Virus record (IMG/VR): IMGVR_UViG_3300028553_000005
Coordinates: 1-64,000 of that record
Source: an uncultured virus (IMG/VR IMGVR_UViG_3300028553_000005)
Taxonomy: Duplodnaviria > Heunggongvirae > Uroviricota > Caudoviricetes
Length of the DNA: 64,000 bases
Strand: one strand, 5' to 3'
Of this stretch, positions 1-64,000 are shown in pieces. A model generated the notes under the pieces. It was not told where the DNA came from and did not search any database. It saw only the letters and a program-made list of their open reading frames with translations. The position numbers and the translations under genes were made by a program. Every line of letters starts with the position of its first letter. Positions within the stretch are counted from its first letter, which is position 1.

Positions 1-270
1 GACGGCGGCTTTTGTAAATTCACTAGCGGCTTTACCTCGTGCATCTTCGGAAGGACATTGGGCTCTGTGTCCTTTTTCGGGAGTATCCACACCGAATATT
101 CTAACGGCAAGTTCTGGCTTAAGTGGTGCCGGCAAAAAGGGAGCCGCTATGACCACAGTATCGCCATCGCTTACACGGACAATCTGAGCATCATAGGTTA
201 CACCTTTTGGAGTTTTCTGTGCTATTGCCAACATAGGCAAAGCAAGTAATACAAGTAATAATTTCTTCAT
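1..270 (-). CDS. Thermonuclease (SNase-like) with signal peptide, truncated at window edge
   Basis: Not in ORF track. Manual translation MKKLLLVLLALPMLAIAQKTPKGVTYDAQIVRVSDGDTVVI...VRIFGVDTPEKG shows SNase DGDT and R-x-x-GVDTPE motifs. ATG overlaps the o-spanin stop (ATGA). Confidence 0.85.
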   Translation of the reverse strand, partial: MKKLLLVLLALPMLAIAQKTPKGVTYDAQIVRVSDGDTVVIAAPFLPAPLKPELAVRIFGVDTPEKGHRAQCPSEDARGKAASEFTKAAV

Positions 271-560
271 TTTACACTTTCAAATATTTGTTTCTGTTGT
301 TTATACCATAATTGCCATGCATTGTATCTATCTTGTAGTTCATAATACAATCCATAATTCTCATTAGCATTTTGTAACAGGTCTGCTAATGTTTTTTTAT
401 TTTCACTTAGAGGCTTTAGAACCGGAGCGGGCTCCATTAGCACTTGAGGGGCCTCGGGAAATTTTTGGCTCAATGGCACGGTTGTAGAGCACCCAAGCAT
501 CATCAGACAACTTACACTCAGCGTTAATAGCTTCCCTTTTTGCTTCAATATCTTTAGCAT
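267..560 (-). CDS. Outer-membrane spanin (Rz1-like lipoprotein)
   Basis: Lipobox-like MMLGC followed by Pro-rich FPEAPQVLMEPAP; overlaps the 3' end of the i-spanin in another frame. Start uncertain. Confidence 0.75.
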   Translation of the reverse strand: MLKILKQKGKLLTLSVSCLMMLGCSTTVPLSQKFPEAPQVLMEPAPVLKPLSENKKTLADLLQNANENYGLYYELQDRYNAWQLWYKQQKQIFESVK

Positions 561-897
561 TCCTATTCACCTTTTCTTTAATCAACTCTTTATTCTTATT
601 AACTTCAGCTGCCAACTTTTCATTGGCTTTGGCAGATTGTATTTCTGCTTCCTTTATCTTTGCTTGCATCTCGGCTATTCTAGCACGATACGACATTTCT
701 GTGGCATATCCTCCTTCAAAGAATACACCAATCACCAATAACACTATACCTAGTTGTCTACCAACCAAAGCGTATGGTTGAATTATAGGTATAAATCTAA
801 CAAGTGATCCTATAAATGTTAATACAAGTCCAAGAATAACCAGACCATGTATTGCCCATTGTAAAATCCAATCAGGTATGAATGACAAAAACCACAT
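403..897 (-). CDS. Inner-membrane spanin (Rz-like)
   Basis: Two N-terminal TM segments followed by a coiled coil with a Cys near the C-terminus; overlaps a lipoprotein ORF. Confidence 0.75.
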   Translation of the reverse strand: MWFLSFIPDWILQWAIHGLVILGLVLTFIGSLVRFIPIIQPYALVGRQLGIVLLVIGVFFEGGYATEMSYRARIAEMQAKIKEAEIQSAKANEKLAAEVNKNKELIKEKVNRNAKDIEAKREAINAECKLSDDAWVLYNRAIEPKISRGPSSANGARSGSKASK

Positions 898-900
898 TGA

Positions 901-1581
901 TTACGCCTTTATCGGTTTTCTCCGAATAGACATAAGAACCGGAGTTTTTTTCTTTTTCAAATTGACACCTGGTTCACCACCAAGGCCACCTGTACCAGCG
1001 ATTGCACCACGACCAACAACATTTGTTGGTGCTGCAGCTACAACACCATCTTCTTCTAAATCGGTACTTTCAGGTACACAATTAGGTACCATTCTATTGC
1101 CTTTTTTCTTCATACCTCTAGCTACATATCCTTGCCAGCAAGCTTCAAAAACACTTTCGGTTCTCACATTAATTGGTGCACCACGGCGTTCTGGATTTGG
1201 ATCTTCTCTACGCTTTCTACGAGCTGCAGAAGCACGACCTTCTTTGCCTAAAGCGTGAGCTTTAGCTTGAGGTAAACATTTTGGTTTACCTTCACCAGGA
1301 TCTCTTGCACAATCACCTTTGATATTGCCTTTGGTGTCCATACGAACCCATTTTTGTTTAAACCACTTTCGTAAATCTTCACTCAATTCAGTTTCTTCAC
1401 CAAGACTTCCTTGGTGTAAAGTATTGAGATGGTGCATTACTTCTTTTGTTTTATCTGATATTTGGTTAAACAGTTGAACACGTTCTTCATCGGCCATAGG
1501 ACCTTTTAGTTTGTGCCTGAGATGGTTCAAATCTGCTTGAACTCTTACAAAATCTTTAAATGTTAATATGTCGTAATTCAT
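901..1581 (-). CDS. Modular hypothetical protein, probable internal head protein
   Basis: Basic modules (DLRKWFKQKW...KPKCLP; CWQGY...RMVPNCVP) separated by LSE/VFE/LEE acidic linkers. Confidence 0.6.
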   Translation of the reverse strand: MNYDILTFKDFVRVQADLNHLRHKLKGPMADEERVQLFNQISDKTKEVMHHLNTLHQGSLGEETELSEDLRKWFKQKWVRMDTKGNIKGDCARDPGEGKPKCLPQAKAHALGKEGRASAARRKRREDPNPERRGAPINVRTESVFEACWQGYVARGMKKKGNRMVPNCVPESTDLEEDGVVAAAPTNVVGRGAIAGTGGLGGEPGVNLKKKKTPVLMSIRRKPIKA

Positions 1582-1964
1582 ATTTGCCTTAATATCTGTG
1601 CAATATGTAAATCAACCGGAATGTCAGCTGATATAATATTTTTTCCGTTTACACTCCTAATAACATCAGGCATAATACCCAAATATATTAGAAATGTTTT
1701 CAAAATATCATAATCTCTTTTATCAATTTTATAGAACAATATTCTAGAAGTTGGTTCTGGACCAAAAACATTGTTCAATAAAATAATGTGATTAAGTATC
1801 AATCTCTCTTTAAGAGTTTTGGTAATCTTATATCTACGAAATAATCTTTTTAAGTATTTCGTCCTTTTAATATCACTTTCGAATTCAGATATAATACAAT
1901 TAGGTGTCGTGTAACACTTCATTGCATACATCATAAAATTTTCATCATTCAAATCATCAAACAT
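1578..1964 (-). CDS. Hypothetical protein of T4-like phages
   Basis: 128 aa ORF overlapping the downstream gene; RLILNHIILLNNVFG motif resembles a family seen in T4-like phages. Confidence 0.65.
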   Translation of the reverse strand: MFDDLNDENFMMYAMKCYTTPNCIISEFESDIKRTKYLKRLFRRYKITKTLKERLILNHIILLNNVFGPEPTSRILFYKIDKRDYDILKTFLIYLGIMPDVIRSVNGKNIISADIPVDLHIAQILRQI

Positions 1965-1970
1965 ATTGTA

Positions 1971-2453
1971 TTATTCTTGTGGTGGTTGCTTTTCGCCTTC
2001 TGGATCTAAATGTTCAGTTTCATCAGATACTATTTCATCCAAACCTGCATCATCAGTAACCACAGCATAACATTCATAATGGCCATCTTCGGATATACCA
2101 TAACTGAAATAGAAATAATAGTCTACTTCATCATTTGGATTTGTTGTTACGCCATCAGTATCAACACCGTGTTTTTCTCCAAATTGGTTTATTGCAACAA
2201 CTTCTTCACCATCCATAATATCATCAAATATTACTCTAGGTAAACTAACACCATAAAGAGCCATTAATTTTGAAGCTCTAATCCATGCAACATAAGGATT
2301 TAAAAAGTGAGGATCTAAAGCTGCATATAGATTATCATTGATTTCATCACGAGTTTCTTCTTGTGATAAATCTACAGTTTCTTTAGAAATGGAGATGACC
2401 GGCATAGCCAGTCCATCTCCACATTCACTAACATACCTTCTAAATGCTAACAT
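1971..2453 (-). CDS. Acidic hypothetical protein with CTS-like N-terminus
   Basis: 160 aa ORF in operon; starts MLAFRRYVSE. Confidence 0.6.
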   Translation of the reverse strand: MLAFRRYVSECGDGLAMPVISISKETVDLSQEETRDEINDNLYAALDPHFLNPYVAWIRASKLMALYGVSLPRVIFDDIMDGEEVVAINQFGEKHGVDTDGVTTNPNDEVDYYFYFSYGISEDGHYECYAVVTDDAGLDEIVSDETEHLDPEGEKQPPQE

Positions 2454-3139
2454 TAGGCAACTACATCAAGCTTAGCAGGTGTAGAAGTTACTGCTGTAGC
2501 TCCTGTGCCTGTTGCATTGATTACTACACGATAGTAGTTATTGTCCGCATCAGTAAATGTAGGTGTGATTACTAATGCAGCAGTTGTTCCACCAGTGTAT
2601 GTTGTATTTGCAGGTGTTCCGTTTGATACGTTTACATAACTTCCACCAAGTGTTGCAGAACGCTGCCATTGGAAGGTCAACGGTGCAGCTGTATTGCCTG
2701 TGGTGATACTTGCTGTTACACGGAATGTAGCAGTATTGCCAACAGTCAAGTTAGCAGTGTTGCTACCTGGTTGTGAACTAATGGTGATAATAGCATCTTC
2801 ATATGTGGTATCTTCATCATCACCACTAAAGCTTGAAATGGCTACCAAAACTTCTTGTTGAACACGGTTAGCACGGCCACCAGAACCAGTAGTCCTTAGA
2901 ACCCAGCCAGAATGGCCAACGTTACTATCAACTGAGGATTCGTTGGCATCGACTGCAAAAAGGCCAATCGTTTCACCAACTGTATAGACATCAGCTGTAG
3001 TGTTTGCATACAGACGGGCTACGTTATCTGCTGTTGGTGCAGAATAGTTAGCCTTTACGTTTGTGGCGTTTACAATCGTTGAATTAACAGCCCAATATGG
3101 TGCATTGGCTGCGTTATCGTTATTTCCCCATGAGGACAT
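2453..3139 (-). CDS. Virion protein with C-terminal Ig-like domain
   Basis: Thr/Ala/Asn-rich; Ig-like pattern ITISSQP...ATFRVTA...LTFQWQ...YYRVVI; upstream ATAAATA and GGAG RBS. Confidence 0.7.
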   Translation of the reverse strand: MSSWGNNDNAANAPYWAVNSTIVNATNVKANYSAPTADNVARLYANTTADVYTVGETIGLFAVDANESSVDSNVGHSGWVLRTTGSGGRANRVQQEVLVAISSFSGDDEDTTYEDAIITISSQPGSNTANLTVGNTATFRVTASITTGNTAAPLTFQWQRSATLGGSYVNVSNGTPANTTYTGGTTAALVITPTFTDADNNYYRVVINATGTGATAVTSTPAKLDVVA

Positions 3140-3170
3140 CTTCTTCTCCTTATTATTGAAGGTTGTTAGT

Positions 3171-3177
3171 TATTTAT
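3171..3177 (-). promoter_or_regulatory. T4-type late promoter (ATAAATA)
   Basis: ATAAATA about 30 nt upstream of the ATG at 3139; gp55 is encoded in the window. Confidence 0.55.
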
Positions 3178-3185
3178 CTTATTTT

Positions 3186-5069
3186 CTATCTTGTTTTACT
3201 ACCGTCTTGTGGACCAGCATCTGGTTGATTAGTACGTTTCTTCATAGATGGATCAATCTCGACAGTATCCCTATCTTGACCAGTTAAAGTCTTACCACCA
3301 GTCATTATGGCCACCGCTTCCGGTTTGTTTTCACCCATACTATCTTTTTCATCGGTCATGGCCATCTTAGGTTTTTTACCATAACCCTTTGTTGATTTAT
3401 CGTCTTTTTCCCAATCATACATATCTTCTTTCATATTTTTAGACTTATATAAAGACTTAATTATACGAGCAGATTTAGACATTTCACGTTTCATTGGTGA
3501 TGTGTCATTTGTATTATTGGCACCATCAAAAGGCATTTGAGTTGCTGCCTGAGAATCGTGATATACATCTTCGGATGTTGGCTTACGACCAGTTTGACGG
3601 TCTATTGAACGGTCGATACCTGCAGAAACCTTTTTGATTCTTGCATTACGTGGTTTGGTAGAAGTTTCACCTGATTTTTTCTTTGTATATGAAAAATCTG
3701 TCAATCGTTTACTATGATAAGATTTAACTGTGGACATCTTTAATTCATCAATCTGTTTAACTTCTTCATCAATACCACTTCCATGAAATTTATGAGCAAT
3801 ATGCATTGCCATTTTTTCATGTTTTTCTTTTGGTACATTAGTACTTCTTAAATACGATAAAGCTGATTGGTGAACTTTGTTATCATCTCCAGCATCACTA
3901 TTATAAGGAGCATGTTCAGAATTTACCCATTGATGAAAATGATGGTCGACTTCTGAACTAGAAACTTCATCAATTTGTTCAACTTCTTCCTTCATCTTCA
4001 TTTCATCTTTTCTTTTACCAAAAGTGGAATGTACAAGAGTATCTAACTTTTTATGAAATTTAGTTTCTTTAGCTTTACTGATTCCTACATCCTCTTTATT
4101 CAAATGTTTTTCTAAACGGTCAATAGCACTAGTCATACCAGAACCATCTTTGGATTGTTTCTTTTCAATTTCAGCATGTTTCTTTTCACGCTCAGCCGAT
4201 GCTTTGCGGAATCTTTCTAATGCTGTCGGTTTCTTTTCTTCAGAAAATGACCGTTTAGCCATAATCTTGGCTAATTTACTCATTGCTTTCTTACGAGGTT
4301 CGGCACGCTTTGGATCTTTACTAGTTGTTTTGAGAACATAAGATGCCAATGTTTCTGGAGCCAACTCATCAAGTTGTTTATGTTCTACTTGCTCTCTATT
4401 CAATAAAGCACGATGCTCGTGGTCAATAGGAATAGAATGTTTTTGAATTAAGGCTCTCAACATTTCTCTACTTCTGGTTTTTGTTGAAGTAGTTCCTGCT
4501 GTAGATACTTTTTTAATGGCTCTGTGTACAGCTGATGTTGCTGTTGGCTCATCAGAATGTATAGCCATTAAATTTTTTAAATGTTTTTTTACAGTATCAT
4601 GGTCTAATTGAGTAGGTTCATGAGACCTACTACTACGAATTCCCATACCAGAAACTTCATCAATTTGTTCTTCTTTTTGTAATCTTTCATCAGGTTTATG
4701 GTCACGTAACCATTTTGCAAATTCACCAGACTTAGAAAAGCTAACTTTTTTATCTGTAGTAACAAATTTAGGATCAAGGCCTCTTGATGATAAAAATCTA
4801 TTTAACCATTTATCTTCGTCTAATTGAATTTCCTCAACAACATGATCTTGTTTCCATTTTAAGAAGGCGCTCGACTTAGCATGAGAAATTTTAGTATCTT
4901 TGGAAACAAATTTAGGATTGATTCCTCTAGATGATAAAAATTGATCCAATGTTCCGTCTGCTTCATAGATTCCTGCTTTTGCTGACCATGGGTCTGACGG
5001 ATCTACACCAAACCTAGGTCTTGCTGGTGTAGGATTCTTCTTAACGATATCTCTTAAATTTTTAGCCAT
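3186..5069 (-). CDS. Modular Lys/Glu-rich protein, probable protease-processed internal head protein
   Basis: Repeated Q(I/L)DE linkers; tandemly duplicated FLSSRG(I/L)xPKFV module. Confidence 0.65.
   Translation of the reverse strand: MAKNLRDIVKKNPTPARPRFGVDPSDPWSAKAGIYEADGTLDQFLSSRGINPKFVSKDTKISHAKSSAFLKWKQDHVVEEIQLDEDKWLNRFLSSRGLDPKFVTTDKKVSFSKSGEFAKWLRDHKPDERLQKEEQIDEVSGMGIRSSRSHEPTQLDHDTVKKHLKNLMAIHSDEPTATSAVHRAIKKVSTAGTTSTKTRSREMLRALIQKHSIPIDHEHRALLNREQVEHKQLDELAPETLASYVLKTTSKDPKRAEPRKKAMSKLAKIMAKRSFSEEKKPTALERFRKASAEREKKHAEIEKKQSKDGSGMTSAIDRLEKHLNKEDVGISKAKETKFHKKLDTLVHSTFGKRKDEMKMKEEVEQIDEVSSSEVDHHFHQWVNSEHAPYNSDAGDDNKVHQSALSYLRSTNVPKEKHEKMAMHIAHKFHGSGIDEEVKQIDELKMSTVKSYHSKRLTDFSYTKKKSGETSTKPRNARIKKVSAGIDRSIDRQTGRKPTSEDVYHDSQAATQMPFDGANNTNDTSPMKREMSKSARIIKSLYKSKNMKEDMYDWEKDDKSTKGYGKKPKMAMTDEKDSMGENKPEAVAIMTGGKTLTGQDRDTVEIDPSMKKRTNQPDAGPQDGSKTR
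3960..4670. repeat. Identical 21-bp direct repeats encoding the EQIDEVS linker
   Basis: agaaacttcatcaatttgttc at 3960-3980 and 4650-4670; degenerate copies near 3745, 5228 and 5579. Confidence 0.8.
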
Positions 5070-5071
5070 GA

Positions 5072-6256
5072 TTAGTCCTGTTTACTAATTTTTGTTCTGT
5101 CTTGTACTTTTTTAAATGCTAAACGTGCTAAATCTTTAGCACGACTCATTGGTGTGTGAATCGCACCAGACTTATCTTTAACGTCCTTTGGCATTTTTTT
5201 CCAGCCAGATGTTCCAGCGATTGTTGCTTCATCAATTTCAACTTCTTCGTTTTTCTGTTTTGCATAATAAGCAGCAAGAGCCATTTCTTTACGTTTTGTT
5301 TTTGACTTACCAGCAAATTTAGGATTATCAGAATGTACGAAATCACTAATCCAATCGCCTGCAGTTGCATCTTTACCGAGAACTTCATTAATCATTTCAT
5401 CAAGTTGTTCCTCAGTATATTCTTCTACTTCTTCTTTTGTTGACTTCCAACCACCACCCATTGCTTTGTATTTTTTAGATGCCCAACCATTTGCGTAAGC
5501 AGATGGGTATACAGCAAACTTAGATTTAGCAGCTGCTTTTGCACGAGCCCATTTTTCTGGACTTGTAGGTACATTTTTTTCATCAATCTGCTCAACTTCT
5601 TCATTTGTTTCTTTTTTACCTGTGAGAAAACGACCAAGGTTTTTTAGGTCACTCTTAAAAGAACCTGGTTTATCTTTTAAATGGCTTTTATCAGCAACAT
5701 CTTGGTTCTTTTCTGGAGATTTTTCTAAAGCCTCAGGCATCACAACATCTTTTTTCTCTTTCATTGATTTCCATTTTTCTTCTAAACGAACAGAAAAAGA
5801 TTCTTTCACTTTCTTTTTACCACGGAGAATGGCAAAATCGTGTGCATCAATTTTATTATTTTTGTTTGCATCAATCTTATGTTGATCACCTTTTAATTCT
5901 TCAGCAACTTTTTTGGTGCTGGCCAAAGCTTTCTTCATAGGCTCTGTTTTATTGCCGTCTTTATCGAAATCCAAATAATCTGGCTTGGCAGCTTCATCAT
6001 ATTTGCCTTTCGTTTTCTCATAATCTTCTTTATCTTTTTTCATCAAATCTTTTGTTTTAGGACCCTTGAGGTCATCAACAGAAGATTTACTTTGATCTTG
6101 TTTAGCCTTTGCAGAATTACCATAACTACGGCCATAAACTTTCATGCCGGTTGCCGTAGGTTCTTTAATTGGTGCCACTTCTTCCAATGATTGTTCTTCT
6201 AGAACTTTATTTACTGCGTCAATCATTGACTGGCTTACTTTATTTTTTGTGAACAT
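5072..6256 (-). CDS. Modular protein with EF-hand-like loops, probable internal head protein
   Basis: DFDKDGN and DANKNNKIDAHDF loops; EEVEQIDE linkers; KFAVYPSAYANGW module; GGAG RBS. Confidence 0.65.
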   Translation of the reverse strand: MFTKNKVSQSMIDAVNKVLEEQSLEEVAPIKEPTATGMKVYGRSYGNSAKAKQDQSKSSVDDLKGPKTKDLMKKDKEDYEKTKGKYDEAAKPDYLDFDKDGNKTEPMKKALASTKKVAEELKGDQHKIDANKNNKIDAHDFAILRGKKKVKESFSVRLEEKWKSMKEKKDVVMPEALEKSPEKNQDVADKSHLKDKPGSFKSDLKNLGRFLTGKKETNEEVEQIDEKNVPTSPEKWARAKAAAKSKFAVYPSAYANGWASKKYKAMGGGWKSTKEEVEEYTEEQLDEMINEVLGKDATAGDWISDFVHSDNPKFAGKSKTKRKEMALAAYYAKQKNEEVEIDEATIAGTSGWKKMPKDVKDKSGAIHTPMSRAKDLARLAFKKVQDRTKISKQD

Positions 6257-6271
6257 TTTATTCTCCGTTTA

Positions 6272-6592
6272 TTAGCAGTTCCACTTGCGTAATGCTTTGT
6301 TAATTCTTGAATCTGGATCTCTTGCTGTCTTAGCAGATGTCAATCGTTTCTTCATTCCACCCATACGAGCACAAAACGATTTTCTACGATTAGCAGCTTT
6401 AGAACCTGGTTTTAGTTTAGATGGTTTTGTTGTTACAGCCATCGACAATTTAGAACCTGGATTTTCTCTACGATATGATGCAATACCTTTACGATTTAAG
6501 CCACCTTCTGGATCTTTACCTGCAGAACGTTGCCATGCTGGTGATTTCTCATCCAAATATTGCTCAGAAATAAATTGTTTAAATTTTAACAT
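6272..6592 (-). CDS. Small basic protein (DUF6321-like) with CTS-like N-terminus
   Basis: MLKFKQFISEQYLDE, then AWQRSAGKDPEGGLN...RRKSFCARM...SRINKALRKWNC. Confidence 0.7.
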   Translation of the reverse strand: MLKFKQFISEQYLDEKSPAWQRSAGKDPEGGLNRKGIASYRRENPGSKLSMAVTTKPSKLKPGSKAANRRKSFCARMGGMKKRLTSAKTARDPDSRINKALRKWNC

Positions 6593-8384
6593 TTTTTTTC
6601 TTCTTTATAGTTACACCAGATAAAGCAAATTTATCTGCTGGAGTTACTAAAGGTTCTTTATTACTTGCGCCAGACATTGATCCGGCTAAACCCATATCAT
6701 TGGCTCCCGGATCATCTATTGCTTCTACATATTGTCTAAACTTCTTAAATTCTTTTTCTTCACGATAAGTTACATCGCCCATTCCTGACATAGGGTATAC
6801 TGTTCCCTGTTGGCGAGTGTCGAATTCTGGTCCTACACCTTGGGATCGAATAGCACCAGAGGCACTATTGACCCATCTTTTCTTTTTGTTTACTTGCTCT
6901 TTGTCTTTTTGGAAGTTTGGCTCTTTGGCTTGGGGCTGGACTTCGACCTTGGGCTGGCTTTCTTCGTAGGTGCGGAAGGTGTAACTTGAGTTACTTTGGA
7001 CGTCTCCGTCTTTAACGCTGTCGATTCGGCCGGCTTTTCGTTGGAGCTGGCAGCTGGGGCAGTTGTTGTCTGCGAGGAATCGGTGTTGTCCACATCCTTT
7101 GGTTTTAGCTTTAATAAATTGACTAGGGCTTTTAACATTTTTTTGTTCCTTATATAATGAATTAATATTTAATTTAGAGTTTCGAATCAACCAATCTTCG
7201 GCAGTTTCGTTAAAAGCCTTAGAATCCAAGAAGTTATTTGTTTTCTCATAAACTTCATGTATATCTTGCTCTTTACTATCTATATCTCCTGTATTATCAA
7301 AAGATACAAATCTATCAAAGGTCTCTATGAAATATTTAGTATTTTTTTGAGATTTCAACCATTTGTCTTGCCTAATCGATTCAACCATCATTCTAGCCAG
7401 TAAAAAGTTTCTTTCCCTACTGGTTTCATTGGTGGTATTGACAAAAACCATTAATGTATCGTAACCTAGTTCTTCCAGTTCTTCTTTGATATACGATATT
7501 CTGGTGGTGTCATCCGCTGGGCCATTGATTATTAATGGACCACGATTTCTAATTGCTTCATGGCGGTAATCACTTGTTTTTTCTGACAATTTTTGTTTAT
7601 CGGCCAAATATTCTTGAGCCTGTATGAAGTTTAATTCAACGATTCGAGATTCGGAGATAGCTTCACGGATAATGATATCTTTACCAGAACCTGGACCGCC
7701 AGTAACAAAAACAGCTTTAAACATACCACGATCAAACGATTCATGTAAACCCATACCCTTACGGGTATCGTGCATCAATTCTTTGGCATGAGAATCGGAT
7801 ACATGAGAAGGAACACCTTTCCTAAACTCACCAAAGTTCTTACTCTTGGCATGTTCTCTCATCTTCGTAGCTGACATACCCTCTGTACCTTCTGCGTCTG
7901 GATCACGGTGTCCTGCAGAATGGACAGTAATCTTTTTGAAATGGTATTTACCATGACCAGCCTCTACACCATTGTATTTGTGTAATAGGTGGTGCATTTC
8001 TTTGACACGGTCAGAACCAACAACAACATGAAGATGTGTAACTCCACTCTTATGTGCTTCGGCTGCATGGTGTAATATTGTTGGTTTCTCTTTTGAAGCT
8101 GCAACAAAATTGGTATTATCTGATTTCTTGGCTTCTGTTATAGGACCAGCAACATATCGCTTTAGATGTTTGATTTTTTGTTGAGCAGTTAGTGGATTCT
8201 TTTTGCTATCTTGTGTATGAGAAACAACAATGGTATGAGTTGCATTATTTTTCTTTGCAACCTCTTTAACTTTGTCAATTAGTTTTAAATGGCCAGCAGT
8301 AGGAGGGCTCATTCTACCAAAGGTAATAACATGGTGTTTTTCACCTTGTTGTTCTTCTTTGATTACGTCTAAAAATGATTTCAT
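6579..8384 (-). CDS. Cytidylyltransferase-like domain fused to P-loop kinase-like domain
   Basis: FGRMSPPTAGH (HxGH-type), VVGSDR and MSATKMR; second domain TGGPGSGKD. Start reassigned to MKSFLDVIKE. Confidence 0.8.
   Translation of the reverse strand: MKSFLDVIKEEQQGEKHHVITFGRMSPPTAGHLKLIDKVKEVAKKNNATHTIVVSHTQDSKKNPLTAQQKIKHLKRYVAGPITEAKKSDNTNFVAASKEKPTILHHAAEAHKSGVTHLHVVVGSDRVKEMHHLLHKYNGVEAGHGKYHFKKITVHSAGHRDPDAEGTEGMSATKMREHAKSKNFGEFRKGVPSHVSDSHAKELMHDTRKGMGLHESFDRGMFKAVFVTGGPGSGKDIIIREAISESRIVELNFIQAQEYLADKQKLSEKTSDYRHEAIRNRGPLIINGPADDTTRISYIKEELEELGYDTLMVFVNTTNETSRERNFLLARMMVESIRQDKWLKSQKNTKYFIETFDRFVSFDNTGDIDSKEQDIHEVYEKTNNFLDSKAFNETAEDWLIRNSKLNINSLYKEQKNVKSPSQFIKAKTKGCGQHRFLADNNCPSCQLQRKAGRIDSVKDGDVQSNSSYTFRTYEESQPKVEVQPQAKEPNFQKDKEQVNKKKRWVNSASGAIRSQGVGPEFDTRQQGTVYPMSGMGDVTYREEKEFKKFRQYVEAIDDPGANDMGLAGSMSGASNKEPLVTPADKFALSGVTIKKKKNVKI
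6890..7138 (-). CDS. Nested out-of-frame Lys/Ser/Thr/Pro-rich small protein
   Basis: 82 aa in an alternative frame; AAGGA SD 7-8 nt upstream of ATG; local GC shift coincides with the ORF. Confidence 0.55.
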   Translation of the reverse strand: MLKALVNLLKLKPKDVDNTDSSQTTTAPAASSNEKPAESTALKTETSKVTQVTPSAPTKKASPRSKSSPKPKSQTSKKTKSK

Positions 8385-8385
8385 C

Positions 8386-9531
8386 TTACTTTGCAAACCT
8401 AGGGTTATTTAAAATTGAATTAGACACTTTAACAGGAACAAGCTTTGTCATAGGTCTCATTTTACCTTCTTTATCTTTTTTCTGTAAAACAATACCTTCA
8501 CCTTGTGACTTTTTGCCATCTATACTTGTTTCCATATCAGGATGAGATACACCTTTTAATAAATGTTCTGTTGCTTGGCCTAAATGATGGCGTATATCTA
8601 AAGACCTTTGAAAGTGTTTAGCATTATCATCAACATGGCTTTTTAACTTATCAAACTCTGCTTGCTTTCTTACTTGACCAACAGGAGTCTTTAATTTGTT
8701 TACTGCTTTTTTTGCTTCACCATCTAAGTGTTTTTTATAACCTTCAATAGAGGCATTTTCACCTCTTCTTGTTGTTCTATTTAAGTATGTAGTAAAGTGT
8801 CCACCCTTCTTAACATTTATGTGTTCTGGTGTAAGATGTTCTGAAGTATGTTTCTTTAACAACTCTTTTGCTGCATCTAAATGTTTTTCTGTAGATTGTC
8901 TATCTTTTTCAGAATATGTTTCTGGATTTGCTTTATATTCATGTTCTGGCACAAAGACATTATTACTGTGTTTCAATGCATTCTTAGTAACACCATGTGC
9001 AACACCTTTTGTTATTTCTGTGTGGACTGCAAGACCTATTGGTGCTTTTGTTTTTGCTTTATATGTAATTCTATTAGGAGTTGTTTTTGTTACATCTCCA
9101 GATTTTTCTCCAGGAGAGTCCGGTGTGTGTAATAAATCTCCTTGAACATGGTGTCCTTTGTTAACAAACTCGTGACCATGTTTCAATAATCTTTTTAGTG
9201 ATGCTGCATATTCTGGTTGATGACCAAAATGTTGGTCTACTTCTTTTGGTGTCCTGGCAATAACACCTCTGGCTATTCTATGCTTATCGGATACACCAAC
9301 ACCGTCTTTATCATGTATAACATGAACAGAGGCACCACCATCAGTTTTTAACGAGGCACCAACAGAACTTTTTTGTCCCATTCTTTTTTTGTGAAATTGG
9401 TCTATTAAATCGATTGCAGTCTGTGCATGTTTTGGATCTTCATGGGGTAGGTCTTTAGTATGAGTAAGATGACCAAGCATCTCATCATCTACGGATGTAG
9501 CTTCCCTCAAGAATGTTAAAAATGACTGCAT
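8386..9531 (-). CDS. DUF6267-like protein with CTS-like N-terminus
   Basis: HLTH, KTDGGASV, QGDLL, PNRITY and EGIV motifs; start MQSFLTFLRE follows an AAGGA RBS. Confidence 0.65.
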   Translation of the reverse strand: MQSFLTFLREATSVDDEMLGHLTHTKDLPHEDPKHAQTAIDLIDQFHKKRMGQKSSVGASLKTDGGASVHVIHDKDGVGVSDKHRIARGVIARTPKEVDQHFGHQPEYAASLKRLLKHGHEFVNKGHHVQGDLLHTPDSPGEKSGDVTKTTPNRITYKAKTKAPIGLAVHTEITKGVAHGVTKNALKHSNNVFVPEHEYKANPETYSEKDRQSTEKHLDAAKELLKKHTSEHLTPEHINVKKGGHFTTYLNRTTRRGENASIEGYKKHLDGEAKKAVNKLKTPVGQVRKQAEFDKLKSHVDDNAKHFQRSLDIRHHLGQATEHLLKGVSHPDMETSIDGKKSQGEGIVLQKKDKEGKMRPMTKLVPVKVSNSILNNPRFAK

Positions 9532-9587
9532 TAATTTCCTTCTAGAACGCAACACACTATGGTTGCAAAATACGACTTCGGTTTGAT

Positions 9588-9595
9588 TATTTATA
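9588..9595 (-). promoter_or_regulatory. T4-type late promoter TATAAATA
   Basis: Exact consensus upstream of the internal-protein cluster. Confidence 0.75.
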
Positions 9596-9667
9596 CAACA
9601 TTTGACCTCCCATGGCCAAACCATAGAAAGATTGGGTTTGATACATAGTCATCAAAAATGTTGGATT

Positions 9668-10372
9668 TTACTGCCAGGAAGTACCTTCAAAATCACCCCA
9701 ATACGTTTTTAATTCTCCTTTACCCCTCAAGACATTGAATGGTAAGGTGTGTATTAAACCTCGACTGGAATAATAGTATATCAGTTTTTGTGGTGGTTTG
9801 TCAAGCGCCGATGCAAAAACGGCAGAACCCGTTTCGGCACCAATGAATATCTCGGACTCCATAATGTGGTAAATATTAGTCATAAAATCTGTACTATATT
9901 TCCAACCATCATAGGTTTGAGGTAATTCATTTTGAATGCATATCAACTTTTCATATTCAGCATACTCTGGTTTGTTATATTCATTGAGTATGTTTTCAAA
10001 TACTTGTTTTGGCCAATTTCTATATGTGTTATATGGAGCATCAAACAATGGAAAAACAACTATTTTTTTCCTCATTGTTTTGGTATTTTTAATTTCAGCA
10101 ATATCACCAGATATATCTCTAAAGTCCCAAAGATTTACTCTTTTCCATGGTAAAATATGTTGGCCAGGTTCCACAGAAAAATAATCCGTGTTATCACAAA
10201 GAAAACTAAACATATCTTGGCAATACTTAGCTGAGTTGATAGTACCACTCATCATATGAAACTTTGCTTCTGGATTTTCTTTTCGAATATATTCTAGTGC
10301 ATTAAGGAGTGCTATCATGTCACCATTTCTCAAAGGCCCACCAAAAGTATTTGGTGCAATATTAATGACCAT
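9668..10372 (-). CDS. Glycosyltransferase-like protein (GT-B-like)
   Basis: RNGDMIA, YRNWP and IFIGAETG resemble GT9-type motifs; last gene of the glycosylation cluster. Confidence 0.5.
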   Translation of the reverse strand: MVINIAPNTFGGPLRNGDMIALLNALEYIRKENPEAKFHMMSGTINSAKYCQDMFSFLCDNTDYFSVEPGQHILPWKRVNLWDFRDISGDIAEIKNTKTMRKKIVVFPLFDAPYNTYRNWPKQVFENILNEYNKPEYAEYEKLICIQNELPQTYDGWKYSTDFMTNIYHIMESEIFIGAETGSAVFASALDKPPQKLIYYYSSRGLIHTLPFNVLRGKGELKTYWGDFEGTSWQ

Positions 10373-11114
10373 TTAATATTTCTTCCAATTTGTTTTGGTG
10401 TACCAGTTTCATTTTTCTATTCAAGTAATAATGCTTTTCGAAAATTGTATTAATATTTTTTCCATTGTCCCAAGAAATGTCATCACCATTTCTAAACTGT
10501 ATGTCCCAATCTTCTGCTTTCCAAACCACGTAACCATCTTTATTCAATAAATCGGTCAATACAGAAACTCCCGACAGACTTGTAATGATTGGTTTGGTAC
10601 TATTTTTGATGATATAAGCATTCGTTAATAGGTCATTATTATAATCAATGAATTCACAATCTTTCAAATGACTTAATGTGTGTGTAGCTCTACGGTCATC
10701 AATGTCACCTACAGACCAACGGTCACCAACATAATAAGTATCTTTTACAGCAATATCACACTCTGGTGTTTTTACTGTGAAATCATCATCGACTTCAAAA
10801 TTTAAATTGTAATTGTCCTTCATGAAATTTTCATATCGACAAGTTTCTATTGGTCGATTAGGATTACCTTTATCTTCACGAATTGGCCAACTACTCATGT
10901 GAGTAATATTACCATACACAAAAACTTCATTTGCAAAGTTAACATCAGAAAATATATCTTGATAAGATAAGAATTGCTTGATGCCTTTAAACTTGGACAT
11001 TTCTGGTCGTATAATTAAATCAATCTTTCCGTATGATTTATTGATACCAGATAATACTGGCATGCCATTTAGAAAGTCACCTAAGTTAGATGTTCCTGAT
11101 AGAAATATTTTCAT
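10362..11114 (-). CDS. Glycosyltransferase-like protein (GT9-like N-terminus)
   Basis: N-terminal NLGDFLNGMPVL resembles the heptosyltransferase LGD motif. Confidence 0.5.
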   Translation of the reverse strand: MKIFLSGTSNLGDFLNGMPVLSGINKSYGKIDLIIRPEMSKFKGIKQFLSYQDIFSDVNFANEVFVYGNITHMSSWPIREDKGNPNRPIETCRYENFMKDNYNLNFEVDDDFTVKTPECDIAVKDTYYVGDRWSVGDIDDRRATHTLSHLKDCEFIDYNNDLLTNAYIIKNSTKPIITSLSGVSVLTDLLNKDGYVVWKAEDWDIQFRNGDDISWDNGKNINTIFEKHYYLNRKMKLVHQNKLEEILNGH

Positions 11115-11899
11115 TCACTAAATTCCTTAAAAACGATGAACCAATCTGTATTAGAAACAGGATGTAATTCAAACAATTCCGGTTTCATCAGATAAGACAT
11201 CAACAATAATGTTTGGTCGTCATCAATTAAATTATTTTTTATAAGTTCATTAATACTATGGTGCACCATGGCTTCCAATTTTGGCCACATTTCTCGGCCT
11301 GCGACGATACAAGGACCAGTAATGTGTACGTCATTATTGGCAATAACGTCTTGGATGTATGTTCCTTCTGTCCATTCTTTAATGTTAAAGAAATGTATTT
11401 TATTCTTATCAAAAGAATATTTCCAGTTTTTAACACCATTCAATGTTGATTCACTTCTACAATAACCAAAATCTAGCCAAGCAATTAAATCGGTTTTGAT
11501 AAGATCCAAAGACCTACTAACAAAAGACGATTTTAAAGCATTAACGAGAACGTAGTCAGCATTCCAATATTCTGGATTTTTTACTTGCATGGGATTTATT
11601 TTACTTTGATATTCAATATTTTTTTGAACACTGGTAATTTCTTCTCTCAATTTTTTAAAGTTTTTTTGAAAATCAAGAGTTAATATTTGTGTTGGTCTAT
11701 CTTGCCTTAGATATTCTATTTCTTTTACCATATCTTTAGATGTGTATACGACCATGGGATTTTCTAATTTTGCTAGATGACTAAATCTTTGCAAATAAGT
11801 TTTGGTTGTTCGTTGTAAATAATGTGGCAATCCTTTGTCTGGCGTCCAATCACCACGACCAATATCAAAGAAAGCAGTTACGATTGTGATATCATTCAT
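11111..11899 (-). CDS. HtrL/YibB (WlaTC) family protein
   Basis: TIVTAFFDIGRGDW, AWLDFGY and DDDQTLL motifs. Confidence 0.8.
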   Translation of the reverse strand: MNDITIVTAFFDIGRGDWTPDKGLPHYLQRTTKTYLQRFSHLAKLENPMVVYTSKDMVKEIEYLRQDRPTQILTLDFQKNFKKLREEITSVQKNIEYQSKINPMQVKNPEYWNADYVLVNALKSSFVSRSLDLIKTDLIAWLDFGYCRSESTLNGVKNWKYSFDKNKIHFFNIKEWTEGTYIQDVIANNDVHITGPCIVAGREMWPKLEAMVHHSINELIKNNLIDDDQTLLLMSYLMKPELFELHPVSNTDWFIVFKEFSE

Positions 11900-12519
11900 T
11901 TTTTAGCAATAATAGTTAAAATATTTGGAAGATTCGATACAGGTTTACGAATTTCATCTTCATGGTTGCATATATGTATTGGTGTGAATCCTGATTTTTG
12001 CATCAACTTAATCAATCCATGAACATCAAAATGATGGAAATGTTCATTTTCTTTTCTGTGTTTCCATGTTTTAAACCATTCAGGTCCCATTACTTCATGC
12101 ATCCAAGGTAATGATATCATAATATATTTGGTTTGTAAAGAGGCCAGCAACTCATGGACGTTTGGTTGTGGTATATGTTCGATTGAATCGAAAAAGGTAA
12201 TGGCATCAAATTGCTGTTTGGTTACATCTGGTACAAATTCAACACCTTGTGGTAATGGGAAATTGGATATATCATGGCCGTAACACTTCGACACATTCTG
12301 GTGTTTACAATATTCTAAAAACTTACCATCACCATAACCAAAATCACAAATAGAATCAAAGTCTGTATATCGATCCAATAAATCAAATCTTAATTTTGAC
12401 ATAGCAAGATTCATTTTTGTATAATACTCCATGTATCGAGTATCGTACTTCATAATCTCACCAGTTTGTTTCTTTTGAAACCAATGACCAGGTTCAATCA
12501 TTTCATAATTATCAATCAT
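11896..12519 (-). CDS. Class I SAM-dependent methyltransferase
   Basis: ICDFGYGDG and FFDSIEH; paralog of the adjacent gene; start set to MIDNYE. Confidence 0.8.
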   Translation of the reverse strand: MIDNYEMIEPGHWFQKKQTGEIMKYDTRYMEYYTKMNLAMSKLRFDLLDRYTDFDSICDFGYGDGKFLEYCKHQNVSKCYGHDISNFPLPQGVEFVPDVTKQQFDAITFFDSIEHIPQPNVHELLASLQTKYIMISLPWMHEVMGPEWFKTWKHRKENEHFHHFDVHGLIKLMQKSGFTPIHICNHEDEIRKPVSNLPNILTIIAKK

Positions 12520-13147
12520 TCTTTTTTGCCACAATCGTTAAAATATTTGGTAAGTCACTAAAAGGAGTTCTAATTTTATCTTCATCGTTACACACATGAA
12601 TTATCTTACAACCAGCATCAACTAATAATTTTGTCAGTCCATTACAATCAAAATGGTGGAAGTGTTCATTCTCTCTACGGTGTTTCCAATTCATAAACCA
12701 TTCTTTTCCACATGATTCGTGATACCAAGGAACAGAAATAACAAAATATTTTGTTTTCTTTGCTTTGAGAATTGGTGTCAAATCTTCCACATCTAAATGT
12801 TCTAGTGAGTCGAAAAAAGTCATTACATCAACTTCAACATTGTCTGGATTATCTACCTTAGTAACGTAAGATGGTAATTGATAGTTAGATATATCGTAAC
12901 CAAAAGTTTTGCGTCCTTCTATGTGGCAATATTTTAAAAAACTTCCGTTACCATAACCAAAGTCACAAATTGAATTGACACGGCCAATATTTGATTCAAT
13001 TATAGAATATCTCAACTGCGACATTTTATCCGTTGTCGGATATAAATCATATCTTGTTTTGGAATATGTTTCACTATAATCGGGGCCAGGACCAGTTCTA
13101 ATTTGAAACAGATGGCCTGGAGATACTACCTTATAATTTTCATACAT
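12512..13147 (-). CDS. Class I SAM-dependent methyltransferase
   Basis: ICDFGYGNG, FFDSLEH and WKHRRENEHFHHF. Confidence 0.8.
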   Translation of the reverse strand: MYENYKVVSPGHLFQIRTGPGPDYSETYSKTRYDLYPTTDKMSQLRYSIIESNIGRVNSICDFGYGNGSFLKYCHIEGRKTFGYDISNYQLPSYVTKVDNPDNVEVDVMTFFDSLEHLDVEDLTPILKAKKTKYFVISVPWYHESCGKEWFMNWKHRRENEHFHHFDCNGLTKLLVDAGCKIIHVCNDEDKIRTPFSDLPNILTIVAKKND

Positions 13148-13862
13148 AATAATTCTTATAGTTGTGAACTATTTCCATTTCAGATGGCACATTATTAATA
13201 TCATAATTTTTATCTGTTGGCCAAATGTTGAACAAGTGAGGATTGTTCGTATATTTTTTACCACACAACAAATAGTAGTATGTCATATAACAATCCATCC
13301 AACCCATCGTAGGATAGAAGTTATCTTGTATGTAGTCAGCATTTTTATCAATAAATTCTACAATGCCAAAGTAATTGTCTATAAATGTTTTTACTTTGAA
13401 TATCGAACCACCACCAGCACCATAACCTTGAACATCAGGATAAACTCCAGAATATTCGTGTATCATCTTTGTAAATTCTGGATGAAATAGATTTGCATGA
13501 GTTGTTGCATGACCAGATACCTCCCAATCATCCTCAACCGTTACTGGTTTAATCAATACCACATCATCTTCAACCATCATCAAATGTGTTGTGTTGGTTT
13601 TAATACAAGCGATATAGAATCTACTCAACCATTCCAATATTTTTTCTTTTCTGTAACCATATGGTTGAACCGGATAACTTAAACTTTTCTGTGAATGATA
13701 ATATTCGATATTATACTCTTTACATAATGTATAATAATCTGGACCTGCATCACAAGCAATCATAAAGAAACTATCTGGATGAAACTTTCGTATTGATTGT
13801 ATAGAATGTTCTGTAGCTTTTGGTTGTGTTGAAACACAGTTAAAGAAACCTATTGTCGCCAT
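13140..13862 (-). CDS. Glycosyltransferase (GT-A-like)
   Basis: MVEDDV DxD-like motif; cluster context. Confidence 0.55.
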   Translation of the reverse strand: MATIGFFNCVSTQPKATEHSIQSIRKFHPDSFFMIACDAGPDYYTLCKEYNIEYYHSQKSLSYPVQPYGYRKEKILEWLSRFYIACIKTNTTHLMMVEDDVVLIKPVTVEDDWEVSGHATTHANLFHPEFTKMIHEYSGVYPDVQGYGAGGGSIFKVKTFIDNYFGIVEFIDKNADYIQDNFYPTMGWMDCYMTYYYLLCGKKYTNNPHLFNIWPTDKNYDINNVPSEMEIVHNYKNYYV

Positions 13863-14863
13863 TACATCAACCTATCTTTCCATGTTGCTGGAGTTTTATC
13901 TGAGATAATTTCCAATGGATAAGAATAATCGAATTGTTTTGTTCCTTTTTGTTTGATATAGTCCACGGTTTTTTTGATTGACGTTTTCAAATCCGTCTTT
14001 GTTTCATAATTCAATAAGCGTCTTGCTTTATCAGCAGAACAAGATGCGTGTTTGACTTCTCTTGGCCGATCTGGCATATGTATTGGTTCTCCTTCAAATC
14101 CACATTCTTCAGCAACCATTTTTGACATTTCTTTTACTGTAATTGTTCCTTCATCGGGACCAATATTGATAATTTGATGTGTCAAGTTAGGATCAAGTGC
14201 CATTTTCTCTAAACAAGAAATGCAATCATCAATATAAGAAAAACATCTTGTTTGTAAACCATCTCCGTAAATAATAGATGGTTTACCTTGTAGATTTCTA
14301 TTAATCATAATACTCATTACATTACGGAAAGGATCATCATATCTCTGCCTTGGTCCCACAATGTTGTGAGGTACAGCAATGTTCCATTGCATGTTATGTG
14401 TTTCACCTAGAGCTTTTAAAACTTCTTCACCAGCAACTTTGGCAATACCATATGGATCAACTGGTCTTGGTTTCATATCTTCAGTAAACGGAGTATTTTG
14501 GTCACCGTATCGTGCCATTGAAGTGCAGTATACGAATCGTTTTACTTTATTTTGAATTGCCGCAGAGATTGTAGCTACAGAAGCTTCAAATATATTTCGA
14601 GTAATAAAACTTGGACTAAAAACTGAAAGACCTTCATGTGCTGTGGCAGCTGTGTGTATTACAATATCACAACCTTTCATAATCTGTGCCATCTCATCAA
14701 CCTTACAACAATCGACCACATATAGCTTTGCTTTGATTGGTACATTGTCAACATAACCACCAATGAGTGTATCATTACCAATAACTTCATGGCCAAGTTC
14801 TATCATTCTGTCGGCCAAATGGCTGCCCAAGAATCCTGCTAATCCTGTTATAAAAATTTTCAT
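13862..14863 (-). CDS. NAD-dependent nucleotide-sugar epimerase/dehydratase
   Basis: GLAGFLG Rossmann motif, YGIAK (YxxxK) and GDGLQTRCF; start set to MKIFITG. Confidence 0.9.
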   Translation of the reverse strand: MKIFITGLAGFLGSHLADRMIELGHEVIGNDTLIGGYVDNVPIKAKLYVVDCCKVDEMAQIMKGCDIVIHTAATAHEGLSVFSPSFITRNIFEASVATISAAIQNKVKRFVYCTSMARYGDQNTPFTEDMKPRPVDPYGIAKVAGEEVLKALGETHNMQWNIAVPHNIVGPRQRYDDPFRNVMSIMINRNLQGKPSIIYGDGLQTRCFSYIDDCISCLEKMALDPNLTHQIINIGPDEGTITVKEMSKMVAEECGFEGEPIHMPDRPREVKHASCSADKARRLLNYETKTDLKTSIKKTVDYIKQKGTKQFDYSYPLEIISDKTPATWKDRLM

Positions 14864-15711
14864 TTGTATCTCGCCTCGATAATTTTTCTCCATTCAGGAA
14901 CCCGGTCGTATTGGTGAACAATACAAAACTTTTTTCCTGTGGATGTATAAACATAACCATCAATAAAATCTGGTTCTTCTTCTAGTAAATGTGGTCTAAA
15001 AGATTCTATTTTAGATGGATCAACTGTTGTGCCTGCTTGACAAGCCCAACCATCTCGTTGTCTTGCAAAATGAATAACATCTCTAAATGGCAAGGTCTGT
15101 ATCAGTACATTAAATACAGCTTGGTCAACAATTGGTATTGGACGATTAATAGCAGACAAGAATATATTTAAACACAAATCTTTCATATATTCAGATTCAC
15201 CACCTAGTGTTCCTACATTATAGATTTCACAATCTTTAAATTGGTCGTAAAAATATTGGCCATAAGTTTCTAGTAGATTTTGATTACCCCAAGGCTCATG
15301 CATGTATTGAATGGCCTCTGAACCAGCAACCAATTTCTTGTCGTTTAAATTATCTTTTAACCAATCCACTGGATTACTTTGAAAGATAATGTCTTTAACA
15401 TCTGTTGTAATAACATAGTCATAGAATTCCCAATTATCTTTTAAAATGTTATAAATGTGAAAGAATCTTTCTACATGAATTGGTAGATGTGATTGGTGTA
15501 CAAATCTTTTGTTTTCTTTATCTTCTTGGCCAACCACAACAACTTTGAAATCGTGTTGAACAAGTTTTTCAACTGTTTCTAATGTCGAATTAAAAACAAC
15601 CATTATCTTATCACCAACAAAACCAGTTTCATTAATTGATTTTACCCAAGGTGCAACCTTATCGAAATCATAGTTGGTTATAGCACCAATTATTAAGCTT
15701 TTTTCCGCCAT
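14860..15711 (-). CDS. Glycosyltransferase-like protein (GT-A)
   Basis: ERFFH, TDVKD, DQAVFN and VHQYDR motifs. Confidence 0.6.
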   Translation of the reverse strand: MAEKSLIIGAITNYDFDKVAPWVKSINETGFVGDKIMVVFNSTLETVEKLVQHDFKVVVVGQEDKENKRFVHQSHLPIHVERFFHIYNILKDNWEFYDYVITTDVKDIIFQSNPVDWLKDNLNDKKLVAGSEAIQYMHEPWGNQNLLETYGQYFYDQFKDCEIYNVGTLGGESEYMKDLCLNIFLSAINRPIPIVDQAVFNVLIQTLPFRDVIHFARQRDGWACQAGTTVDPSKIESFRPHLLEEEPDFIDGYVYTSTGKKFCIVHQYDRVPEWRKIIEARYK

Positions 15712-16406
15712 GGGTATTCTCCATTATATTTTTCATTCATTACTTTATTACCATTTTCAAAGAATTCTGCTGTAACAGAACCTTTACCACCATCTACTCT
15801 ATAACAGGTTGTATATTCACTTGTGCAATAGAATTTGGGAAAGTGTTTTGTGATTGCTTGTAGAAATACTCTATCTTGACCCCAACCACCATGCCAAACA
15901 CTTGCAATTTTATTTGCTACTTCCGTTTTAATGAAGTAACAATTAGTATCTATGTGATGAACTCCGTGGTATGTTGGCCAAATACCTAACGATTCACAGT
16001 CATCAAAACAAACAAACTTACCTTGTTTGTTATACACTTGGCGTAAAGAATAACACCAATCTAAACTTCTTGTGTTAATTGTTTTGATACAGTTTTCTAC
16101 ATGTGACCGATATAACCAATTATCTTGGTCAAGATAAGCAATGTACTCTGTATTGACTAGATGAGTGAAAGCGGCATAGACACGGTGGCCATAAAATCCT
16201 TTGGCACCTACATTGATTGGTAAAGCACAGATATGAACTCGTGTGTCATCAACAGCTGAACCCAACGCCTCCAGTGTTTTGTCCATATATTGGTCACCAT
16301 CAATGACAACATAACAATCAGTAGGATGGCTTTGATTTAAAACAGATTCAACGGCAGTTTTGACCTCTGGTGATCCAGTGGTTGGTATAATCACAGTAGC
16401 AGACAT
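15693..16406 (-). CDS. Glycosyltransferase family 2
   Basis: TVIIPT...AVESVLNQ...VVIDG and YLDQDN. Confidence 0.85.
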   Translation of the reverse strand: MSATVIIPTTGSPEVKTAVESVLNQSHPTDCYVVIDGDQYMDKTLEALGSAVDDTRVHICALPINVGAKGFYGHRVYAAFTHLVNTEYIAYLDQDNWLYRSHVENCIKTINTRSLDWCYSLRQVYNKQGKFVCFDDCESLGIWPTYHGVHHIDTNCYFIKTEVANKIASVWHGGWGQDRVFLQAITKHFPKFYCTSEYTTCYRVDGGKGSVTAEFFENGNKVMNEKYNGEYPWRKKA

Positions 16407-16409
16407 AAT

Positions 16410-16691
16410 TTAATCTCTTGTTAGTTTCAGTATTCTCTCTATTTGTTTCTCTATAATTGGTTTACGATTCGGCCAATATATGTATTCTTTATCTCCGGTT
16501 GAATGTAATTTTTTAAGGAAAGGAATAATCATTTTCTCAACTTCATTCAATCTTAATTTATAGTCATCAGCGGTCTCTGCTGTTTTGTTTATAACTGAAT
16601 TATATTCTTCTTCAGAAACGGCAGAAAAACCAAAATCATCATCATCGTCAGTATATTCTTGTAATACTTTATCGAAATCAACTAAAGCCAT
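16410..16691 (-). CDS. Hypothetical protein
   Basis: 93 aa ORF in operon with DFGFSAV and YIYWPNR motifs. Confidence 0.6.
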   Translation of the reverse strand: MALVDFDKVLQEYTDDDDDFGFSAVSEEEYNSVINKTAETADDYKLRLNEVEKMIIPFLKKLHSTGDKEYIYWPNRKPIIEKQIERILKLTRD

Positions 16692-16699
16692 ATTATCAC

Positions 16700-17167
16700 C
16701 TAATTGTTAATCACATCTTTTATATCTTGTAGTAAATTATATAGTTCGAACAAGGCAACGATAGAATTGTAATTTTGATGAAAGAACTTTATTACTTCGG
16801 TTTTTTCATATTGTCTATTTCTTTTGGTAGCAGGTTCTTTTGCACTCAATATTCTTTTGTTACTATCTTCAGTTACTATCTCTAAAACTTTTGTTGCTGT
16901 AGCGCTTACACTTTCTATTTTACCAACCGGTGTAACACTTCTAATATAGTTTTTATATCTAATTGTTACTGATATTTTATTTAAGAATTGTGTTGGTATG
17001 GTATTTAATTTTTGTTTGACACCATTAACTCGTTGATTAATAGCAATCAATCTTCCATCATTTAGAAAATGTTTTTTATTTGTTTTGTATCTTTCTATAA
17101 GGTCAAGTGCTTGGTCGAAACCTTTTTGGCCTTGAAAGATTGCGTTTTCTATATCGTCTAGGGTCAT
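16700..17167 (-). CDS. Hypothetical protein, possibly a reduced DUF6267-like homolog
   Basis: 155 aa; C-terminal KEPATKRNRQ resembles KTPVGQVRKQ in the 8386-9531 protein. Confidence 0.45.
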   Translation of the reverse strand: MTLDDIENAIFQGQKGFDQALDLIERYKTNKKHFLNDGRLIAINQRVNGVKQKLNTIPTQFLNKISVTIRYKNYIRSVTPVGKIESVSATATKVLEIVTEDSNKRILSAKEPATKRNRQYEKTEVIKFFHQNYNSIVALFELYNLLQDIKDVINN

Positions 17168-17168
17168 T

Positions 17169-18431
17169 TTATTTTGCTATAACATATTTTGATGAATTTG
17201 TAGAACGAGCAGTTGCGTAGGTGTAAACATTACGAATGAAAAGGTCTGCATTTTGTTTGTCCTTATTTAGCCAACTAATCAAAACAGGATTTACTTCGTT
17301 TGTAACTTTTGCACTGGCTTTTTCTCTTTTTTCATCATATTGATCTCTATCTTTTTCTTTTAGTTCTTTATCAAGAATTACTTTATAGTCTTTAAAAATT
17401 CTGTTTGCATCTTGATATACTTTATACCATTTTTTTCCAAAAGATAAATCTATTGTGCACAATAGATCAGCTATAGGTCCAGCAGATAAACTGCCCTCAA
17501 AAGCACCTGCACCTGAAAGTTTTACAACACCTTTGTAACCTTCTGTTGAGGGGTCGTGGCGCATTTGTAATTCCATGCTTTTATCTTTTGACATATAAAC
17601 TAATAGTGTTCTTGTATATTTTTTTATATCAGTATTTTCATCATATTTTTTCCAATTACTAATACCACCATATTCCAACTTATCAATGTCTTTTTGTTCT
17701 TGGGGTCGATTGAAATTAACTTTTAAAATTTTAACTTCATTTGGTTGTTTTTTTAATGATAATGGCAATATATCACCATTTGAAATGTTTTTACTTATAA
17801 ACGCATTTAATTTTGTATAATCTAATTGTTTTTCGGATACTAAATCTGAAATTTGTTTTTTGGCATCATCAGAAGCAAAATAAATATCAGCCGTGGACCA
17901 TTTATTAATGTTATCAAAAGGTCTTGAAATTTTTATAATTTCAGATGCAGGAGCTTTATTTTTATTTTTGTTTTCTATTAATTTTTTTTGATTGTCGTTG
18001 GCTTTTTTATAAAGTTTCGCAATATTTTCCATAACTTCTTTATCACCTTGAGCATAAAAAATATCAGACCAATTTTTCGACTTTATATAATTAAAATTTT
18101 TTGAAATGGTGGAGATGTCTTTCATCAACTGTGCGGCAATGTGTAAAGAAGATCGGTACCACTCTGTTTTTTTACTTTTAGATTTTTCTTGAACTCCATA
18201 CAACAAATCTTCAACTTCTTGTAGTGAAGATTTACCAGATAAAAGTTTCTTTTGAAATGTTTTCTCTATACTAGCGTTTGGGTATTTTTTGTTCCAAAAA
18301 GCCTTAAAATCAAAATAAGATGGATATGCTTTTTCATTAAAGATTTTATCGATGTTGGCCACACCATGAAAATCAGCTAAAGCACAAAATAATGCTTGAG
18401 CAGTTTCTTGAGCATCTTCTTTTTTTGCCAT
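17169..18431 (-). CDS. Hypothetical protein, possible PD-(D/E)XK-like nuclease
   Basis: 420 aa, Lys-rich; QET near N-terminus and NKWSTADIY...LSLKK resemble a restriction-endonuclease-like core; very AT-rich. Confidence 0.45.
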   Translation of the reverse strand: MAKKEDAQETAQALFCALADFHGVANIDKIFNEKAYPSYFDFKAFWNKKYPNASIEKTFQKKLLSGKSSLQEVEDLLYGVQEKSKSKKTEWYRSSLHIAAQLMKDISTISKNFNYIKSKNWSDIFYAQGDKEVMENIAKLYKKANDNQKKLIENKNKNKAPASEIIKISRPFDNINKWSTADIYFASDDAKKQISDLVSEKQLDYTKLNAFISKNISNGDILPLSLKKQPNEVKILKVNFNRPQEQKDIDKLEYGGISNWKKYDENTDIKKYTRTLLVYMSKDKSMELQMRHDPSTEGYKGVVKLSGAGAFEGSLSAGPIADLLCTIDLSFGKKWYKVYQDANRIFKDYKVILDKELKEKDRDQYDEKREKASAKVTNEVNPVLISWLNKDKQNADLFIRNVYTYATARSTNSSKYVIAK

Positions 18432-18434
18432 TTT

Positions 18435-19544
18435 TTACCTAATAATTTGAATGTCTTTACCTGAAGTCCATACTTCAAGTTCTGTTCGTAATCTACCCTC
18501 AGCTTTAAGGGTTTCATATCTATTTATAGCTTTACTCCGCCACCATTCGATTACATTTGATAGTTCATGTTTCTTGTAATTTTCACCAGGTAAAAGTTTG
18601 TCGGTCTTACAATTCATGTAATCAACAGTATTTTTAAATCCATAATCAGAAATATAATATCGTTTCTTTTCTGTCAACTTTTTGGCATTGTCAATCGTTA
18701 AAGAGAAAGCATCTCCTTCAGGTGTTCCTTTTAAAGCAGCTTTGGTGAGAGCAATAATCTTAGTGAATGTTCTGAGTTTTCTACTCGTTGTTGAAGTATC
18801 TCCACCCAATAAATCACCAGTAATATCCTCCACGTATTTTTTCAAATCAGTATATCTTTGGCCGTGCATCATTGGCACAATATCTGATTCTGTTAAGCCT
18901 TTAAAACGAATGTAAGGTTTCATGCCATCATATTGTGAAACCGATTTGGTACTTCCATATAAACTGGTAGTTTCAAACAAGCAGATATTCATATCGTATT
19001 TTTTATTACAGATTTCTCTTACGGTATGACTGGCACAAATGGCAGATAAAAGTTTACCGCCTAGATAATTAAAACCAAATGGTTGAGATGGTACAATTAC
19101 GAAACCCATAACACAAGCCGTATTGAACCGCTTGGCAGTATCTTCATTTTGAATCCAAACTTGTCCTAGGTAGTCATTACGAGGTTTCATATAGATTACT
19201 GGTGAACCCAAACGAATGAATCCTAGAATCTTTCCTGAGTTTCTTTCTTTGACTGCCAATTGAATATTCTTACCAACTGGTGCTTTATTGATGTGTGAAC
19301 TGGTAATGGCAAGTAAAGGTTCCCAAACATCGTTTGGTATTTCACACACTTCAATATCCATATCTTTTGGGTGCATTGTGAAATCGGAGAATAAATCATC
19401 TTCAATTGGAAATAAAGAAGATGGCATATCAGCCACATTCTTCAGTTTCTCATCACGCATGTATTCTTCGGTACTTCCAATGTTACTAAAGTAATCTTTA
19501 AATACACCAGCACAATGAAGTGCCTGATCCCTATTGATCATCAT
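18435..19544 (-). CDS. DUF4338 (DruA/Mom-like GNAT) family protein
   Basis: IVPSQPFGFNYLGGKLL...FETTSLYG...SQYDG...GLT; paralog of 40170-41435. Confidence 0.7.
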   Translation of the reverse strand: MMINRDQALHCAGVFKDYFSNIGSTEEYMRDEKLKNVADMPSSLFPIEDDLFSDFTMHPKDMDIEVCEIPNDVWEPLLAITSSHINKAPVGKNIQLAVKERNSGKILGFIRLGSPVIYMKPRNDYLGQVWIQNEDTAKRFNTACVMGFVIVPSQPFGFNYLGGKLLSAICASHTVREICNKKYDMNICLFETTSLYGSTKSVSQYDGMKPYIRFKGLTESDIVPMMHGQRYTDLKKYVEDITGDLLGGDTSTTSRKLRTFTKIIALTKAALKGTPEGDAFSLTIDNAKKLTEKKRYYISDYGFKNTVDYMNCKTDKLLPGENYKKHELSNVIEWWRSKAINRYETLKAEGRLRTELEVWTSGKDIQIIR

Positions 19545-20935
19545 ACTTTAAATCCACTAAATGATTTCTTTGGTCTATCTTCTCTGGTACCAAATGTGTT
19601 CAAAGGCTTATCGTGGCCAGCATCTGCGATACCCATTTGTGCAGCCTGTTCAACATCATATAGTTTCATTTTGGATCTATCAACACCAAGAGTAAATCGT
19701 TTGTGGAATGTTGGATCATTATATCGATTCTTCAATTGTTTAACCATAATCTGACCAAGTTCTTCTAGTTCTTCAGAAGAAATCAAAGCGAACATCAAGT
19801 CTGCGGTGGCGGGAAGTCCGAACGACTCACTCGTATCCTCAAGTCCCGGATCACTGGAAGTAAATCCTGAGCGGGTAGTTTGTGTAGCAGATACAATAGG
19901 AACATTATACTCAACAGCAAGGCCACGTAATTCTTCTGCAATTGCTTTAACGTAGGTGTAGGAATTAATATTTGCGCCAGCCTTAATACGAGCAGAACAA
20001 CAAATATTGAGATAGTCAACAAATATAATGTCAGGTACAAAAGACCTCTTGAGATTAAGTTCATTTAATAGTGTCCTAAAATGAATAGTTGATGCTGAAG
20101 CGGTTGGATATTCTTTGATAATAAGTTTGCCTGTAGTCTTTTCACGGACACGATTAACTTTTTTATCATACATATCTTTTGGTAACTCAATCAAATCATC
20201 AATAGTAACATTCAATAGATTGGCATCAATTCGTTCTGCAATCTTTTCTTCACTCATTTCCAAAGTGATGTAAAGGACATTTTTACCCTGAACCATGCAC
20301 GAAGCAGCCACATGACACATAAAAAGAGATTTACCAACACCAGTCCCCGCCAAAGCAATGTTAAGCGTCTTAGCTGGTAAACCACCTTTTGTGATCTTGT
20401 TAAAGTAATCGAGGTCGAATGGGATTCGTTCCTCTTTTCTGTGATAGAATTCATATCGAGCATCTGAGTCCTGTAAGTAGTCATGGCCAACGGAGTTATC
20501 AAAACTTACTGCTAAAGCGTCCGATAATATCTTGGGAATCTGGCCTTTGTCGTGATTTTTATCTTTGCCATCGAGAATCGAAATAGACCCCAATACTGCG
20601 TTATATATGGCCTTCTCTTGACAGAATTTTTCGGTCTTATCAACAAGCCATTGAACCTCGGTTTCTGTAGACTTAATCTTTTCAATTTCGAGAAGATAGT
20701 CCTCGCATCTCTGAACTTCATCAGCTGTAAGATTTCTCTTTTCTTTGACGGCAATACTAAGTGCTTCAATCGTTGCCGTGTTATTGTAAGTCTCCGTGAA
20801 TGATGTAATTTCATTAAATAATGTTCTCTCTACATTATCACTAAAATATTCTGTCTTTAAAAATGGTAAAACTTTTCGTAAATATTCCTCATTGTAAACG
20901 AGGTTCTTCAATATCGTTTGTTCCAGCTTCATCAA
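19541..20935 (-). CDS. gp41: Replicative DNA helicase
   Basis: AGTGVGKS Walker A, VDYLNI, TSESFGLPATAD and KQLKNRY. Confidence 0.95.
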   Translation of the reverse strand: MMKLEQTILKNLVYNEEYLRKVLPFLKTEYFSDNVERTLFNEITSFTETYNNTATIEALSIAVKEKRNLTADEVQRCEDYLLEIEKIKSTETEVQWLVDKTEKFCQEKAIYNAVLGSISILDGKDKNHDKGQIPKILSDALAVSFDNSVGHDYLQDSDARYEFYHRKEERIPFDLDYFNKITKGGLPAKTLNIALAGTGVGKSLFMCHVAASCMVQGKNVLYITLEMSEEKIAERIDANLLNVTIDDLIELPKDMYDKKVNRVREKTTGKLIIKEYPTASASTIHFRTLLNELNLKRSFVPDIIFVDYLNICCSARIKAGANINSYTYVKAIAEELRGLAVEYNVPIVSATQTTRSGFTSSDPGLEDTSESFGLPATADLMFALISSEELEELGQIMVKQLKNRYNDPTFHKRFTLGVDRSKMKLYDVEQAAQMGIADAGHDKPLNTFGTREDRPKKSFSGFKV

Positions 20936-21212
20936 TTATTTCCTGTTCAATGTTACTACCCATAATTTCTACCAATAAATTACCAATGTAATTTTTAAAA
21001 TCAGTATCTTTTTCCAACTTTCTTGGCTTGTCTACTGTGGATTCTATCACATCATAAGCAAAAAGTAAATACACCTGTTGATCTTCTTCTTTAAATTTTA
21101 CCTTACCATATTTAAATGTGGTATTTTTATATGGACCATCTAAAAATTTAATGTGTACGGCAGTTTCATCATTTTTTGGGTAAATGAAACAGTAATCTAC
21201 TCCTTCAATCAT
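20889..21212 (-). CDS. Hypothetical protein, possible gp40-like
   Basis: Lies between uvsX and gp41 as gp40 does in T4; positional evidence only. Confidence 0.45.
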   Translation of the reverse strand: MIEGVDYCFIYPKNDETAVHIKFLDGPYKNTTFKYGKVKFKEEDQQVYLLFAYDVIESTVDKPRKLEKDTDFKNYIGNLLVEIMGSNIEQEIIDEAGTNDIEEPRLQ

Positions 21213-21447
21213 CTTTCACCTCGTCAAATCTTTTTTCTTGTATGGTTTTTTCTCTCCACACTTTTCTGGGGTTACCACACATTACACAATCAGGATTACC
21301 ACAGTCCATCGCATGATGTTTGGCGAATTTGTGTGGTTCATCCACCGGCATACCATGTGATTTGGCAATCTTAGTTTGTTTTTTAATTTGATTTTGAGTT
21401 TTTTGAATACGCTTGGAATGTTTTAATTTAGCATCTTCATTACTCAT
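21205..21447 (-). CDS. Small basic hypothetical protein
   Basis: HHAMDCGNPDCVMCGNPR Cys/His cluster; start set to MSNED. Confidence 0.55.
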   Translation of the reverse strand: MSNEDAKLKHSKRIQKTQNQIKKQTKIAKSHGMPVDEPHKFAKHHAMDCGNPDCVMCGNPRKVWREKTIQEKRFDEVKDD

Positions 21448-22522
21448 TCTCAGTCCCATTCATGGTAACAATCTCATCAAATAAATTATCAACACCGCCT
21501 TGCATAATTTCACCAGCTGCAATTTGATATTTGTCCGTTACATAATCTTGAAACTTTTTACTGGTGATAATAGGCATCCAAAAATCTTTGGTGTCTGTTT
21601 CTTTTATTCTATATTTCTTTGCTTCTATTTCACCGGTAGAAATATCAACTCTACTGTACCACCCGTTAGAAGGCTTAACGACAAGGCCTGAATCAAGTGC
21701 CAAATCAAGTAAGCCTGACCACCGGCTAACACCCCCATCAAAAGAAACAGTAACAGGAATTTTAGATTTTTCTTTAACATAGCGTGATTTCTCCACGTTA
21801 ATTATGAAGTTGTAACCAACAACCTCTGTGCCTTCTTTTTCTTGCTGGCGACCAATAATAAAAATGTTGTCAGCTGAATAATATGAACCTGTTCCACCAC
21901 CAACGATATCTTTAGGGAACATACCAATCTCTTTATATGTATGATTTACCACAATCATTGGAACATCTTTCATTGTGAGATGCGGTGTCACCATGCGAAA
22001 TAAACTTTTAACTTGTTTGGCACGGGACATATCGGCAACTGATTTACCTTCTAGAGCATCTTCAACTTCTTTCTTTGAAGCCAAATTACCAATTGAATCG
22101 ATAACAATAATCAACCTATCACCTCTTTCGAGATTGGTTAACTGTTGCATGATATCAAATTTTAATTGTTCAATATCAGTAAGAGGTGTATGTAGAACTC
22201 TGTTGGTATCAATACCAAAGCTATCAAAATAAGACTGAGGAGTACCAAACTCAGAATCATAGAATAATAACGCTGCATCATCATATTTGTCCAAATAACT
22301 TTTTGCCATTAGTAAACTAAAAGCAGTTTTAAAATGTTTAGATGGGCCGGCCCACATTGTAAGACCTGGTGTTAGGCCTCCATCTAAACGACCAGAAAGC
22401 GCCACATTAATAATTGGCACAGATGTCGGAATCATATCCTTTTGTGTAAAGAATTTCGATTTAGAAAGAATTGCTGATTCTTTAATACTACTATTTTTTT
22501 TAATTTTATCTAATATACTCAT
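21440..22522 (-). CDS. uvsX: RecA-like recombinase
   Basis: AGPSKHFKT, FYDSEFG, DSIGNLASKKE and VNHTY. Confidence 0.95.
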   Translation of the reverse strand: MSILDKIKKNSSIKESAILSKSKFFTQKDMIPTSVPIINVALSGRLDGGLTPGLTMWAGPSKHFKTAFSLLMAKSYLDKYDDAALLFYDSEFGTPQSYFDSFGIDTNRVLHTPLTDIEQLKFDIMQQLTNLERGDRLIIVIDSIGNLASKKEVEDALEGKSVADMSRAKQVKSLFRMVTPHLTMKDVPMIVVNHTYKEIGMFPKDIVGGGTGSYYSADNIFIIGRQQEKEGTEVVGYNFIINVEKSRYVKEKSKIPVTVSFDGGVSRWSGLLDLALDSGLVVKPSNGWYSRVDISTGEIEAKKYRIKETDTKDFWMPIITSKKFQDYVTDKYQIAAGEIMQGGVDNLFDEIVTMNGTENE

Positions 22523-22531
22523 AACATTCCT

Positions 22532-23542
22532 TTAAAAGTCACCACCATCCAATTTAACTTGTTTTGCTTTTTTTTCTTTTTCTTTAAAAGCAAATTCTTC
22601 TTCATAATCATACTTAGGTTCTAATTTTTTAACTGGTTGTTCCGCTTCATGAAATTCCGTGTAAACACCTGGTGATTGATGCACCGTTAATGGAGGTATA
22701 GTTTCTCCTGAAGCCGCATCAATTACAATTTCTTTTTGTTCATTTTCGTCAATTGAAGTAATATTGTTTTTAGGTATTTCAACTCTATCATTCTCTATTT
22801 CTTCGTCCGGTTTCTTTTCAGTAAATACCGGAACATCTGGTACAACAGTAATGATTTCTTCTTTTTTATCAGTTATACCATTTCTTTGTTGTAATGACAT
22901 ATTTGCTGCTATCAATAATAACACAGCTAAGGGGTCAAATACAACCATTATTAACAATATTACCAAACGAACTGCTTTGTCAATGGCATTGTTATCTTCA
23001 GTTCCATATACCATATCACCAATATACTTAATAGGACCAACTTCGGCAATTAACTTATTTTCCTCTTTAAGAAGTGGCAATTTTCTTTTGTTAATATCTG
23101 TCAATTCTTTTTGTGTTTGTTGAATTTGTTTATCAACATTGGCTGATGCCGTTTCTGGATTACCAGCACGTTTCAGTAAATAATCTAAACGTTCTTTCGC
23201 AATCTTTTCTTGTTGATTGAGTGTTCGTATTTCAACCGAGTTTGCACCAGCTTCTAGTGTGGAATCTATGTGAGCTTTCGATAAGAATCCAAAAATACCC
23301 ATACTGGTAATTATCATTAATATAACAACAGCGGATGTCAAATAAGATTTTAATAAAAGTGGGCAGGTTTTCCAATTACGATATAACCATGATGCAGTAA
23401 CTAATTTACTCATCTCAAGAACCGAACCCATAAAAACGATTGGCCAAAATGCTCCGGTAAAAATTGCAGCCAATCCAATAATCGAATAGTAAGCTGCAAT
23501 ACCAGATAACAATAATGCTGATAATAATGTTAGAATAATCAT
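22532..23542 (-). CDS. Multi-pass membrane protein with coiled coil
   Basis: Three N-terminal TMs, GIFGFLSKAH, EVGPIKY and VFDPLAV; start MIILTLL overlaps the gp43 stop. Confidence 0.65.
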   Translation of the reverse strand: MIILTLLSALLLSGIAAYYSIIGLAAIFTGAFWPIVFMGSVLEMSKLVTASWLYRNWKTCPLLLKSYLTSAVVILMIITSMGIFGFLSKAHIDSTLEAGANSVEIRTLNQQEKIAKERLDYLLKRAGNPETASANVDKQIQQTQKELTDINKRKLPLLKEENKLIAEVGPIKYIGDMVYGTEDNNAIDKAVRLVILLIMVVFDPLAVLLLIAANMSLQQRNGITDKKEEIITVVPDVPVFTEKKPDEEIENDRVEIPKNNITSIDENEQKEIVIDAASGETIPPLTVHQSPGVYTEFHEAEQPVKKLEPKYDYEEEFAFKEKEKKAKQVKLDGGDF

Positions 23543-26073
23543 GAGAAGAAATCCTCTATTGAACTTGTTTTTTCTACTCGCCAACCCATGCAATCAAGAA
23601 TTACTTTGATTGGTTCTAGGAATGCTTTTTCAAACTGCATATCATAATCAATATACTGTTGCAATTCAAACTCTTTTGGTAAACGAGATGGATAAGAAAT
23701 AACAGTATCTTTAAATGGATTTGGCATCTTTAGATAGGTGAATTTAACTTTTTCACCCTCTTGAATGAGTGGATATTTTTTGGTTAGATTTTTTAAATTT
23801 AAATTATGATTATAAAGAATAGCACCTTTAACATGAATTGGTGTTCCTTTTTTATATAAAGACAATGAATCAGAATAAGTATTTAGACCATTGAGTCCAC
23901 GAGGAAATGAAATTTCTTCGACAGGTAGTTTTTTAAATTCTTTTCTAAAATCTTCAATGAATTTGTGGATATCATTCTCTGTGCCACTCACCATTAATTG
24001 AATTGCTTCTTTCATTTTCTCACGAATAGCGGAAGGTGTGGAAGATTTAATCATCTCTAGACCCATGACTTTCATCTGTGGTTCTTTGTATTGTACACCT
24101 TCGTTATTATAGACATTCAAAATATATCGTTTCTTGGCAGTCCAGATACCTTTGTTAGAAAGGCCTTCTCGTTTCATTTCCATTTTTTGGGAAAATGCAC
24201 ACACATATTCTGCAAGTTCCTGATAACTTTTATCAATAAAAGGTTGAATTTTATCTTCACAAACACGATCCATGATGGAGATAACTTTAGTAATTTCTGT
24301 TTTTGTTTTAACAATACTATCAACCAATGGGCCAAGGTTGAGATAAATCGAATCTGTATCCGATGCAATAACATAATCTTTCTCACTCTTTAATAATTTA
24401 TTCATGTAATCGTTAATTTTATTTTCGATCCAACGAATACTTAATTGGCCAGCAGTAGTGACGCCAAGAGCCATCCGCAAATCGTAGAAACGGAAATACT
24501 GACTACCCAAAGCACCATAAGCAGAGTTGAGAGATACTTTTTTTGCCAACTGAATGTTGTTATATTTGGCGATTCGTTTCTCAATTTCATATTTCTTCGA
24601 GCTATCTGTTTCATTTTCATATTCCTGTTTTGCTTGTAACATCAACTTCTTAAACTTACTTCTGTCTGTATACATTTCTTCCATCATCTTAGGCAAGAAA
24701 CCTTGAAAATCAGTGCGAAAGAATTGGCCATTAGGTGTTAGTGTTGCACCTTTTAATTTTGAAGTATCAATTCCTTTTTTCAAAAGTCCATCAACAGAAA
24801 CGCCTTGTGAAAGAATCTCACGCATTTCATCTGTATAATTCTCTGGTTCAATGAGTGTTTCGGGTGAGATATTATACTGCATCATCAAATGTGGATATAG
24901 AGAGTTCAAATCAAATGAAGCAACCCAATTATGGAGACCAACTTGCGGTACTTTAACATAGGCACCTTCAAATGCTGCATCTTTATCTTTGACTACTCGT
25001 GGTGGAACAATAATATCTTTATCACGGAGATAAGAATATGTTAGAGCGTCCCACATACGAGTTTGAGCAAACACATCTTCAAAGTTTGATTTGGTATCGT
25101 ATGCAAGAGTTACTGCCAGTTCAAGCAGTTTTAATTTATCTTCAAGTTTGATAATGAGTTCAACGTCTTTAATGTTGTACTCAATAAACTTTTGAAAGTT
25201 TAATCGATACAAAGAATGAAGGTTATCATATTCATCATATGCAATCTTGCCTTCACCAAGTTCTACTTGTGCGATATTATCCAAACGATATGACTCTTGT
25301 GACTTACCACCCGGTGCGTACCATTTGTATAGTTCAATGTAATCAAGTGAAGATAGTCCAACAAGTGTGTAATCAATCAACTGTCGATTGTTTACATATG
25401 CTTTGCGTTCTGTAATGAAATTCCATGGTGATAGTTTCTTGACTTCATCGTCACCTAGAATCTTGCGAAAACGATTGATGAGATATGGTATATCAAAGAA
25501 CTTGGTGTTCCAGCCAGTTACGATATCTGGATATTTGTCTTTCCAAAACTCAAGAAATTTCTTACAAAGATTGTATTCATCTTTACAACGAATATAGATT
25601 TCACCTTCTTCAACTTGATATTCACCACAGCCAAATACGATTGGTTTGCCATTGAGAAATTTTAAACAGATTGCTGTGATGGGTTCGTTTGCTTCGTATG
25701 GATCAGGAAAGCCATTCTCAGAACCGACTTCAATATCGATTACAGCGATTGATACTTTTTCATAATCATAATCAACCATACCTTGATGTTGGTCGGCAAT
25801 AAAGGCATATTCAAATCGAGTTTGGCCATAAATCTTTGATGCACTAGAAACACCTTCAAATTGTTTGATATAATCTCTGGCTGTTTTGATTGATGGAAAC
25901 TTTTTCTCGTCTAGGTAATCACCCTCAAGACTTGTGAAGTTGGTGATTTTTTTGGATGGCAAAAACAAAGATGGAGCATACTCAACCTTTGTCTTTATTT
26001 TCTTGCCGTTTTGTATTCCACGATAGAGTATGTTGCCACCGATACTCTGCACATTAGTATAAAAATTACTCAA
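23539..26073 (-). CDS. gp43: Family B DNA polymerase
   Basis: DIEV exonuclease motif, SFDLNSLYP, KKVSLNSAYG and DTDS; probable TTG start at 26073. Confidence 0.97.
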   Translation of the reverse strand: MSNFYTNVQSIGGNILYRGIQNGKKIKTKVEYAPSLFLPSKKITNFTSLEGDYLDEKKFPSIKTARDYIKQFEGVSSASKIYGQTRFEYAFIADQHQGMVDYDYEKVSIAVIDIEVGSENGFPDPYEANEPITAICLKFLNGKPIVFGCGEYQVEEGEIYIRCKDEYNLCKKFLEFWKDKYPDIVTGWNTKFFDIPYLINRFRKILGDDEVKKLSPWNFITERKAYVNNRQLIDYTLVGLSSLDYIELYKWYAPGGKSQESYRLDNIAQVELGEGKIAYDEYDNLHSLYRLNFQKFIEYNIKDVELIIKLEDKLKLLELAVTLAYDTKSNFEDVFAQTRMWDALTYSYLRDKDIIVPPRVVKDKDAAFEGAYVKVPQVGLHNWVASFDLNSLYPHLMMQYNISPETLIEPENYTDEMREILSQGVSVDGLLKKGIDTSKLKGATLTPNGQFFRTDFQGFLPKMMEEMYTDRSKFKKLMLQAKQEYENETDSSKKYEIEKRIAKYNNIQLAKKVSLNSAYGALGSQYFRFYDLRMALGVTTAGQLSIRWIENKINDYMNKLLKSEKDYVIASDTDSIYLNLGPLVDSIVKTKTEITKVISIMDRVCEDKIQPFIDKSYQELAEYVCAFSQKMEMKREGLSNKGIWTAKKRYILNVYNNEGVQYKEPQMKVMGLEMIKSSTPSAIREKMKEAIQLMVSGTENDIHKFIEDFRKEFKKLPVEEISFPRGLNGLNTYSDSLSLYKKGTPIHVKGAILYNHNLNLKNLTKKYPLIQEGEKVKFTYLKMPNPFKDTVISYPSRLPKEFELQQYIDYDMQFEKAFLEPIKVILDCMGWRVEKTSSIEDFFS

Positions 26074-26834
26074 TCTTTTTCTTTCGTCCAATGCACAATT
26101 TGCCATGTGCCGTCATGATGTTCCACTAAAGCGGTGCAAGATTCTACCCAATCACCGTCATTCATATACAATATACCATTCAACTCTTTTATTTCTGCAT
26201 GATGAATATGACCACATATTACACCATCAAATCCTTTTTTCTTACAATATTCTGAAATATTCTTTTCAAATCCTAATAAAAAATCAACAGATGATTTGAC
26301 TTTATATTTTAGATACTTGGAAAGTGACCAATAACCTAGTCCAAACTTACGGCGAAAAGAATTAAAGGCCGAATTCCAGTTTAAGACCATATCATACAAC
26401 TTATCACCAAGAAAGGCAAGCCATGGTGCTATTTTTGAAATACCATCAAACAAATCTCCGTGAGTTACCAGAAATCTTTTGCCATTTGCATCAATATGTT
26501 CTGTCTGATTACATATTTGAATAGAACCAAAACTTAAATCATATGGTATCATTGGTCGTAAAAATTCATCATGATTACCGGCCACATAAACCACACGAGT
26601 ACCTCTTTTTGCGTGGCCAAGAATTCTTCTAACCACATTTGAATGTGATTGTTTCCAACGCCATTTGTTTTGTTGAATTTTCCAAGCATCAATAATATCA
26701 CCAATAAGATAGAGTGTATCACAAGTATTGTGCTTTAAAAAATTATTAAGTTTTTCTGCTTGGCAATCTCTGGTACCGAGGTGAACATCGGAAATAAAGA
26801 TACTACGATAGGTTTTTATTTCGGTCATATTCAA
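26070..26834 (-). CDS. UDP-2,3-diacylglucosamine hydrolase-like metallophosphoesterase
   Basis: SDVHLG, GDIID, GNHD, HGD, GHIH and NDGDWVES. Confidence 0.85.
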   Translation of the reverse strand: MNMTEIKTYRSIFISDVHLGTRDCQAEKLNNFLKHNTCDTLYLIGDIIDAWKIQQNKWRWKQSHSNVVRRILGHAKRGTRVVYVAGNHDEFLRPMIPYDLSFGSIQICNQTEHIDANGKRFLVTHGDLFDGISKIAPWLAFLGDKLYDMVLNWNSAFNSFRRKFGLGYWSLSKYLKYKVKSSVDFLLGFEKNISEYCKKKGFDGVICGHIHHAEIKELNGILYMNDGDWVESCTALVEHHDGTWQIVHWTKEKD

Positions 26835-26991
26835 TGATCCATTGTAGAGCGTCTGATAGCTCTGTGTAAAGAGGTGACTTCGGTGTATTATTTAGGGTGA
26901 ACCATTGATAATTTAATGACTCTTTAATATCCCAAGAACTATTCTCTTTATCCCATTTTGCGGTACGAATGATTGATTTTTCTAGTACCAT
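26803..26991 (-). CDS. Hypothetical protein
   Basis: 62 aa ORF overlapping both neighbours. Confidence 0.5.
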   Translation of the reverse strand: MVLEKSIIRTAKWDKENSSWDIKESLNYQWFTLNNTPKSPLYTELSDALQWIIEYDRNKNLS

Positions 26992-27305
26992 TAACCTGTA
27001 ATTAGTGATTTGGTTGGAGGAACAACGATTCCAGAACCAAAGATTGAATTGTAATTATTAATAAAATCTTCTGCTGGATTGTAGGAGTATACTACATTTT
27101 TCTTACTGATGGCAAGCGTGGCACCAGTTTTTTGTTCGGCATGTAATGGAAATGGTGAAAAACCAATGTTTGGTTGACCAGTTTTTGGATCTCGTACAAT
27201 AGAGATACCGACTGGGTTTTCAATGACAAATTCAGTTTCCGATTCGGATTCAATTTCACCCAAAACTTCTTCTCCGGTAATGAGTTTCATAGCCAGTATC
27301 TTCAT
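26991..27305 (-). CDS. Hypothetical protein (Sm-like fold candidate)
   Basis: KLITGEEVLG N-terminus and FGSGIVVP C-terminus; AAGG RBS. Confidence 0.6.
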   Translation of the reverse strand: MKILAMKLITGEEVLGEIESESETEFVIENPVGISIVRDPKTGQPNIGFSPFPLHAEQKTGATLAISKKNVVYSYNPAEDFINNYNSIFGSGIVVPPTKSLITG

Positions 27306-27332
27306 ATTTTTACCTTTTCTTTAATGATTTCT

Positions 27333-27340
27333 TATAAATA
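27333..27340 (+). promoter_or_regulatory. T4-type late promoter TATAAATA
   Basis: Exact consensus upstream of the plus-strand island. Confidence 0.7.
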
Positions 27341-27359
27341 AGTATGTAGTTGAATTGAA

Positions 27360-27388
27360 ATTCTATCTGATTTATCTCTCCATGTCAA
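27360..27388 (-). promoter_or_regulatory. sigma70 promoter for the polymerase operon
   Basis: TTGACA-17 nt-TAGAAT. Confidence 0.7.
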
Positions 27389-27443
27389 CCTGACATTCGG
27401 TATTCTTTATTATTCTTCCTATAACACAACTAAAAGAAACCAA

Positions 27444-27884
27444 ATGGCTGACCCTATTGTTGCCGGCGCCCAAAGTGCCGTTAATACCCTCAAAGCTGCT
27501 CAAGGAGCAAGCAAACAATTAAGCGCTGTGGTTACCGACCAACAAGCGGATATGGAAAAGGCTGTTCAACAACAGCATGTCCAAAGATTGAAGGCCAAAG
27601 CGGAACAAGAATATTTGGCCACAATGGCAGAGTTTAAGGCTTACGAAAAATATCAAAAAGAAAAAGCTCACCAACGAAAAGTTGATGAATTAAAACTGGA
27701 AGCTATTAAAAAATATGGTAAAACTGCTTGGGCTGAGATTGAAGCAACCAAAGCAAAAATGGAAAAAGATAGAGCTGATGAATTAAAATACATGGATAAA
27801 GACAGAAATAGACAAGCTCAATTATTTTGGTGGTGTATGACGGCTGCAGCTTTGGTAACATATTTTTTTAAGTTATATAAATGA
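27444..27884 (+). CDS. Coiled-coil protein with C-terminal membrane anchor
   Basis: Ala/Gln/Lys-rich helix ending LFWWCMTAAALVTYFF. Confidence 0.65.
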   Translation: MADPIVAGAQSAVNTLKAAQGASKQLSAVVTDQQADMEKAVQQQHVQRLKAKAEQEYLATMAEFKAYEKYQKEKAHQRKVDELKLEAIKKYGKTAWAEIEATKAKMEKDRADELKYMDKDRNRQAQLFWWCMTAAALVTYFFKLYK

Positions 27885-27964
27885 ATATGCAACCAATCGT
27901 TTTCATACTTATTCTTATATTCTGCTTATGTTTAATGGTAATTGAATCAGGAGTGGTTAAATAA
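27881..27964 (+). CDS. 27-aa single-TM micropeptide
   Basis: MNMQPIVFILILIFCLCLMVIESGVVK; ATGA overlap with upstream gene. Confidence 0.5.
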   Translation: MNMQPIVFILILIFCLCLMVIESGVVK

Positions 27965-27984
27965 ATAACTGAAATGGAGGTATT

Positions 27985-28074
27985 ATGAATAAATTGCCGC
28001 AAGTAATATTTGCAATTGTATTGATTGGTAGTTTGACTCTTATGGCACTAGAAGCTATATCTAAAATATCCTAA
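27985..28074 (+). CDS. 29-aa single-TM micropeptide
   Basis: MNKLPQVIFAIVLIGSLTLMALEAISKIS; GGAGG RBS. Confidence 0.55.
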   Translation: MNKLPQVIFAIVLIGSLTLMALEAISKIS

Positions 28075-28166
28075 ATAAGTAATGTCAATAATTCATCCAA
28101 TAGATTTTTGGGTATATCTTATACTCAACTGTTGGTTTTTTCCACACACACTTTTGAAACACACCA

Positions 28167-28874
28167 ATGAACGAACTAATTTATGTCCTAGTAACAACTC
28201 ATCTAACAATCATCGCCGTAACTCTATATCTACACCGTAGTCAAACTCACTTATCGGTTACATTTCATCCAGCAGTAAATCATTTCTTTCGTTTTTGGTT
28301 GTGGATGACCACAGGTATGGTCACAAAACAATGGGTGGCTATTCACCGTAAGCATCACAGTATGACTGACCAAAAAGGTGATCCACATTCACCTCAATTA
28401 TTTGGTATATGGAAAGTTTTATTTGGCGGAGCTTTATTATATAACACAGCATCCAAGGATGAATTGATGGTTAATTCGTTTGGCAGAGGAACACCAGATG
28501 ATTGGTTAGAGAAAAACCTTTACAGCAAACATTCCCGTCTAGGAATTACTTTGTTATTGCTAATAAATTTACTTTGTTTTTCGTGGTGGGGATTATTAAC
28601 TTGGGGAATTCAAATGATATGGATTCCGTTTTGGGCTGCTGGTGTAGTCAATGGAATCGGCCACTATTGGGGGTATAGAAATGTCGAAACAAGAGAATCA
28701 TCTAGAAATGTTTTCCCTATTGGTCTTATTATTGGTGGCGAAGAGCTTCATAATAATCACCATGCTGATGCTGGTTCCGCCAAGCTTAGTAGGAAATGGT
28801 TTGAAATAGATGCAGGTTGGTTCTATATTAAACTATTAGAAAAATTCAGATTAGCCAAACTAAGCGTTAAATGA
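28167..28874 (+). CDS. Membrane fatty-acid (delta-9 type) desaturase
   Basis: His boxes HRSQTH, HRKHH and HNNHH; also DPHSP. Confidence 0.9.
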
Positions 28875-29183
28875 AGAACCACATCCACAAGTAGATTTAG
28901 CATTTGGATTAATAATTACAAATTGTGAATTAAACTTTTCCTCTTTATAGTCTAATGTTGCGCCTTGTAGATATTGAGATGATATCATATCAACAATTAC
29001 TTTGATACCTTCATTCTCAATGACAAAATCATCTTCTGCAACTTCCTCATCAAATGTAAATCCGTATTGATAACCAGAACATCCACCACCTTGCACAAAC
29101 ATTCGTAATGCACCATTTGGTAATTTTTCTTCTACCAATAAATCTCTTACTTTGTTTATTGCACTATCAGTGATTTGAATCAT
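28860..29183 (-). CDS. erpA: Fe-S cluster insertion protein (ErpA/IscA family)
   Basis: GGGCSG and [14 protein letters not shown]. Confidence 0.9.
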
Positions 29184-29334
29184 TTAATTTTCCTATTCGT
29201 TTAAATTCTTCATCTTCAGCTATTGCATCATCAATATCTTTTGGTTCAGGTGGCTGTGCACCAGTGCATGAACCTCCATTATTAAACCATAACTCTAAAG
29301 CTTGTTGACGATACTTCTCTAAATCGGATGTCAT
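29167..29334 (-). CDS. Hypothetical 55-aa protein
   Basis: [25 protein letters not shown]...; ATGA overlap with upstream ORF. Confidence 0.45.
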
Positions 29335-29474
29335 CTACCTCTACCTGCCTTTCGCATTACAGTCATCTTAGGAACAAATGTTTGTTTTGGTTTTGGTGTT
29401 GATGGAGTTTTTGGTTTAGGAATAGTGTGAATCTCAATTGGTGAAACTCCACCTTTGGTTTTTGGCTGTGTCAT
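29331..29474 (-). CDS. Hypothetical 47-aa Lys/Pro-rich peptide
   Basis: MTQPKTKGG...RKAGRGR; AAGGAG RBS right after the tRNA. Confidence 0.5.
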   Translation of the reverse strand: MTQPKTKGGVSPIEIHTIPKPKTPSTPKPKQTFVPKMTVMRKAGRGR

Positions 29475-29487
29475 AATATCTCCTTAT

Positions 29488-29562
29488 TGGTTGCGGGGGA
29501 AGGAATCGAACCTACGGCCCCTGGATTATGAGTCCAATGCTCTACCTCTGAGCTACCCCGCT
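29488..29562 (-). tRNA. tRNA-Met(CAU) with initiator-like acceptor stem
   Basis: AGCGGGG...CTCATAA...GGTTCGATTCC...CCCCGCAACCA; cloverleaf with encoded CCA. Confidence 0.85.
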
Positions 29563-29652
29563 ATAATTATATATATCAAAAACTAAAATTACTTTTTTGA
29601 ATCTTGAGAATGGCAAAAAAATTTTCGGAGGCTCCGAACATCCAACCATTTT

Positions 29653-30378
29653 TCAAAATATTATGGTAAAATCTTCTCTTTCTGGACAATTTGGCATGTC
29701 TAAAGAATTTGGAAAATTAATATGTTTTTTTAATTTTATATTATCTGATGAAGTAAAAGACAATTCAACAACTGAAGGTATATATTGATTTTCATCAATT
29801 TGCATATAAGAATAATTGTTTATATGTACATGAACTAATTTTTGATCCAATTTACTAATAAAATTAGCCATTTCATTCAAGTTAAAATTATCTTGTATAT
29901 CATGAAATTCAATCACAATACCAGAAAACAATTTTGTGTGTGTGAGTATATTGTCTAAAATCTTATATTCAGAACCTTCAATATCACACTTTAAAAAAAT
30001 ATTTTTACCTTTATTTTCTAAAACAGATTCAAAAGTGATTTCATCGGATGTATTATTTTTACCTATGTTTTTCGTTATGTGTTGTTTTGTACCAGTAAAA
30101 AATTCTTTATGAGATTCATACAATCCTTTATCTTTTAACATAACATCATTTACGGAATTATCATAACCAAATAAAGGACAATCTTTAATTTTAAGAAATT
30201 GATCCTCAAAAGACCAGTCATCATTGATGCCAAAGGATAATAAACATTCACTTTTCAATATATCATTTTTATTTAAAAGATAACCACCATCATTATTTTT
30301 ACCAACTCTAACAAGGTCGGAACAGTAATAAGGTTGTAGTAATCTAGGTAGTGTTATTGTTTTCATATTACCATTCAC
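29653..30378 (-). CDS. FkbM-like methyltransferase
   Basis: RVGKNNDGGY, SFGINDDWSFE, LKCDIEGSEY and IEFH. Confidence 0.75.
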   Translation of the reverse strand: MNGNMKTITLPRLLQPYYCSDLVRVGKNNDGGYLLNKNDILKSECLLSFGINDDWSFEDQFLKIKDCPLFGYDNSVNDVMLKDKGLYESHKEFFTGTKQHITKNIGKNNTSDEITFESVLENKGKNIFLKCDIEGSEYKILDNILTHTKLFSGIVIEFHDIQDNFNLNEMANFISKLDQKLVHVHINNYSYMQIDENQYIPSVVELSFTSSDNIKLKKHINFPNSLDMPNCPEREDFTIIF

Positions 30379-31081
30379 CAGACCAATGTTTTATATTGGC
30401 CTCAGCATAAAATTCTTTTTTTAATTTTTCCCAGTCCAGAACACCATCACCTTTATAAATTATTGTATTGTGGGGTGGATGTTCCCTGTATGTTTTAATA
30501 AACGGAATTTGTTCCATATACTTACGCATCTCATCAAACTTCTCAACACCAGGATCCGTGTTAATCATTTCACCAAATAATACTGTTGTTACGGCGTGCA
30601 TGTATGTTTGTGGACCTAAAAAGAAAACATTCTTATGTCCTTCATACCGCCTCTGTAATATCAATTCAATTGTTTTTGCTTGAATTGGATTTTTAGGTTC
30701 AGTCAACATAAAGTCTTGTGAAAAATCCCACTCCAAACAAGTTGGTAATACACACTTTATACCATCTGTTATAATTGCTGACAATGGTATATTACAAAAA
30801 CGGTCAATGTCAATGTAAAGACCACCTTCATTGTATAATTTAAAGAGCCTCCATAAATCAGTTTTTTCAACTATATGTATATCTTTAATTAAATTGTAAT
30901 CTCTTTTATTTAAAACATTTCTTAGATATTCATCCACATCATTATCATCATGTACTGTAACAGTCCAGTCAGGATTCAAATCAATTAGTTTGCGCAAACC
31001 ATTGACAATGAGTGGTGATTTACTGTCGAACACATCTTTAGTCTTCCAAGCAACGTGTGCAATTTTAGGTATGGAACTCAT
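30368..31081 (-). CDS. DXD glycosyltransferase (GT32/Och1-like)
   Basis: IPKIAHVAWK and DLWRLFKLYNEGGLYIDID; start set to MSSIPK. Confidence 0.85.
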   Translation of the reverse strand: MSSIPKIAHVAWKTKDVFDSKSPLIVNGLRKLIDLNPDWTVTVHDDNDVDEYLRNVLNKRDYNLIKDIHIVEKTDLWRLFKLYNEGGLYIDIDRFCNIPLSAIITDGIKCVLPTCLEWDFSQDFMLTEPKNPIQAKTIELILQRRYEGHKNVFFLGPQTYMHAVTTVLFGEMINTDPGVEKFDEMRKYMEQIPFIKTYREHPPHNTIIYKGDGVLDWEKLKKEFYAEANIKHWSGEW

Positions 31082-31089
31082 TATAAATA
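31082..31089 (+). promoter_or_regulatory. T4-type late promoter TATAAATA
   Basis: Exact consensus ending 5 nt before the ATG of the J-domain gene. Confidence 0.65.
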
Positions 31090-31094
31090 CATGT

Positions 31095-31700
31095 ATGAAT
31101 AAAAATCTATATGATATCTTAGGCGTTTCTAAAAATGCAACATTTGAAGAAATTAAAGCCAAATATAAATCACTCGCTCAACAACATCATCCAGACAAAG
31201 GCGGCGATCCTGAAATATTCAAGGAAATAAAAAACGCCTATGAAGTTTTAAGTGATCCCGTTAACAGAAAAAAATACGACACCACCGGTCATTACGAATC
31301 TGGTACAAGTCTCCGTGATCAAGCTCTAGAACAACTTAGTCGGTTATTTTTCAATTTACTTCCAAACATTAATCCCGATCTTGATGATCTAATACTGATT
31401 ATGAAAAATGAAAGTAGGCGAGAAAAACTAAACATAAACAATAACATTAATACTTGTAATGGTTACATATTCAGATTAAAAAAAATAATCAAAAAAATTA
31501 AAAAGAAAAATGAGCAAGGTGAAAATATGTTAAAAATGTTTGCCGAAAATCAATTAAAGAACCATGAAAACGAATTACAAAATTTCATAAGACAAATTCA
31601 AATTGTTGATATTGTCATCGAAATGCTTGAAGATTATCAATATGGTGATGTTACAACTTTAATTGAAAATTTTATGAATCCTCCTAATGGTGCCCCTTGA
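31095..31700 (+). CDS. DnaJ-domain protein
   Basis: LYDILGVSKNA...HHPDKGG...AYEVLSD...YD J-domain with HPD; start set to MNKNLYD. Confidence 0.85.
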   Translation: MNKNLYDILGVSKNATFEEIKAKYKSLAQQHHPDKGGDPEIFKEIKNAYEVLSDPVNRKKYDTTGHYESGTSLRDQALEQLSRLFFNLLPNINPDLDDLILIMKNESRREKLNINNNINTCNGYIFRLKKIIKKIKKKNEQGENMLKMFAENQLKNHENELQNFIRQIQIVDIVIEMLEDYQYGDVTTLIENFMNPPNGAP

Positions 31701-31761
31701 TAGAATCGAACTAACAATTCAAGATTACAAATCTAGCGTTATACCATTTAACTAAAGGGGC
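31688..31761 (-). tRNA. tRNA-Thr(UGU)
   Basis: GCCCCTT/AAGGGGC acceptor, anticodon loop TTTGTAA, T loop TTCGATT, encoded CCA. Confidence 0.85.
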
Positions 31762-31925
31762 CGTGCAGCCAATTCGGTGATGCGTTTTTGAATCTTAGCT
31801 TTATCTTTTGGTCTACTAGATTTTTCTAACATATCATTAAGCTGTTTAAGATTTAATGGACCTAATCTTGGCTTGCCATTTTTAGTCAACATTGGATTTT
31901 TCTTTTTTGATTTTGAAACTGCCAT
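31752..31925 (-). CDS. Hypothetical 57-aa basic protein
   Basis: MAVSKSKKKNPMLTKNGKPRLGPLN...; AAGGA RBS; sits between two tRNA genes. Confidence 0.55.
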   Translation of the reverse strand: MAVSKSKKKNPMLTKNGKPRLGPLNLKQLNDMLEKSSRPKDKAKIQKRITELAARPL

Positions 31926-31945
31926 GATATAGTCCTTAAAGAATT

Positions 31946-32015
31946 TGGAGCGGTGGTCTAGATTCGCACTAGATGAGTAAGTTGGACACCTACTCTGGTT
32001 CTATACCCCGACCGC
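31946..32015 (-). tRNA. Non-canonical tRNA-Gly(UCC)-like RNA, 70 nt
   Basis: GCGGTCG...CCACCGC-T-CCA acceptor; 7-bp stem GAGTAGG/CTTACTC around loop TGTCCAA; T arm TCTAG-TGCGAAT-CTAGA; minimal D arm GGT-ATAGA-ACC. Confidence 0.75.
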
Positions 32016-32024
32016 ATATGTAAT

Positions 32025-32053
32025 ACTATAACATTATATAGTGTGATTGTCAA
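32025..32053 (-). promoter_or_regulatory. sigma70 promoter directly upstream of the tRNA-Gly-like RNA
   Basis: TTGACA-17 nt-TATAGT with extended -10 TG. Confidence 0.75.
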
Positions 32054-32570
32054 CACTTATTTGTGGTATATTTAACCATGCTATTGGTTCTGGTTTGAGT
32101 GGTGCATCCGGATTACGAACATCACTAAACACTTCCCATAATTTTTCTTTGATAGCAAATTTGGTAAACAATCCTGTGGATAACCCGTGTGCTTCTATTT
32201 CCCATGGCTCATCATAATAATCCATATTTTCGGTAATTCTTTGACCTCTCCATCGTGTACCATATTCATTGGTTTCGCCATACACATATTGTTTAACATG
32301 AACCATTTCGTGTGCTATAGTTTCCAATATATCATGTGAACCACATAAAGGATTTATTTCAATCTGAAACTCTCTAGGTTTATTGCTATCATTATAATCC
32401 AATACTTCTGCATATCCAAGAGCATCAAGTTTTGGATCAAACTTAATACGGACACTAATGTTTTCTATCATTTTAGGTGTCATCAGTTGTCCGGCATAAA
32501 AAATAGCCGCACGCTTAACAAAAGGTCGAAAGCGTTTCTTATCGGGACATCCGATTATACTGAGTTGCAT
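32034..32570 (-). CDS. Zincin-like metallopeptidase
   Basis: AHEMVHVKQY and PWEIEA; start set to MQLSII after AGGAG. Confidence 0.75.
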   Translation of the reverse strand: MQLSIIGCPDKKRFRPFVKRAAIFYAGQLMTPKMIENISVRIKFDPKLDALGYAEVLDYNDSNKPREFQIEINPLCGSHDILETIAHEMVHVKQYVYGETNEYGTRWRGQRITENMDYYDEPWEIEAHGLSTGLFTKFAIKEKLWEVFSDVRNPDAPLKPEPIAWLNIPQISVDNHTI

Positions 32571-32623
32571 TGAGGTTTCTCCTGTGAAAACCAACTAATA
32601 CTTCTCAAATATTTAGGTGATAT

Positions 32624-33070
32624 CTAGTTTTCACCAGGTGAAATTTGTTCTACTGATATACCACAATGATTTAAGAAGTCTATGCCGATGGTATCTCGAT
32701 ACGAATTACGGTAATATACCTTTTTAATACCAGCGGTATAGACTTGTTTTGCACAATGAATACATGGAGCATGTGTCAGGAACATGGTGGAACCATCTCC
32801 AGATTCACTACTTTTGGCCAGTTTAGCGATGGCATTAGCCTCGGCGTGGATCACTTCATCCTTTGTTTTGGTGATAGTACCACCATCTTCTAGGTATTCT
32901 ACCACTTCTTCACATTCATTGGTCCAGCCAGCTGGCATACCATTATAACCGATAGATATAATTCGGTCATCTTTTACCACAATGGCACCAACCTTCAATC
33001 GTTTGGCACTGGATAATTTGGCAAATCTCTCTGCCACATCCATGTAAGCGTCAATAAATTTTTGTTTCAT
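32624..33070 (-). CDS. cd: dCMP deaminase
   Basis: IGYNG, HAEANA and PCIHC. Confidence 0.9.
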   Translation of the reverse strand: MKQKFIDAYMDVAERFAKLSSAKRLKVGAIVVKDDRIISIGYNGMPAGWTNECEEVVEYLEDGGTITKTKDEVIHAEANAIAKLAKSSESGDGSTMFLTHAPCIHCAKQVYTAGIKKVYYRNSYRDTIGIDFLNHCGISVEQISPGEN

Positions 33071-33128
33071 AGTTTTAAAAGGTTTATGAAAAACTTCATA
33101 ATACTATATATTAATAGGAGGACTCAAT

Positions 33129-33494
33129 ATGAATTGTAAAATATGTTCAAATAAACTAACTGGTTTGCAAAAAATGTATTGCTCAGTTTCTTGTAAAATG
33201 AAAAGTAGTAATATAAGAAATCAAGCATATAAATCTCAAAGAGTTCGTGGAGAAAAAAACAAAATTAAATTATTAAACACACTAGGTGGCCAATGTAATA
33301 TTTGTGGATACAAAAAAAATTATTCTGCATTATGTTTTCACCATTTACACGATAAAGAGTTTACATTGGATCTTAGACATTGTTCCAACACAAAATTTGA
33401 TAAACTTTTACAAGAAGCCAAAAAATGTGTTGTGCTTTGTCATAACTGCCACATGGAAACACATTATCCAGAAAACAATATTGGTGGGCCTTGA
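33129..33494 (+). CDS. HNH endonuclease with N-terminal zinc finger (homing endonuclease-like)
   Basis: CKIC...YCSVSC; CNICGY...LCFHH...CVVLCHNCH; AGGAGG RBS; opposite strand to neighbours. Confidence 0.8.
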   Translation: MNCKICSNKLTGLQKMYCSVSCKMKSSNIRNQAYKSQRVRGEKNKIKLLNTLGGQCNICGYKKNYSALCFHHLHDKEFTLDLRHCSNTKFDKLLQEAKKCVVLCHNCHMETHYPENNIGGP

Positions 33495-33556
33495 AAGAGT
33501 TGAACTTTCTTCAACCGGTTATGAGCCGGACGCATCTACCGATATGCTAAAGGCCC
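33482..33556 (-). tRNA. tRNA with CAU anticodon, probably Ile2 (lysidine type)
   Basis: GGGCCTT/AAGGCCC acceptor with C4:G69 and C5:G68; loop CTCATAA; T loop TTCAACT; encoded CCA. Confidence 0.8.
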
Positions 33557-33563
33557 CTTTGGT

Positions 33564-33737
33564 CTACCAACTACCGTCATCAATCCATATTCGGATCGTG
33601 ATAGGTAATAATTCAATAATATATGATGTTGAAATTTCCCAAGCATCATTCTCACTACCTTTACTGAAATTTAATCTCCAATGAAATGGATTTAATTTTA
33701 ATGTAATATTACAACCAGAATATTTCAACCAATTCAT
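33564..33737 (-). CDS. Hypothetical 57-aa protein
   Basis: MNWLKYSGCNITLKLNPFHWR...WIDDGSW; overlaps upstream stop. Confidence 0.5.
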   Translation of the reverse strand: MNWLKYSGCNITLKLNPFHWRLNFSKGSENDAWEISTSYIIELLPITIRIWIDDGSW

Positions 33738-33964
33738 CTTAAAATTTCACCAATAGGTTCTGGAATATTAAATTGACTACGAATATATTTGTCTTTTAAC
33801 ATTTCAGGAATTACAGTATGTGGTTCTTCTAAAAGAAAAGGACAAGGTCCATTCCATTTATTTTCCGTTAAAAACATTTTAAATAATTCAATGTCTTTTT
33901 TATTTTTGGGATCAAATTTTCGTTTTTGATTATTTAATAATTGATGTTGAACTAAGAAACTCAT
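33734..33964 (-). CDS. Hypothetical protein
   Basis: 76 aa ORF coupled to its neighbours. Confidence 0.55.
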   Translation of the reverse strand: MSFLVQHQLLNNQKRKFDPKNKKDIELFKMFLTENKWNGPCPFLLEEPHTVIPEMLKDKYIRSQFNIPEPIGEILR

Positions 33965-34161
33965 TTCACATACTCCATACTATCCTTTTTCATATAATGA
34001 ATTACCTGATTCTTTTTTGGATCAGGCATTTGTTTTACAACGGCAATAAATTGTTGGCCATCAATTTCTTCGATTGGCCAATTAGAATATGTATAGAAGA
34101 TATCCGTACCATTTTTGGCACGAACTTTTTTGAGAACTGATTTTGGTTTCACTTTTTTCAT
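33961..34161 (-). CDS. Hypothetical protein
   Basis: Start reassigned to MKKVKPK, because the track start lies in the promoter -35 box. Confidence 0.55.
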   Translation of the reverse strand: MKKVKPKSVLKKVRAKNGTDIFYTYSNWPIEEIDGQQFIAVVKQMPDPKKNQVIHYMKKDSMEYVK

Positions 34162-34171
34162 AATATGTACC

Positions 34172-34200
34172 ATTATAACATAGAATAGGGGGTCTGTCAA
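34172..34200 (-). promoter_or_regulatory. sigma70 promoter, perfect consensus
   Basis: TTGACA-17 nt-TATAAT with TG extension. Confidence 0.8.
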
Positions 34201-34215
34201 GAGCCCCCTATATTT

Positions 34216-34278
34216 TTACCGACTTTTTGGATAATTCAACTGTTCCCATTCCTCATCGGTTACGGGCCACCAGTTCAT
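34216..34278 (-). CDS. 20-aa peptide coupled to hsp20
   Basis: MNWWPVTDEEWEQLNYPKSR; TAATG overlap with the hsp20 stop. Confidence 0.4.
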   Translation of the reverse strand: MNWWPVTDEEWEQLNYPKSR

Positions 34279-34739
34279 TATACACTCTTTTCTTTAATGG
34301 CAATCTTTTTAATGGTATCTTGAGCCTGCACAAGATTCTCTAACCATACACGCAACATACCATTCATCATTTCAGCTTGACCGATTTCAATCTTGTCAGC
34401 CAATGTAAATGAACGTGTAAAGTTACGGTTAGCGATTCCTTTAAAGAGGAAATTTTCTTCTTCTTTAAGTTCATCTTCTTTTGCAGCACCTTTGATGACC
34501 AATTTATTACCTTCAAGAGTTACTTCAATATCAGACTTGGCAAAACCAGCAACTGCCATTTCAATGACATACTTGTTCTTGCTTACTTGTTTGATATTGT
34601 ATGGGGGATACGATGGTATATTCTTGGTTACATTTTTGGTAACTTCTTCAATGTCTTTGAAGAACTTATCGTAACCAACTGTGAATGGATCCAGCGTTTT
34701 GTGAAAGTCAAATAGACTTGGTAATAGACTTGTAGTCAT
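34278..34739 (-). CDS. hsp20: Small heat-shock protein (Hsp20/IbpA-like)
   Basis: YPPYNI, EMAVAGF, GIANRNFTRSF and NGML. Confidence 0.92.
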   Translation of the reverse strand: MTTSLLPSLFDFHKTLDPFTVGYDKFFKDIEEVTKNVTKNIPSYPPYNIKQVSKNKYVIEMAVAGFAKSDIEVTLEGNKLVIKGAAKEDELKEEENFLFKGIANRNFTRSFTLADKIEIGQAEMMNGMLRVWLENLVQAQDTIKKIAIKEKSV

Positions 34740-34800
34740 GTTTATGTGCTCCTTAGTTTAAGCGAGTTAATCAAAATTATAGGCCCCTGAGGCACCTACA
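34740..34800 (-). promoter_or_regulatory. ROSE-like RNA thermometer in the hsp20 5' UTR
   Basis: CUCGCUUA-AAC-UAAGGAG hairpin pairs the SD against a UCGCU motif with a bulged G; a second hairpin lies upstream. Confidence 0.6.
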
Positions 34801-34804
34801 TCCA

Positions 34805-34835
34805 TATTTATAACACAAAAAGCCTATTTTGTCAA
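34805..34835 (-). promoter_or_regulatory. Composite sigma70/late promoter for hsp20
   Basis: TTGACA-17 nt-TATAAATA. Confidence 0.7.
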
Positions 34836-35239
34836 TAGGCTCCTGGTTTTTTACCAATATTATACTTGGGTACCAAATCCCAATCGTCTTTTTCTTTATG
34901 TGATATGATCTTAATTTGAGATAAGAATATTGGAGGTGGGTTTTCCACTTTACTTTTATCCAATATTTTTACCAGACCCCAATCTTCTAGTAGTTTGGCA
35001 ATTGCGTTTCTACGAGATAGATCGTTTTCGGTAATGTCAGTTGGTTTACCATCCAAAGCAAATAGTTCTTTGAAATGTACTATGTAATACCTGCTTTGTT
35101 TATGTAGAATATGACAAGATTGGTAAAGAATTTTGTCTTTTTTGGAAGCTACACCGATTCGTGTTAACGTTTCACGGACCTTGAGGAAATCATCTTTCTC
35201 ACCTAATGTAACTTCAACTAAATCTATGATTGCAATCAT
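34832..35239 (-). CDS. regA: Translational repressor
   Basis: DDFLKVRETLTRIG, LYQSCHILHK and YYIVHFKELF. Confidence 0.95.
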   Translation of the reverse strand: MIAIIDLVEVTLGEKDDFLKVRETLTRIGVASKKDKILYQSCHILHKQSRYYIVHFKELFALDGKPTDITENDLSRRNAIAKLLEDWGLVKILDKSKVENPPPIFLSQIKIISHKEKDDWDLVPKYNIGKKPGAY

Positions 35240-35628
35240 GACTTGTTCACTCCGCCTTTATTTGTTTTAGCTTTTATTTCAGCGATTTGTTCATCATTAA
35301 GAATACGCAAAGCTTCTTTGGCTTTCTCGTTGGAGTAACCAAAATACTGTTTGACACATTCCATATCTTTATCGACCTCTGATTTCTGCCACGGTTGAAA
35401 TTTCCGTTTCATTGGTCTTATGGTATTTAGAAGATATGAATATTGTAAGTCCTTTTCAAGGTTAGGATTCTTGTTTAGTTCATTGACATAGAGTATGCAA
35501 TCCATGTGGTACGACAAGGCTCGATTGATGATATAAGGATTATAGTCTTTATAATCATATTCATCCAAAAACACACTCTTTTTCTTCTCTAGTATAGACG
35601 GAAGAATTTCTTTAAATAAATCTGGCAT
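35236..35628 (-). CDS. gp62: Clamp loader small subunit
   Basis: YNPYIINRALS and YFGYSNEKAKEALRIL; precedes regA. Confidence 0.9.
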   Translation of the reverse strand: MPDLFKEILPSILEKKKSVFLDEYDYKDYNPYIINRALSYHMDCILYVNELNKNPNLEKDLQYSYLLNTIRPMKRKFQPWQKSEVDKDMECVKQYFGYSNEKAKEALRILNDEQIAEIKAKTNKGGVNKS

Positions 35629-35629
35629 C

Positions 35630-36082
35630 TTAGTACCCCGATACCGTATATTTTTGCAACTCCTTTATTTCTTCCATGGACATTTTTTTGATTGGTGTCA
35701 ACGAATCTTGTTCACGGTCAACCAATAACATATCACGGCCATCTTTTGTTTTATAGTTTCTAGTTTTAAAACTTTTAGGGTCTGCTTTAAAAATCCAGCC
35801 AGCCCACTTATCGGTATGATGGCTAGCTGGTACAGAAACAAAATACAATTCATCCACAGAACGACATTTACGGAGTTGATTTGGTTTAAAAGTAAAAGCA
35901 TTTTGCATAATAAAAGGTACTTGTGTTTTAACTTCTACTTTTTTATTATCAGCCAATAAATCTTTTTCTGAATCATATTTGTTAATTGAACTTTGAATCT
36001 TACGACCTTCTTCACTCAACAAATTAATGATGATTTTTTCACCGGCTAGACCCAACTCATTCATCATTTCGTCTTTAGTCAT
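35630..36082 (-). CDS. Putative PD-(D/E)XK nuclease-like protein
   Basis: GLAGE...DLLADNKKVEVKT. Confidence 0.5.
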   Translation of the reverse strand: MTKDEMMNELGLAGEKIIINLLSEEGRKIQSSINKYDSEKDLLADNKKVEVKTQVPFIMQNAFTFKPNQLRKCRSVDELYFVSVPASHHTDKWAGWIFKADPKSFKTRNYKTKDGRDMLLVDREQDSLTPIKKMSMEEIKELQKYTVSGY

Positions 36083-36683
36083 TTTTAAAAAACCTTATTA
36101 AACTAGATTGTTCATGTTCTCTAATTTTTTGTTGAGAAATTGAATTATAATTTTTCATCGAATCAGTAACATTATCTTTTTCTGCTAAACATAAAACAGG
36201 AATCTCATGAAAATTCTCACAATATACTTCTTTCAATTCCGATTCAATTAATTCCAATCTATTTCTCAAACCAACTCTAGAAACATTATCTTTAGGAATC
36301 ATAATTGCACAATACAATTCTTTATTTTGTGTCGTTTCTTCATTAAACAATTCATGATATAAATTATATTTTAAAGCTTGTTTTCCAAATTTTGCATTTG
36401 GATTACGAAAAAAACCTATATGTTGTTTCATTCTAAGGTGAAACCTAGTTGTTAGTGCTGGAACTCTGTGTTTTTCCTTTCTATCGGCTATAAAATCATC
36501 TTCCAATCCACCACTCATACCAATATAAAATGTATCTTTTATATCACAAGGCCAAGTTTTTTTGTTAGGTTCTTTATTCAACCAAGCCCAAGCATACACT
36601 GCTGCTGTAATGTTATTCGAATATCTATAAATTTGATTAACATGAACCCAATTTAAAGTTAAATGTTTTTCATAATAAGTCAT
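36075..36683 (-). CDS. Putative GIY-YIG-like protein
   Basis: AVYAW...FYIGMSG...RMKQH...ELIES pattern; AT-rich. Confidence 0.45.
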   Translation of the reverse strand: MTYYEKHLTLNWVHVNQIYRYSNNITAAVYAWAWLNKEPNKKTWPCDIKDTFYIGMSGGLEDDFIADRKEKHRVPALTTRFHLRMKQHIGFFRNPNAKFGKQALKYNLYHELFNEETTQNKELYCAIMIPKDNVSRVGLRNRLELIESELKEVYCENFHEIPVLCLAEKDNVTDSMKNYNSISQQKIREHEQSSLIRFFKND

Positions 36684-37615
36684 TTTTTAAACTCACAATC
36701 TACCATAATTTCGGTTAAACAAGCAGTCATATTGATTTCGTGGTCAGCCACAAAAGCGGATTGATATTGATACTTAGCAAGAATAAGAACAAGTTGTGGA
36801 ACTGAACTGGCATCAAGAGCATCATATAGACCATCATAAAGTTTGCGATAAACTTTAACAGGATCATTATCTAGATTGTTGGTGACCCACTTACGAGCAG
36901 AGGCAAAGTCTTTTTCTTTTAACGACTTAATAAGATTATCAAGTTGTATATCAGCAATATTAGACAGAATCCCACTATCAATCGAACCTGACACAGAATA
37001 ACGCTGAAGTTCGTTAAGAATTCTTCGATTGTCAGGAAAGTGTTTCGTGATGATGGATGCGACAACATCTTTTGAATATTTGATATTCTCTTGTTGTAAG
37101 ATACCTTCAACTCTTTTAAAGAATTGTGCAGCCAGTTTTGGTTTAGAACCGTTGATTTTAAAATCAATAACAGAACACCGAGAGTGTATTGGATCGATAA
37201 TACGGTTTTTGAAATTGCATGTGAAGATGAACGAGCAATTCGATGAGAATTCTTCAATGGCTCCCCGTAAAGCAGGTTGAGTCGAATTAGGGTTAAGATA
37301 ATCAGCCTCATCAATGATGATGACTTTTCGGCCGCCAGTGAGAGAAACTGATGAAGCATAATTCTTAATTTTGTTGCGAAGCACATCAATGCCAGACTCG
37401 TCAGAGCCATTGATGACAATAAAATCACAACCAACCTCATTGCATAAAGCTTTAGCAACAGTTGTTTTTCCGACACCTGCCGTACCAGATAAAAGAAGAT
37501 TTGGTATTTCTTTTCTTTTAACGTACTCCTGAAAAGTTTCCTTGATCGCATCTGGTAAAATACAATCTTCAATTGTTTTTGGACGGTACTTCTCGACCCA
37601 AAGTAAATGTTCCAT
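36680..37615 (-). CDS. gp44: Clamp loader large subunit
   Basis: WVEKYRP, GTAGVGKTT, IIDEAD and HSRC. Confidence 0.95.
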   Translation of the reverse strand: MEHLLWVEKYRPKTIEDCILPDAIKETFQEYVKRKEIPNLLLSGTAGVGKTTVAKALCNEVGCDFIVINGSDESGIDVLRNKIKNYASSVSLTGGRKVIIIDEADYLNPNSTQPALRGAIEEFSSNCSFIFTCNFKNRIIDPIHSRCSVIDFKINGSKPKLAAQFFKRVEGILQQENIKYSKDVVASIITKHFPDNRRILNELQRYSVSGSIDSGILSNIADIQLDNLIKSLKEKDFASARKWVTNNLDNDPVKVYRKLYDGLYDALDASSVPQLVLILAKYQYQSAFVADHEINMTACLTEIMVDCEFKK

Positions 37616-37671
37616 TTAACACTCCCATAATATAATAACTTCTCAACACTTCTTTACTACTTTCAAAATAA

Positions 37672-37863
37672 TTACCTAGGCATTTCTGCATTGATTCTAC
37701 CAACAGTTTCCAAATAGTTTTCTTTTACAGCAACGTTACCATTAATCATATTGATAACTGTTTTCTCAACGCCTTCTTCTTTAACTGTAAAGACACAAAC
37801 TAGATTGGCTAAGTTGATAGCAATAGATTCATTTGTTGTGGAATCAGTAAAATTAACCAACAT
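37672..37863 (-). CDS. Small hypothetical protein (FlbD/SwrD-like pattern)
   Basis: Start MLVNFTD after GGAG RBS; 63 aa, beta-rich. Confidence 0.5.
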   Translation of the reverse strand: MLVNFTDSTTNESIAINLANLVCVFTVKEEGVEKTVINMINGNVAVKENYLETVGRINAEMPR

Positions 37864-37864
37864 A

Positions 37865-38536
37865 TTAATCTCCAATCTTTGTTTCTTTTGCTTCAAAAGC
37901 AATCCAATACTCAATGGCATCTTTAGTATTTTTAAAGTGGCCAATACCTTTGAAAGAAATTTCAACAGAATAACTTCCAGGAATTAATTTGATATTTTCA
38001 GTCTTGAAAACAATCTTATACTTTTTACCATCACCTTGGCCAACTTGAATCGAGTTGGTGTGAGCCGAATCGTCTAGAGAATCAAAAGCTGCCAATTGAA
38101 CGAACTCTCCATCAGATTCAACAGCAATGTGTGGCGAACCCAACACACTAGCTACCTTCATGATGTTTGCATAATCTTCTTCTGTTAAAGTGAAAGACAC
38201 ATCAACAGAAGGCAAAGAGATTTCTTTCTCTGGAGGAGTTACAATCATTTCTTTTGCCGTTTTACGATACTTTGTACTAGAACGACCAGATTTAAAAATA
38301 ACATTTGAATCGTCAAAACTCAATTCAGAATCTTTATGTAAAGAATGTACCGACAAAAATTGATTCAAATCATATACACAAAAGTCTTGTGGAAATTCAT
38401 CTTTAAGAGTGGCTTGTGCCAAAACAGTTTTACCAGCGGATACTGTGGTAAGTTTTGTGCCTTTCTTAAACTGAATGCCTTGATTGATTGCCGAAAAATT
38501 CTTTAATACTGCCAATGTTTCATTTGATAACTTCAT
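37865..38536 (-). CDS. gp45: Sliding clamp
   Basis: MKLSNETLAVLKNFSAIN, YDLNQFL and YWIAFE. Confidence 0.93.
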   Translation of the reverse strand: MKLSNETLAVLKNFSAINQGIQFKKGTKLTTVSAGKTVLAQATLKDEFPQDFCVYDLNQFLSVHSLHKDSELSFDDSNVIFKSGRSSTKYRKTAKEMIVTPPEKEISLPSVDVSFTLTEEDYANIMKVASVLGSPHIAVESDGEFVQLAAFDSLDDSAHTNSIQVGQGDGKKYKIVFKTENIKLIPGSYSVEISFKGIGHFKNTKDAIEYWIAFEAKETKIGD

Positions 38537-38556
38537 TGTTTTCTCCATTATAAAAA

Positions 38557-38916
38557 TTACTGCTTCGAATATATTGTATCATGTTCATACAGAAACATCA
38601 AGCAGCACATTGCGTGTGCCAAGTGATGTTTACCAGATTCAGGATCACTAATCTCTCCTTCTTTCCAAGCCCACAGGTGCCGTTGCATGGCATCAAAATA
38701 CCTACGTTTAGAATCTGGTACATACTTCCAATTGTCTGGTTCATACTTTTCTGCACCAAACGTAAGGATTTCAACTGTTGCTTTTAAAGCTGCTGGCGGT
38801 AATAACCCGTATTGTAATTTACCACCATCAAATTTACGGCCCCCGGTGGTTGCATTTTGTGAAGCCTTAACCTCATCTGCAATTTTATAACCAAAAGGAC
38901 CATTCACATCACTCAT
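38557..38916 (-). CDS. dATP/dGTP diphosphohydrolase-like protein (DUF5664)
   Basis: KFDGGKLQYGLLP, FGAEKY..DNW, AMQRH and DPESGKHHLAHA; start set to MSDVNG. Confidence 0.8.
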   Translation of the reverse strand: MSDVNGPFGYKIADEVKASQNATTGGRKFDGGKLQYGLLPPAALKATVEILTFGAEKYEPDNWKYVPDSKRRYFDAMQRHLWAWKEGEISDPESGKHHLAHAMCCLMFLYEHDTIYSKQ

Positions 38917-39734
38917 TACATTTCTCCAACAAAATTGGCCACAGCTGGCATATCTCCTTGGAAATGATACGTACCAATATGAGATGTTCTCATCCAAGGA
39001 CACAAATGAATTTTACCACCAATCTTACGCCACATTTGGCAAAACATATAATCTTCACTTAGATATCGCTCAGAACCACCGCCAACAATACTATCTTTTG
39101 TGTCAATAACCGTATCAAAGAAAGCATGAATGTAGCGAGTGCCATCAAAGTGTTGTTGACCAACATGGTCTGGTTTATAACGAATCATTGGATATGCTTC
39201 TTCCATCTTTTTAAAAACATCACGTTTAATCATCATAAATCCTGTACCAATCTCCAATACTTCTAATGGTTCAGTAACATTAAATTGTGCTGTACCTTTG
39301 ACTGGATTGAAAACATAATCACCAGTAACTTTTTCTAAAATAGCAGGATCAATTTCAGGATTTTTTACAATAGCAGTCTTTACAGATTTCCACTTAATTG
39401 CTTTCTTGGGATAAGGACCACCAGAAACTTCATTGTCCATGGCCAATAAAGCAATCACATCTTGTGGATTAAAATGAATATCGGAATCAATAAACAACAT
39501 ATGTGTGCAATCAGAACGATGAATGAATTCGTCCACCAAATAGTTTCTGGCACGAGTGATTAATGATTCGTTGAAAAGAAATGAAAATTTAATATTAATT
39601 CCGTATTGAACACACATTCCTTGTAAGTCTAAACAAGCTTTCATGTATAGTCCATGATTCATGCCACCATACATTGGTGTGGCTACGAATAGACTTTTCT
39701 TTTGTAAGTCCTCTTTTTTTATTGAAATTTCCAT
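38916..39734 (-). CDS. GT-A fold glycosyltransferase-like protein
   Basis: FVATPMYGG, ESLITRARN, FIDSDI, GTGFM and LSEDYMFC. Confidence 0.65.
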   Translation of the reverse strand: MEISIKKEDLQKKSLFVATPMYGGMNHGLYMKACLDLQGMCVQYGINIKFSFLFNESLITRARNYLVDEFIHRSDCTHMLFIDSDIHFNPQDVIALLAMDNEVSGGPYPKKAIKWKSVKTAIVKNPEIDPAILEKVTGDYVFNPVKGTAQFNVTEPLEVLEIGTGFMMIKRDVFKKMEEAYPMIRYKPDHVGQQHFDGTRYIHAFFDTVIDTKDSIVGGGSERYLSEDYMFCQMWRKIGGKIHLCPWMRTSHIGTYHFQGDMPAVANFVGEM

Positions 39735-39749
39735 TTGTTCTCCGAGAAT

Positions 39750-39783
39750 AAAAAAAGGGGATGCCGATGAACGACTTCCCCTA
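39750..39783 (-). terminator. Rho-independent terminator
   Basis: AGGGGAAGTCG-TTCAT-CGGCATCCCCT followed by a T run. Confidence 0.7.
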
Positions 39784-39793
39784 TAACCTTAAA

Positions 39794-40063
39794 TTAGGCT
39801 GCGAAAGAATACCCAGCACGTAAGGCAGCTTGAACCATCGCTTTAGTTGGTGTACCTAAACGATAGAAACTAACTTTACGACCATCACCGGTTGTGCGGG
39901 TGTTAGTATAGATGCAATGACCTTCTTGACGCAGCTCATCGATACGAGCAGAAACATTGCTGATGCCGAAACGGCGTTGTGCTTGAGCAGTTGTAAAAGT
40001 GTTATAACCGTCTTGCTTCTTTAGTGTGTTGAGCATGCGCTCTTTAGCTGATAACTTAGCCAT
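39794..40063 (-). CDS. Winged-helix DNA-binding protein
   Basis: FTTAQAQRRFGISNVSARIDELRQEG...YRLG; start MAKLS after GGAG. Confidence 0.7.
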   Translation of the reverse strand: MAKLSAKERMLNTLKKQDGYNTFTTAQAQRRFGISNVSARIDELRQEGHCIYTNTRTTGDGRKVSFYRLGTPTKAMVQAALRAGYSFAA

Positions 40064-40118
40064 TATATAAACTCCAATCATAGTTAAAAATAAATCCTTG
40101 CGTATTGCAAGTTCTCAC

Positions 40119-40148
40119 ATCATAACATTATATATGTGTGTGTGTCAA
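40119..40148 (-). promoter_or_regulatory. sigma70 promoter
   Basis: TTGACA-18 nt-TATGAT with TG extension. Confidence 0.6.
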
Positions 40149-40169
40149 GTATATTTGTGGCATACTTGA

Positions 40170-41435
40170 TTATCTGCCAACTTGTGGCAAATACTTTGCC
40201 TTGGTTTCTTCCCAAGTTAAATAAATCAAATCATCATAGAAAAGTGTTTCATATGAAACATTGTTTTTCTTTTGTAGTTGCCGAATACGACCTTTGGCAT
40301 ACTTTGTTTTCCAGATGTTTGTTAACGCTTCTTCACTGGTATCAAACGACTTTACCAGTTTATCTTCTGTAATTTCTTTTCGTAAAAATTCACAAGTGTT
40401 ATTATAGAGATAACTAAAATATATACCACGTTGGTGTTCTGTTCTAGTTTTGTCTTTTGATATACCAAGTTTTGGATAAGCAAAATGTAATGAACGATTT
40501 TTGTGATCTCGTTTGAGTGGCAATCCTTGTGGATTCTTTGCTTCCCACCATTCAAAATATTTGCGAGTATGGTTTTCTTTTATCCAATCAAAAATCAACT
40601 GTTTGGTTTGTTTTGTTGGTTCAAAGGCAACAGAGCCAGAGGAGAATCCCATAGAATTCCAATGCTCGAGGCCGTCATATTGAGAAAGACCACCCGCTTT
40701 AGTTTTTCCATATAATGAAGTGGTTGTAACTCCTACCAAAACATCACCATATCTTTCTTTCCAATCATTTTGAACTTTGTCAGATAAACATAATAATGCG
40801 AGTAATTTACCACCCATGTAATTATATCCAAGAGGTTGTAGTGGTACAATTGTTGAACCTATTGCTGTGTGGTTAATCATACTCTGTGATGTTTTCACAT
40901 CTCTGGACCAGCCAATTGCTTTATCTCTAGGAGTTAAATCTAAAAAGTCTGATGAGATACAGATAACACCAAGATACTTATTCGTTTTTTTATCTTTAAC
41001 AATGTAATATAAATTTCTTCCAATATTAGAATTGTTTTTCATTGTAGAAGAAAATGTTCTTATAGCATTCCATTCATCAACACGATTAGTATTAGCCAGA
41101 TACATTTGAGGTTCTAGGTTTTGAAAATCATCCACATCTTTAGGAACCCAAATATTGTTTTTTACTTTGTTTATAATAGCTGCTTGTGCATCATCTTCCC
41201 AAGAAATATCTGGATCACCAAACATATTCACACTAGCTTTGCCTGGATATCTTTCTTTTACTTCACACCATTTTTGATATAAAGTATATTCACGAACATC
41301 CATTTGAGAGGCATATTCTAAATCTTGAGTAACAGTTTTTGTTAACTGTTCTTTATCAATATGCCGAATCTGGTCCGATGGATTTTTTTCTGTCCACCTT
41401 TTCCATTGTGTTTCTACGGGTTCTACTCTTGCCAT
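40170..41435 (-). CDS. DUF4338 (DruA/Mom-like GNAT) family protein
   Basis: IVPLQPLGYNYMGGKLL...DWKERYG...TTTSLYG...SQYDG; LTPRDKAIGW; RGIY. Confidence 0.75.
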   Translation of the reverse strand: MARVEPVETQWKRWTEKNPSDQIRHIDKEQLTKTVTQDLEYASQMDVREYTLYQKWCEVKERYPGKASVNMFGDPDISWEDDAQAAIINKVKNNIWVPKDVDDFQNLEPQMYLANTNRVDEWNAIRTFSSTMKNNSNIGRNLYYIVKDKKTNKYLGVICISSDFLDLTPRDKAIGWSRDVKTSQSMINHTAIGSTIVPLQPLGYNYMGGKLLALLCLSDKVQNDWKERYGDVLVGVTTTSLYGKTKAGGLSQYDGLEHWNSMGFSSGSVAFEPTKQTKQLIFDWIKENHTRKYFEWWEAKNPQGLPLKRDHKNRSLHFAYPKLGISKDKTRTEHQRGIYFSYLYNNTCEFLRKEITEDKLVKSFDTSEEALTNIWKTKYAKGRIRQLQKKNNVSYETLFYDDLIYLTWEETKAKYLPQVGR

Positions 41436-42007
41436 TATTTGAGTTTCAACTTTCTCATGATTTTATTTCTTTTATTCATACCTGACTGTAAAGCCATTGG
41501 CTTTGTATGACTAGTATACACGATACCATTCATGTGGTCAAGCTCATGTTGAAAACAACGAGCAGATATGCCATCAAATTTTGCCTGTTTTATTTCTCCA
41601 TGATAATTCTGGTATTCAACCATAATTTCTTTTGGTCTGGTAATCCTTAAACCTAAAAAAGGAAAAGATAAACAACCTTCTATCATGTGAACTTCTTCTT
41701 CGGTTTTTGCCGTTATCTTAGGATTAAAATATGCCACATATTCATCTCCGGCACCCATTACAAATACACGATATGAAAATCCACATTGATTTGCTGACAG
41801 TCCAATACCACGATGAAGTTTACAGGTTTCGGCTAAAGACTCCACAAATTCTTCTGGATTAACGGGAGGATTTTTAAAATCAAATTGTGGTAATACCTGT
41901 TTTAAAATTGGATCGTTTTCATTTACCAATTTAAAATATTTCGATTGTTGTTTTTTTACTTCAACTTTGGAAGCTACTTCTGTATCATACTTAAAAATTT
42001 CACTCAT
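41435..42007 (-). CDS. def: Peptide deformylase
   Basis: GIGLSANQ, EGCLS and QHELDH. Confidence 0.93.
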   Translation of the reverse strand: MSEIFKYDTEVASKVEVKKQQSKYFKLVNENDPILKQVLPQFDFKNPPVNPEEFVESLAETCKLHRGIGLSANQCGFSYRVFVMGAGDEYVAYFNPKITAKTEEEVHMIEGCLSFPFLGLRITRPKEIMVEYQNYHGEIKQAKFDGISARCFQHELDHMNGIVYTSHTKPMALQSGMNKRNKIMRKLKLK

Positions 42008-42545
42008 TTATTTTCTCCTGCAATTCATCAAATACACCCATAGAAAGGTCAAAACCTATTAAAGCCTCATCGACCAAATCTAAGCTCAATTTTGAATCAA
42101 TTGCTTTGATTAATCCTGGTCGATCTTCAAATTGATATGCTTTACCAGAACCAGGAACTCGTTTAGCAATTGCTTTACCCCCATATAAATCACCCATATG
42201 ACGAACATACACATGAGCAAAGATATCTTTTTTCTTATCCAAATAATATAAATCAATTATCCTTTGTCTATATTTTTCTGTTGCTGATAACGTAGGTTCG
42301 AATGTTGTATGGCCAAGTTCATACAAATCTTCGTAAATATAATCTTTTCTTTTTATGTCCTTTAAATCAAGTAATAATAAAGACATTTCTGCAAAATATT
42401 CTATTGCACCATATATAACCGACATCTGTTTTAAATACAAAGCATAATGTTCTGGTGTAATATTACCATGTAATAGGTACTGAACAAATGGTTTTGCTTC
42501 TGCTTCTCTATGTTTAGCGTTTGTATAATCTCTTAATATACTCAT
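42000..42545 (-). CDS. Heme oxygenase
   Basis: T..KHREAE proximal His and AHVYVRHMGDLYGG. Confidence 0.88.
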   Translation of the reverse strand: MSILRDYTNAKHREAEAKPFVQYLLHGNITPEHYALYLKQMSVIYGAIEYFAEMSLLLLDLKDIKRKDYIYEDLYELGHTTFEPTLSATEKYRQRIIDLYYLDKKKDIFAHVYVRHMGDLYGGKAIAKRVPGSGKAYQFEDRPGLIKAIDSKLSLDLVDEALIGFDLSMGVFDELQEKINE

Positions 42546-44257
42546 TTTGCCACCTGACTGAAATTGTTTTTCTTTTCAAATTTAATGATTGACCTAAACT
42601 TATCAAATAGTTGGTCACCTTTATGTGATATAACAAATATGTTTGTATCGTTGCCCATCTCATGAATTAGTTTTAAAAATTCTTCTGTGCCAACACCATC
42701 TAAAGAAGAATCGAATACCTCATCGAGAATCAATAGATTGGTGTTTGTGCTATTCTTTAATTTGGCAATCTGTCGCCATGTAAACAATAGTGCCAAATCG
42801 ATTCGCATTTTTTCACCTTCTGAAAAGTTGGCATAACTAAATTCATCACGGTGCCTTGATTTAATTGTTTCTTCAAACGATTCATTGATATTGAAGTTCA
42901 CAAAGAAGTCCATGGCTGTCAAATACTTATTAATTAGTTTATTCATAATAGGTAAGTATTGGCGAATAATCTTTGTTTTAATACCAGTATCTTTTAACAA
43001 GTTGCCAGCAAATTCATAATATTGTTTTTCTGTAGATAGTTCTTCTCGTTTGGTAATCAATTCAGCCAAATGTGTTCTGAGTTCTCTTAGTTTGGCATTT
43101 TCTTCTTCTAGGTTATCTTTACGATTAGATAAATCATTAATTTCATTTTGTAATTTACCAATAAAACTATTTACTGCTGTAATAGTAGAATTGTGTTTGA
43201 CTATTTCATTATTATGTGCCTGTATGTGTTGAATTATTTTCTGTATGGCATCAATTCTATCACTTGTTTCAGCAATCTGTTTTGCTATACCTGTTAGTGC
43301 ATCATTAACTTCAACCTTGGTGTTGTTTAGTGTGGTAATTTGTTGTTCCCTAAATTCTTGTTCTATGCCTTGTTTGCAAGTGGGACAATCACTATTATCA
43401 TGGTAGAATCCAACTTCTTTTTCAATCTTCTTTAAACGAGATTCTAGTTTAGATTCTAATTGAACCAGTTTGCCACTCTTTTTTTGCATGGCCATTTGAT
43501 CCGATATCTTACTATTCAACACATCAATGTGTTTCTGAATCAATCCAATATCTTTGTTCAACTTCTTGACCTGTTTTTCTGAATCTGTAATATCTTTTTG
43601 TTTTTTTTCAATCTCGGCATCATTATGTTTTCGGTGTTCTTCAATACTTTGTTTTTGAAAATTAATCTTCTCAGATGTCAAATCCATTTCATATTTGTTT
43701 TTGGTGGAGGTATCTTTTATGGTGGCCATTTTCTCTTTAACCACACCATTCATAGACGAAAAGATTTGAATGTCTAGTAAGTCCTCAATAATGGCTCTAC
43801 GGTCTGCTGGTGATAATTGCATGAACGGAACAAACGAAGCTGAACCAAGAATTACCACTTGAGTAAATGATTTATAGTTTAATTTGAGAATAAACTTCTC
43901 TAAGTGTTCTTGATAGTCTTTAGCTTTGGCATCTTGGTCAACCATTATGCCATTACAATACACTTCAAATGTATTTGGTTTGATACCTCGAATTACTTTG
44001 TATTGTTTTTTACCAATAGAAAACTCAATCTCAACAATGCAGTCCGCTTGGTTGATAGAATTTGGTAATTGTGGTTTATTGATTTTACGAAATGGTTTAC
44101 CAAAGAGACCAAAACACAAGGCATCCAGTATCGTAGATTTACCTGCACCATTATTACCAATGATAAGTGTATTTGGTGATTTGGTTAGATTGATTTCAGT
44201 AAAGTTTAATCCTGTTGAAAGAAAATTCTTCCAACGGACTTTTTCAAATTTAATCAT
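42542..44257 (-). CDS. gp46: Recombination endonuclease ATPase subunit
   Basis: GNNGAGKS, CPTC zinc hook, FSEGE and LDEVFD. Confidence 0.95.
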   Translation of the reverse strand: MIKFEKVRWKNFLSTGLNFTEINLTKSPNTLIIGNNGAGKSTILDALCFGLFGKPFRKINKPQLPNSINQADCIVEIEFSIGKKQYKVIRGIKPNTFEVYCNGIMVDQDAKAKDYQEHLEKFILKLNYKSFTQVVILGSASFVPFMQLSPADRRAIIEDLLDIQIFSSMNGVVKEKMATIKDTSTKNKYEMDLTSEKINFQKQSIEEHRKHNDAEIEKKQKDITDSEKQVKKLNKDIGLIQKHIDVLNSKISDQMAMQKKSGKLVQLESKLESRLKKIEKEVGFYHDNSDCPTCKQGIEQEFREQQITTLNNTKVEVNDALTGIAKQIAETSDRIDAIQKIIQHIQAHNNEIVKHNSTITAVNSFIGKLQNEINDLSNRKDNLEEENAKLRELRTHLAELITKREELSTEKQYYEFAGNLLKDTGIKTKIIRQYLPIMNKLINKYLTAMDFFVNFNINESFEETIKSRHRDEFSYANFSEGEKMRIDLALLFTWRQIAKLKNSTNTNLLILDEVFDSSLDGVGTEEFLKLIHEMGNDTNIFVISHKGDQLFDKFRSIIKFEKKNNFSQVAK

Positions 44258-45324
44258 GCCTGTTCTTGGTTCAATGCCTCAACATATAATTCACGCATTA
44301 CTGTTTTTAGCTTTTCATTATCAATGTGTTCTTCTTGAATACCATCTACAAACTTATTAATAATTGTAATAGTATCTTCCGCTTGATCCACCATATCATC
44401 TTCTACACCTTCTGTCAAGTCTGTAAAATCTTCTGCAATGGTAATATCAACAGGATTTACATTATACAGATTGTTCATGAACTTGTCAAACAAATAGGGG
44501 TTTGTTTTATTAATTACCACAACTTTAACATAGGTATTGGTATACTTGCTCAAGTCTTTATTATTGATTTCGGTAATTGATTCCACTTTATCATCATAAA
44601 CAATTCTATGAAACATTACATTTGGGTTTTTTATAAAATCAAGACTCCGAGTGCTAAGGTCAAAAAGATGAAAACCTCTAGTGTCATTATAATCTTGCCA
44701 AGTAAGTTCATAGGGGTTTCCAAGATAATGTATACCGTCAGATGAACTCCGATGATGATAGTGACCGCTAAAAGTAAAATCAAACTTTCTGAATAACTCA
44801 CGACTTAATCCTTCTTGACTTGGCATACCACGATGCATAGCGAAGCCTTGAATTTCAAAGTGTCCCATACAGATATCAGCATTGGTATCAGATATAACTG
44901 ACATACAGTCATTATAATTCTCAGGACAAACCCAAGGTACCATACAGATATTTGTATTCTTCACATTAATAATGGTTGGTTTTGAAATTACATTAATGTT
45001 GCTGTATTCTTGCAACAGCAAATCAACCGAGTTCACATCATTGGTATTTTTAAAATAGGTATCGTGGTTGCCAGCCAACATATGTACCTGTATGCCTTTT
45101 GCATACAACTTATCAAAGAACATTTCTCTTGAACGCTTGAGTGTAAAAAAGTTTATATACTTTCTGCGATCAAATGTATCACCTAAAATAAGAACAGTAT
45201 CAATACCGTTCTCATCAATTGTGGTAAAAAAAGTGTCCCGATAAAATTTTTCATAATAATCTAAAAAATGTATTGAATCATTACGAGCACCAAAATGTTG
45301 GTCAGTTATAATAGCTATTTTCAT
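44254..45324 (-). CDS. gp47: Recombination endonuclease nuclease subunit
   Basis: TDQHFG, GDTFD, GNHD and SGHYH. Confidence 0.95.
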   Translation of the reverse strand: MKIAIITDQHFGARNDSIHFLDYYEKFYRDTFFTTIDENGIDTVLILGDTFDRRKYINFFTLKRSREMFFDKLYAKGIQVHMLAGNHDTYFKNTNDVNSVDLLLQEYSNINVISKPTIINVKNTNICMVPWVCPENYNDCMSVISDTNADICMGHFEIQGFAMHRGMPSQEGLSRELFRKFDFTFSGHYHHRSSSDGIHYLGNPYELTWQDYNDTRGFHLFDLSTRSLDFIKNPNVMFHRIVYDDKVESITEINNKDLSKYTNTYVKVVVINKTNPYLFDKFMNNLYNVNPVDITIAEDFTDLTEGVEDDMVDQAEDTITIINKFVDGIQEEHIDNEKLKTVMRELYVEALNQEQA

Positions 45325-46109
45325 TTTCTCTCAATATCTTCTTCTTCACATTTTTCACCATACTGAATCTCTATAATTTTTAAAGGCTCACTTGAATTGT
45401 TTTGTAATTGATGCCAGACATTAATTGGTACGTGTACAGTATTATGTTTGTAATAGATGTTTTTTGAATTTGAACTTGCTCTTTCTTCAATGACTGTTGC
45501 TTCTCCTTCAACAACATGCCAATGTTCATTTCTATATTGGTGCCTTTGCATTGTTAGAGATTGGCCAGGATCCACAACCAATTCCTTAACTTTGGTATTT
45601 GGTGTTTCATATAATACACGATAGAATCCCCAAGGTCTTTTTGTTTTAGGAGATTTCCATTCGTTCAATAAATTTGAAGAAGAATTTAACTTGATTTGAC
45701 CACCAACACCAAAAACAAATTCAACACCATCAACAGACATTTCTGGTATGTTGTCTTTAGTTCTGTCACCACCATTTGCAAATATGAATATAGTATTGTT
45801 ATCACGCCATGTTTTCTTTACTGTATCTAATAGTCTAATTGCACTATCATCTGTGTCATCAAAATTAACAACATAGTCAACAGATTTAAGTGCTTTTATT
45901 ATTTTAGACCGGTCGTGCCAATTCATAAAGGCTTTGCCTTTTTTACGAATCAACCACTCATCACTATTAATACCAACAACAAGAATGTCGCCAAGGCTTT
46001 TGGCTTCATTCAAATAAGCAATATGGCCAGAATGTAGTGGATCAAATCCACCAGATACAACAATAATCTTTTTAGTTTCGGTTTGGTTTTCTATGTTCAT
46101 TGTCATCAT
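45321..46109 (-). CDS. Cytidylyltransferase fused to cupin (mannose-6-phosphate isomerase-like)
   Basis: GGFDPLHSGH and FANGGDR; RPWG...QRHQYRNEHW...IIEIQYG. Confidence 0.85.
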   Translation of the reverse strand: MMTMNIENQTETKKIIVVSGGFDPLHSGHIAYLNEAKSLGDILVVGINSDEWLIRKKGKAFMNWHDRSKIIKALKSVDYVVNFDDTDDSAIRLLDTVKKTWRDNNTIFIFANGGDRTKDNIPEMSVDGVEFVFGVGGQIKLNSSSNLLNEWKSPKTKRPWGFYRVLYETPNTKVKELVVDPGQSLTMQRHQYRNEHWHVVEGEATVIEERASSNSKNIYYKHNTVHVPINVWHQLQNNSSEPLKIIEIQYGEKCEEEDIERK

Positions 46110-46239
46110 AATATTTTATCTCAAGTACGGATTCATTAGGTTTGTTGCCAGCAAAAAAGGCAGCATCTTGTAATGTTTTAAACCATTTAAAAAACACAAC
46201 TGTTTCTGATTGTGTTGGGTAATAACAAACTTTGTACAT
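46072..46239 (-). CDS. Hypothetical 55-aa protein
   Basis: MYKVCYYPTQ...FKWFKTL; AGGAG RBS at the end of gp55. Confidence 0.45.
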   Translation of the reverse strand: MYKVCYYPTQSETVVFFKWFKTLQDAAFFAGNKPNESVLEIKYYDDNEHRKPNRN

Positions 46240-46243
46240 TATA

Positions 46244-46780
46244 TCACTCTCCTATAAACTTTTCAATACCTTTTGGCTTATTCACCGTTTTTTTATTTGC
46301 CTTGGCTGATTCATAAGTTTCTATAAACTCGGCAATATTATCATACAGTTCAAACTGCCTTGAAGTGCCATCTTCAAATTCCATCATTTCAAATTCATCC
46401 AAAATACCCATTTGTTCTGTGGCTTTATATTTAACATATAGTTGTTTCTTTTCTTTACCAATTCTACGTAAAAAAGCATAATAGATAATCTGTGTAAAGT
46501 AGGCAAATGGATTTTTAGATTTGTTTGGATCAAAATTATCAAAGTACATTAAACAATTTTCAATACCATCTGACATCATTTCATCACGGTAAGTGTAATT
46601 AATGAAGTTGGGTTTGTGTGATAAACCTTCTGCTATCTTCATAAAGCACTCACCAATGTAATTAGGAATGGGTGGAGGAGGCAATTTGTTCTTCTTAGCT
46701 TCCTTCTGTGCCAATTTATAGTCAATTAAAGCCTGTAAAAAATCAGCATTGTTTATATAATGTTTTTGTTTAGTTGCCAT
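46244..46780 (-). CDS. gp55: Late transcription sigma factor
   Basis: HYINNADF, YIGECFMKIA, PNFINY and NPFAYFTQI. Confidence 0.93.
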   Translation of the reverse strand: MATKQKHYINNADFLQALIDYKLAQKEAKKNKLPPPPIPNYIGECFMKIAEGLSHKPNFINYTYRDEMMSDGIENCLMYFDNFDPNKSKNPFAYFTQIIYYAFLRRIGKEKKQLYVKYKATEQMGILDEFEMMEFEDGTSRQFELYDNIAEFIETYESAKANKKTVNKPKGIEKFIGE

Positions 46781-46850
46781 GTTTACCACATAAAGTTATT
46801 GACATTTGCTTGACAAGAGTGTAAAGTCGAGTATGTCCTGGTTTAAAGTA

Positions 46851-47231
46851 TTAATGTAATGTATCATTACCTTGGTTCATCGTATTAAATTCATCAACAA
46901 TTTCTTGTATTTCATCATCGGTCATATCCTTTACTGAAGCTTTTGCCTCTAACAATCGATTAACTTTTTCCACAGTACTAAGGTAATATTCGGAGAATTC
47001 ATCGTCTGGTTCTAAAACACAAAGAACATCATGAGCGTTTAATTGAATTTGATTTTTCTTAAGCAGTTGAACTGGCAGCCAATGCCTCATAACTAAACCA
47101 GAATGATTACCACGGTAATCAACCTCAAATGCCATTGGTTCGTCAATGTCATAATATTGAATACCATTGGCGGTTACATTACCAATAATATCTTCACCAC
47201 TCTTTAATCGAACTATTTTTATTGTGTTCAT
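46851..47231 (-). CDS. Hypothetical protein
   Basis: RLKSGEDIIG N-terminus; lies between uvsW and gp55. Confidence 0.6.
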   Translation of the reverse strand: MNTIKIVRLKSGEDIIGNVTANGIQYYDIDEPMAFEVDYRGNHSGLVMRHWLPVQLLKKNQIQLNAHDVLCVLEPDDEFSEYYLSTVEKVNRLLEAKASVKDMTDDEIQEIVDEFNTMNQGNDTLH

Positions 47232-48715
47232 TTTTTTAGTCCTATTTTATATATTTTGAATGGGAACTTTTCTTCCGTGTAAATTTTAATTCGTTCAACA
47301 AAATGTTTTAATGTAAAATTTATGTGTTTCTTGTATCGTAAATCATCGGCAATATCATAGAGTGTTGCTCTTTCTTTTCCTTCAGCTTGTCGTAATCCTC
47401 TACCGATAGATTGCAGATTACGAATCCTTGACTTAGAAGGACTTGCAAAGATGATATTGTGTAGATTGCGAATGTTGATACCAGTGCTAAAAGTACCAAA
47501 AGATGCCACAACAATCGCATCATTTTCTATCTCCATTATTCTTCTTATTTCTTCTCTATCTGTTGTATCGGTGCCACCATGAACAAAGAAAACTTTTCGA
47601 TCACCAATCTTTTCGGTGTTCTTAATCATATCATATAGTATTTGACCATGTTTGTCAACCATTTGATACAATATCAATGTATTATTACCTAAGCTAACTG
47701 CAAGATTCTTAATAAATTTATTTCTATTTTCGTTTGCAATTAGATACTGTATTTCTTCTTGGTATGTTTTATCTTTTAATTGTAAACATATCTCATCATC
47801 GTGTTTTAAAACTAAACACTTAATTTCAAAATCTGAAACTTGCTGTTTATCAATTAACTCTCTTGTGGTAATTACTTTTTTGACTGAACCAAACAAACCT
47901 TCTAACACCAGTTTATGTGTTTTGGTACCATCTAATGTACCTGTAAGACCTATCCTATATTTAGCATTAACACAGGAGGTCAATATTGTGGTGAGTGATT
48001 GTGCTTTGAATAGATGTGCCTCATCACCAACGATATAATCAAATTGGTGAAAGTATTCTTTTGGAAGTTTATACAGAGATTGCCATGTAGAAATGGTAAG
48101 TGGCTTGTCGGTGTCTTTTTCTTTACCTTGGTAAATACGATGCACCTTGGTCATTTCACCATTGTTATAATCACCAAAGTCGGAGTATAATTGTTCAACC
48201 AAAGATGTGGTAGGAACAATGATAAGACCTTTGAGATTTTGATATTGATGTAATTGACGGAAGATTAGATAGATGATAAGAGATTTGCCAGATGCCGTTG
48301 GAGAAACCAACAACGCTCGGCGTTTTTGCATGGCATGAATGTATGCATCTAATTGATGTTCTCGTATTTCAATTGGTTCACCTCGAGCGTGAATATTCAA
48401 CTCTCCTATGAATTTCTTCGCATGATATACCGAGTATTCATCTTCAACGTCCGGCCTTGGATCACCATATTCAAACTCATATTCTCTTTCTCTACAAAAC
48501 TCCTCAATGTATGGTAATAAACCAAGATAGATTTGATTCGTTTGTAAATTAAACATACGAATTTTTCCATCCCAAACTCGATTGCGATACGCAGGAACAA
48601 ATTGATAACCAGGAACAAAAAAAGTAAAGAACTCTGATAATTCTTTTGTGATGTGTTTTTCACAAGTTATCTTGGCATAGACCTCATCTTTTTTTGATAT
48701 AATTAAATCACTCAT
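47228..48715 (-). CDS. uvsW: SF2 helicase
   Basis: SPTASGKS, DEAH, TGT and QSIGRGLR. Confidence 0.95.
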   Translation of the reverse strand: MSDLIISKKDEVYAKITCEKHITKELSEFFTFFVPGYQFVPAYRNRVWDGKIRMFNLQTNQIYLGLLPYIEEFCREREYEFEYGDPRPDVEDEYSVYHAKKFIGELNIHARGEPIEIREHQLDAYIHAMQKRRALLVSPTASGKSLIIYLIFRQLHQYQNLKGLIIVPTTSLVEQLYSDFGDYNNGEMTKVHRIYQGKEKDTDKPLTISTWQSLYKLPKEYFHQFDYIVGDEAHLFKAQSLTTILTSCVNAKYRIGLTGTLDGTKTHKLVLEGLFGSVKKVITTRELIDKQQVSDFEIKCLVLKHDDEICLQLKDKTYQEEIQYLIANENRNKFIKNLAVSLGNNTLILYQMVDKHGQILYDMIKNTEKIGDRKVFFVHGGTDTTDREEIRRIMEIENDAIVVASFGTFSTGINIRNLHNIIFASPSKSRIRNLQSIGRGLRQAEGKERATLYDIADDLRYKKHINFTLKHFVERIKIYTEEKFPFKIYKIGLKK

Positions 48716-49350
48716 TCTTTTTCATCAAACTTATAGAACCATGAATCAGGTGTACCAACACTCCACTTAGAAATGTTTTCTACTGAGTACACTTCTGTTG
48801 GTATTTTGAAATCAGGAGTTTTAACTACAGGTGGTACCAGTGATACGTCATACCACAGGCAACGATTGTTTGGTTGACAGGCAAATTGGCCGTTGTCTAA
48901 TTGAATAAAGTTGTATGATTTATGTTCTTGTACACCTTCCGAGAAACTGGTGTCAATACGATTAAAATCTGGTGCCGCAAAATCAATTGTAAAAAGGTAT
49001 TTACCAAAATGAAATGCTCGGTCTTTGCCAAAGTATTTTACTTTGAGGCCTCGTAGATTTGATTTTTCAATTACTGCCATGTCATATGATAGACAATCCC
49101 ATATCTGTAGATTATCTAATGGTAGATACTCATCTACAGGTTTCCAAACATATGCGGAGATAGGTAGTTTATCAAACAACGCACCGTAATCGGTTAGCAT
49201 ACACTCAATACGGAAGGCCTGACCTTTAATGGCCTTGGCAGTTATCCACACACAAGGTTCTAATTCACCATGACCTTTTTCGTGGTTGTAAAGAAACTCT
49301 TTACGCACAAAACATTTAACAGGTGGTATATTTGCAACTAGAAAAGACAT
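48712..49350 (-). CDS. Hypothetical phage protein
   Basis: Start MSFLVANIPP; DKLPISA, QIWDC and GQFACQPNNR. Confidence 0.65.
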   Translation of the reverse strand: MSFLVANIPPVKCFVRKEFLYNHEKGHGELEPCVWITAKAIKGQAFRIECMLTDYGALFDKLPISAYVWKPVDEYLPLDNLQIWDCLSYDMAVIEKSNLRGLKVKYFGKDRAFHFGKYLFTIDFAAPDFNRIDTSFSEGVQEHKSYNFIQLDNGQFACQPNNRCLWYDVSLVPPVVKTPDFKIPTEVYSVENISKWSVGTPDSWFYKFDEKE

Positions 49351-49784
49351 TACTGGCCTCCTATAAATTTTTCCCAAGAGATAAAATCTCTCAATTGCCA
49401 AGTTCTTTGTTTCAATTCATTCATAATAGATTCGATGACCGATACACATTCTTCGTGGTATACCTTCTTTTCTAACAACTTTATTAGGTCGGTATCTGCT
49501 TCGAGATAGGTACTGATGTCAGATTTAAGAGTGAATTGGAATGGTTCCCAACCGTATTCCTGAAGTTCCTCTTGGGACATCTTGCCTGTGTAGTATTCCC
49601 ACTTGATTTTTCTCATACGGAGATAATCAAAGTGTGCCTTTTTAGAGGCAATCTTGTGTTTTGTTAGTATGGAGAGGTACTTGTTGTGTAAGATTGGTAT
49701 TCGTAAAAGTTCTTTACCGGGTTCCGTTTGATCCATCTCAACGTCTTTTTCCCAAAACTTCAATACTTGTTCTAAATTTTCCAT
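49350..49784 (-). CDS. uvsY: Recombination mediator
   Basis: IPILHNKY, YYTGK, YLEADTD and W..F..G; T4-like synteny. Confidence 0.9.
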   Translation of the reverse strand: MENLEQVLKFWEKDVEMDQTEPGKELLRIPILHNKYLSILTKHKIASKKAHFDYLRMRKIKWEYYTGKMSQEELQEYGWEPFQFTLKSDISTYLEADTDLIKLLEKKVYHEECVSVIESIMNELKQRTWQLRDFISWEKFIGGQ

Positions 49785-49815
49785 AATAAAATCAAATAGT
49801 TAACTATAAAGTTAC

Positions 49816-49845
49816 ATTTTAACACAGCTTATGTTATTGTGTCAA
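49816..49845 (-). promoter_or_regulatory. sigma70 promoter
   Basis: TTGACA-18 nt-TAAAAT with TG extension, upstream of uvsY. Confidence 0.6.
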
Positions 49846-49852
49846 GCCGTTG

Positions 49853-50383
49853 TTATAGACTTACAAAATTAAAATAATCATATACAAACGTGGCATCACA
49901 TGTAATAATATCTTCAGCCGTCATTCTGGTATCAAACTGGATGTCTGATAGTGATACTGGAAATGCATTTATAAATTGAATTCGTACAATAGGATTGTTT
50001 AAAGCAGACAATACCGTTAGTATGGCATCAGAATAATATTTGGGTTTTTTACTACCAAACTTGGTCTGTTGATCTGATAACCTATTCCTTTCAGGAAAAC
50101 CCTCTGGAGATGCGATGGAACGGAACCACTCATGGATTTCTTTCCATGATACCACTGCAGCATCAACAGGAAAATTAACATTTAATTGGTTATATGTCAG
50201 TTTGTTTCCAGGTGCAAAAACATCCAACATAGGAGAAGTCATTTGTGCTTGCCCTAAACTCATTCCTGGTATGTTTACTGATTGACAGAAATACTGGCAG
50301 TTTGGTATACGGTCAAAAGTTAAGAGAAACTTTGACGGTTGTAGATAACCTGTATTTTCTGGAGTTCTGGTAATGGCACTCAT
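49853..50383 (-). CDS. gp3: Tail tube terminator/tail completion protein
   Basis: YFCQSVNIPG, SDAILTVL and FINAFPVSLS; synteny gp23-gp3-uvsY. Confidence 0.85.
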   Translation of the reverse strand: MSAITRTPENTGYLQPSKFLLTFDRIPNCQYFCQSVNIPGMSLGQAQMTSPMLDVFAPGNKLTYNQLNVNFPVDAAVVSWKEIHEWFRSIASPEGFPERNRLSDQQTKFGSKKPKYYSDAILTVLSALNNPIVRIQFINAFPVSLSDIQFDTRMTAEDIITCDATFVYDYFNFVSL

Positions 50384-50415
50384 TTATTGAAATAATCCTT
50401 TGAACATACAACTAT

Positions 50416-50835
50416 TTAGGTGTTTATTTTAACGCACTTCCAACCTTTGTTTTGTTTAATTATGCCTTGAGAAACTTTAACCATGTTTCCTTGGTCTAAT
50501 CCGTTTTCTCTGCAAAATTTTTGTAAATTTTTTATAATCTGTGATTCTCCTTTAGGATTAATTACTATCCATTCAGATGACAATTTTTCTGCCACAGATA
50601 TCTTTTGACTGTCTGGTTGTTTAAACCCTATACGACTAAGCCGTAATTTTTCTGGATCGTATTTGCCTTGTTTCCATCTTTCTTTTTGAATTTCACTAAG
50701 GTCTTTTTTTGTTTCTTCCATATGTGGAAATCCTATTCCGTACCTTCTTAATGAAGGATTGTGGTCATTAATATCAAACGGCATTGTTTTTAAAGTTTTA
50801 AACATTGGTAAAGAATTCCATGTAATTGATTGCAA
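50416..50835 (-). CDS. Homing-endonuclease-type DNA-binding fragment without nuclease domain
   Basis: HMEETKKDLS (NUMOD3-like) and NPKGE..IIKNLQKFCRENGL...KGWKC; start uncertain. Confidence 0.5.
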   Translation of the reverse strand: MQSITWNSLPMFKTLKTMPFDINDHNPSLRRYGIGFPHMEETKKDLSEIQKERWKQGKYDPEKLRLSRIGFKQPDSQKISVAEKLSSEWIVINPKGESQIIKNLQKFCRENGLDQGNMVKVSQGIIKQNKGWKCVKINT

Positions 50836-50860
50836 AAAGAAAGGGACCGAAGTCCCTTTC
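50834..50860 (-). terminator. gp23 terminator with UUCG tetraloop
   Basis: GAAAGGGAC-TTCG-GTCCCTTTC followed by a T run. Confidence 0.9.
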
Positions 50861-50891
50861 CAAATGTCCTTCTTAACGAGGACTCAATGCA

Positions 50892-52220
50892 TCACATTAG
50901 GTTTTTGACGCCAAACAAACGATAGTAAACGTTTGAACGCTCTGTCAAAGCACCATTGCCTACCAAAGAACCCTTGGCGAATGGGTTGGCTACCATTCCG
51001 TAACGAGTTTTGAAACCAATCTTTGGTTGGAATGTGAACTGGTCTACAGCACGAACCATCTGTAATGGAACGTATGGGCAATAGAACAATCCAGCATCGT
51101 ATGGGCTAGAACCTTTGTAACCGATGGTTACTAGTTCTTGGTTGCTTGTGTATCCACCAAAGTATGGGTCGATGTAAACCTTGATACGACCATGGAGGAG
51201 ACCAGCAAATGTATTGCCTGTGTCATCTACTTGCAAATCAGCAGACAAAGCAGGAGTATATTGCAATACACCAGCCATTGCCATAGCGGAAGCAACGTCA
51301 GAAGAAACGATCAATACGTTACCTTTTCCACGGCGAGTCTGCTTAGCAATTACGTTAGCATCACGCTCAATTTGGAAAATGAGGCCCTTGAAACGCTCAA
51401 CAGACCAACGGCCGTTGGAATCTGTATCGAGGTCAAAGAAACCAGCAGTTGTTGTACCATACTGAGCACCGGCAACGGCAGTCGTGTAAATGGTACGAAT
51501 AACTTCACGGTTGATCTCAGCAAGGATTTCTGTAGACAGAATGTTAGACAATTCTGTTTCAGCATCAAGACCATGAATCGCTTTTAAGTCTTGTGCAAGT
51601 TCTAAAGAATACTCAGCTTTCAAGGCACGGCTTTGAGCTGTTACAGTTACTTTCTCGATAGAGAATGCCATTTGCTGGAAAGCATTAGCAGGACTATCAG
51701 AACCCAAAATTTCAGCGTTAGCTGTTGGCATTGCAATACCAGAGGTAGTTGTCAATGATGCTGGATTTTGGAATGTGTTAGCTGTATCTTGTGCTGTTGT
51801 ACCTTGGAAACCGTATGGGTTTGTTGCAGATACAGAACCAGAGAACTGTGTATTTGGCTCATTGAAGAAAGCCTCAGTACCGTCTTGTGTACTGTAACGA
51901 GCACGCATTGCAAAAATCAAACCGGTAGGACCTGTCATTGGTTGAACACCAGCAACGTCATAAGCGATTAGATTTGGCAGAGCACGGCGTACCAAGCTGA
52001 TCAAAATTGGATCAAAGTTCTGAATTGCATTGCCAGTAGCATTCTCTGGACCTGTTACAGTAACTTCGTTTAGGGCCATACGGTCTTGCGACATAGCTTG
52101 TTGTTGGTTCTCTAATACGAGAGCTGTAACAGCACGCTTGTATGGGTCTTTAATGGCTTCAAGTTCTGGATGCTCCAAAACTGGTGTCCATTTTTTTTGT
52201 AGTTCTTCAGTCATATACAT
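50892..52220 (-). CDS. gp23: Major capsid protein
   Basis: GVQPMTGPTGLIFAMR, SRALKAEY, AEINRE and QPKIGFKTRYG. Confidence 0.97.
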   Translation of the reverse strand: MYMTEELQKKWTPVLEHPELEAIKDPYKRAVTALVLENQQQAMSQDRMALNEVTVTGPENATGNAIQNFDPILISLVRRALPNLIAYDVAGVQPMTGPTGLIFAMRARYSTQDGTEAFFNEPNTQFSGSVSATNPYGFQGTTAQDTANTFQNPASLTTTSGIAMPTANAEILGSDSPANAFQQMAFSIEKVTVTAQSRALKAEYSLELAQDLKAIHGLDAETELSNILSTEILAEINREVIRTIYTTAVAGAQYGTTTAGFFDLDTDSNGRWSVERFKGLIFQIERDANVIAKQTRRGKGNVLIVSSDVASAMAMAGVLQYTPALSADLQVDDTGNTFAGLLHGRIKVYIDPYFGGYTSNQELVTIGYKGSSPYDAGLFYCPYVPLQMVRAVDQFTFQPKIGFKTRYGMVANPFAKGSLVGNGALTERSNVYYRLFGVKNLM

Positions 52221-52251
52221 TTTTTGTTTTCCTTTTGTTGTATATTTGTTA

Positions 52252-53442
52252 TTATTTGTTTACAGTTTGTGAAATTGCTTTTGAGTAAACTTCCATCAAA
52301 GGATCGGAAGATTTTACAACCTTCTTTTCTTCTTCAATATCGACTTCATCATCTAGAGCGGAATTGTCTGCTACTTTAACTTCCGTTTTAAAATATGATT
52401 CTTTTAAAGTGGATAGTTTTTCGACAAACTCTCCCTCAGTAGTAAATTCCACACCCTCTGCGAGTGATTTTAATTTTTCTACTTGGGTCTGCGTCAGGCC
52501 TTCACACGCTGTGTAGATAGCCTCAATTTTTTTCTGTTCGTTTAATTCTTTTTTAAGTTCGATACCATGAGTAATCTGCTCATTTAAAGAAGCCTCAAGT
52601 TCTTCAACTCGTGTTGTGAGTTCTTCAACAACGTCTACCTTGTCGGCAGGAATGTCGATGTAATGCTCAATGAATAGATTGCGTAAACCGCCAATGAAAT
52701 CTTCAACAATCTCAGCACGTAGGCCTTTCTCGATTGCAATTTCATTTTCTTTCATCCATTGCTCAACAACATAGTTTAGGTAATCGTCAACTTTAGTTGC
52801 CAAATCTTCTTTAACTTCTTCAATGGCACTTTCAAATTGCTCAAGTAACTCGGCTTCAGCTTCAGCAATAACTTCTTCTGCACGTGCAACAACGGCAGCT
52901 TCAAATATTGTGGCAGCTTTTTGTACGAATTCTTCAGAAAGATTTTCGCCAGACATTAAAGCGTCAATATCTTCCTTCATTTTTTCTTTGTTAATCATTT
53001 TTTTGATCATGGCTTTATCTTGTTTTTCATCATCATGGCCTTCTTCTTTTTCAGCTTCAGCAATAACTTCTTCTTCAGCTTCAGTTTCTTCGCCATAAGA
53101 CTGGAATGTGGCACCAGGATTTTTAGCAAACTTCTGTGAAGCAGCTTTGCCTTCTGGTTGCTCATTAGAACCTTGCTCTTGTGGTTGCTTTGCCAACTTC
53201 TTCATTGGCTCAGAACCTACAGGAGGTGTGGCACCAGGAGCGGTTGCTGTTGGAGCACCCTTAGTTGCATCTGGACCAGCATCGGTTGTTTTAGTAACTT
53301 CTGTACCAATGTCGCCAGCTTCTTTTGTGCCGTAAGCAACATCGCCAGTTAATTTTTGTGGTTTATCTTGGCCAGACTTTTTGCTTGTTACAGATGCAGA
53401 AAGTATTTCTTTAGCGGCTTCAGACAGATTAAATTTTGCCAT
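52252..53442 (-). CDS. gp22: Prohead core scaffold protein
   Basis: LSEEF..KAATIFEAAV and VDDYLNYVVEQW; acidic coiled coil. Confidence 0.92.
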   Translation of the reverse strand: MAKFNLSEAAKEILSASVTSKKSGQDKPQKLTGDVAYGTKEAGDIGTEVTKTTDAGPDATKGAPTATAPGATPPVGSEPMKKLAKQPQEQGSNEQPEGKAASQKFAKNPGATFQSYGEETEAEEEVIAEAEKEEGHDDEKQDKAMIKKMINKEKMKEDIDALMSGENLSEEFVQKAATIFEAAVVARAEEVIAEAEAELLEQFESAIEEVKEDLATKVDDYLNYVVEQWMKENEIAIEKGLRAEIVEDFIGGLRNLFIEHYIDIPADKVDVVEELTTRVEELEASLNEQITHGIELKKELNEQKKIEAIYTACEGLTQTQVEKLKSLAEGVEFTTEGEFVEKLSTLKESYFKTEVKVADNSALDDEVDIEEEKKVVKSSDPLMEVYSKAISQTVNK

Positions 53443-53470
53443 TTTGAAAATCTCCTTGATTTATATTGGA

Positions 53471-53478
53471 TATTTATA
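53471..53478 (-). promoter_or_regulatory. T4-type late promoter TATAAATA
   Basis: Exact consensus upstream of gp22. Confidence 0.8.
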
Positions 53479-53479
53479 T

Positions 53480-54124
53480 TTAAAGTTTTTTCATGAAGTT
53501 CTCAAAAATGCGTAGACTTACTTCTTCGATTTCCTTACTCGTTGCCTTCCTAATTTCATTGACGGCTTGAGTGTATTCGACTTCGGTCCAAACACCGTTG
53601 ACTAACATCCATTCTTTACCTTCCATAATGCCTTGAACAAATGCTCCAGGCGCAGAAGGATCTGCTACTATATCTGCCGCTGTGGCTAGATAAAAATCGG
53701 GCTGAACGACATTAACTCCATTGACATTCTTTAGTGAGCCCATGCCCCGTGAAGATACACCTAATTGAGCACCGCCTTCAATAAGACTTTTGGCGATATT
53801 ACCCATAGGAGTATCTAAAATTTTTGCTTTACCAATCCATTGGTTACCATCTTCTTTTAAAGATGTAATCATGTGTGAAACTCGGTCTAAGTTAATAGAT
53901 GGAGATTCTGGATGACCTAGTTCACCAAAAGCACGGTGTTTGTTAATATATTCTTCCGTGTATCTGGAAACTTCTTTTTTCATGGTGTTATACTCATACA
54001 GACGACCATTACGATTTTTCTTCTCAGCAACCAGGAACGGTCCTTCTATATGTAAAGACTTTTTACCATTAGAATCTTCTACAAGATAACTAACAGTTTC
54101 GGTTATTTCTTTGATTAATTTCAT
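53480..54124 (-). CDS. gp21: Prohead protease
   Basis: NRNGRLY, GELGHP, GVSSRGMGS and DIVADPS. Confidence 0.95.
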   Translation of the reverse strand: MKLIKEITETVSYLVEDSNGKKSLHIEGPFLVAEKKNRNGRLYEYNTMKKEVSRYTEEYINKHRAFGELGHPESPSINLDRVSHMITSLKEDGNQWIGKAKILDTPMGNIAKSLIEGGAQLGVSSRGMGSLKNVNGVNVVQPDFYLATAADIVADPSAPGAFVQGIMEGKEWMLVNGVWTEVEYTQAVNEIRKATSKEIEEVSLRIFENFMKKL

Positions 54125-54558
54125 AATCCGTATGTTCCTCTTCTTCTGAGTGATATCCTTCTTTTTCTTAAAGACTGGCTCATTTTAGCCCGTCTTTTAA
54201 ACTTAGCTCTTCTGGCTGCCATTTTACGATGTCTGCGTTCCATGGGTGACATTCGAATCATTTTCCCACCACGAATCGTAAAACCAGGTACAGCAGATAA
54301 CTTTTTACGTCTTTGTACTTTACCAGCACGAATACGGATCCGAACCATTTTGGTTCTACCCATTTTCATTATATTGCCTTCAGCAATATTTTCTATTTCA
54401 AAATCTACTTCAACACCACAATCTTCAAACATTTCTGCCGCCATGCGGAGTTTTATTTGGTTGATTTTGTTTTCAATCAACTTTTTTAATTTTTCATCTA
54501 AAACGTTTTTTGCTTCTAAAACATTATTAGAAAGAAGTTTTGAAACAAACTCACTCAT
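54121..54558 (-). CDS. Prohead core protein (gp68-like)
   Basis: Very Arg/Lys-rich C-terminus; directly upstream of gp21. Confidence 0.6.
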   Translation of the reverse strand: MSEFVSKLLSNNVLEAKNVLDEKLKKLIENKINQIKLRMAAEMFEDCGVEVDFEIENIAEGNIMKMGRTKMVRIRIRAGKVQRRKKLSAVPGFTIRGGKMIRMSPMERRHRKMAARRAKFKRRAKMSQSLRKRRISLRRRGTYGL

Positions 54559-55088
54559 TATGGAGCAGGTCTTAAAGAATAACTACCAAAGTTAAATGCA
54601 GCCGGATCATTAAACTGACCACGCTGATAGTATTCATTATGTTTACGAATATCTAATATAATTGTATATGCACCATTTGCTGCCATACCTTTTGTAGATA
54701 TGCCAATGTTTCCATTACATCCTGCAGCACCTTCGGCATTATTTGGAATAGTAGGCCAGTTTGATGCACCATCATACTCAGCACTACCAATAACATTACA
54801 AATAGGTAAAGATGTTGAGGCGGTCCATTGTAACTGAACTAGTGCTCCTGCAGAAACAGTATACCACATACGGTTTACCGATAATCCATAAAATGATTTT
54901 GCTGTATTACTTTGACTTAAAGCCGAACGCAAAGGAACATTGTTTGCATCAAGTGCACCATATAAAGTGTTTGCTTGAATTCGAGCAGTATTATCTTCTT
55001 GGCCCGAACCATCAAAATTACCAGTAAGTTTAATCACTGCACTTTCTGTAGTATCTTTTATTACTTGATATGTAAATGAATTTGGCAT
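54558..55088 (-). CDS. Hypothetical virion-associated protein
   Basis: 176 aa beta-rich ORF inside the head operon. Confidence 0.55.
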   Translation of the reverse strand: MPNSFTYQVIKDTTESAVIKLTGNFDGSGQEDNTARIQANTLYGALDANNVPLRSALSQSNTAKSFYGLSVNRMWYTVSAGALVQLQWTASTSLPICNVIGSAEYDGASNWPTIPNNAEGAAGCNGNIGISTKGMAANGAYTIILDIRKHNEYYQRGQFNDPAAFNFGSYSLRPAP

Positions 55089-55091
55089 TTT

Positions 55092-55313
55092 TTATTCCTG
55101 TTTAAATTCTTCTGGTATTGTTAATGACCATTGTGATGCGTTATATGGTATGGTAATGTATTTATTAATTTTATCCACATAATAAAGAGCCACTCTTTGT
55201 CCATCACCAAACTGTCGAATTGACTGTCTTTTCATAAGCATAACCGCTGGCGGATCTGCCGGCAGTTTTGCCTCGTCAATTTGATGGTTACGAAACTCTT
55301 TAAGTGTTTTCAC
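55092..55313 (-). CDS. Small head-operon protein with CTS-like N-terminus
   Basis: GTG start after AGGA: MKTLKEFRNHQIDE..DPPAVMLMKRQSIRQF. Confidence 0.6.
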   Translation of the reverse strand: MKTLKEFRNHQIDEAKLPADPPAVMLMKRQSIRQFGDGQRVALYYVDKINKYITIPYNASQWSLTIPEEFKQE

Positions 55314-55527
55314 TTGCCGTTTCCTGTGTTTCTGGTACACCGATAGCAACATCTTGTGCTGTTGCTTCAGATGGTTCATTATTCTGTGCTATTAAATTCT
55401 GTGCAATTTCTTGCTTTTTGGCTTCTATATGAGCCGTTACCTTATCATGTATTGATGCATACAAGGCATCTTTAAATGCAACACCATTATCTTGGTAAGC
55501 ATAATCAATAATTTGTTTCGTATCCAT
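55300..55527 (-). CDS. Prohead core protein (gp67-like)
   Basis: Small acidic ORF after the portal gene; GGAG RBS and late promoter upstream. Confidence 0.6.
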   Translation of the reverse strand: MDTKQIIDYAYQDNGVAFKDALYASIHDKVTAHIEAKKQEIAQNLIAQNNEPSEATAQDVAIGVPETQETASENT

Positions 55528-55545
55528 TTGTTTTTTCTCCAAAAA

Positions 55546-55553
55546 TATTTATA
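55546..55553 (-). promoter_or_regulatory. T4-type late promoter TATAAATA
   Basis: Exact consensus overlapping the gp20 stop. Confidence 0.75.
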
Positions 55554-57195
55554 ATATTCGCTTCAATTTAGTTATGATATTGACTTCTTCTTGTTGTTTT
55601 TTGGTATCTGCCTGTGCTTCTAAATCATCAGGATGAGTTGGTTGTTGTGGTACATTAGACATCATCTGTGCTTGTGCCACATCATTCGTAACACCAACAG
55701 GCAGTCCAAGACCAGCTTCTTTTTCTTCGTCCATCTCAACCTGCATTTCTTTAATCTCATCATCTGTTAAACGCAACACATTTCTTTGAATCCAAGATTG
55801 TGAAAAATAACGACCCGTGTAGGGATCAACTGATCCTAACAATGAAAGTCGCTCTTTCATTAATTCAGCATCTTTAAGTTCTGTAAAGTTGTTGTCTTTA
55901 ATAAAGTCATAATGAATGTGTTCTTTAAATGATTCCCATTCCTCTGCTGTACAAATGCCTTTTAATACACATTGTACTCGCATTGCTTGGTCAAACAAAT
56001 CAGAAAACTTATTACGTAACCGATCAACAAACTTAGAAAATTTAAGTTCGTCACGAGTAACTTCGGCTACTCGGCCAAGAGAAAACCCTTGATTTGGTTC
56101 TAATCGAGAGATTGGAACGTTTAAAGCCTTGTAAAGTTTCTTTTCAAAATACTTTACATCTTCTAATTCACCTAGATTTTGACCTCCAGGTAATGTTGTA
56201 ATCTCTGTGCCTTTACCACCTTCACGGCGTGGTAACCAAAAATCTTCCATCATTGATAAGAACTTACGGTCATCACGAATCTCGCCTGTGTTGGCATCAT
56301 AGACCAGTTTGTTTTTATATTTGACCATAATATCACGGAGGTATTGTTCCGCTTTTAACTTAGGCAGATTACCTACATCAATATAAAATATTCTACGCTC
56401 AGGTGCACGTGAGATACGATAGATAACTGTGGCATCTTCAATCATACGTAACTGATTTAATGGTTTAATTGCTTTGTGTAGATAAGATAACACAACAGCC
56501 CGGCGAGAATCCATCAATCCAGACACAACAGAAACAATAGAATCGGTTGTAATACGAACACCAACTGGTCCAAAGTTTGAAGAAGCACCTGTAGTAACTT
56601 TGTCATTGAATATATAATATTCGTTGATTACTTTCATCACTTCAACACCGGTTCTTGGATCTTTTTCTTTCTTCATCTCACGAATTTTTCTTAACTTTCG
56701 TGGATCAATATATCGTAATTCTTTAATACCTTCCATTGGTTTGGCTTTATCAACAATAAGATGATAAAATAGACGACCATCTACATAGTATCTGCGGAAG
56801 ATATCTTGTGCCATGTTCTTATAATTTAACAGGCGCATGATTGTTTCAAATTCAGCTTTAATGGCAGATTTGATTTTTTCTGGTTGTTTTAAATCATCTA
56901 AAACCAATTTAATAATTTGGCCATCATCATCTTGACAAATGGCTTCTCCTACGATATCATCAAGTGCAGACTCAATTTCTGGCTGCATTGACATTTCACG
57001 ATAACGAGAAATTAATTCAACATCATTTTTTGCTGTGCCGTCTAGATCAACATATGTACCATAATATGCGGCAGAAGTAATAGTAAGAGCACCGTCCTCG
57101 TTTGCTGGAGGCGTGAAAGATTGTTGCACTTCTTGGAATTGTTCTTCCTTATTTCGTGCTATTGTAAAGCCAAAAAGTGAGAATTTATTTGCCAT
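55549..57195 (-). CDS. gp20: Portal protein
   Basis: YVDGR, RAPERRIFYIDVGN and EDFWLPRREGGKGTEI. Confidence 0.97.
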   Translation of the reverse strand: MANKFSLFGFTIARNKEEQFQEVQQSFTPPANEDGALTITSAAYYGTYVDLDGTAKNDVELISRYREMSMQPEIESALDDIVGEAICQDDDGQIIKLVLDDLKQPEKIKSAIKAEFETIMRLLNYKNMAQDIFRRYYVDGRLFYHLIVDKAKPMEGIKELRYIDPRKLRKIREMKKEKDPRTGVEVMKVINEYYIFNDKVTTGASSNFGPVGVRITTDSIVSVVSGLMDSRRAVVLSYLHKAIKPLNQLRMIEDATVIYRISRAPERRIFYIDVGNLPKLKAEQYLRDIMVKYKNKLVYDANTGEIRDDRKFLSMMEDFWLPRREGGKGTEITTLPGGQNLGELEDVKYFEKKLYKALNVPISRLEPNQGFSLGRVAEVTRDELKFSKFVDRLRNKFSDLFDQAMRVQCVLKGICTAEEWESFKEHIHYDFIKDNNFTELKDAELMKERLSLLGSVDPYTGRYFSQSWIQRNVLRLTDDEIKEMQVEMDEEKEAGLGLPVGVTNDVAQAQMMSNVPQQPTHPDDLEAQADTKKQQEEVNIITKLKRIL

Positions 57196-57226
57196 AGTAT
57201 TTTATTCCAATTCAAAAAAACATGAT

Positions 57227-57248
57227 GGAGAGAACCAAAATTCTCTCC
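57227..57248 (-). terminator. Hairpin/terminator after gp19
   Basis: GGAGAGAA-TTTTGG-TTCTCTCC; T run a few nt downstream. Confidence 0.55.
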
Positions 57249-57263
57249 GTATAATAATGTATA

Positions 57264-57806
57264 TTAACTTGTCTGCTCAGCTTCCCACCATTGATAGGCA
57301 AATGTTACCGCATATTCTTCGATAACATCATTCGAGCCCCAATCCAAATCGATTGGAGCAATATCAACAGGAAACATTCCAACAAATTTATAATACTTCA
57401 GTTCATCGCCAGTTTTACCGTATTGTGTAACCAGTGCATCGACTGAGTAACCAGAAGGCGCAGCTGCTTGACTATTACGTAAATTTCCAGCGTGACTATT
57501 AATTGAATTCATCCAAGATTCCATTGCATTGCGGATAGTAAAATCTTCATCGTTAATAATCTGAAGTGTCCAGTCAGTAAATGTTCTATTACCAGCAAAC
57601 TTTAGTTCACGACCAAAGTAGTATAAAGGAACAGTACCAATTGTTGCACCAGGTAATTGTGCTGACTTAGCCTGAAAAGTGGCTTTTTGACCTGCTGCTG
57701 TACCGCCTGCGGCGATTGTTGGAAATACCAGAGAGACCTGGAATAGATTGGGACGGGCCCCGTCACCAATCATATTTGATCTAAATTCTGCTACATTAAA
57801 TGCCAT
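57264..57806 (-). CDS. gp19: Tail tube protein
   Basis: GARPNLF, AGNRTFTDWT and INDEDF. Confidence 0.95.
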   Translation of the reverse strand: MAFNVAEFRSNMIGDGARPNLFQVSLVFPTIAAGGTAAGQKATFQAKSAQLPGATIGTVPLYYFGRELKFAGNRTFTDWTLQIINDEDFTIRNAMESWMNSINSHAGNLRNSQAAAPSGYSVDALVTQYGKTGDELKYYKFVGMFPVDIAPIDLDWGSNDVIEEYAVTFAYQWWEAEQTS

Positions 57807-57834
57807 TTTTTTCTCCTATTCGTTGAATTATTTA

Positions 57835-59547
57835 TTAAGTTCTACCAACGATTTCAGTAAAGTCTACACCAGTTCTTACTGCTACGAAGCTCAACTGAAT
57901 GAAGTTGATTGCACGAGCAGGTTTGATATAGATATCGCCAACGAATTGATTGGAATCAATAACTTGTGATGTATTATTTGTAGTATCACAAACAACACGA
58001 TAGTCATAGATGCCACGGCGACCTTGAATATCACGGAGGAAAGGTGTAACTAATGCAACAAATTGGTTGCGAGTAAATTCGTCATTGAACTCAAACAATG
58101 AGAACTTGGCAGCTGTAGATATTGCTTTCTCCATTACAATAAACAATCTGCGGACGTTAATTCTGTCAAATGCAGATGGTTTTGTTTGTAGTGTTTTGTC
58201 GCCAAACAACACAGTACCTTGGCCAGGGAAAGTTCCAACTGGATTAATACCAATGGCATACAAAGAATCTCTTTCTGTTTTATTAGGATTCCAAGACAGT
58301 TTAGTAACATTCTTTAAATTGCCACGGTTAAATCCTGCTGGTGAAAACCATGGATCACGTACCGAGTCTGTATATACACAGGTACCAGCAATGTCACCAT
58401 TTAATGGAACATAGCGATATGTGTTGTTATACTTGTCAAACATATATTTCCAACCACAATCAGCAACAGCATAAGAGGTCGAACGAGCCAACGCTGTATG
58501 CCATGTTTTAATATCATCAACTTCTGAACCAGAATTGTTAACGACAGTAGAGGATGGAGGAGATATAAAAGCCATACAATCTTTACGAGCATTAGCAATA
58601 TTGTCAATAATATATTGTTGTGTTGCACTTCCAGCATCACCTGCCAATACTAAAGAAACATCCACAGCATCTGGATTAGTAAACAATGCATACGCTGTTT
58701 GTAATTCTGCATCAGAGGGGGTATCTTCAACACCACCACCTAAAGAAATTGTGGTTGATGTAGCTACTGTTGCATAATTTGTATTAGCCAAAGCATCACC
58801 CCAAGTGGCGTTGGTTGTGGCATAACTTACTGGATCTATAGCATAGATATATTTTGATTTATTGAAAATTACATTTTTGTAATAATTTGAATTGCCTAAA
58901 GCATCAGTAGCATCTACGCCTTTAGAAAGATACGGATAAACTTCTAAAATAGTATTTTTAATACCGGTAAATAAACCACCAGAATCAACAACTACAATAT
59001 GAACTTCATCGTTAGCTGCACCGGCAGCAGAAGCTTGTGCTGATGTACCTGGAGCGGCATTAAAATATGAAGAAACTCCAACAGAGTTGACGTTCCATGT
59101 GTTAAAATTTCCACCAGCATCAAGAACTGAAACTGTAATAGAATTTCCAAAAGCACCAGGATAACGTGCTAAAAAAGCACCATAAGCGTTGGCGTTACTA
59201 TTGTTTAAATAAGAAGCTTCAAAAGTATCTTCATTATCAACCGCAGTTTGAGTAGCACTAGAATTTGCACTAGCATTTTTAGCATCAGTGCCAATAGCAC
59301 GAGCTACTTTAAGATTGTTACCATACGCTAAAAAGCTGGCGGCTGTAAAAAACGAGGCAAACGTATTTGCATCTGGCTTACCAAATGTCTTTACAAGATT
59401 GACTTCATTTTCAACAGTAATTATTTTATTTCCTGGACCCCATACGAATTTTCCAGCAAATGCACCGGCCGTAGTTAGAACTGAAGGTACAACTGTCGTT
59501 AAATCGACTTCAGATACATTTACGCCTGGAGAGATTTGAAATGCCAT
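57835..59547 (-). CDS. gp18: Tail sheath protein
   Basis: SPGVNVSEVD, PWFSPAG, FDRINVRRLF and FEFNDEFTR. Confidence 0.96.
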   Translation of the reverse strand: MAFQISPGVNVSEVDLTTVVPSVLTTAGAFAGKFVWGPGNKIITVENEVNLVKTFGKPDANTFASFFTAASFLAYGNNLKVARAIGTDAKNASANSSATQTAVDNEDTFEASYLNNSNANAYGAFLARYPGAFGNSITVSVLDAGGNFNTWNVNSVGVSSYFNAAPGTSAQASAAGAANDEVHIVVVDSGGLFTGIKNTILEVYPYLSKGVDATDALGNSNYYKNVIFNKSKYIYAIDPVSYATTNATWGDALANTNYATVATSTTISLGGGVEDTPSDAELQTAYALFTNPDAVDVSLVLAGDAGSATQQYIIDNIANARKDCMAFISPPSSTVVNNSGSEVDDIKTWHTALARSTSYAVADCGWKYMFDKYNNTYRYVPLNGDIAGTCVYTDSVRDPWFSPAGFNRGNLKNVTKLSWNPNKTERDSLYAIGINPVGTFPGQGTVLFGDKTLQTKPSAFDRINVRRLFIVMEKAISTAAKFSLFEFNDEFTRNQFVALVTPFLRDIQGRRGIYDYRVVCDTTNNTSQVIDSNQFVGDIYIKPARAINFIQLSFVAVRTGVDFTEIVGRT

Positions 59548-59617
59548 TTGTTATCTCCTTGATATTGTTTTGTTTTGGTTACTAAGATACCATGTTAATA
59601 TTTATGAATAGTCACTT

Positions 59618-61297
59618 TTATAGATTTTTTAAAGAGTCCCTAATGAATCCTGAATAAACCTCATTGCCATCTGCGACTTCCCAAAGATCACCGTCCATCA
59701 CTTCAAAATTATGTTGTCTACCATCTTCAATGATAGGTGCCGGTAAAATTTCTTCATCCAGCTGGTTCAAGTTTTCCAACTGGATTTGTTTTCTTATATC
59801 ATGACTTACGATTTCCTTAAAGTATTTTTGTGTGGCCACCCAAGCAAAAACAACTAAAGTCATCACCAAGTCATCATTTTCTCCATCCTCAGCAGCAAAA
59901 GATGTTTTGCTTGCTGTAAAAGTGGTTAACTCAGATAGTGTGTCAAAATCGGGTATTAATAGTTTATCGCTTTCGACCAGAGTTTTCAGATTTGAACAAC
60001 CAATTCTTTTAACGGCAACCGACATTTTAAGTCCCATCTGAACACCACGACCAAAGCCTGAAGATAATTGTTGTGGTTTTTTGTTACCTGTGAATATCTT
60101 CCAAAGATTCTCATATTCAAAATCTTGGTGTATAATATCCGCTACCTGTGGATTATTATTTATCTCCACAAGGATATAGGCATCATTGTACATCTTGGCT
60201 GCATTGACAATCATGGTCGGAAACAATATTGGAGATATTGAAGAACTCTTGTAGGTTGCCACCTGTTTATATGGAGTGGATGATATGTCAAAAATTGAAA
60301 ATGCTGAGGAATCTAAGTTTCTACCTTCTGAAACATCCACACATATACAATATAAATGGTCTTTGGTGGTTTCATCATCTCCTTTAATAGGATACTCATA
60401 GATATTCATTTTGTCATGGTGTGCCAAAGGTTCTTTGTACGCCATGGTTTGTAATTTAGTACCAGAAATAAGAGTATTGGTTGAACCTAGAAACTCGGTT
60501 TCAAACTCTTGGCGGAACTGGTGTTCAGAAGTGTTACGAATTGTTTCTTCTTTCCAAGCATCATCACGACCAGGTACCATAGACCAATGAACTTCAAAAG
60601 GTACATAATTGTTTTTCTTATTGATTGCATCTGTCCATATTTTGTAAAACAGATTCATACCATTAGGTGTAGAAACAATAATAATCTTTGTTTTGGTACC
60701 AGCAGTAATAACTGGATATACGGAAGTAAAGAACTCTGTGGCAATATTGGATGGTACGAAAGCAAACTCGTCTAAGAACACAATGTTAAACGAACCAGAA
60801 CGAGCCGCTGAGGATGACGTGGAGGAGGCGATAATAACTGAACCATTCTCTAACTCTACTCGACCTTTATTCCATTCAACCACGCCTTGCTGTAACCACA
60901 TAGGAAGGTTCTCATACGCTAGTTGTAATTTACCAAGGATTCCACGAGCAGTTTCACCTCGGTTTGCCAGAACGGCAATAGACTGTGCATCTTGAAATAG
61001 TATTGTCCAAAGAAGGTATGCCACCGTGGTGGTAGTTTTTCCAACCTGTCGAGGACATTTCATAATCGTAAAACGATTTTTATGAAAAGTTCGTATCATG
61101 TCCTCTTGAAAATTATACATTTTAAAATCAGTTACACCATCGTCCAGTGTAATAATTTTAATGTATTTGGCGAAATAGATAGGATCCCTAGAACATTTGA
61201 TATACTCATCAACTTGTTCTTTGGTAAAATTAACTTGTATACCAACCCTTTTTAATAAAGGATTATCACGATACGATTCTTTAGTTTTTGCTGGCAT
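59618..61297 (-). CDS. gp17: Terminase large subunit
   Basis: PRQVGKTT, FLDEFAF, STPNG and DDLVM. Confidence 0.97.
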   Translation of the reverse strand: MPAKTKESYRDNPLLKRVGIQVNFTKEQVDEYIKCSRDPIYFAKYIKIITLDDGVTDFKMYNFQEDMIRTFHKNRFTIMKCPRQVGKTTTTVAYLLWTILFQDAQSIAVLANRGETARGILGKLQLAYENLPMWLQQGVVEWNKGRVELENGSVIIASSTSSSAARSGSFNIVFLDEFAFVPSNIATEFFTSVYPVITAGTKTKIIIVSTPNGMNLFYKIWTDAINKKNNYVPFEVHWSMVPGRDDAWKEETIRNTSEHQFRQEFETEFLGSTNTLISGTKLQTMAYKEPLAHHDKMNIYEYPIKGDDETTKDHLYCICVDVSEGRNLDSSAFSIFDISSTPYKQVATYKSSSISPILFPTMIVNAAKMYNDAYILVEINNNPQVADIIHQDFEYENLWKIFTGNKKPQQLSSGFGRGVQMGLKMSVAVKRIGCSNLKTLVESDKLLIPDFDTLSELTTFTASKTSFAAEDGENDDLVMTLVVFAWVATQKYFKEIVSHDIRKQIQLENLNQLDEEILPAPIIEDGRQHNFEVMDGDLWEVADGNEVYSGFIRDSLKNL

Positions 61298-61706
61298 TAT
61301 TCTTTAATAACTTACTTAATTCGGATGTTGAACCAACAAAGATTGCTTTATCAATATTGGTGCCAGAATTTTTTTTCTTTTCTTCATCCATTTCACGCAT
61401 TTGTTTTTGTATATTCAGAAGTTCTTTATTAGCATCCACCATATTTTTTAGTATACCGCCATAAACTTCAAATGCACGAGGATGTTGGCCTGCTTTGGCA
61501 ATGTTGAGTATTTCTTCCATAGCTTCTTGGCCTTGGTCAATAATGCCTTGTAGGTTTTCTTTTGATTGTTGATAGGCGTCTGTAAGGTCCTGTTTTAAAT
61601 CAGGTTCATTATATTTGACCGATAATACAGGAAGTTTTTCTTTTTTTTCTTCTGGTATAGGTGCAATGTCAAAAACATCGGCCAAAGTTTTATTCAAGTC
61701 ATTCAT
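61281..61706 (-). CDS. gp16: Terminase small subunit
   Basis: HPRAFEV and FVGSTSEL; overlaps gp17. Confidence 0.92.
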   Translation of the reverse strand: MNDLNKTLADVFDIAPIPEEKKEKLPVLSVKYNEPDLKQDLTDAYQQSKENLQGIIDQGQEAMEEILNIAKAGQHPRAFEVYGGILKNMVDANKELLNIQKQMREMDEEKKKNSGTNIDKAIFVGSTSELSKLLKNNASKN

Positions 61707-61722
61707 AGTATTTTGCTTTTAA

Positions 61723-62229
61723 TTAGCCCCAAGTGCCGCCAGTAAAATTTACAAAACGCCAAATGTTATTAGCGCCATTGGTATAATTTTCCACACAACG
61801 ATATAATTTATCATTATCAATTGCAATAAATCCGGCTTTATCACCTGGATCACCTTTAGATGTTAAAGGTATTGGTGTATGCCATTGCAATACAACACCA
61901 TCAACAGTAAAAACACCAGTAACAATTAAATTGTTTGAAGTGATTGTGTTACTTGAAACAATGTTTGAAGATGTTATTGTATTTGTTACGGCTAAATTAC
62001 CAGTAACAGTACCACCACTTAACGACAATTTACTGTTGGCAGTATTACGAGCATATTGATCAATGTCTATTTCAATTGCTTCATTCAATAGTGTAAATCC
62101 ACCGGGAGTTATACCATCATGAACAGTTAAAGTTTTATTGGTACTATTAATAATTAATTCACCATTGGCACCAGTTGTATTGGCCAATGTTGCTGAACCG
62201 TATCGTTTAAATTGTAGTGTGCGTGCCAT
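61723..62229 (-). CDS. Short fiber-like virion protein with Mtd-type N-terminal domain
   Basis: LQFKR...TGANGEL...VHDGITPGG; C-terminal SKGDPGDKAG...LYRC...IWR. Confidence 0.6.
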   Translation of the reverse strand: MARTLQFKRYGSATLANTTGANGELIINSTNKTLTVHDGITPGGFTLLNEAIEIDIDQYARNTANSKLSLSGGTVTGNLAVTNTITSSNIVSSNTITSNNLIVTGVFTVDGVVLQWHTPIPLTSKGDPGDKAGFIAIDNDKLYRCVENYTNGANNIWRFVNFTGGTWG

Positions 62230-62240
62230 TTTAATTACCT

Positions 62241-63332
62241 TTAATGTAAATCGGTTGTTTTTTCTTGTTCTATATGTAGGTCATCACGACCAACTTGTGT
62301 AGTTAAATCACCAGCAAAATTATCTGGTAATATATTTGTTTCTATAATATTTGGTGTTTCGGATATTTGAACTGTTGCAACATAAGGTGTGCTGACATTG
62401 GCATCTGTTGGCATTGGTGTCACATCTATCTGAACACGCTTCTGTGATTGAGGAACAAATGATGTGAACGCATAGTTTGCACCAGAGGTAGTGGATTTTA
62501 TTGGCAAATCAGAAGTAAAATTACCATTAATATTTTGCAACTGTAATGTATTGTTATTAAAGAACACTACTTTGCCTGTAGCTACAGCCATTGGCGCAGA
62601 GTAGCCTTGATAAACAGTTTCACCTACTTGATATGTTCCAATTCCTGAATTAGGATTGATTGTAAATTCTATAATCTCATTTTCAGTTAATTTAGTAAAG
62701 ATTGAAGTAATTGAATGTGTAATTACTCCACCAGTATCAGATACTTTACCAAAGATAAATCCTTTAACTGTAAAATTTAATGTCCATATAATTAAGCGAG
62801 TTTCATTTTCTTTATTGCCTTCATATTGTATTTCATGTGTGGTTGAATTTAATACAACAGGCACTTCTTTAATTATACCCATTTCAGGTATCAAATTTAA
62901 TTTGATTGTATAATCTGGTGCAAAAAATGGAAGTATGTGTTCTATAATTTGTGTACCATCTTCTATGTTACGAACATAGATATAAAGATTAAAATCAAAA
63001 TCATATGGTACGGGATTATATTGAGAAACTATTCCTGCTGGTGTCTTTGCAAATGTTTTTGTATTTGTATTTAATTTTCTGGCTACATCATAATTTAAAC
63101 CAGACATTTCAAAAGACATTCTAGGTAAAGTTACTTGAACCTTTTTATCAAGGTTAGGATCTCCTTCTAACCTTCGAACATAAAATTCTTTAGTTGCATA
63201 AGCTATTGGTACAAGAAATCTTTGTGCCTCTGTTAAATCTGGATTGTAACGAACCAAGGTAATATCTTTAAAAAGATTACCAAAGCCAACAACCAGTTTA
63301 CGAATTACTCTATTGTATGAAATAGCGGACAT
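62241..63332 (-). CDS. gp15: Tail sheath stabilizer/terminator with C-terminal extra domain
   Basis: FGNLF, VPIAY, LPRMSFE, PVPY and QIIEHILPFF. Confidence 0.9.
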   Translation of the reverse strand: MSAISYNRVIRKLVVGFGNLFKDITLVRYNPDLTEAQRFLVPIAYATKEFYVRRLEGDPNLDKKVQVTLPRMSFEMSGLNYDVARKLNTNTKTFAKTPAGIVSQYNPVPYDFDFNLYIYVRNIEDGTQIIEHILPFFAPDYTIKLNLIPEMGIIKEVPVVLNSTTHEIQYEGNKENETRLIIWTLNFTVKGFIFGKVSDTGGVITHSITSIFTKLTENEIIEFTINPNSGIGTYQVGETVYQGYSAPMAVATGKVVFFNNNTLQLQNINGNFTSDLPIKSTTSGANYAFTSFVPQSQKRVQIDVTPMPTDANVSTPYVATVQISETPNIIETNILPDNFAGDLTTQVGRDDLHIEQEKTTDLH

Positions 63333-64000
63333 TATATGTTACCAAAAGGATTAGTTTCTGAAAAATCAATAATTGAATTTGCATTTGTTGCAATCAAATT
63401 ATTATCATATTCTTCACTATAAGTATTATCTTCTAAAGGATTAAATGTTGCAAGTGTATAACGAGCATTACTGCTTGCACCAATAATTGATCTACCAACA
63501 ACAAACTCTCCAGCAATATTAGTTACTGTTAATGTATTAGAAGTTGGAATCCAACTCTGTACTATAGCAACCGCAGTGGCAGTATTTCGTGTACTATTAA
63601 TAGATTGGTATACAGTTTCTTTTATTGTATATCGTCCTGTACCGACACCAGTATGTAGAGATTGTGTGTAAGCATTATTTGTAACCACCAAATCAATATC
63701 AGCAACACCAGTATCAATAATTTCTTGTGAGTATTTAAATTTCTCTAAGTACAGTTCATAGAAATAAGGTTGTTTTCTGCCTAGTGTATAAAAGTCTTTT
63801 GATTGTTCTGTGAATTTAATTTCAAACAATTCACCAGTACCATTTAAAAAAGGCACATAAACCAAATCACCTTCTCGTGGCCGTGTAAATGTATTCTGTG
63901 GAACTCGTTGTGAAAATGACCTACGAGATACCAATACATTCACATCGTCTTTAATTTCTAAACCAAATTTAGAAAAGATATCTTTCTGTCCAATGTAATC
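63332..64000 (-). CDS. gp14: Neck protein, 5' end beyond window
   Basis: SKFGLEI upstream in frame, RPREGDLVY, LFEIKF and DFSETNPFG. Confidence 0.9.
   Translation of the reverse strand, partial: DYIGQKDIFSKFGLEIKDDVNVLVSRRSFSQRVPQNTFTRPREGDLVYVPFLNGTGELFEIKFTEQSKDFYTLGRKQPYFYELYLEKFKYSQEIIDTGVADIDLVVTNNAYTQSLHTGVGTGRYTIKETVYQSINSTRNTATAVAIVQSWIPTSNTLTVTNIAGEFVVGRSIIGASSNARYTLATFNPLEDNTYSEEYDNNLIATNANSIIDFSETNPFGNI

Follow-up and report, generated by a model that had tools for sequence, protein, structure and literature searches.

A tRNA-Gly-like RNA family of uncultured aquatic T4-like phages and its possible role as a glycine acceptor outside translation

Introduction

Can a tRNA gene lose the features that the ribosome needs, keep those that its aminoacyl-tRNA synthetase reads, and still be maintained by selection? 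This question is raised by a 70-nt element on the minus strand of a 64,000-nt stretch of DNA from an uncultured virus of the Caudoviricetes, a T4-like phage of lake water; the whole of this stretch is called here the window. A reading made from the sequence alone had taken the element to be a tRNA-Gly(UCC) with its own promoter that is set apart from protein synthesis, either as a dedicated glycine donor or as a decoy, and not a decayed tRNA. According to the relevant part of PMC7826273, non-proteogenic tRNAs have so far been detected only in staphylococci, whose tRNA-Gly genes of this kind carry TGC or TGT instead of TTC in the T loop. We describe here the fold, relatives, genomic context and glycine identity of the element. 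The explanation that we prefer, at about even chances, is that it is a small stable RNA, derived from a duplicated phage tRNA-Gly(UCC) that was remodelled into a non-decoding glycine acceptor.

Results

Sequence, fold and position of the element

The 70-nt sequence quoted in the sequence-only reading was located in the window at 32015..31946 on the minus strand, and the window sequence bears out that it starts 9 nt past a TTGACA-17-TATAGT promoter. The element and its neighbours are as follows.

31946..32015, minus strand: tRNA-Gly-like RNA gene, type A, 70 nt (sequence, fold and covariation)
32025..32053, minus strand: sigma-70-type promoter TTGACA-17-TATAGT, with TG before the -10 box (promoter scan, 11/12)
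32034..32594, minus strand: upstream 186-aa ORF with an HEMVH motif (Pfam SprT-like at E 0.0023, below the cut-off; PHROGs families of unknown function)
31752..31925, minus strand: 57-aa lysine-rich ORF, 20 nt downstream of the element (ORF list; no Pfam or PHROGs match)
31688..31761, minus strand: canonical tRNA-Thr(UGU), the next tRNA downstream (ARAGORN; Rfam tRNA, 65.5 bits)

A 32-aa ORF that overlaps the element (31958-32056) was taken as spurious.

In its minimum-free-energy fold (-25.5 kcal/mol, z = -3.2, with 0 of 200 shuffles equally stable) the element is a cloverleaf with an acceptor stem of 7 bp in which C6 is bulged, a 3-bp D hairpin whose loop AUAGA holds one G only, an 8-bp anticodon-like stem, a variable region of 1 nt, and a T stem of 5 bp with loop UGCGAAU, followed by the 3' end U73-CCA. 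The 3-bp D stem and the near absence of a variable loop agree with what had been proposed; the anticodon stem had been put at 7 bp, whereas the fold gives 8 bp, and the shorter stem, with the 7-nt loop UGUCCAA, is obtained only when U28-A34 is left open. Covariation in a related type (type B, below) supports pairs 32-38 and 31-39, and thus a loop of 5 nt.

Among the traits of a canonical tRNA, fold and covariation give the element a 7-bp acceptor stem, a 5-bp T stem with a 7-nt loop, and a discriminator base followed by CCA. The window element lacks U8, a 4-bp D stem with G18-G19, a 5-bp anticodon stem, U33 and U54-U55-C56, and it has G8, G33 and U54-G55-C56 instead; every loss of a translation feature listed in the sequence-only reading (G33, no U8, no D-loop GG, the T loop UGCGAAU) is therefore seen. 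The encoded CCA is not peculiar to the element, since all three canonical tRNAs of the window encode it as well.

A large family with compensatory changes

The element belongs to a large unannotated RNA family of uncultured aquatic T4-like phages, which comprises four structural types of 65-70 nt (A to D) in at least 119 viral contigs. Type B has an acceptor stem of 6 bp plus one mismatch, type D is without a D arm, and types A and B co-occur in L203, L214, L197, L193 and L134. Compensatory changes were tested in three of the four types (A, B and D). In type A (20 distinct sequences) 99.6% of cells are paired, and 29 cells in 5 pairs are changed on both sides. Of the cells in type B (34 distinct sequences), 99.3% are paired, and 12 of 22 pairs show changes on both sides; the same covariation was reached by 0 of 500 shuffles, and slid controls were 34-57% paired. 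In type D (8 distinct sequences) the corresponding figures are 97.5% and 10 of 20 pairs. The same architecture is folded by two of the three type-C members (L474 and L472), the minimum-free-energy fold of L473 being different. Furthermore, a covariance model of type B, R1, matches the window element end to end (31.2 bits, E 1.4e-5). All 70 nt recur unchanged in 20 of 104 loci (some contigs being counted twice), L021-L024 among them, with a protein identity of only 67% in the flanking ORF, so that the identity of the element is more than chance. The element is a selected, structured RNA.

Standard tRNA scanners do miss it, as had been suspected. ARAGORN, run on the window, calls two tRNA-Met and one tRNA-Thr and leaves the element uncalled, and the Rfam tRNA model matches it neither at the gathering score nor at E <= 10 on the surrounding 271 nt; type B and the G012 pair likewise give no match to this model at E <= 10. 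Among 50,697 GenBank phage records no match was found by megablast (601 nt) or by blastn of promoter plus element, nor by blastn of a type-B copy. By the flanking ORF, the nearest named phages are Caulobacter Cr30 and Methylophilales phage Melnitz (about 33% identical), and a scan of Melnitz-3 and Cr30 with model R1 found nothing. Members occur in abundant phages of lakes, across several clades, and in some marine-like phages. At least 121 stretches of cellular genome contigs match the family pattern. Of these, 80 were scored with R1; real members reach 23-95 bits, the best of the 80 reached 19.6 bits, and by their scores these 80 are taken as chance matches.

Promoter and expression

The claim that the element has its own promoter holds typically in types A and B and does not extend to the whole family. 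In the window, TTGACA occupies 32053-32048 and is followed by a 17-nt spacer, TATAGT at 32030-32025, and 9 nt to the element; G1 is placed 10 nt beyond the -10 hexamer, which would leave a 5' leader of only a few nt. This site ranks second of 30 in the 6 kb scanned (11/12), where promoter-like sites are not above shuffles in number (30 vs 30.8). An arrangement TTGAC-N16-18-TAnnnT-N6-10 lies directly upstream in 27/31 type-A and 40/64 type-B contexts, whereas copies of type D are members of tRNA arrays, with another tRNA 5-8 nt before them. The stop codon of the 186-aa ORF falls inside the promoter spacer, and this ORF serves as the synteny anchor, a relative of it being encoded in 579 of 600 pattern-matching stretches of viral contigs.

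Metatranscriptome contigs from four runs in four studies match the window over 31917-32216, 31917-32183 or 31808-32004, and none differs from it within the element. Some of the contigs also extend upstream past the promoter, and carry-over of DNA may have occurred; they establish presence in RNA libraries only, and reveal neither transcription from the element's promoter nor RNA ends. Stretches that they leave uncovered carry no weight.

Kinship with tRNA-Gly and tRNA context

The canonical tRNAs contained in 434 kb were compared with model R1, and a tRNA-Gly(UCC) alone was matched at E <= 1 (27.7 bits). A tRNA lies downstream within 10 nt in 26 of the 104 contexts and is tRNA-Gly in 26/26; in type D a tRNA lies 5-8 nt ahead of the copy in 11 of 15 stretches (tRNA-Gly in nine, tRNA-Thr in two). 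One copy in the family bears the canonical GCGGGA/UCCCGC acceptor stem. The frequent position of members 1-8 nt from a canonical tRNA-Gly suggests an origin by duplication. The canonical tRNA-Gly(UCC) of the same clade (for example L025:3134-3207), 1-8 nt from which the element is found in many contigs, begins with GCGG and finishes with CCGCUCCA as the element does, and its anticodon loop is one base apart (UUUCCAA, against UGUCCAA in the element), whereas in the element remodelling has reached the D arm, the stem of the anticodon arm, the variable region and the T loop alike.

The window contig (136 kb, 82% complete) carries two tRNA-Met, one tRNA-Thr and the element only; complete relatives carry 24-28 tRNAs, tRNA-Gly for UCC and GCC among them. 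The element has been retained where more than 20 ordinary tRNAs were lost. These data bear on the simplest alternative, a decaying and functionless tRNA-Gly pseudogene, with which derivation from tRNA-Gly and the blindness of tRNA scanners would agree. Against it stand the identity over 70 nt beside a flanking protein of 67% identity, the pairing of 97.5-99.6% of cells with many compensatory changes in types A, B and D, the conserved promoter, and retention after the loss of the canonical tRNAs. We give this alternative practically no credence, and the earlier statement that the element is not a decayed tRNA is upheld by the covariation.

The 57-aa ORF downstream is probably on the same transcript as the element, and in relatives its slot often holds a canonical tRNA-Gly. 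A role of the element as cis-regulator of this ORF was ruled out because the downstream neighbour differs among relatives.

The same context has a bearing on whether the element might be a processing or stability module, that is, a tRNA-shaped 5' cap or punctuation that would bring in RNase P and 3' trimming enzymes and so shape or stabilise the transcript with its downstream tRNAs and small ORFs, or else a regulator that titrates GlyRS. Its place at the 5' end of a promoter-led transcript, 1-8 nt from tRNAs as in a dimeric precursor, would suit such a module, as would the variety of what follows (tRNA-Gly, a small ORF or tRNA-Thr). However, acceptor and T arms would suffice for this purpose, so that the conserved CC loop, U73 and the covarying 8-9 bp arm would be unneeded; type C and the G012 pair stand apart from any tRNA, and type D is found in the middle of arrays in which canonical tRNAs already give such signals. 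We regard a module of this kind as very improbable.

Glycine identity is kept and decoding features are lost

G1-C72, C2-G71, G3-C70, U73-CCA and the loop CC (C35/C36) are kept in every member inspected. The bacterial GlyRS identity set described in the sequence-only reading is thus complete in the window element and is preserved across four divergent types; G1-C72, the C2 pair, U73, C35 and C36 are given as glycylation determinants in the relevant part of PMC7826273. The set is present in all 104 contexts, in which pairs 1-4 and U73 were fixed by the search pattern itself (GCGG and CCGCTCCA). The covariance model on its own, independently of the pattern, brought in four members; pairs 1-3, U73, CCA and CC are kept in 4/4 of them, one having a compensatory change of pair 4 from G-C to A-U. 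The set is also kept in 10/10 distinct type-D sequences. The loop reads UGUCCAA in 31/31 type-A contexts and NNCC(C/A) in 64/64 type-B contexts; type C has GACCU, GUCCU or UUCCA, and type D has GUCCA.

Outside the loop CC, the anticodon arm is shown to depart from that of decoding tRNAs, and so do the D arm and the T loop. In the family the anticodon stem has 8-9 bp, G33 or C37 is present, and the D hairpin has 3 bp or is missing; in the T loop, U55 has given way to G55 in each of the four types (UGC, AGC, GGC, UGA).

Could the element be an odd yet working decoding tRNA-Gly that reads GGN, like truncated organelle tRNAs? Its loop always presents an NCC anticodon, and with any base at position 34 this is a glycine anticodon. 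Many type-B members have U33 if the loop is read as 7 nt (AUACCCU, AUUCCCU), the stack of D and anticodon stems (3 + 8-9 bp) comes near the canonical 4 + 1 + 5, and the element is the sole Gly-type tRNA in the window contig. Nevertheless, G33 is found in 31/31 type-A copies, C37 in nearly all type-B copies and G55 in all types; G18 and U8 are missing, the 5-nt loop is backed by covariation, and position 34 varies between U, A, C and G among close relatives. Furthermore, a canonical tRNA-Gly(UCC) often adjoins and types A and B co-occur, which would make the element redundant for decoding, and the Rfam tRNA model, with which the canonical gene of the clade scores 68.6 bits, gives the element no match even at E <= 10. 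A decoding function is consequently distinctly unlikely.

Acceptor pairs 1-4 together with U73-CCA are the most conserved part of the family, and this argues for a decoy or sponge, that is, a mimic of the acceptor end of tRNA-Gly, perhaps of its charged form, that would absorb a host defence enzyme, or another factor that reads tRNA-Gly, and protect the translating pool. Conceivable examples of such a target are toxSAS enzymes that attach pyrophosphate to the CCA end, and GNAT toxins by which Gly-tRNA-Gly is acetylated. FaRel2 toxSAS selects tRNA-Gly and tRNA-Thr via acceptor pairs 1, 2, 4 and 5, and phages use tRNAs of their own against defences that target tRNAs, as reported in the relevant part of 10.1101/2024.07.05.602228. 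The commonest tRNA neighbours of the element are tRNA-Gly as well as tRNA-Thr, the window contig retains tRNA-Thr, and the lost decoding features suit a molecule kept out of translation. A pure acceptor mimic, however, would need neither an invariant distal CC nor a loop-to-CCA distance conserved over four types, and pair 5-68 is U-A or A-U, not the purine-pyrimidine pair that FaRel2 favours. On this evidence a decoy is unlikely.

A candidate client for the glycine

Two proteins encoded in the window are of interest as possible users of glycine carried by a non-decoding acceptor.

40170..41435, minus strand: DruA-type (DUF4338) GNAT-fold protein, 421 aa, speculative client
18435..19544, minus strand: 369-aa paralogue of the DruA-type GNAT (Pfam DruA, E 1.9e-8)

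The two are 35% identical over 142 aa (BLASTP, E 1e-25), and DUF4338/DruA is called a GNAT domain in the relevant part of PMC10853773. Foldseek and VIA agree in ranking Mu Mom first among solved structures for the 421-aa protein, and the DruA-type gene of a sister clade (G012, G013) lies 55-60 nt from the element RNA. On these grounds the element might be an EF-Tu-evading glycine donor for the DruA-type GNAT, which would act in a Mom-like manner on phage DNA or another target; we put this forward tentatively, and hold it to be rather doubtful. Searches of the PDB with the DruA-type protein, as a single sequence or as a profile, gave 0 matches, the Mom family (Pfam PF25680) has no match at E <= 1 in the phage ORFs, and when the DruA-type profile was aligned with Mu Mom by hhalign, the probability was 0.8%. 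Within the clade the DruA-type gene belongs to the core set (592/601 stretches). It is present in a complete 170-kb relative (G001) in which the element was not found, and a 17.9-kb type-C contig over the syntenic gp46-gp45-gp44 region is without it. A search for related loci from distant DruA-type homologues (P0171, P0135) found none.

As for other transferases, no member of the Fem, L/F-transferase, MprF or cyclodipeptide-synthase families is found among the 156 ORFs of the 136-kb contig (82% complete), in which FemAB (PF02388) has no match at E <= 1. When the gene content of this genome and G007 was compared with that of G001, G003 and G005, four specific small ORFs were obtained, none of them transferase-like; this comparison lost its meaning because G003 and G005 carry type D.

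Discussion

The element has kept the marks that GlyRS reads and lost those that the ribosome needs, so that it probably carries glycine for a job other than protein synthesis. As a non-decoding glycine acceptor it would be transcribed early, by means of its own promoter or, in type D, as part of tRNA arrays, and the RNA would be trimmed by the host tRNA-processing enzymes. The host alpha2-beta2 GlyRS, reading both ends of the L shape, would then glycylate it. Binding to EF-Tu and the ribosome would be poor because of G33 or C37, G55, the anticodon stem of 8-9 bp and the lack of G18 and U8, and this would create a pool of activated glycine beyond the reach of translation. More speculatively, the pool may feed an aminoacyl transferase that works off the ribosome, the leading candidate being the Mom-like DruA-type GNAT of the phage. 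As counterpoints, the summed stem lengths roughly preserve the L shape and the loop is always NCC, which keeps a decoding role conceivable on sequence grounds. Recognition by GlyRS, too, might be hindered by a 5-nt loop with a Watson-Crick closing pair.

If charged, the element would be a minimal natural substrate for bacterial GlyRS and a natural case of an aminoacyl pool kept apart from translation, and it would point to a hitherto unrecognised step of phage infection that consumes glycine. Should it prove tied to a Mom-like GNAT, a connection would follow both to the hypermodification of DNA and to DruA, a component of Druantia that is still unexplained. Were the element indeed the donor for DruA, aquatic T4-like phages would own a two-part tRNA-dependent modification system with a private carrier RNA, and Druantia DruA would, by extension, be an aminoacyl-tRNA-dependent transferase. 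Annotation of phage genomes overlooks such genes; with a covariance model they could be included.

Several known systems resemble the element in part. Truncated and D-armless mitochondrial tRNAs, which decode on specialised ribosomes, share with it a reduced D arm, a longer anticodon stem and the kept acceptor/T stack. Bacteria and phages also have 8/4 and 9/3 tRNAs for Ser, His, Cys and Sec; among the odd tRNAs described in the relevant part of PMC5389517 none is for glycine and none has the architecture of the element. In the PARIS and retron cases, cited in the relevant part of 10.1101/2024.07.05.602228, phage tRNAs counter tRNA-targeting defences, and like the element they are phage-encoded variants kept for reasons other than codons; however, they are working decoders with small changes that escape the nuclease, whereas the element has lost its decoding features.

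Mu Mom is a GNAT that moves glycine from Gly-tRNA-Gly to N6 of adenine in double-stranded DNA (relevant part of PMC13219725; PDB 8bv8). A phage with Mom thus uses glycyl-tRNA off translation, and the phage of the window has two GNAT-fold DruA-type proteins. The account of Mom in that part of PMC13219725 has it use host tRNA-Gly isoacceptors and no dedicated RNA, and the DruA-type protein, unlike Mom, does not belong to the Mom family by sequence.

The closest likeness is to the tRNA-Gly species NP1-NP3 of S. aureus and S. epidermidis, as described in the relevant part of PMC7826273, with which the element has in common the glycine identity set, a UCC-type loop, the change of U55 to G and the loss of the D-loop GG. 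The resemblance to staphylococcal tRNA-Gly drawn in the sequence-only reading is thus confirmed in the T-loop UGC and the missing D-loop GG. Both coexist with normal tRNA-Gly, and by analogy with NP1-NP3 the element is expected to be charged and yet to escape EF-Tu and the ribosome. NP1-NP3 are full-size cloverleafs of one bacterial lineage that serve FmhB, FemA and FemB in cell-wall synthesis (same part of PMC7826273), whereas the element is phage-encoded, has 65-70 nt, an anticodon stem of 8-9 bp, a variable region of 1 nt and a D hairpin of 3 bp or none, comes from a genome (136-kb contig) without a Fem-type enzyme, and would have arisen independently from a phage tRNA-Gly. Staphylococci provide the known case of transfer RNAs set aside for tasks away from the ribosome, and the family described here would be a more radical version of them, in viruses.

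The element and its genomic setting

The window belongs to a single-contig virus record of 136,428 bp, estimated to be 82% complete, with a T4-like gene set (gp23, gp20, gp18, gp43, gp44/62, gp45, RegA, UvsX/Y/W and others) and a GC content of 32-38%. The DNA runs containing this stretch are lake-water metagenomes, and even the nearest named phages are distant from this phage. The main features, in window coordinates, are:

32053-32048, minus strand: promoter hexamer TTGACA, followed by a 17-nt spacer
32030-32025, minus strand: TATAGT, followed by 9 nt and then the element
32015-31946, minus strand: the 70-nt tRNA-Gly-like element
29488-29562, minus strand: one of the two tRNA-Met genes
38557-39003, minus strand: 148-aa protein with a dATP/dGTP diphosphohydrolase N-terminal domain (PF18909, E 9.4e-34), adjoining gp45
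18435-19544 and 40170-41435, minus strand: two paralogous ORFs matching Pfam DruA (DUF4338)

The sequence-only reading had described both the 70-nt sequence and its promoter, and both were found as described. The minimum free energy (MFE) fold of the element is a cloverleaf (-25.5 kcal/mol, z -3.2), and 0 of 200 shuffles folded as well.

Predicted parts of the element (MFE fold)
Acceptor stem: 5 + 2 bp, C6 bulged
D hairpin: 3 bp, loop AUAGA
Anticodon-like stem: 8 bp, loop GUCCA (UGUCCAA with the closing U-A opened)
Between anticodon-like and T stems: a single unpaired A
T stem: 5 bp, loop UGCGAAU
3' end: U73-CCA

It had been anticipated that standard tRNA scanners might miss this gene; ARAGORN indeed called only two tRNA-Met and one tRNA-Thr in the window and nothing at the element, and Rfam likewise gave no match to it, either at gathering score or at E <= 10.

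Several other features of the contig were recorded. Position 1 of the tRNA-Met at 29488-29562 is unpaired (A1 opposite A72), reminiscent of bacterial initiator tRNAs, which are mismatched at 1-72. Host-like auxiliary genes surround the tRNA region (41435-42545, minus strand, and 28167-29183), including peptide deformylase, heme oxygenase, fatty-acid desaturase, an IscA/ErpA-type Fe-S protein, Hsp20 and an opposite-strand DnaJ-domain ORF. No PurZ-like gene was seen in Pfam scans. Outside the window, at about 67-87 kb of the contig (L225, L226), a group of five large proteins, which carry RCC1-repeat, TIG and He_PIG domains, neighbours genes for a sulfotransferase, UDP-galactopyranose mutase and glycosyltransferases together with an APS-kinase-like gene; the block resembles one for fibres and glycan modification. 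Also outside the window is a permuted (two-piece) tmRNA at 130764-131131 of the contig, minus strand (also L224:1304-1644), with ARAGORN tag ANDNMYALAA and Rfam scores of 99.4 bits for beta_tmRNA and 119.4 bits for tmRNA_permuted; this betaproteobacterial-type tmRNA suggests that the host is a betaproteobacterium with a two-piece tmRNA.

A conserved family of four architectural types

Relatives of the 186-aa ORF upstream of the element (32034..32594, minus strand) occur in 579 or more viral contigs. Of these loci 80 were kept, and in 31 of them a covariance model found the element behind the ORF. The 70 nt can be identical between loci whose flanking proteins are only 67% identical. A scan with the family pattern GCGG-N6-7-ATAG-N40-48-CWCCGCTCCA matched at least 119 stretches; combined with other loci it gave 82 distinct sequences, of which 7 were set aside as chance-looking.

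Structural types of the family
Type A (the window's own): 70 nt; loop UGUCCAA in 31/31 contexts; T loop UGCGAAU (25 contexts) or UGCAAAU (6)
Type B: 67-68 nt; 6-bp acceptor stem, 3-bp D hairpin with loop AUAG, 9-bp stem; loop in 7-nt reading AUACCCU (31), ACACCCU (12), AUUCCCU (11) or rarer forms; T loop AGCAAAG, AGCAUAG or UGCAAAG
Type C (L472-L474): 70 nt; between gp45 and gp44 of other T4-like phages, away from tRNAs
Type D: 65-67 nt; D arm absent, loop GUCCA, T loop UGAGAAU

Two of the three type-C members share the architecture by MFE (loops GACCU and GUCCU), and L473 (loop UUCCA) folds otherwise. Type D, which is missed by the type-B covariance model, was first seen by regex in two complete relatives; a scan that left the 5' end free returned 15 stretches with 10 distinct sequences. 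C56 is found in the types with a D-loop G and A56 in type D, a change that may reflect loss of a G19-C56-like elbow contact along with the D arm. Types A and B coexist within single contigs (L203, L214, L197), as do divergent element pairs (L193, L134), so that the types are paralogues and not alleles.

Covariation was counted in gap-free alignments for each type separately. From a 75-row alignment, 34 rows went to type B and 20 to type A, and 21 stayed outside the counts (12 of a 68-nt subtype, 2 shifted 67-nt sequences and 7 divergent ones). In type B (34 distinct sequences) 99.3% of cells were paired, with both-side changes in 12 of 22 pairs (75 cells); 0/500 shuffles were as high on all five measures, and slid controls were 34-57% paired. 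Type A (20 distinct sequences) had 99.6% of cells paired and both-side changes in 5 of 23 pairs (29 cells), a result reached by 0/500 shuffles for cells and score but by 107/500 for number of pairs. For type D (8 of the 10 distinct sequences, two 67-nt ones being outside) the values were 97.5% and 10 of 20 pairs. The compensatory changes in types A, B and D bear out the proposal that this is not a decayed tRNA, and the covariation rules out a pseudogene. The element belongs to a conserved family and is not a relic.

Promoter and expression

The promoter matches 11/12 positions with a TG extension in a promoter scan. The 6 kb around the element hold 30 promoter-like sites against 30.8 in shuffles, so the match on its own is little proof. 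By strict regex the promoter is kept in 27/31 type-A and 40/64 type-B contexts and in 0/9 divergent ones, yet L193 and L134 have TTGACA-type promoters 12 nt upstream that this regex did not catch; a promoter of its own, as noted for the window's copy, is typical of types A and B without being universal. Contigs assembled from four metatranscriptome runs, in as many studies, match the window throughout the element and depart from it in the flanks; some reach upstream of the promoter, and contigs give no RNA ends. The element is present in RNA libraries, which falls short of proof for a discrete RNA.

Glycine identity, origin and decoding

The glycylation determinants given in a passage of PMC7826273 are G1-C72, the C2 pair, U73, C35 and C36. 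As the sequence-only reading had held for the window's copy, all members inspected keep G1-C72, C2-G71, G3-C70, U73, CCA and a loop CC equivalent to 35/36. Conservation of the GCGG and CCGCTCCA letters is circular in pattern-derived rows, since the search pattern fixed both. No such circularity attaches to the helices, to G55 or to the CC of the loop, none of which the pattern contained, nor to the 5' end of type D, which its scan had left free. It is likewise absent for four members detected through the model and not by the pattern (L031, L197:148-215, L193:376-444, L134:429-497), which also keep the identity set, with pair 4 changed from G-C to A-U in one of them.

Among the canonical tRNAs of 434 kb the type-B model matched just one, a tRNA-Gly(UCC), with a score of 27.7 bits. 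A tRNA starts at most 10 nt downstream in 26 of 104 distinct contexts, and all 26 are tRNA-Gly (25 UCC, 1 GCC); type D lies mostly 5-8 nt behind tRNA-Gly(UCC/GCC), otherwise behind tRNA-Thr. Compared with the loop of the canonical gene beside it, the type-A loop has a single change, U33 to G, and the canonical acceptor GCGGGA/UCCCGC is present in one copy. The simplest history would be a tandem duplication with later remodelling of one copy. In four relatives with complete or nearly complete genomes there are 24-28 tRNAs each, Gly UCC and GCC among them; this contig, at an estimated 82% completeness, has only Met, Met and Thr besides the element, and further tRNAs may lie in the missing part.

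Decoding of glycine codons might be supposed, since the anticodon is one for glycine whichever base stands at position 34, and the stem lengths, when added up, keep the L shape roughly intact. The expected loss of translation features is, however, evident: G33 is invariant in type A, C37 occurs in nearly all type-B copies, G55 is found in all members and U8 and G18 in none. Covarying 32-38 and 31-39 pairs close the loop to 5 nt, and copies adjoin intact tRNA-Gly genes. On these grounds the element is unlikely to decode.

A candidate client and alternative functions

The contig has 156 ORFs of 70 aa or more, none of which matched the Fem, L/F-transferase, MprF-type, cyclodipeptide-synthase or Mom families. 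DUF4338/DruA is treated as a GNAT domain in PMC10853773, and PMC13219725 describes Mom as taking glycine from Gly-tRNA-Gly and attaching it to adenine in DNA. The predicted structure of the 421-aa DruA-type protein (pLDDT 93.3) has a fold whose matches are all GNATs. The element lies 6.6-9.5 kb downstream of the DruA-type gene in 20 of the 31 loci whose downstream sequence extends for 9.5 kb or more, and it lies 12.6-15.9 kb away in 3 others. In a sister clade (contigs G012 and G013; DruA-type protein 63% identical), which has no canonical tRNA on these contigs, two such RNAs start 55-60 nt past the gene's stop codon. In G012 the RNA pair is followed by a 796-aa protein without Pfam match (L470, 7835-10225) and then by a MoxR/CbbQ-type AAA_5 ATPase (10343-11602).

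Elsewhere, DruA is part of the Druantia defence system of bacteria. Against a link, the larger DruA-type gene belongs to the core of the clade (present in 592 of 601 stretches from viral contigs), its protein being 75-93% identical across most relatives kept; genome G001 has the gene and no element was found there; a 17.9-kb type-C contig spans the syntenic region without the gene; and the protein has no sequence-level match to Mom. That this GNAT is the client of the element is thus a tentative proposal, and an unlikely one.

A decoy for factors reading the tRNA-Gly acceptor end would fit the conserved acceptor stem and the nearby tRNA-Thr, in light of the FaRel2 preprint; it leaves the invariant distal CC unexplained, and we regard it as quite unlikely. 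A processing or stability module is less likely still, and would account neither for the CC nor for the stand-alone copies. Its function as a whole we infer from sequence.

Comparison with known tRNA-Gly species

Supplements of cited papers aside, the full texts searched contain no account of an RNA like this one from a phage; it is absent from the families of Rfam 15, and blastn gave no match in GenBank phage records. In the passages of PMC7826273 on non-proteogenic tRNAs, these are so far detected in staphylococci only, where such tRNA-Gly species are charged normally but have poor affinity for EF-Tu and the ribosome. The element shares with these staphylococcal genes the change of the T loop to UGC.
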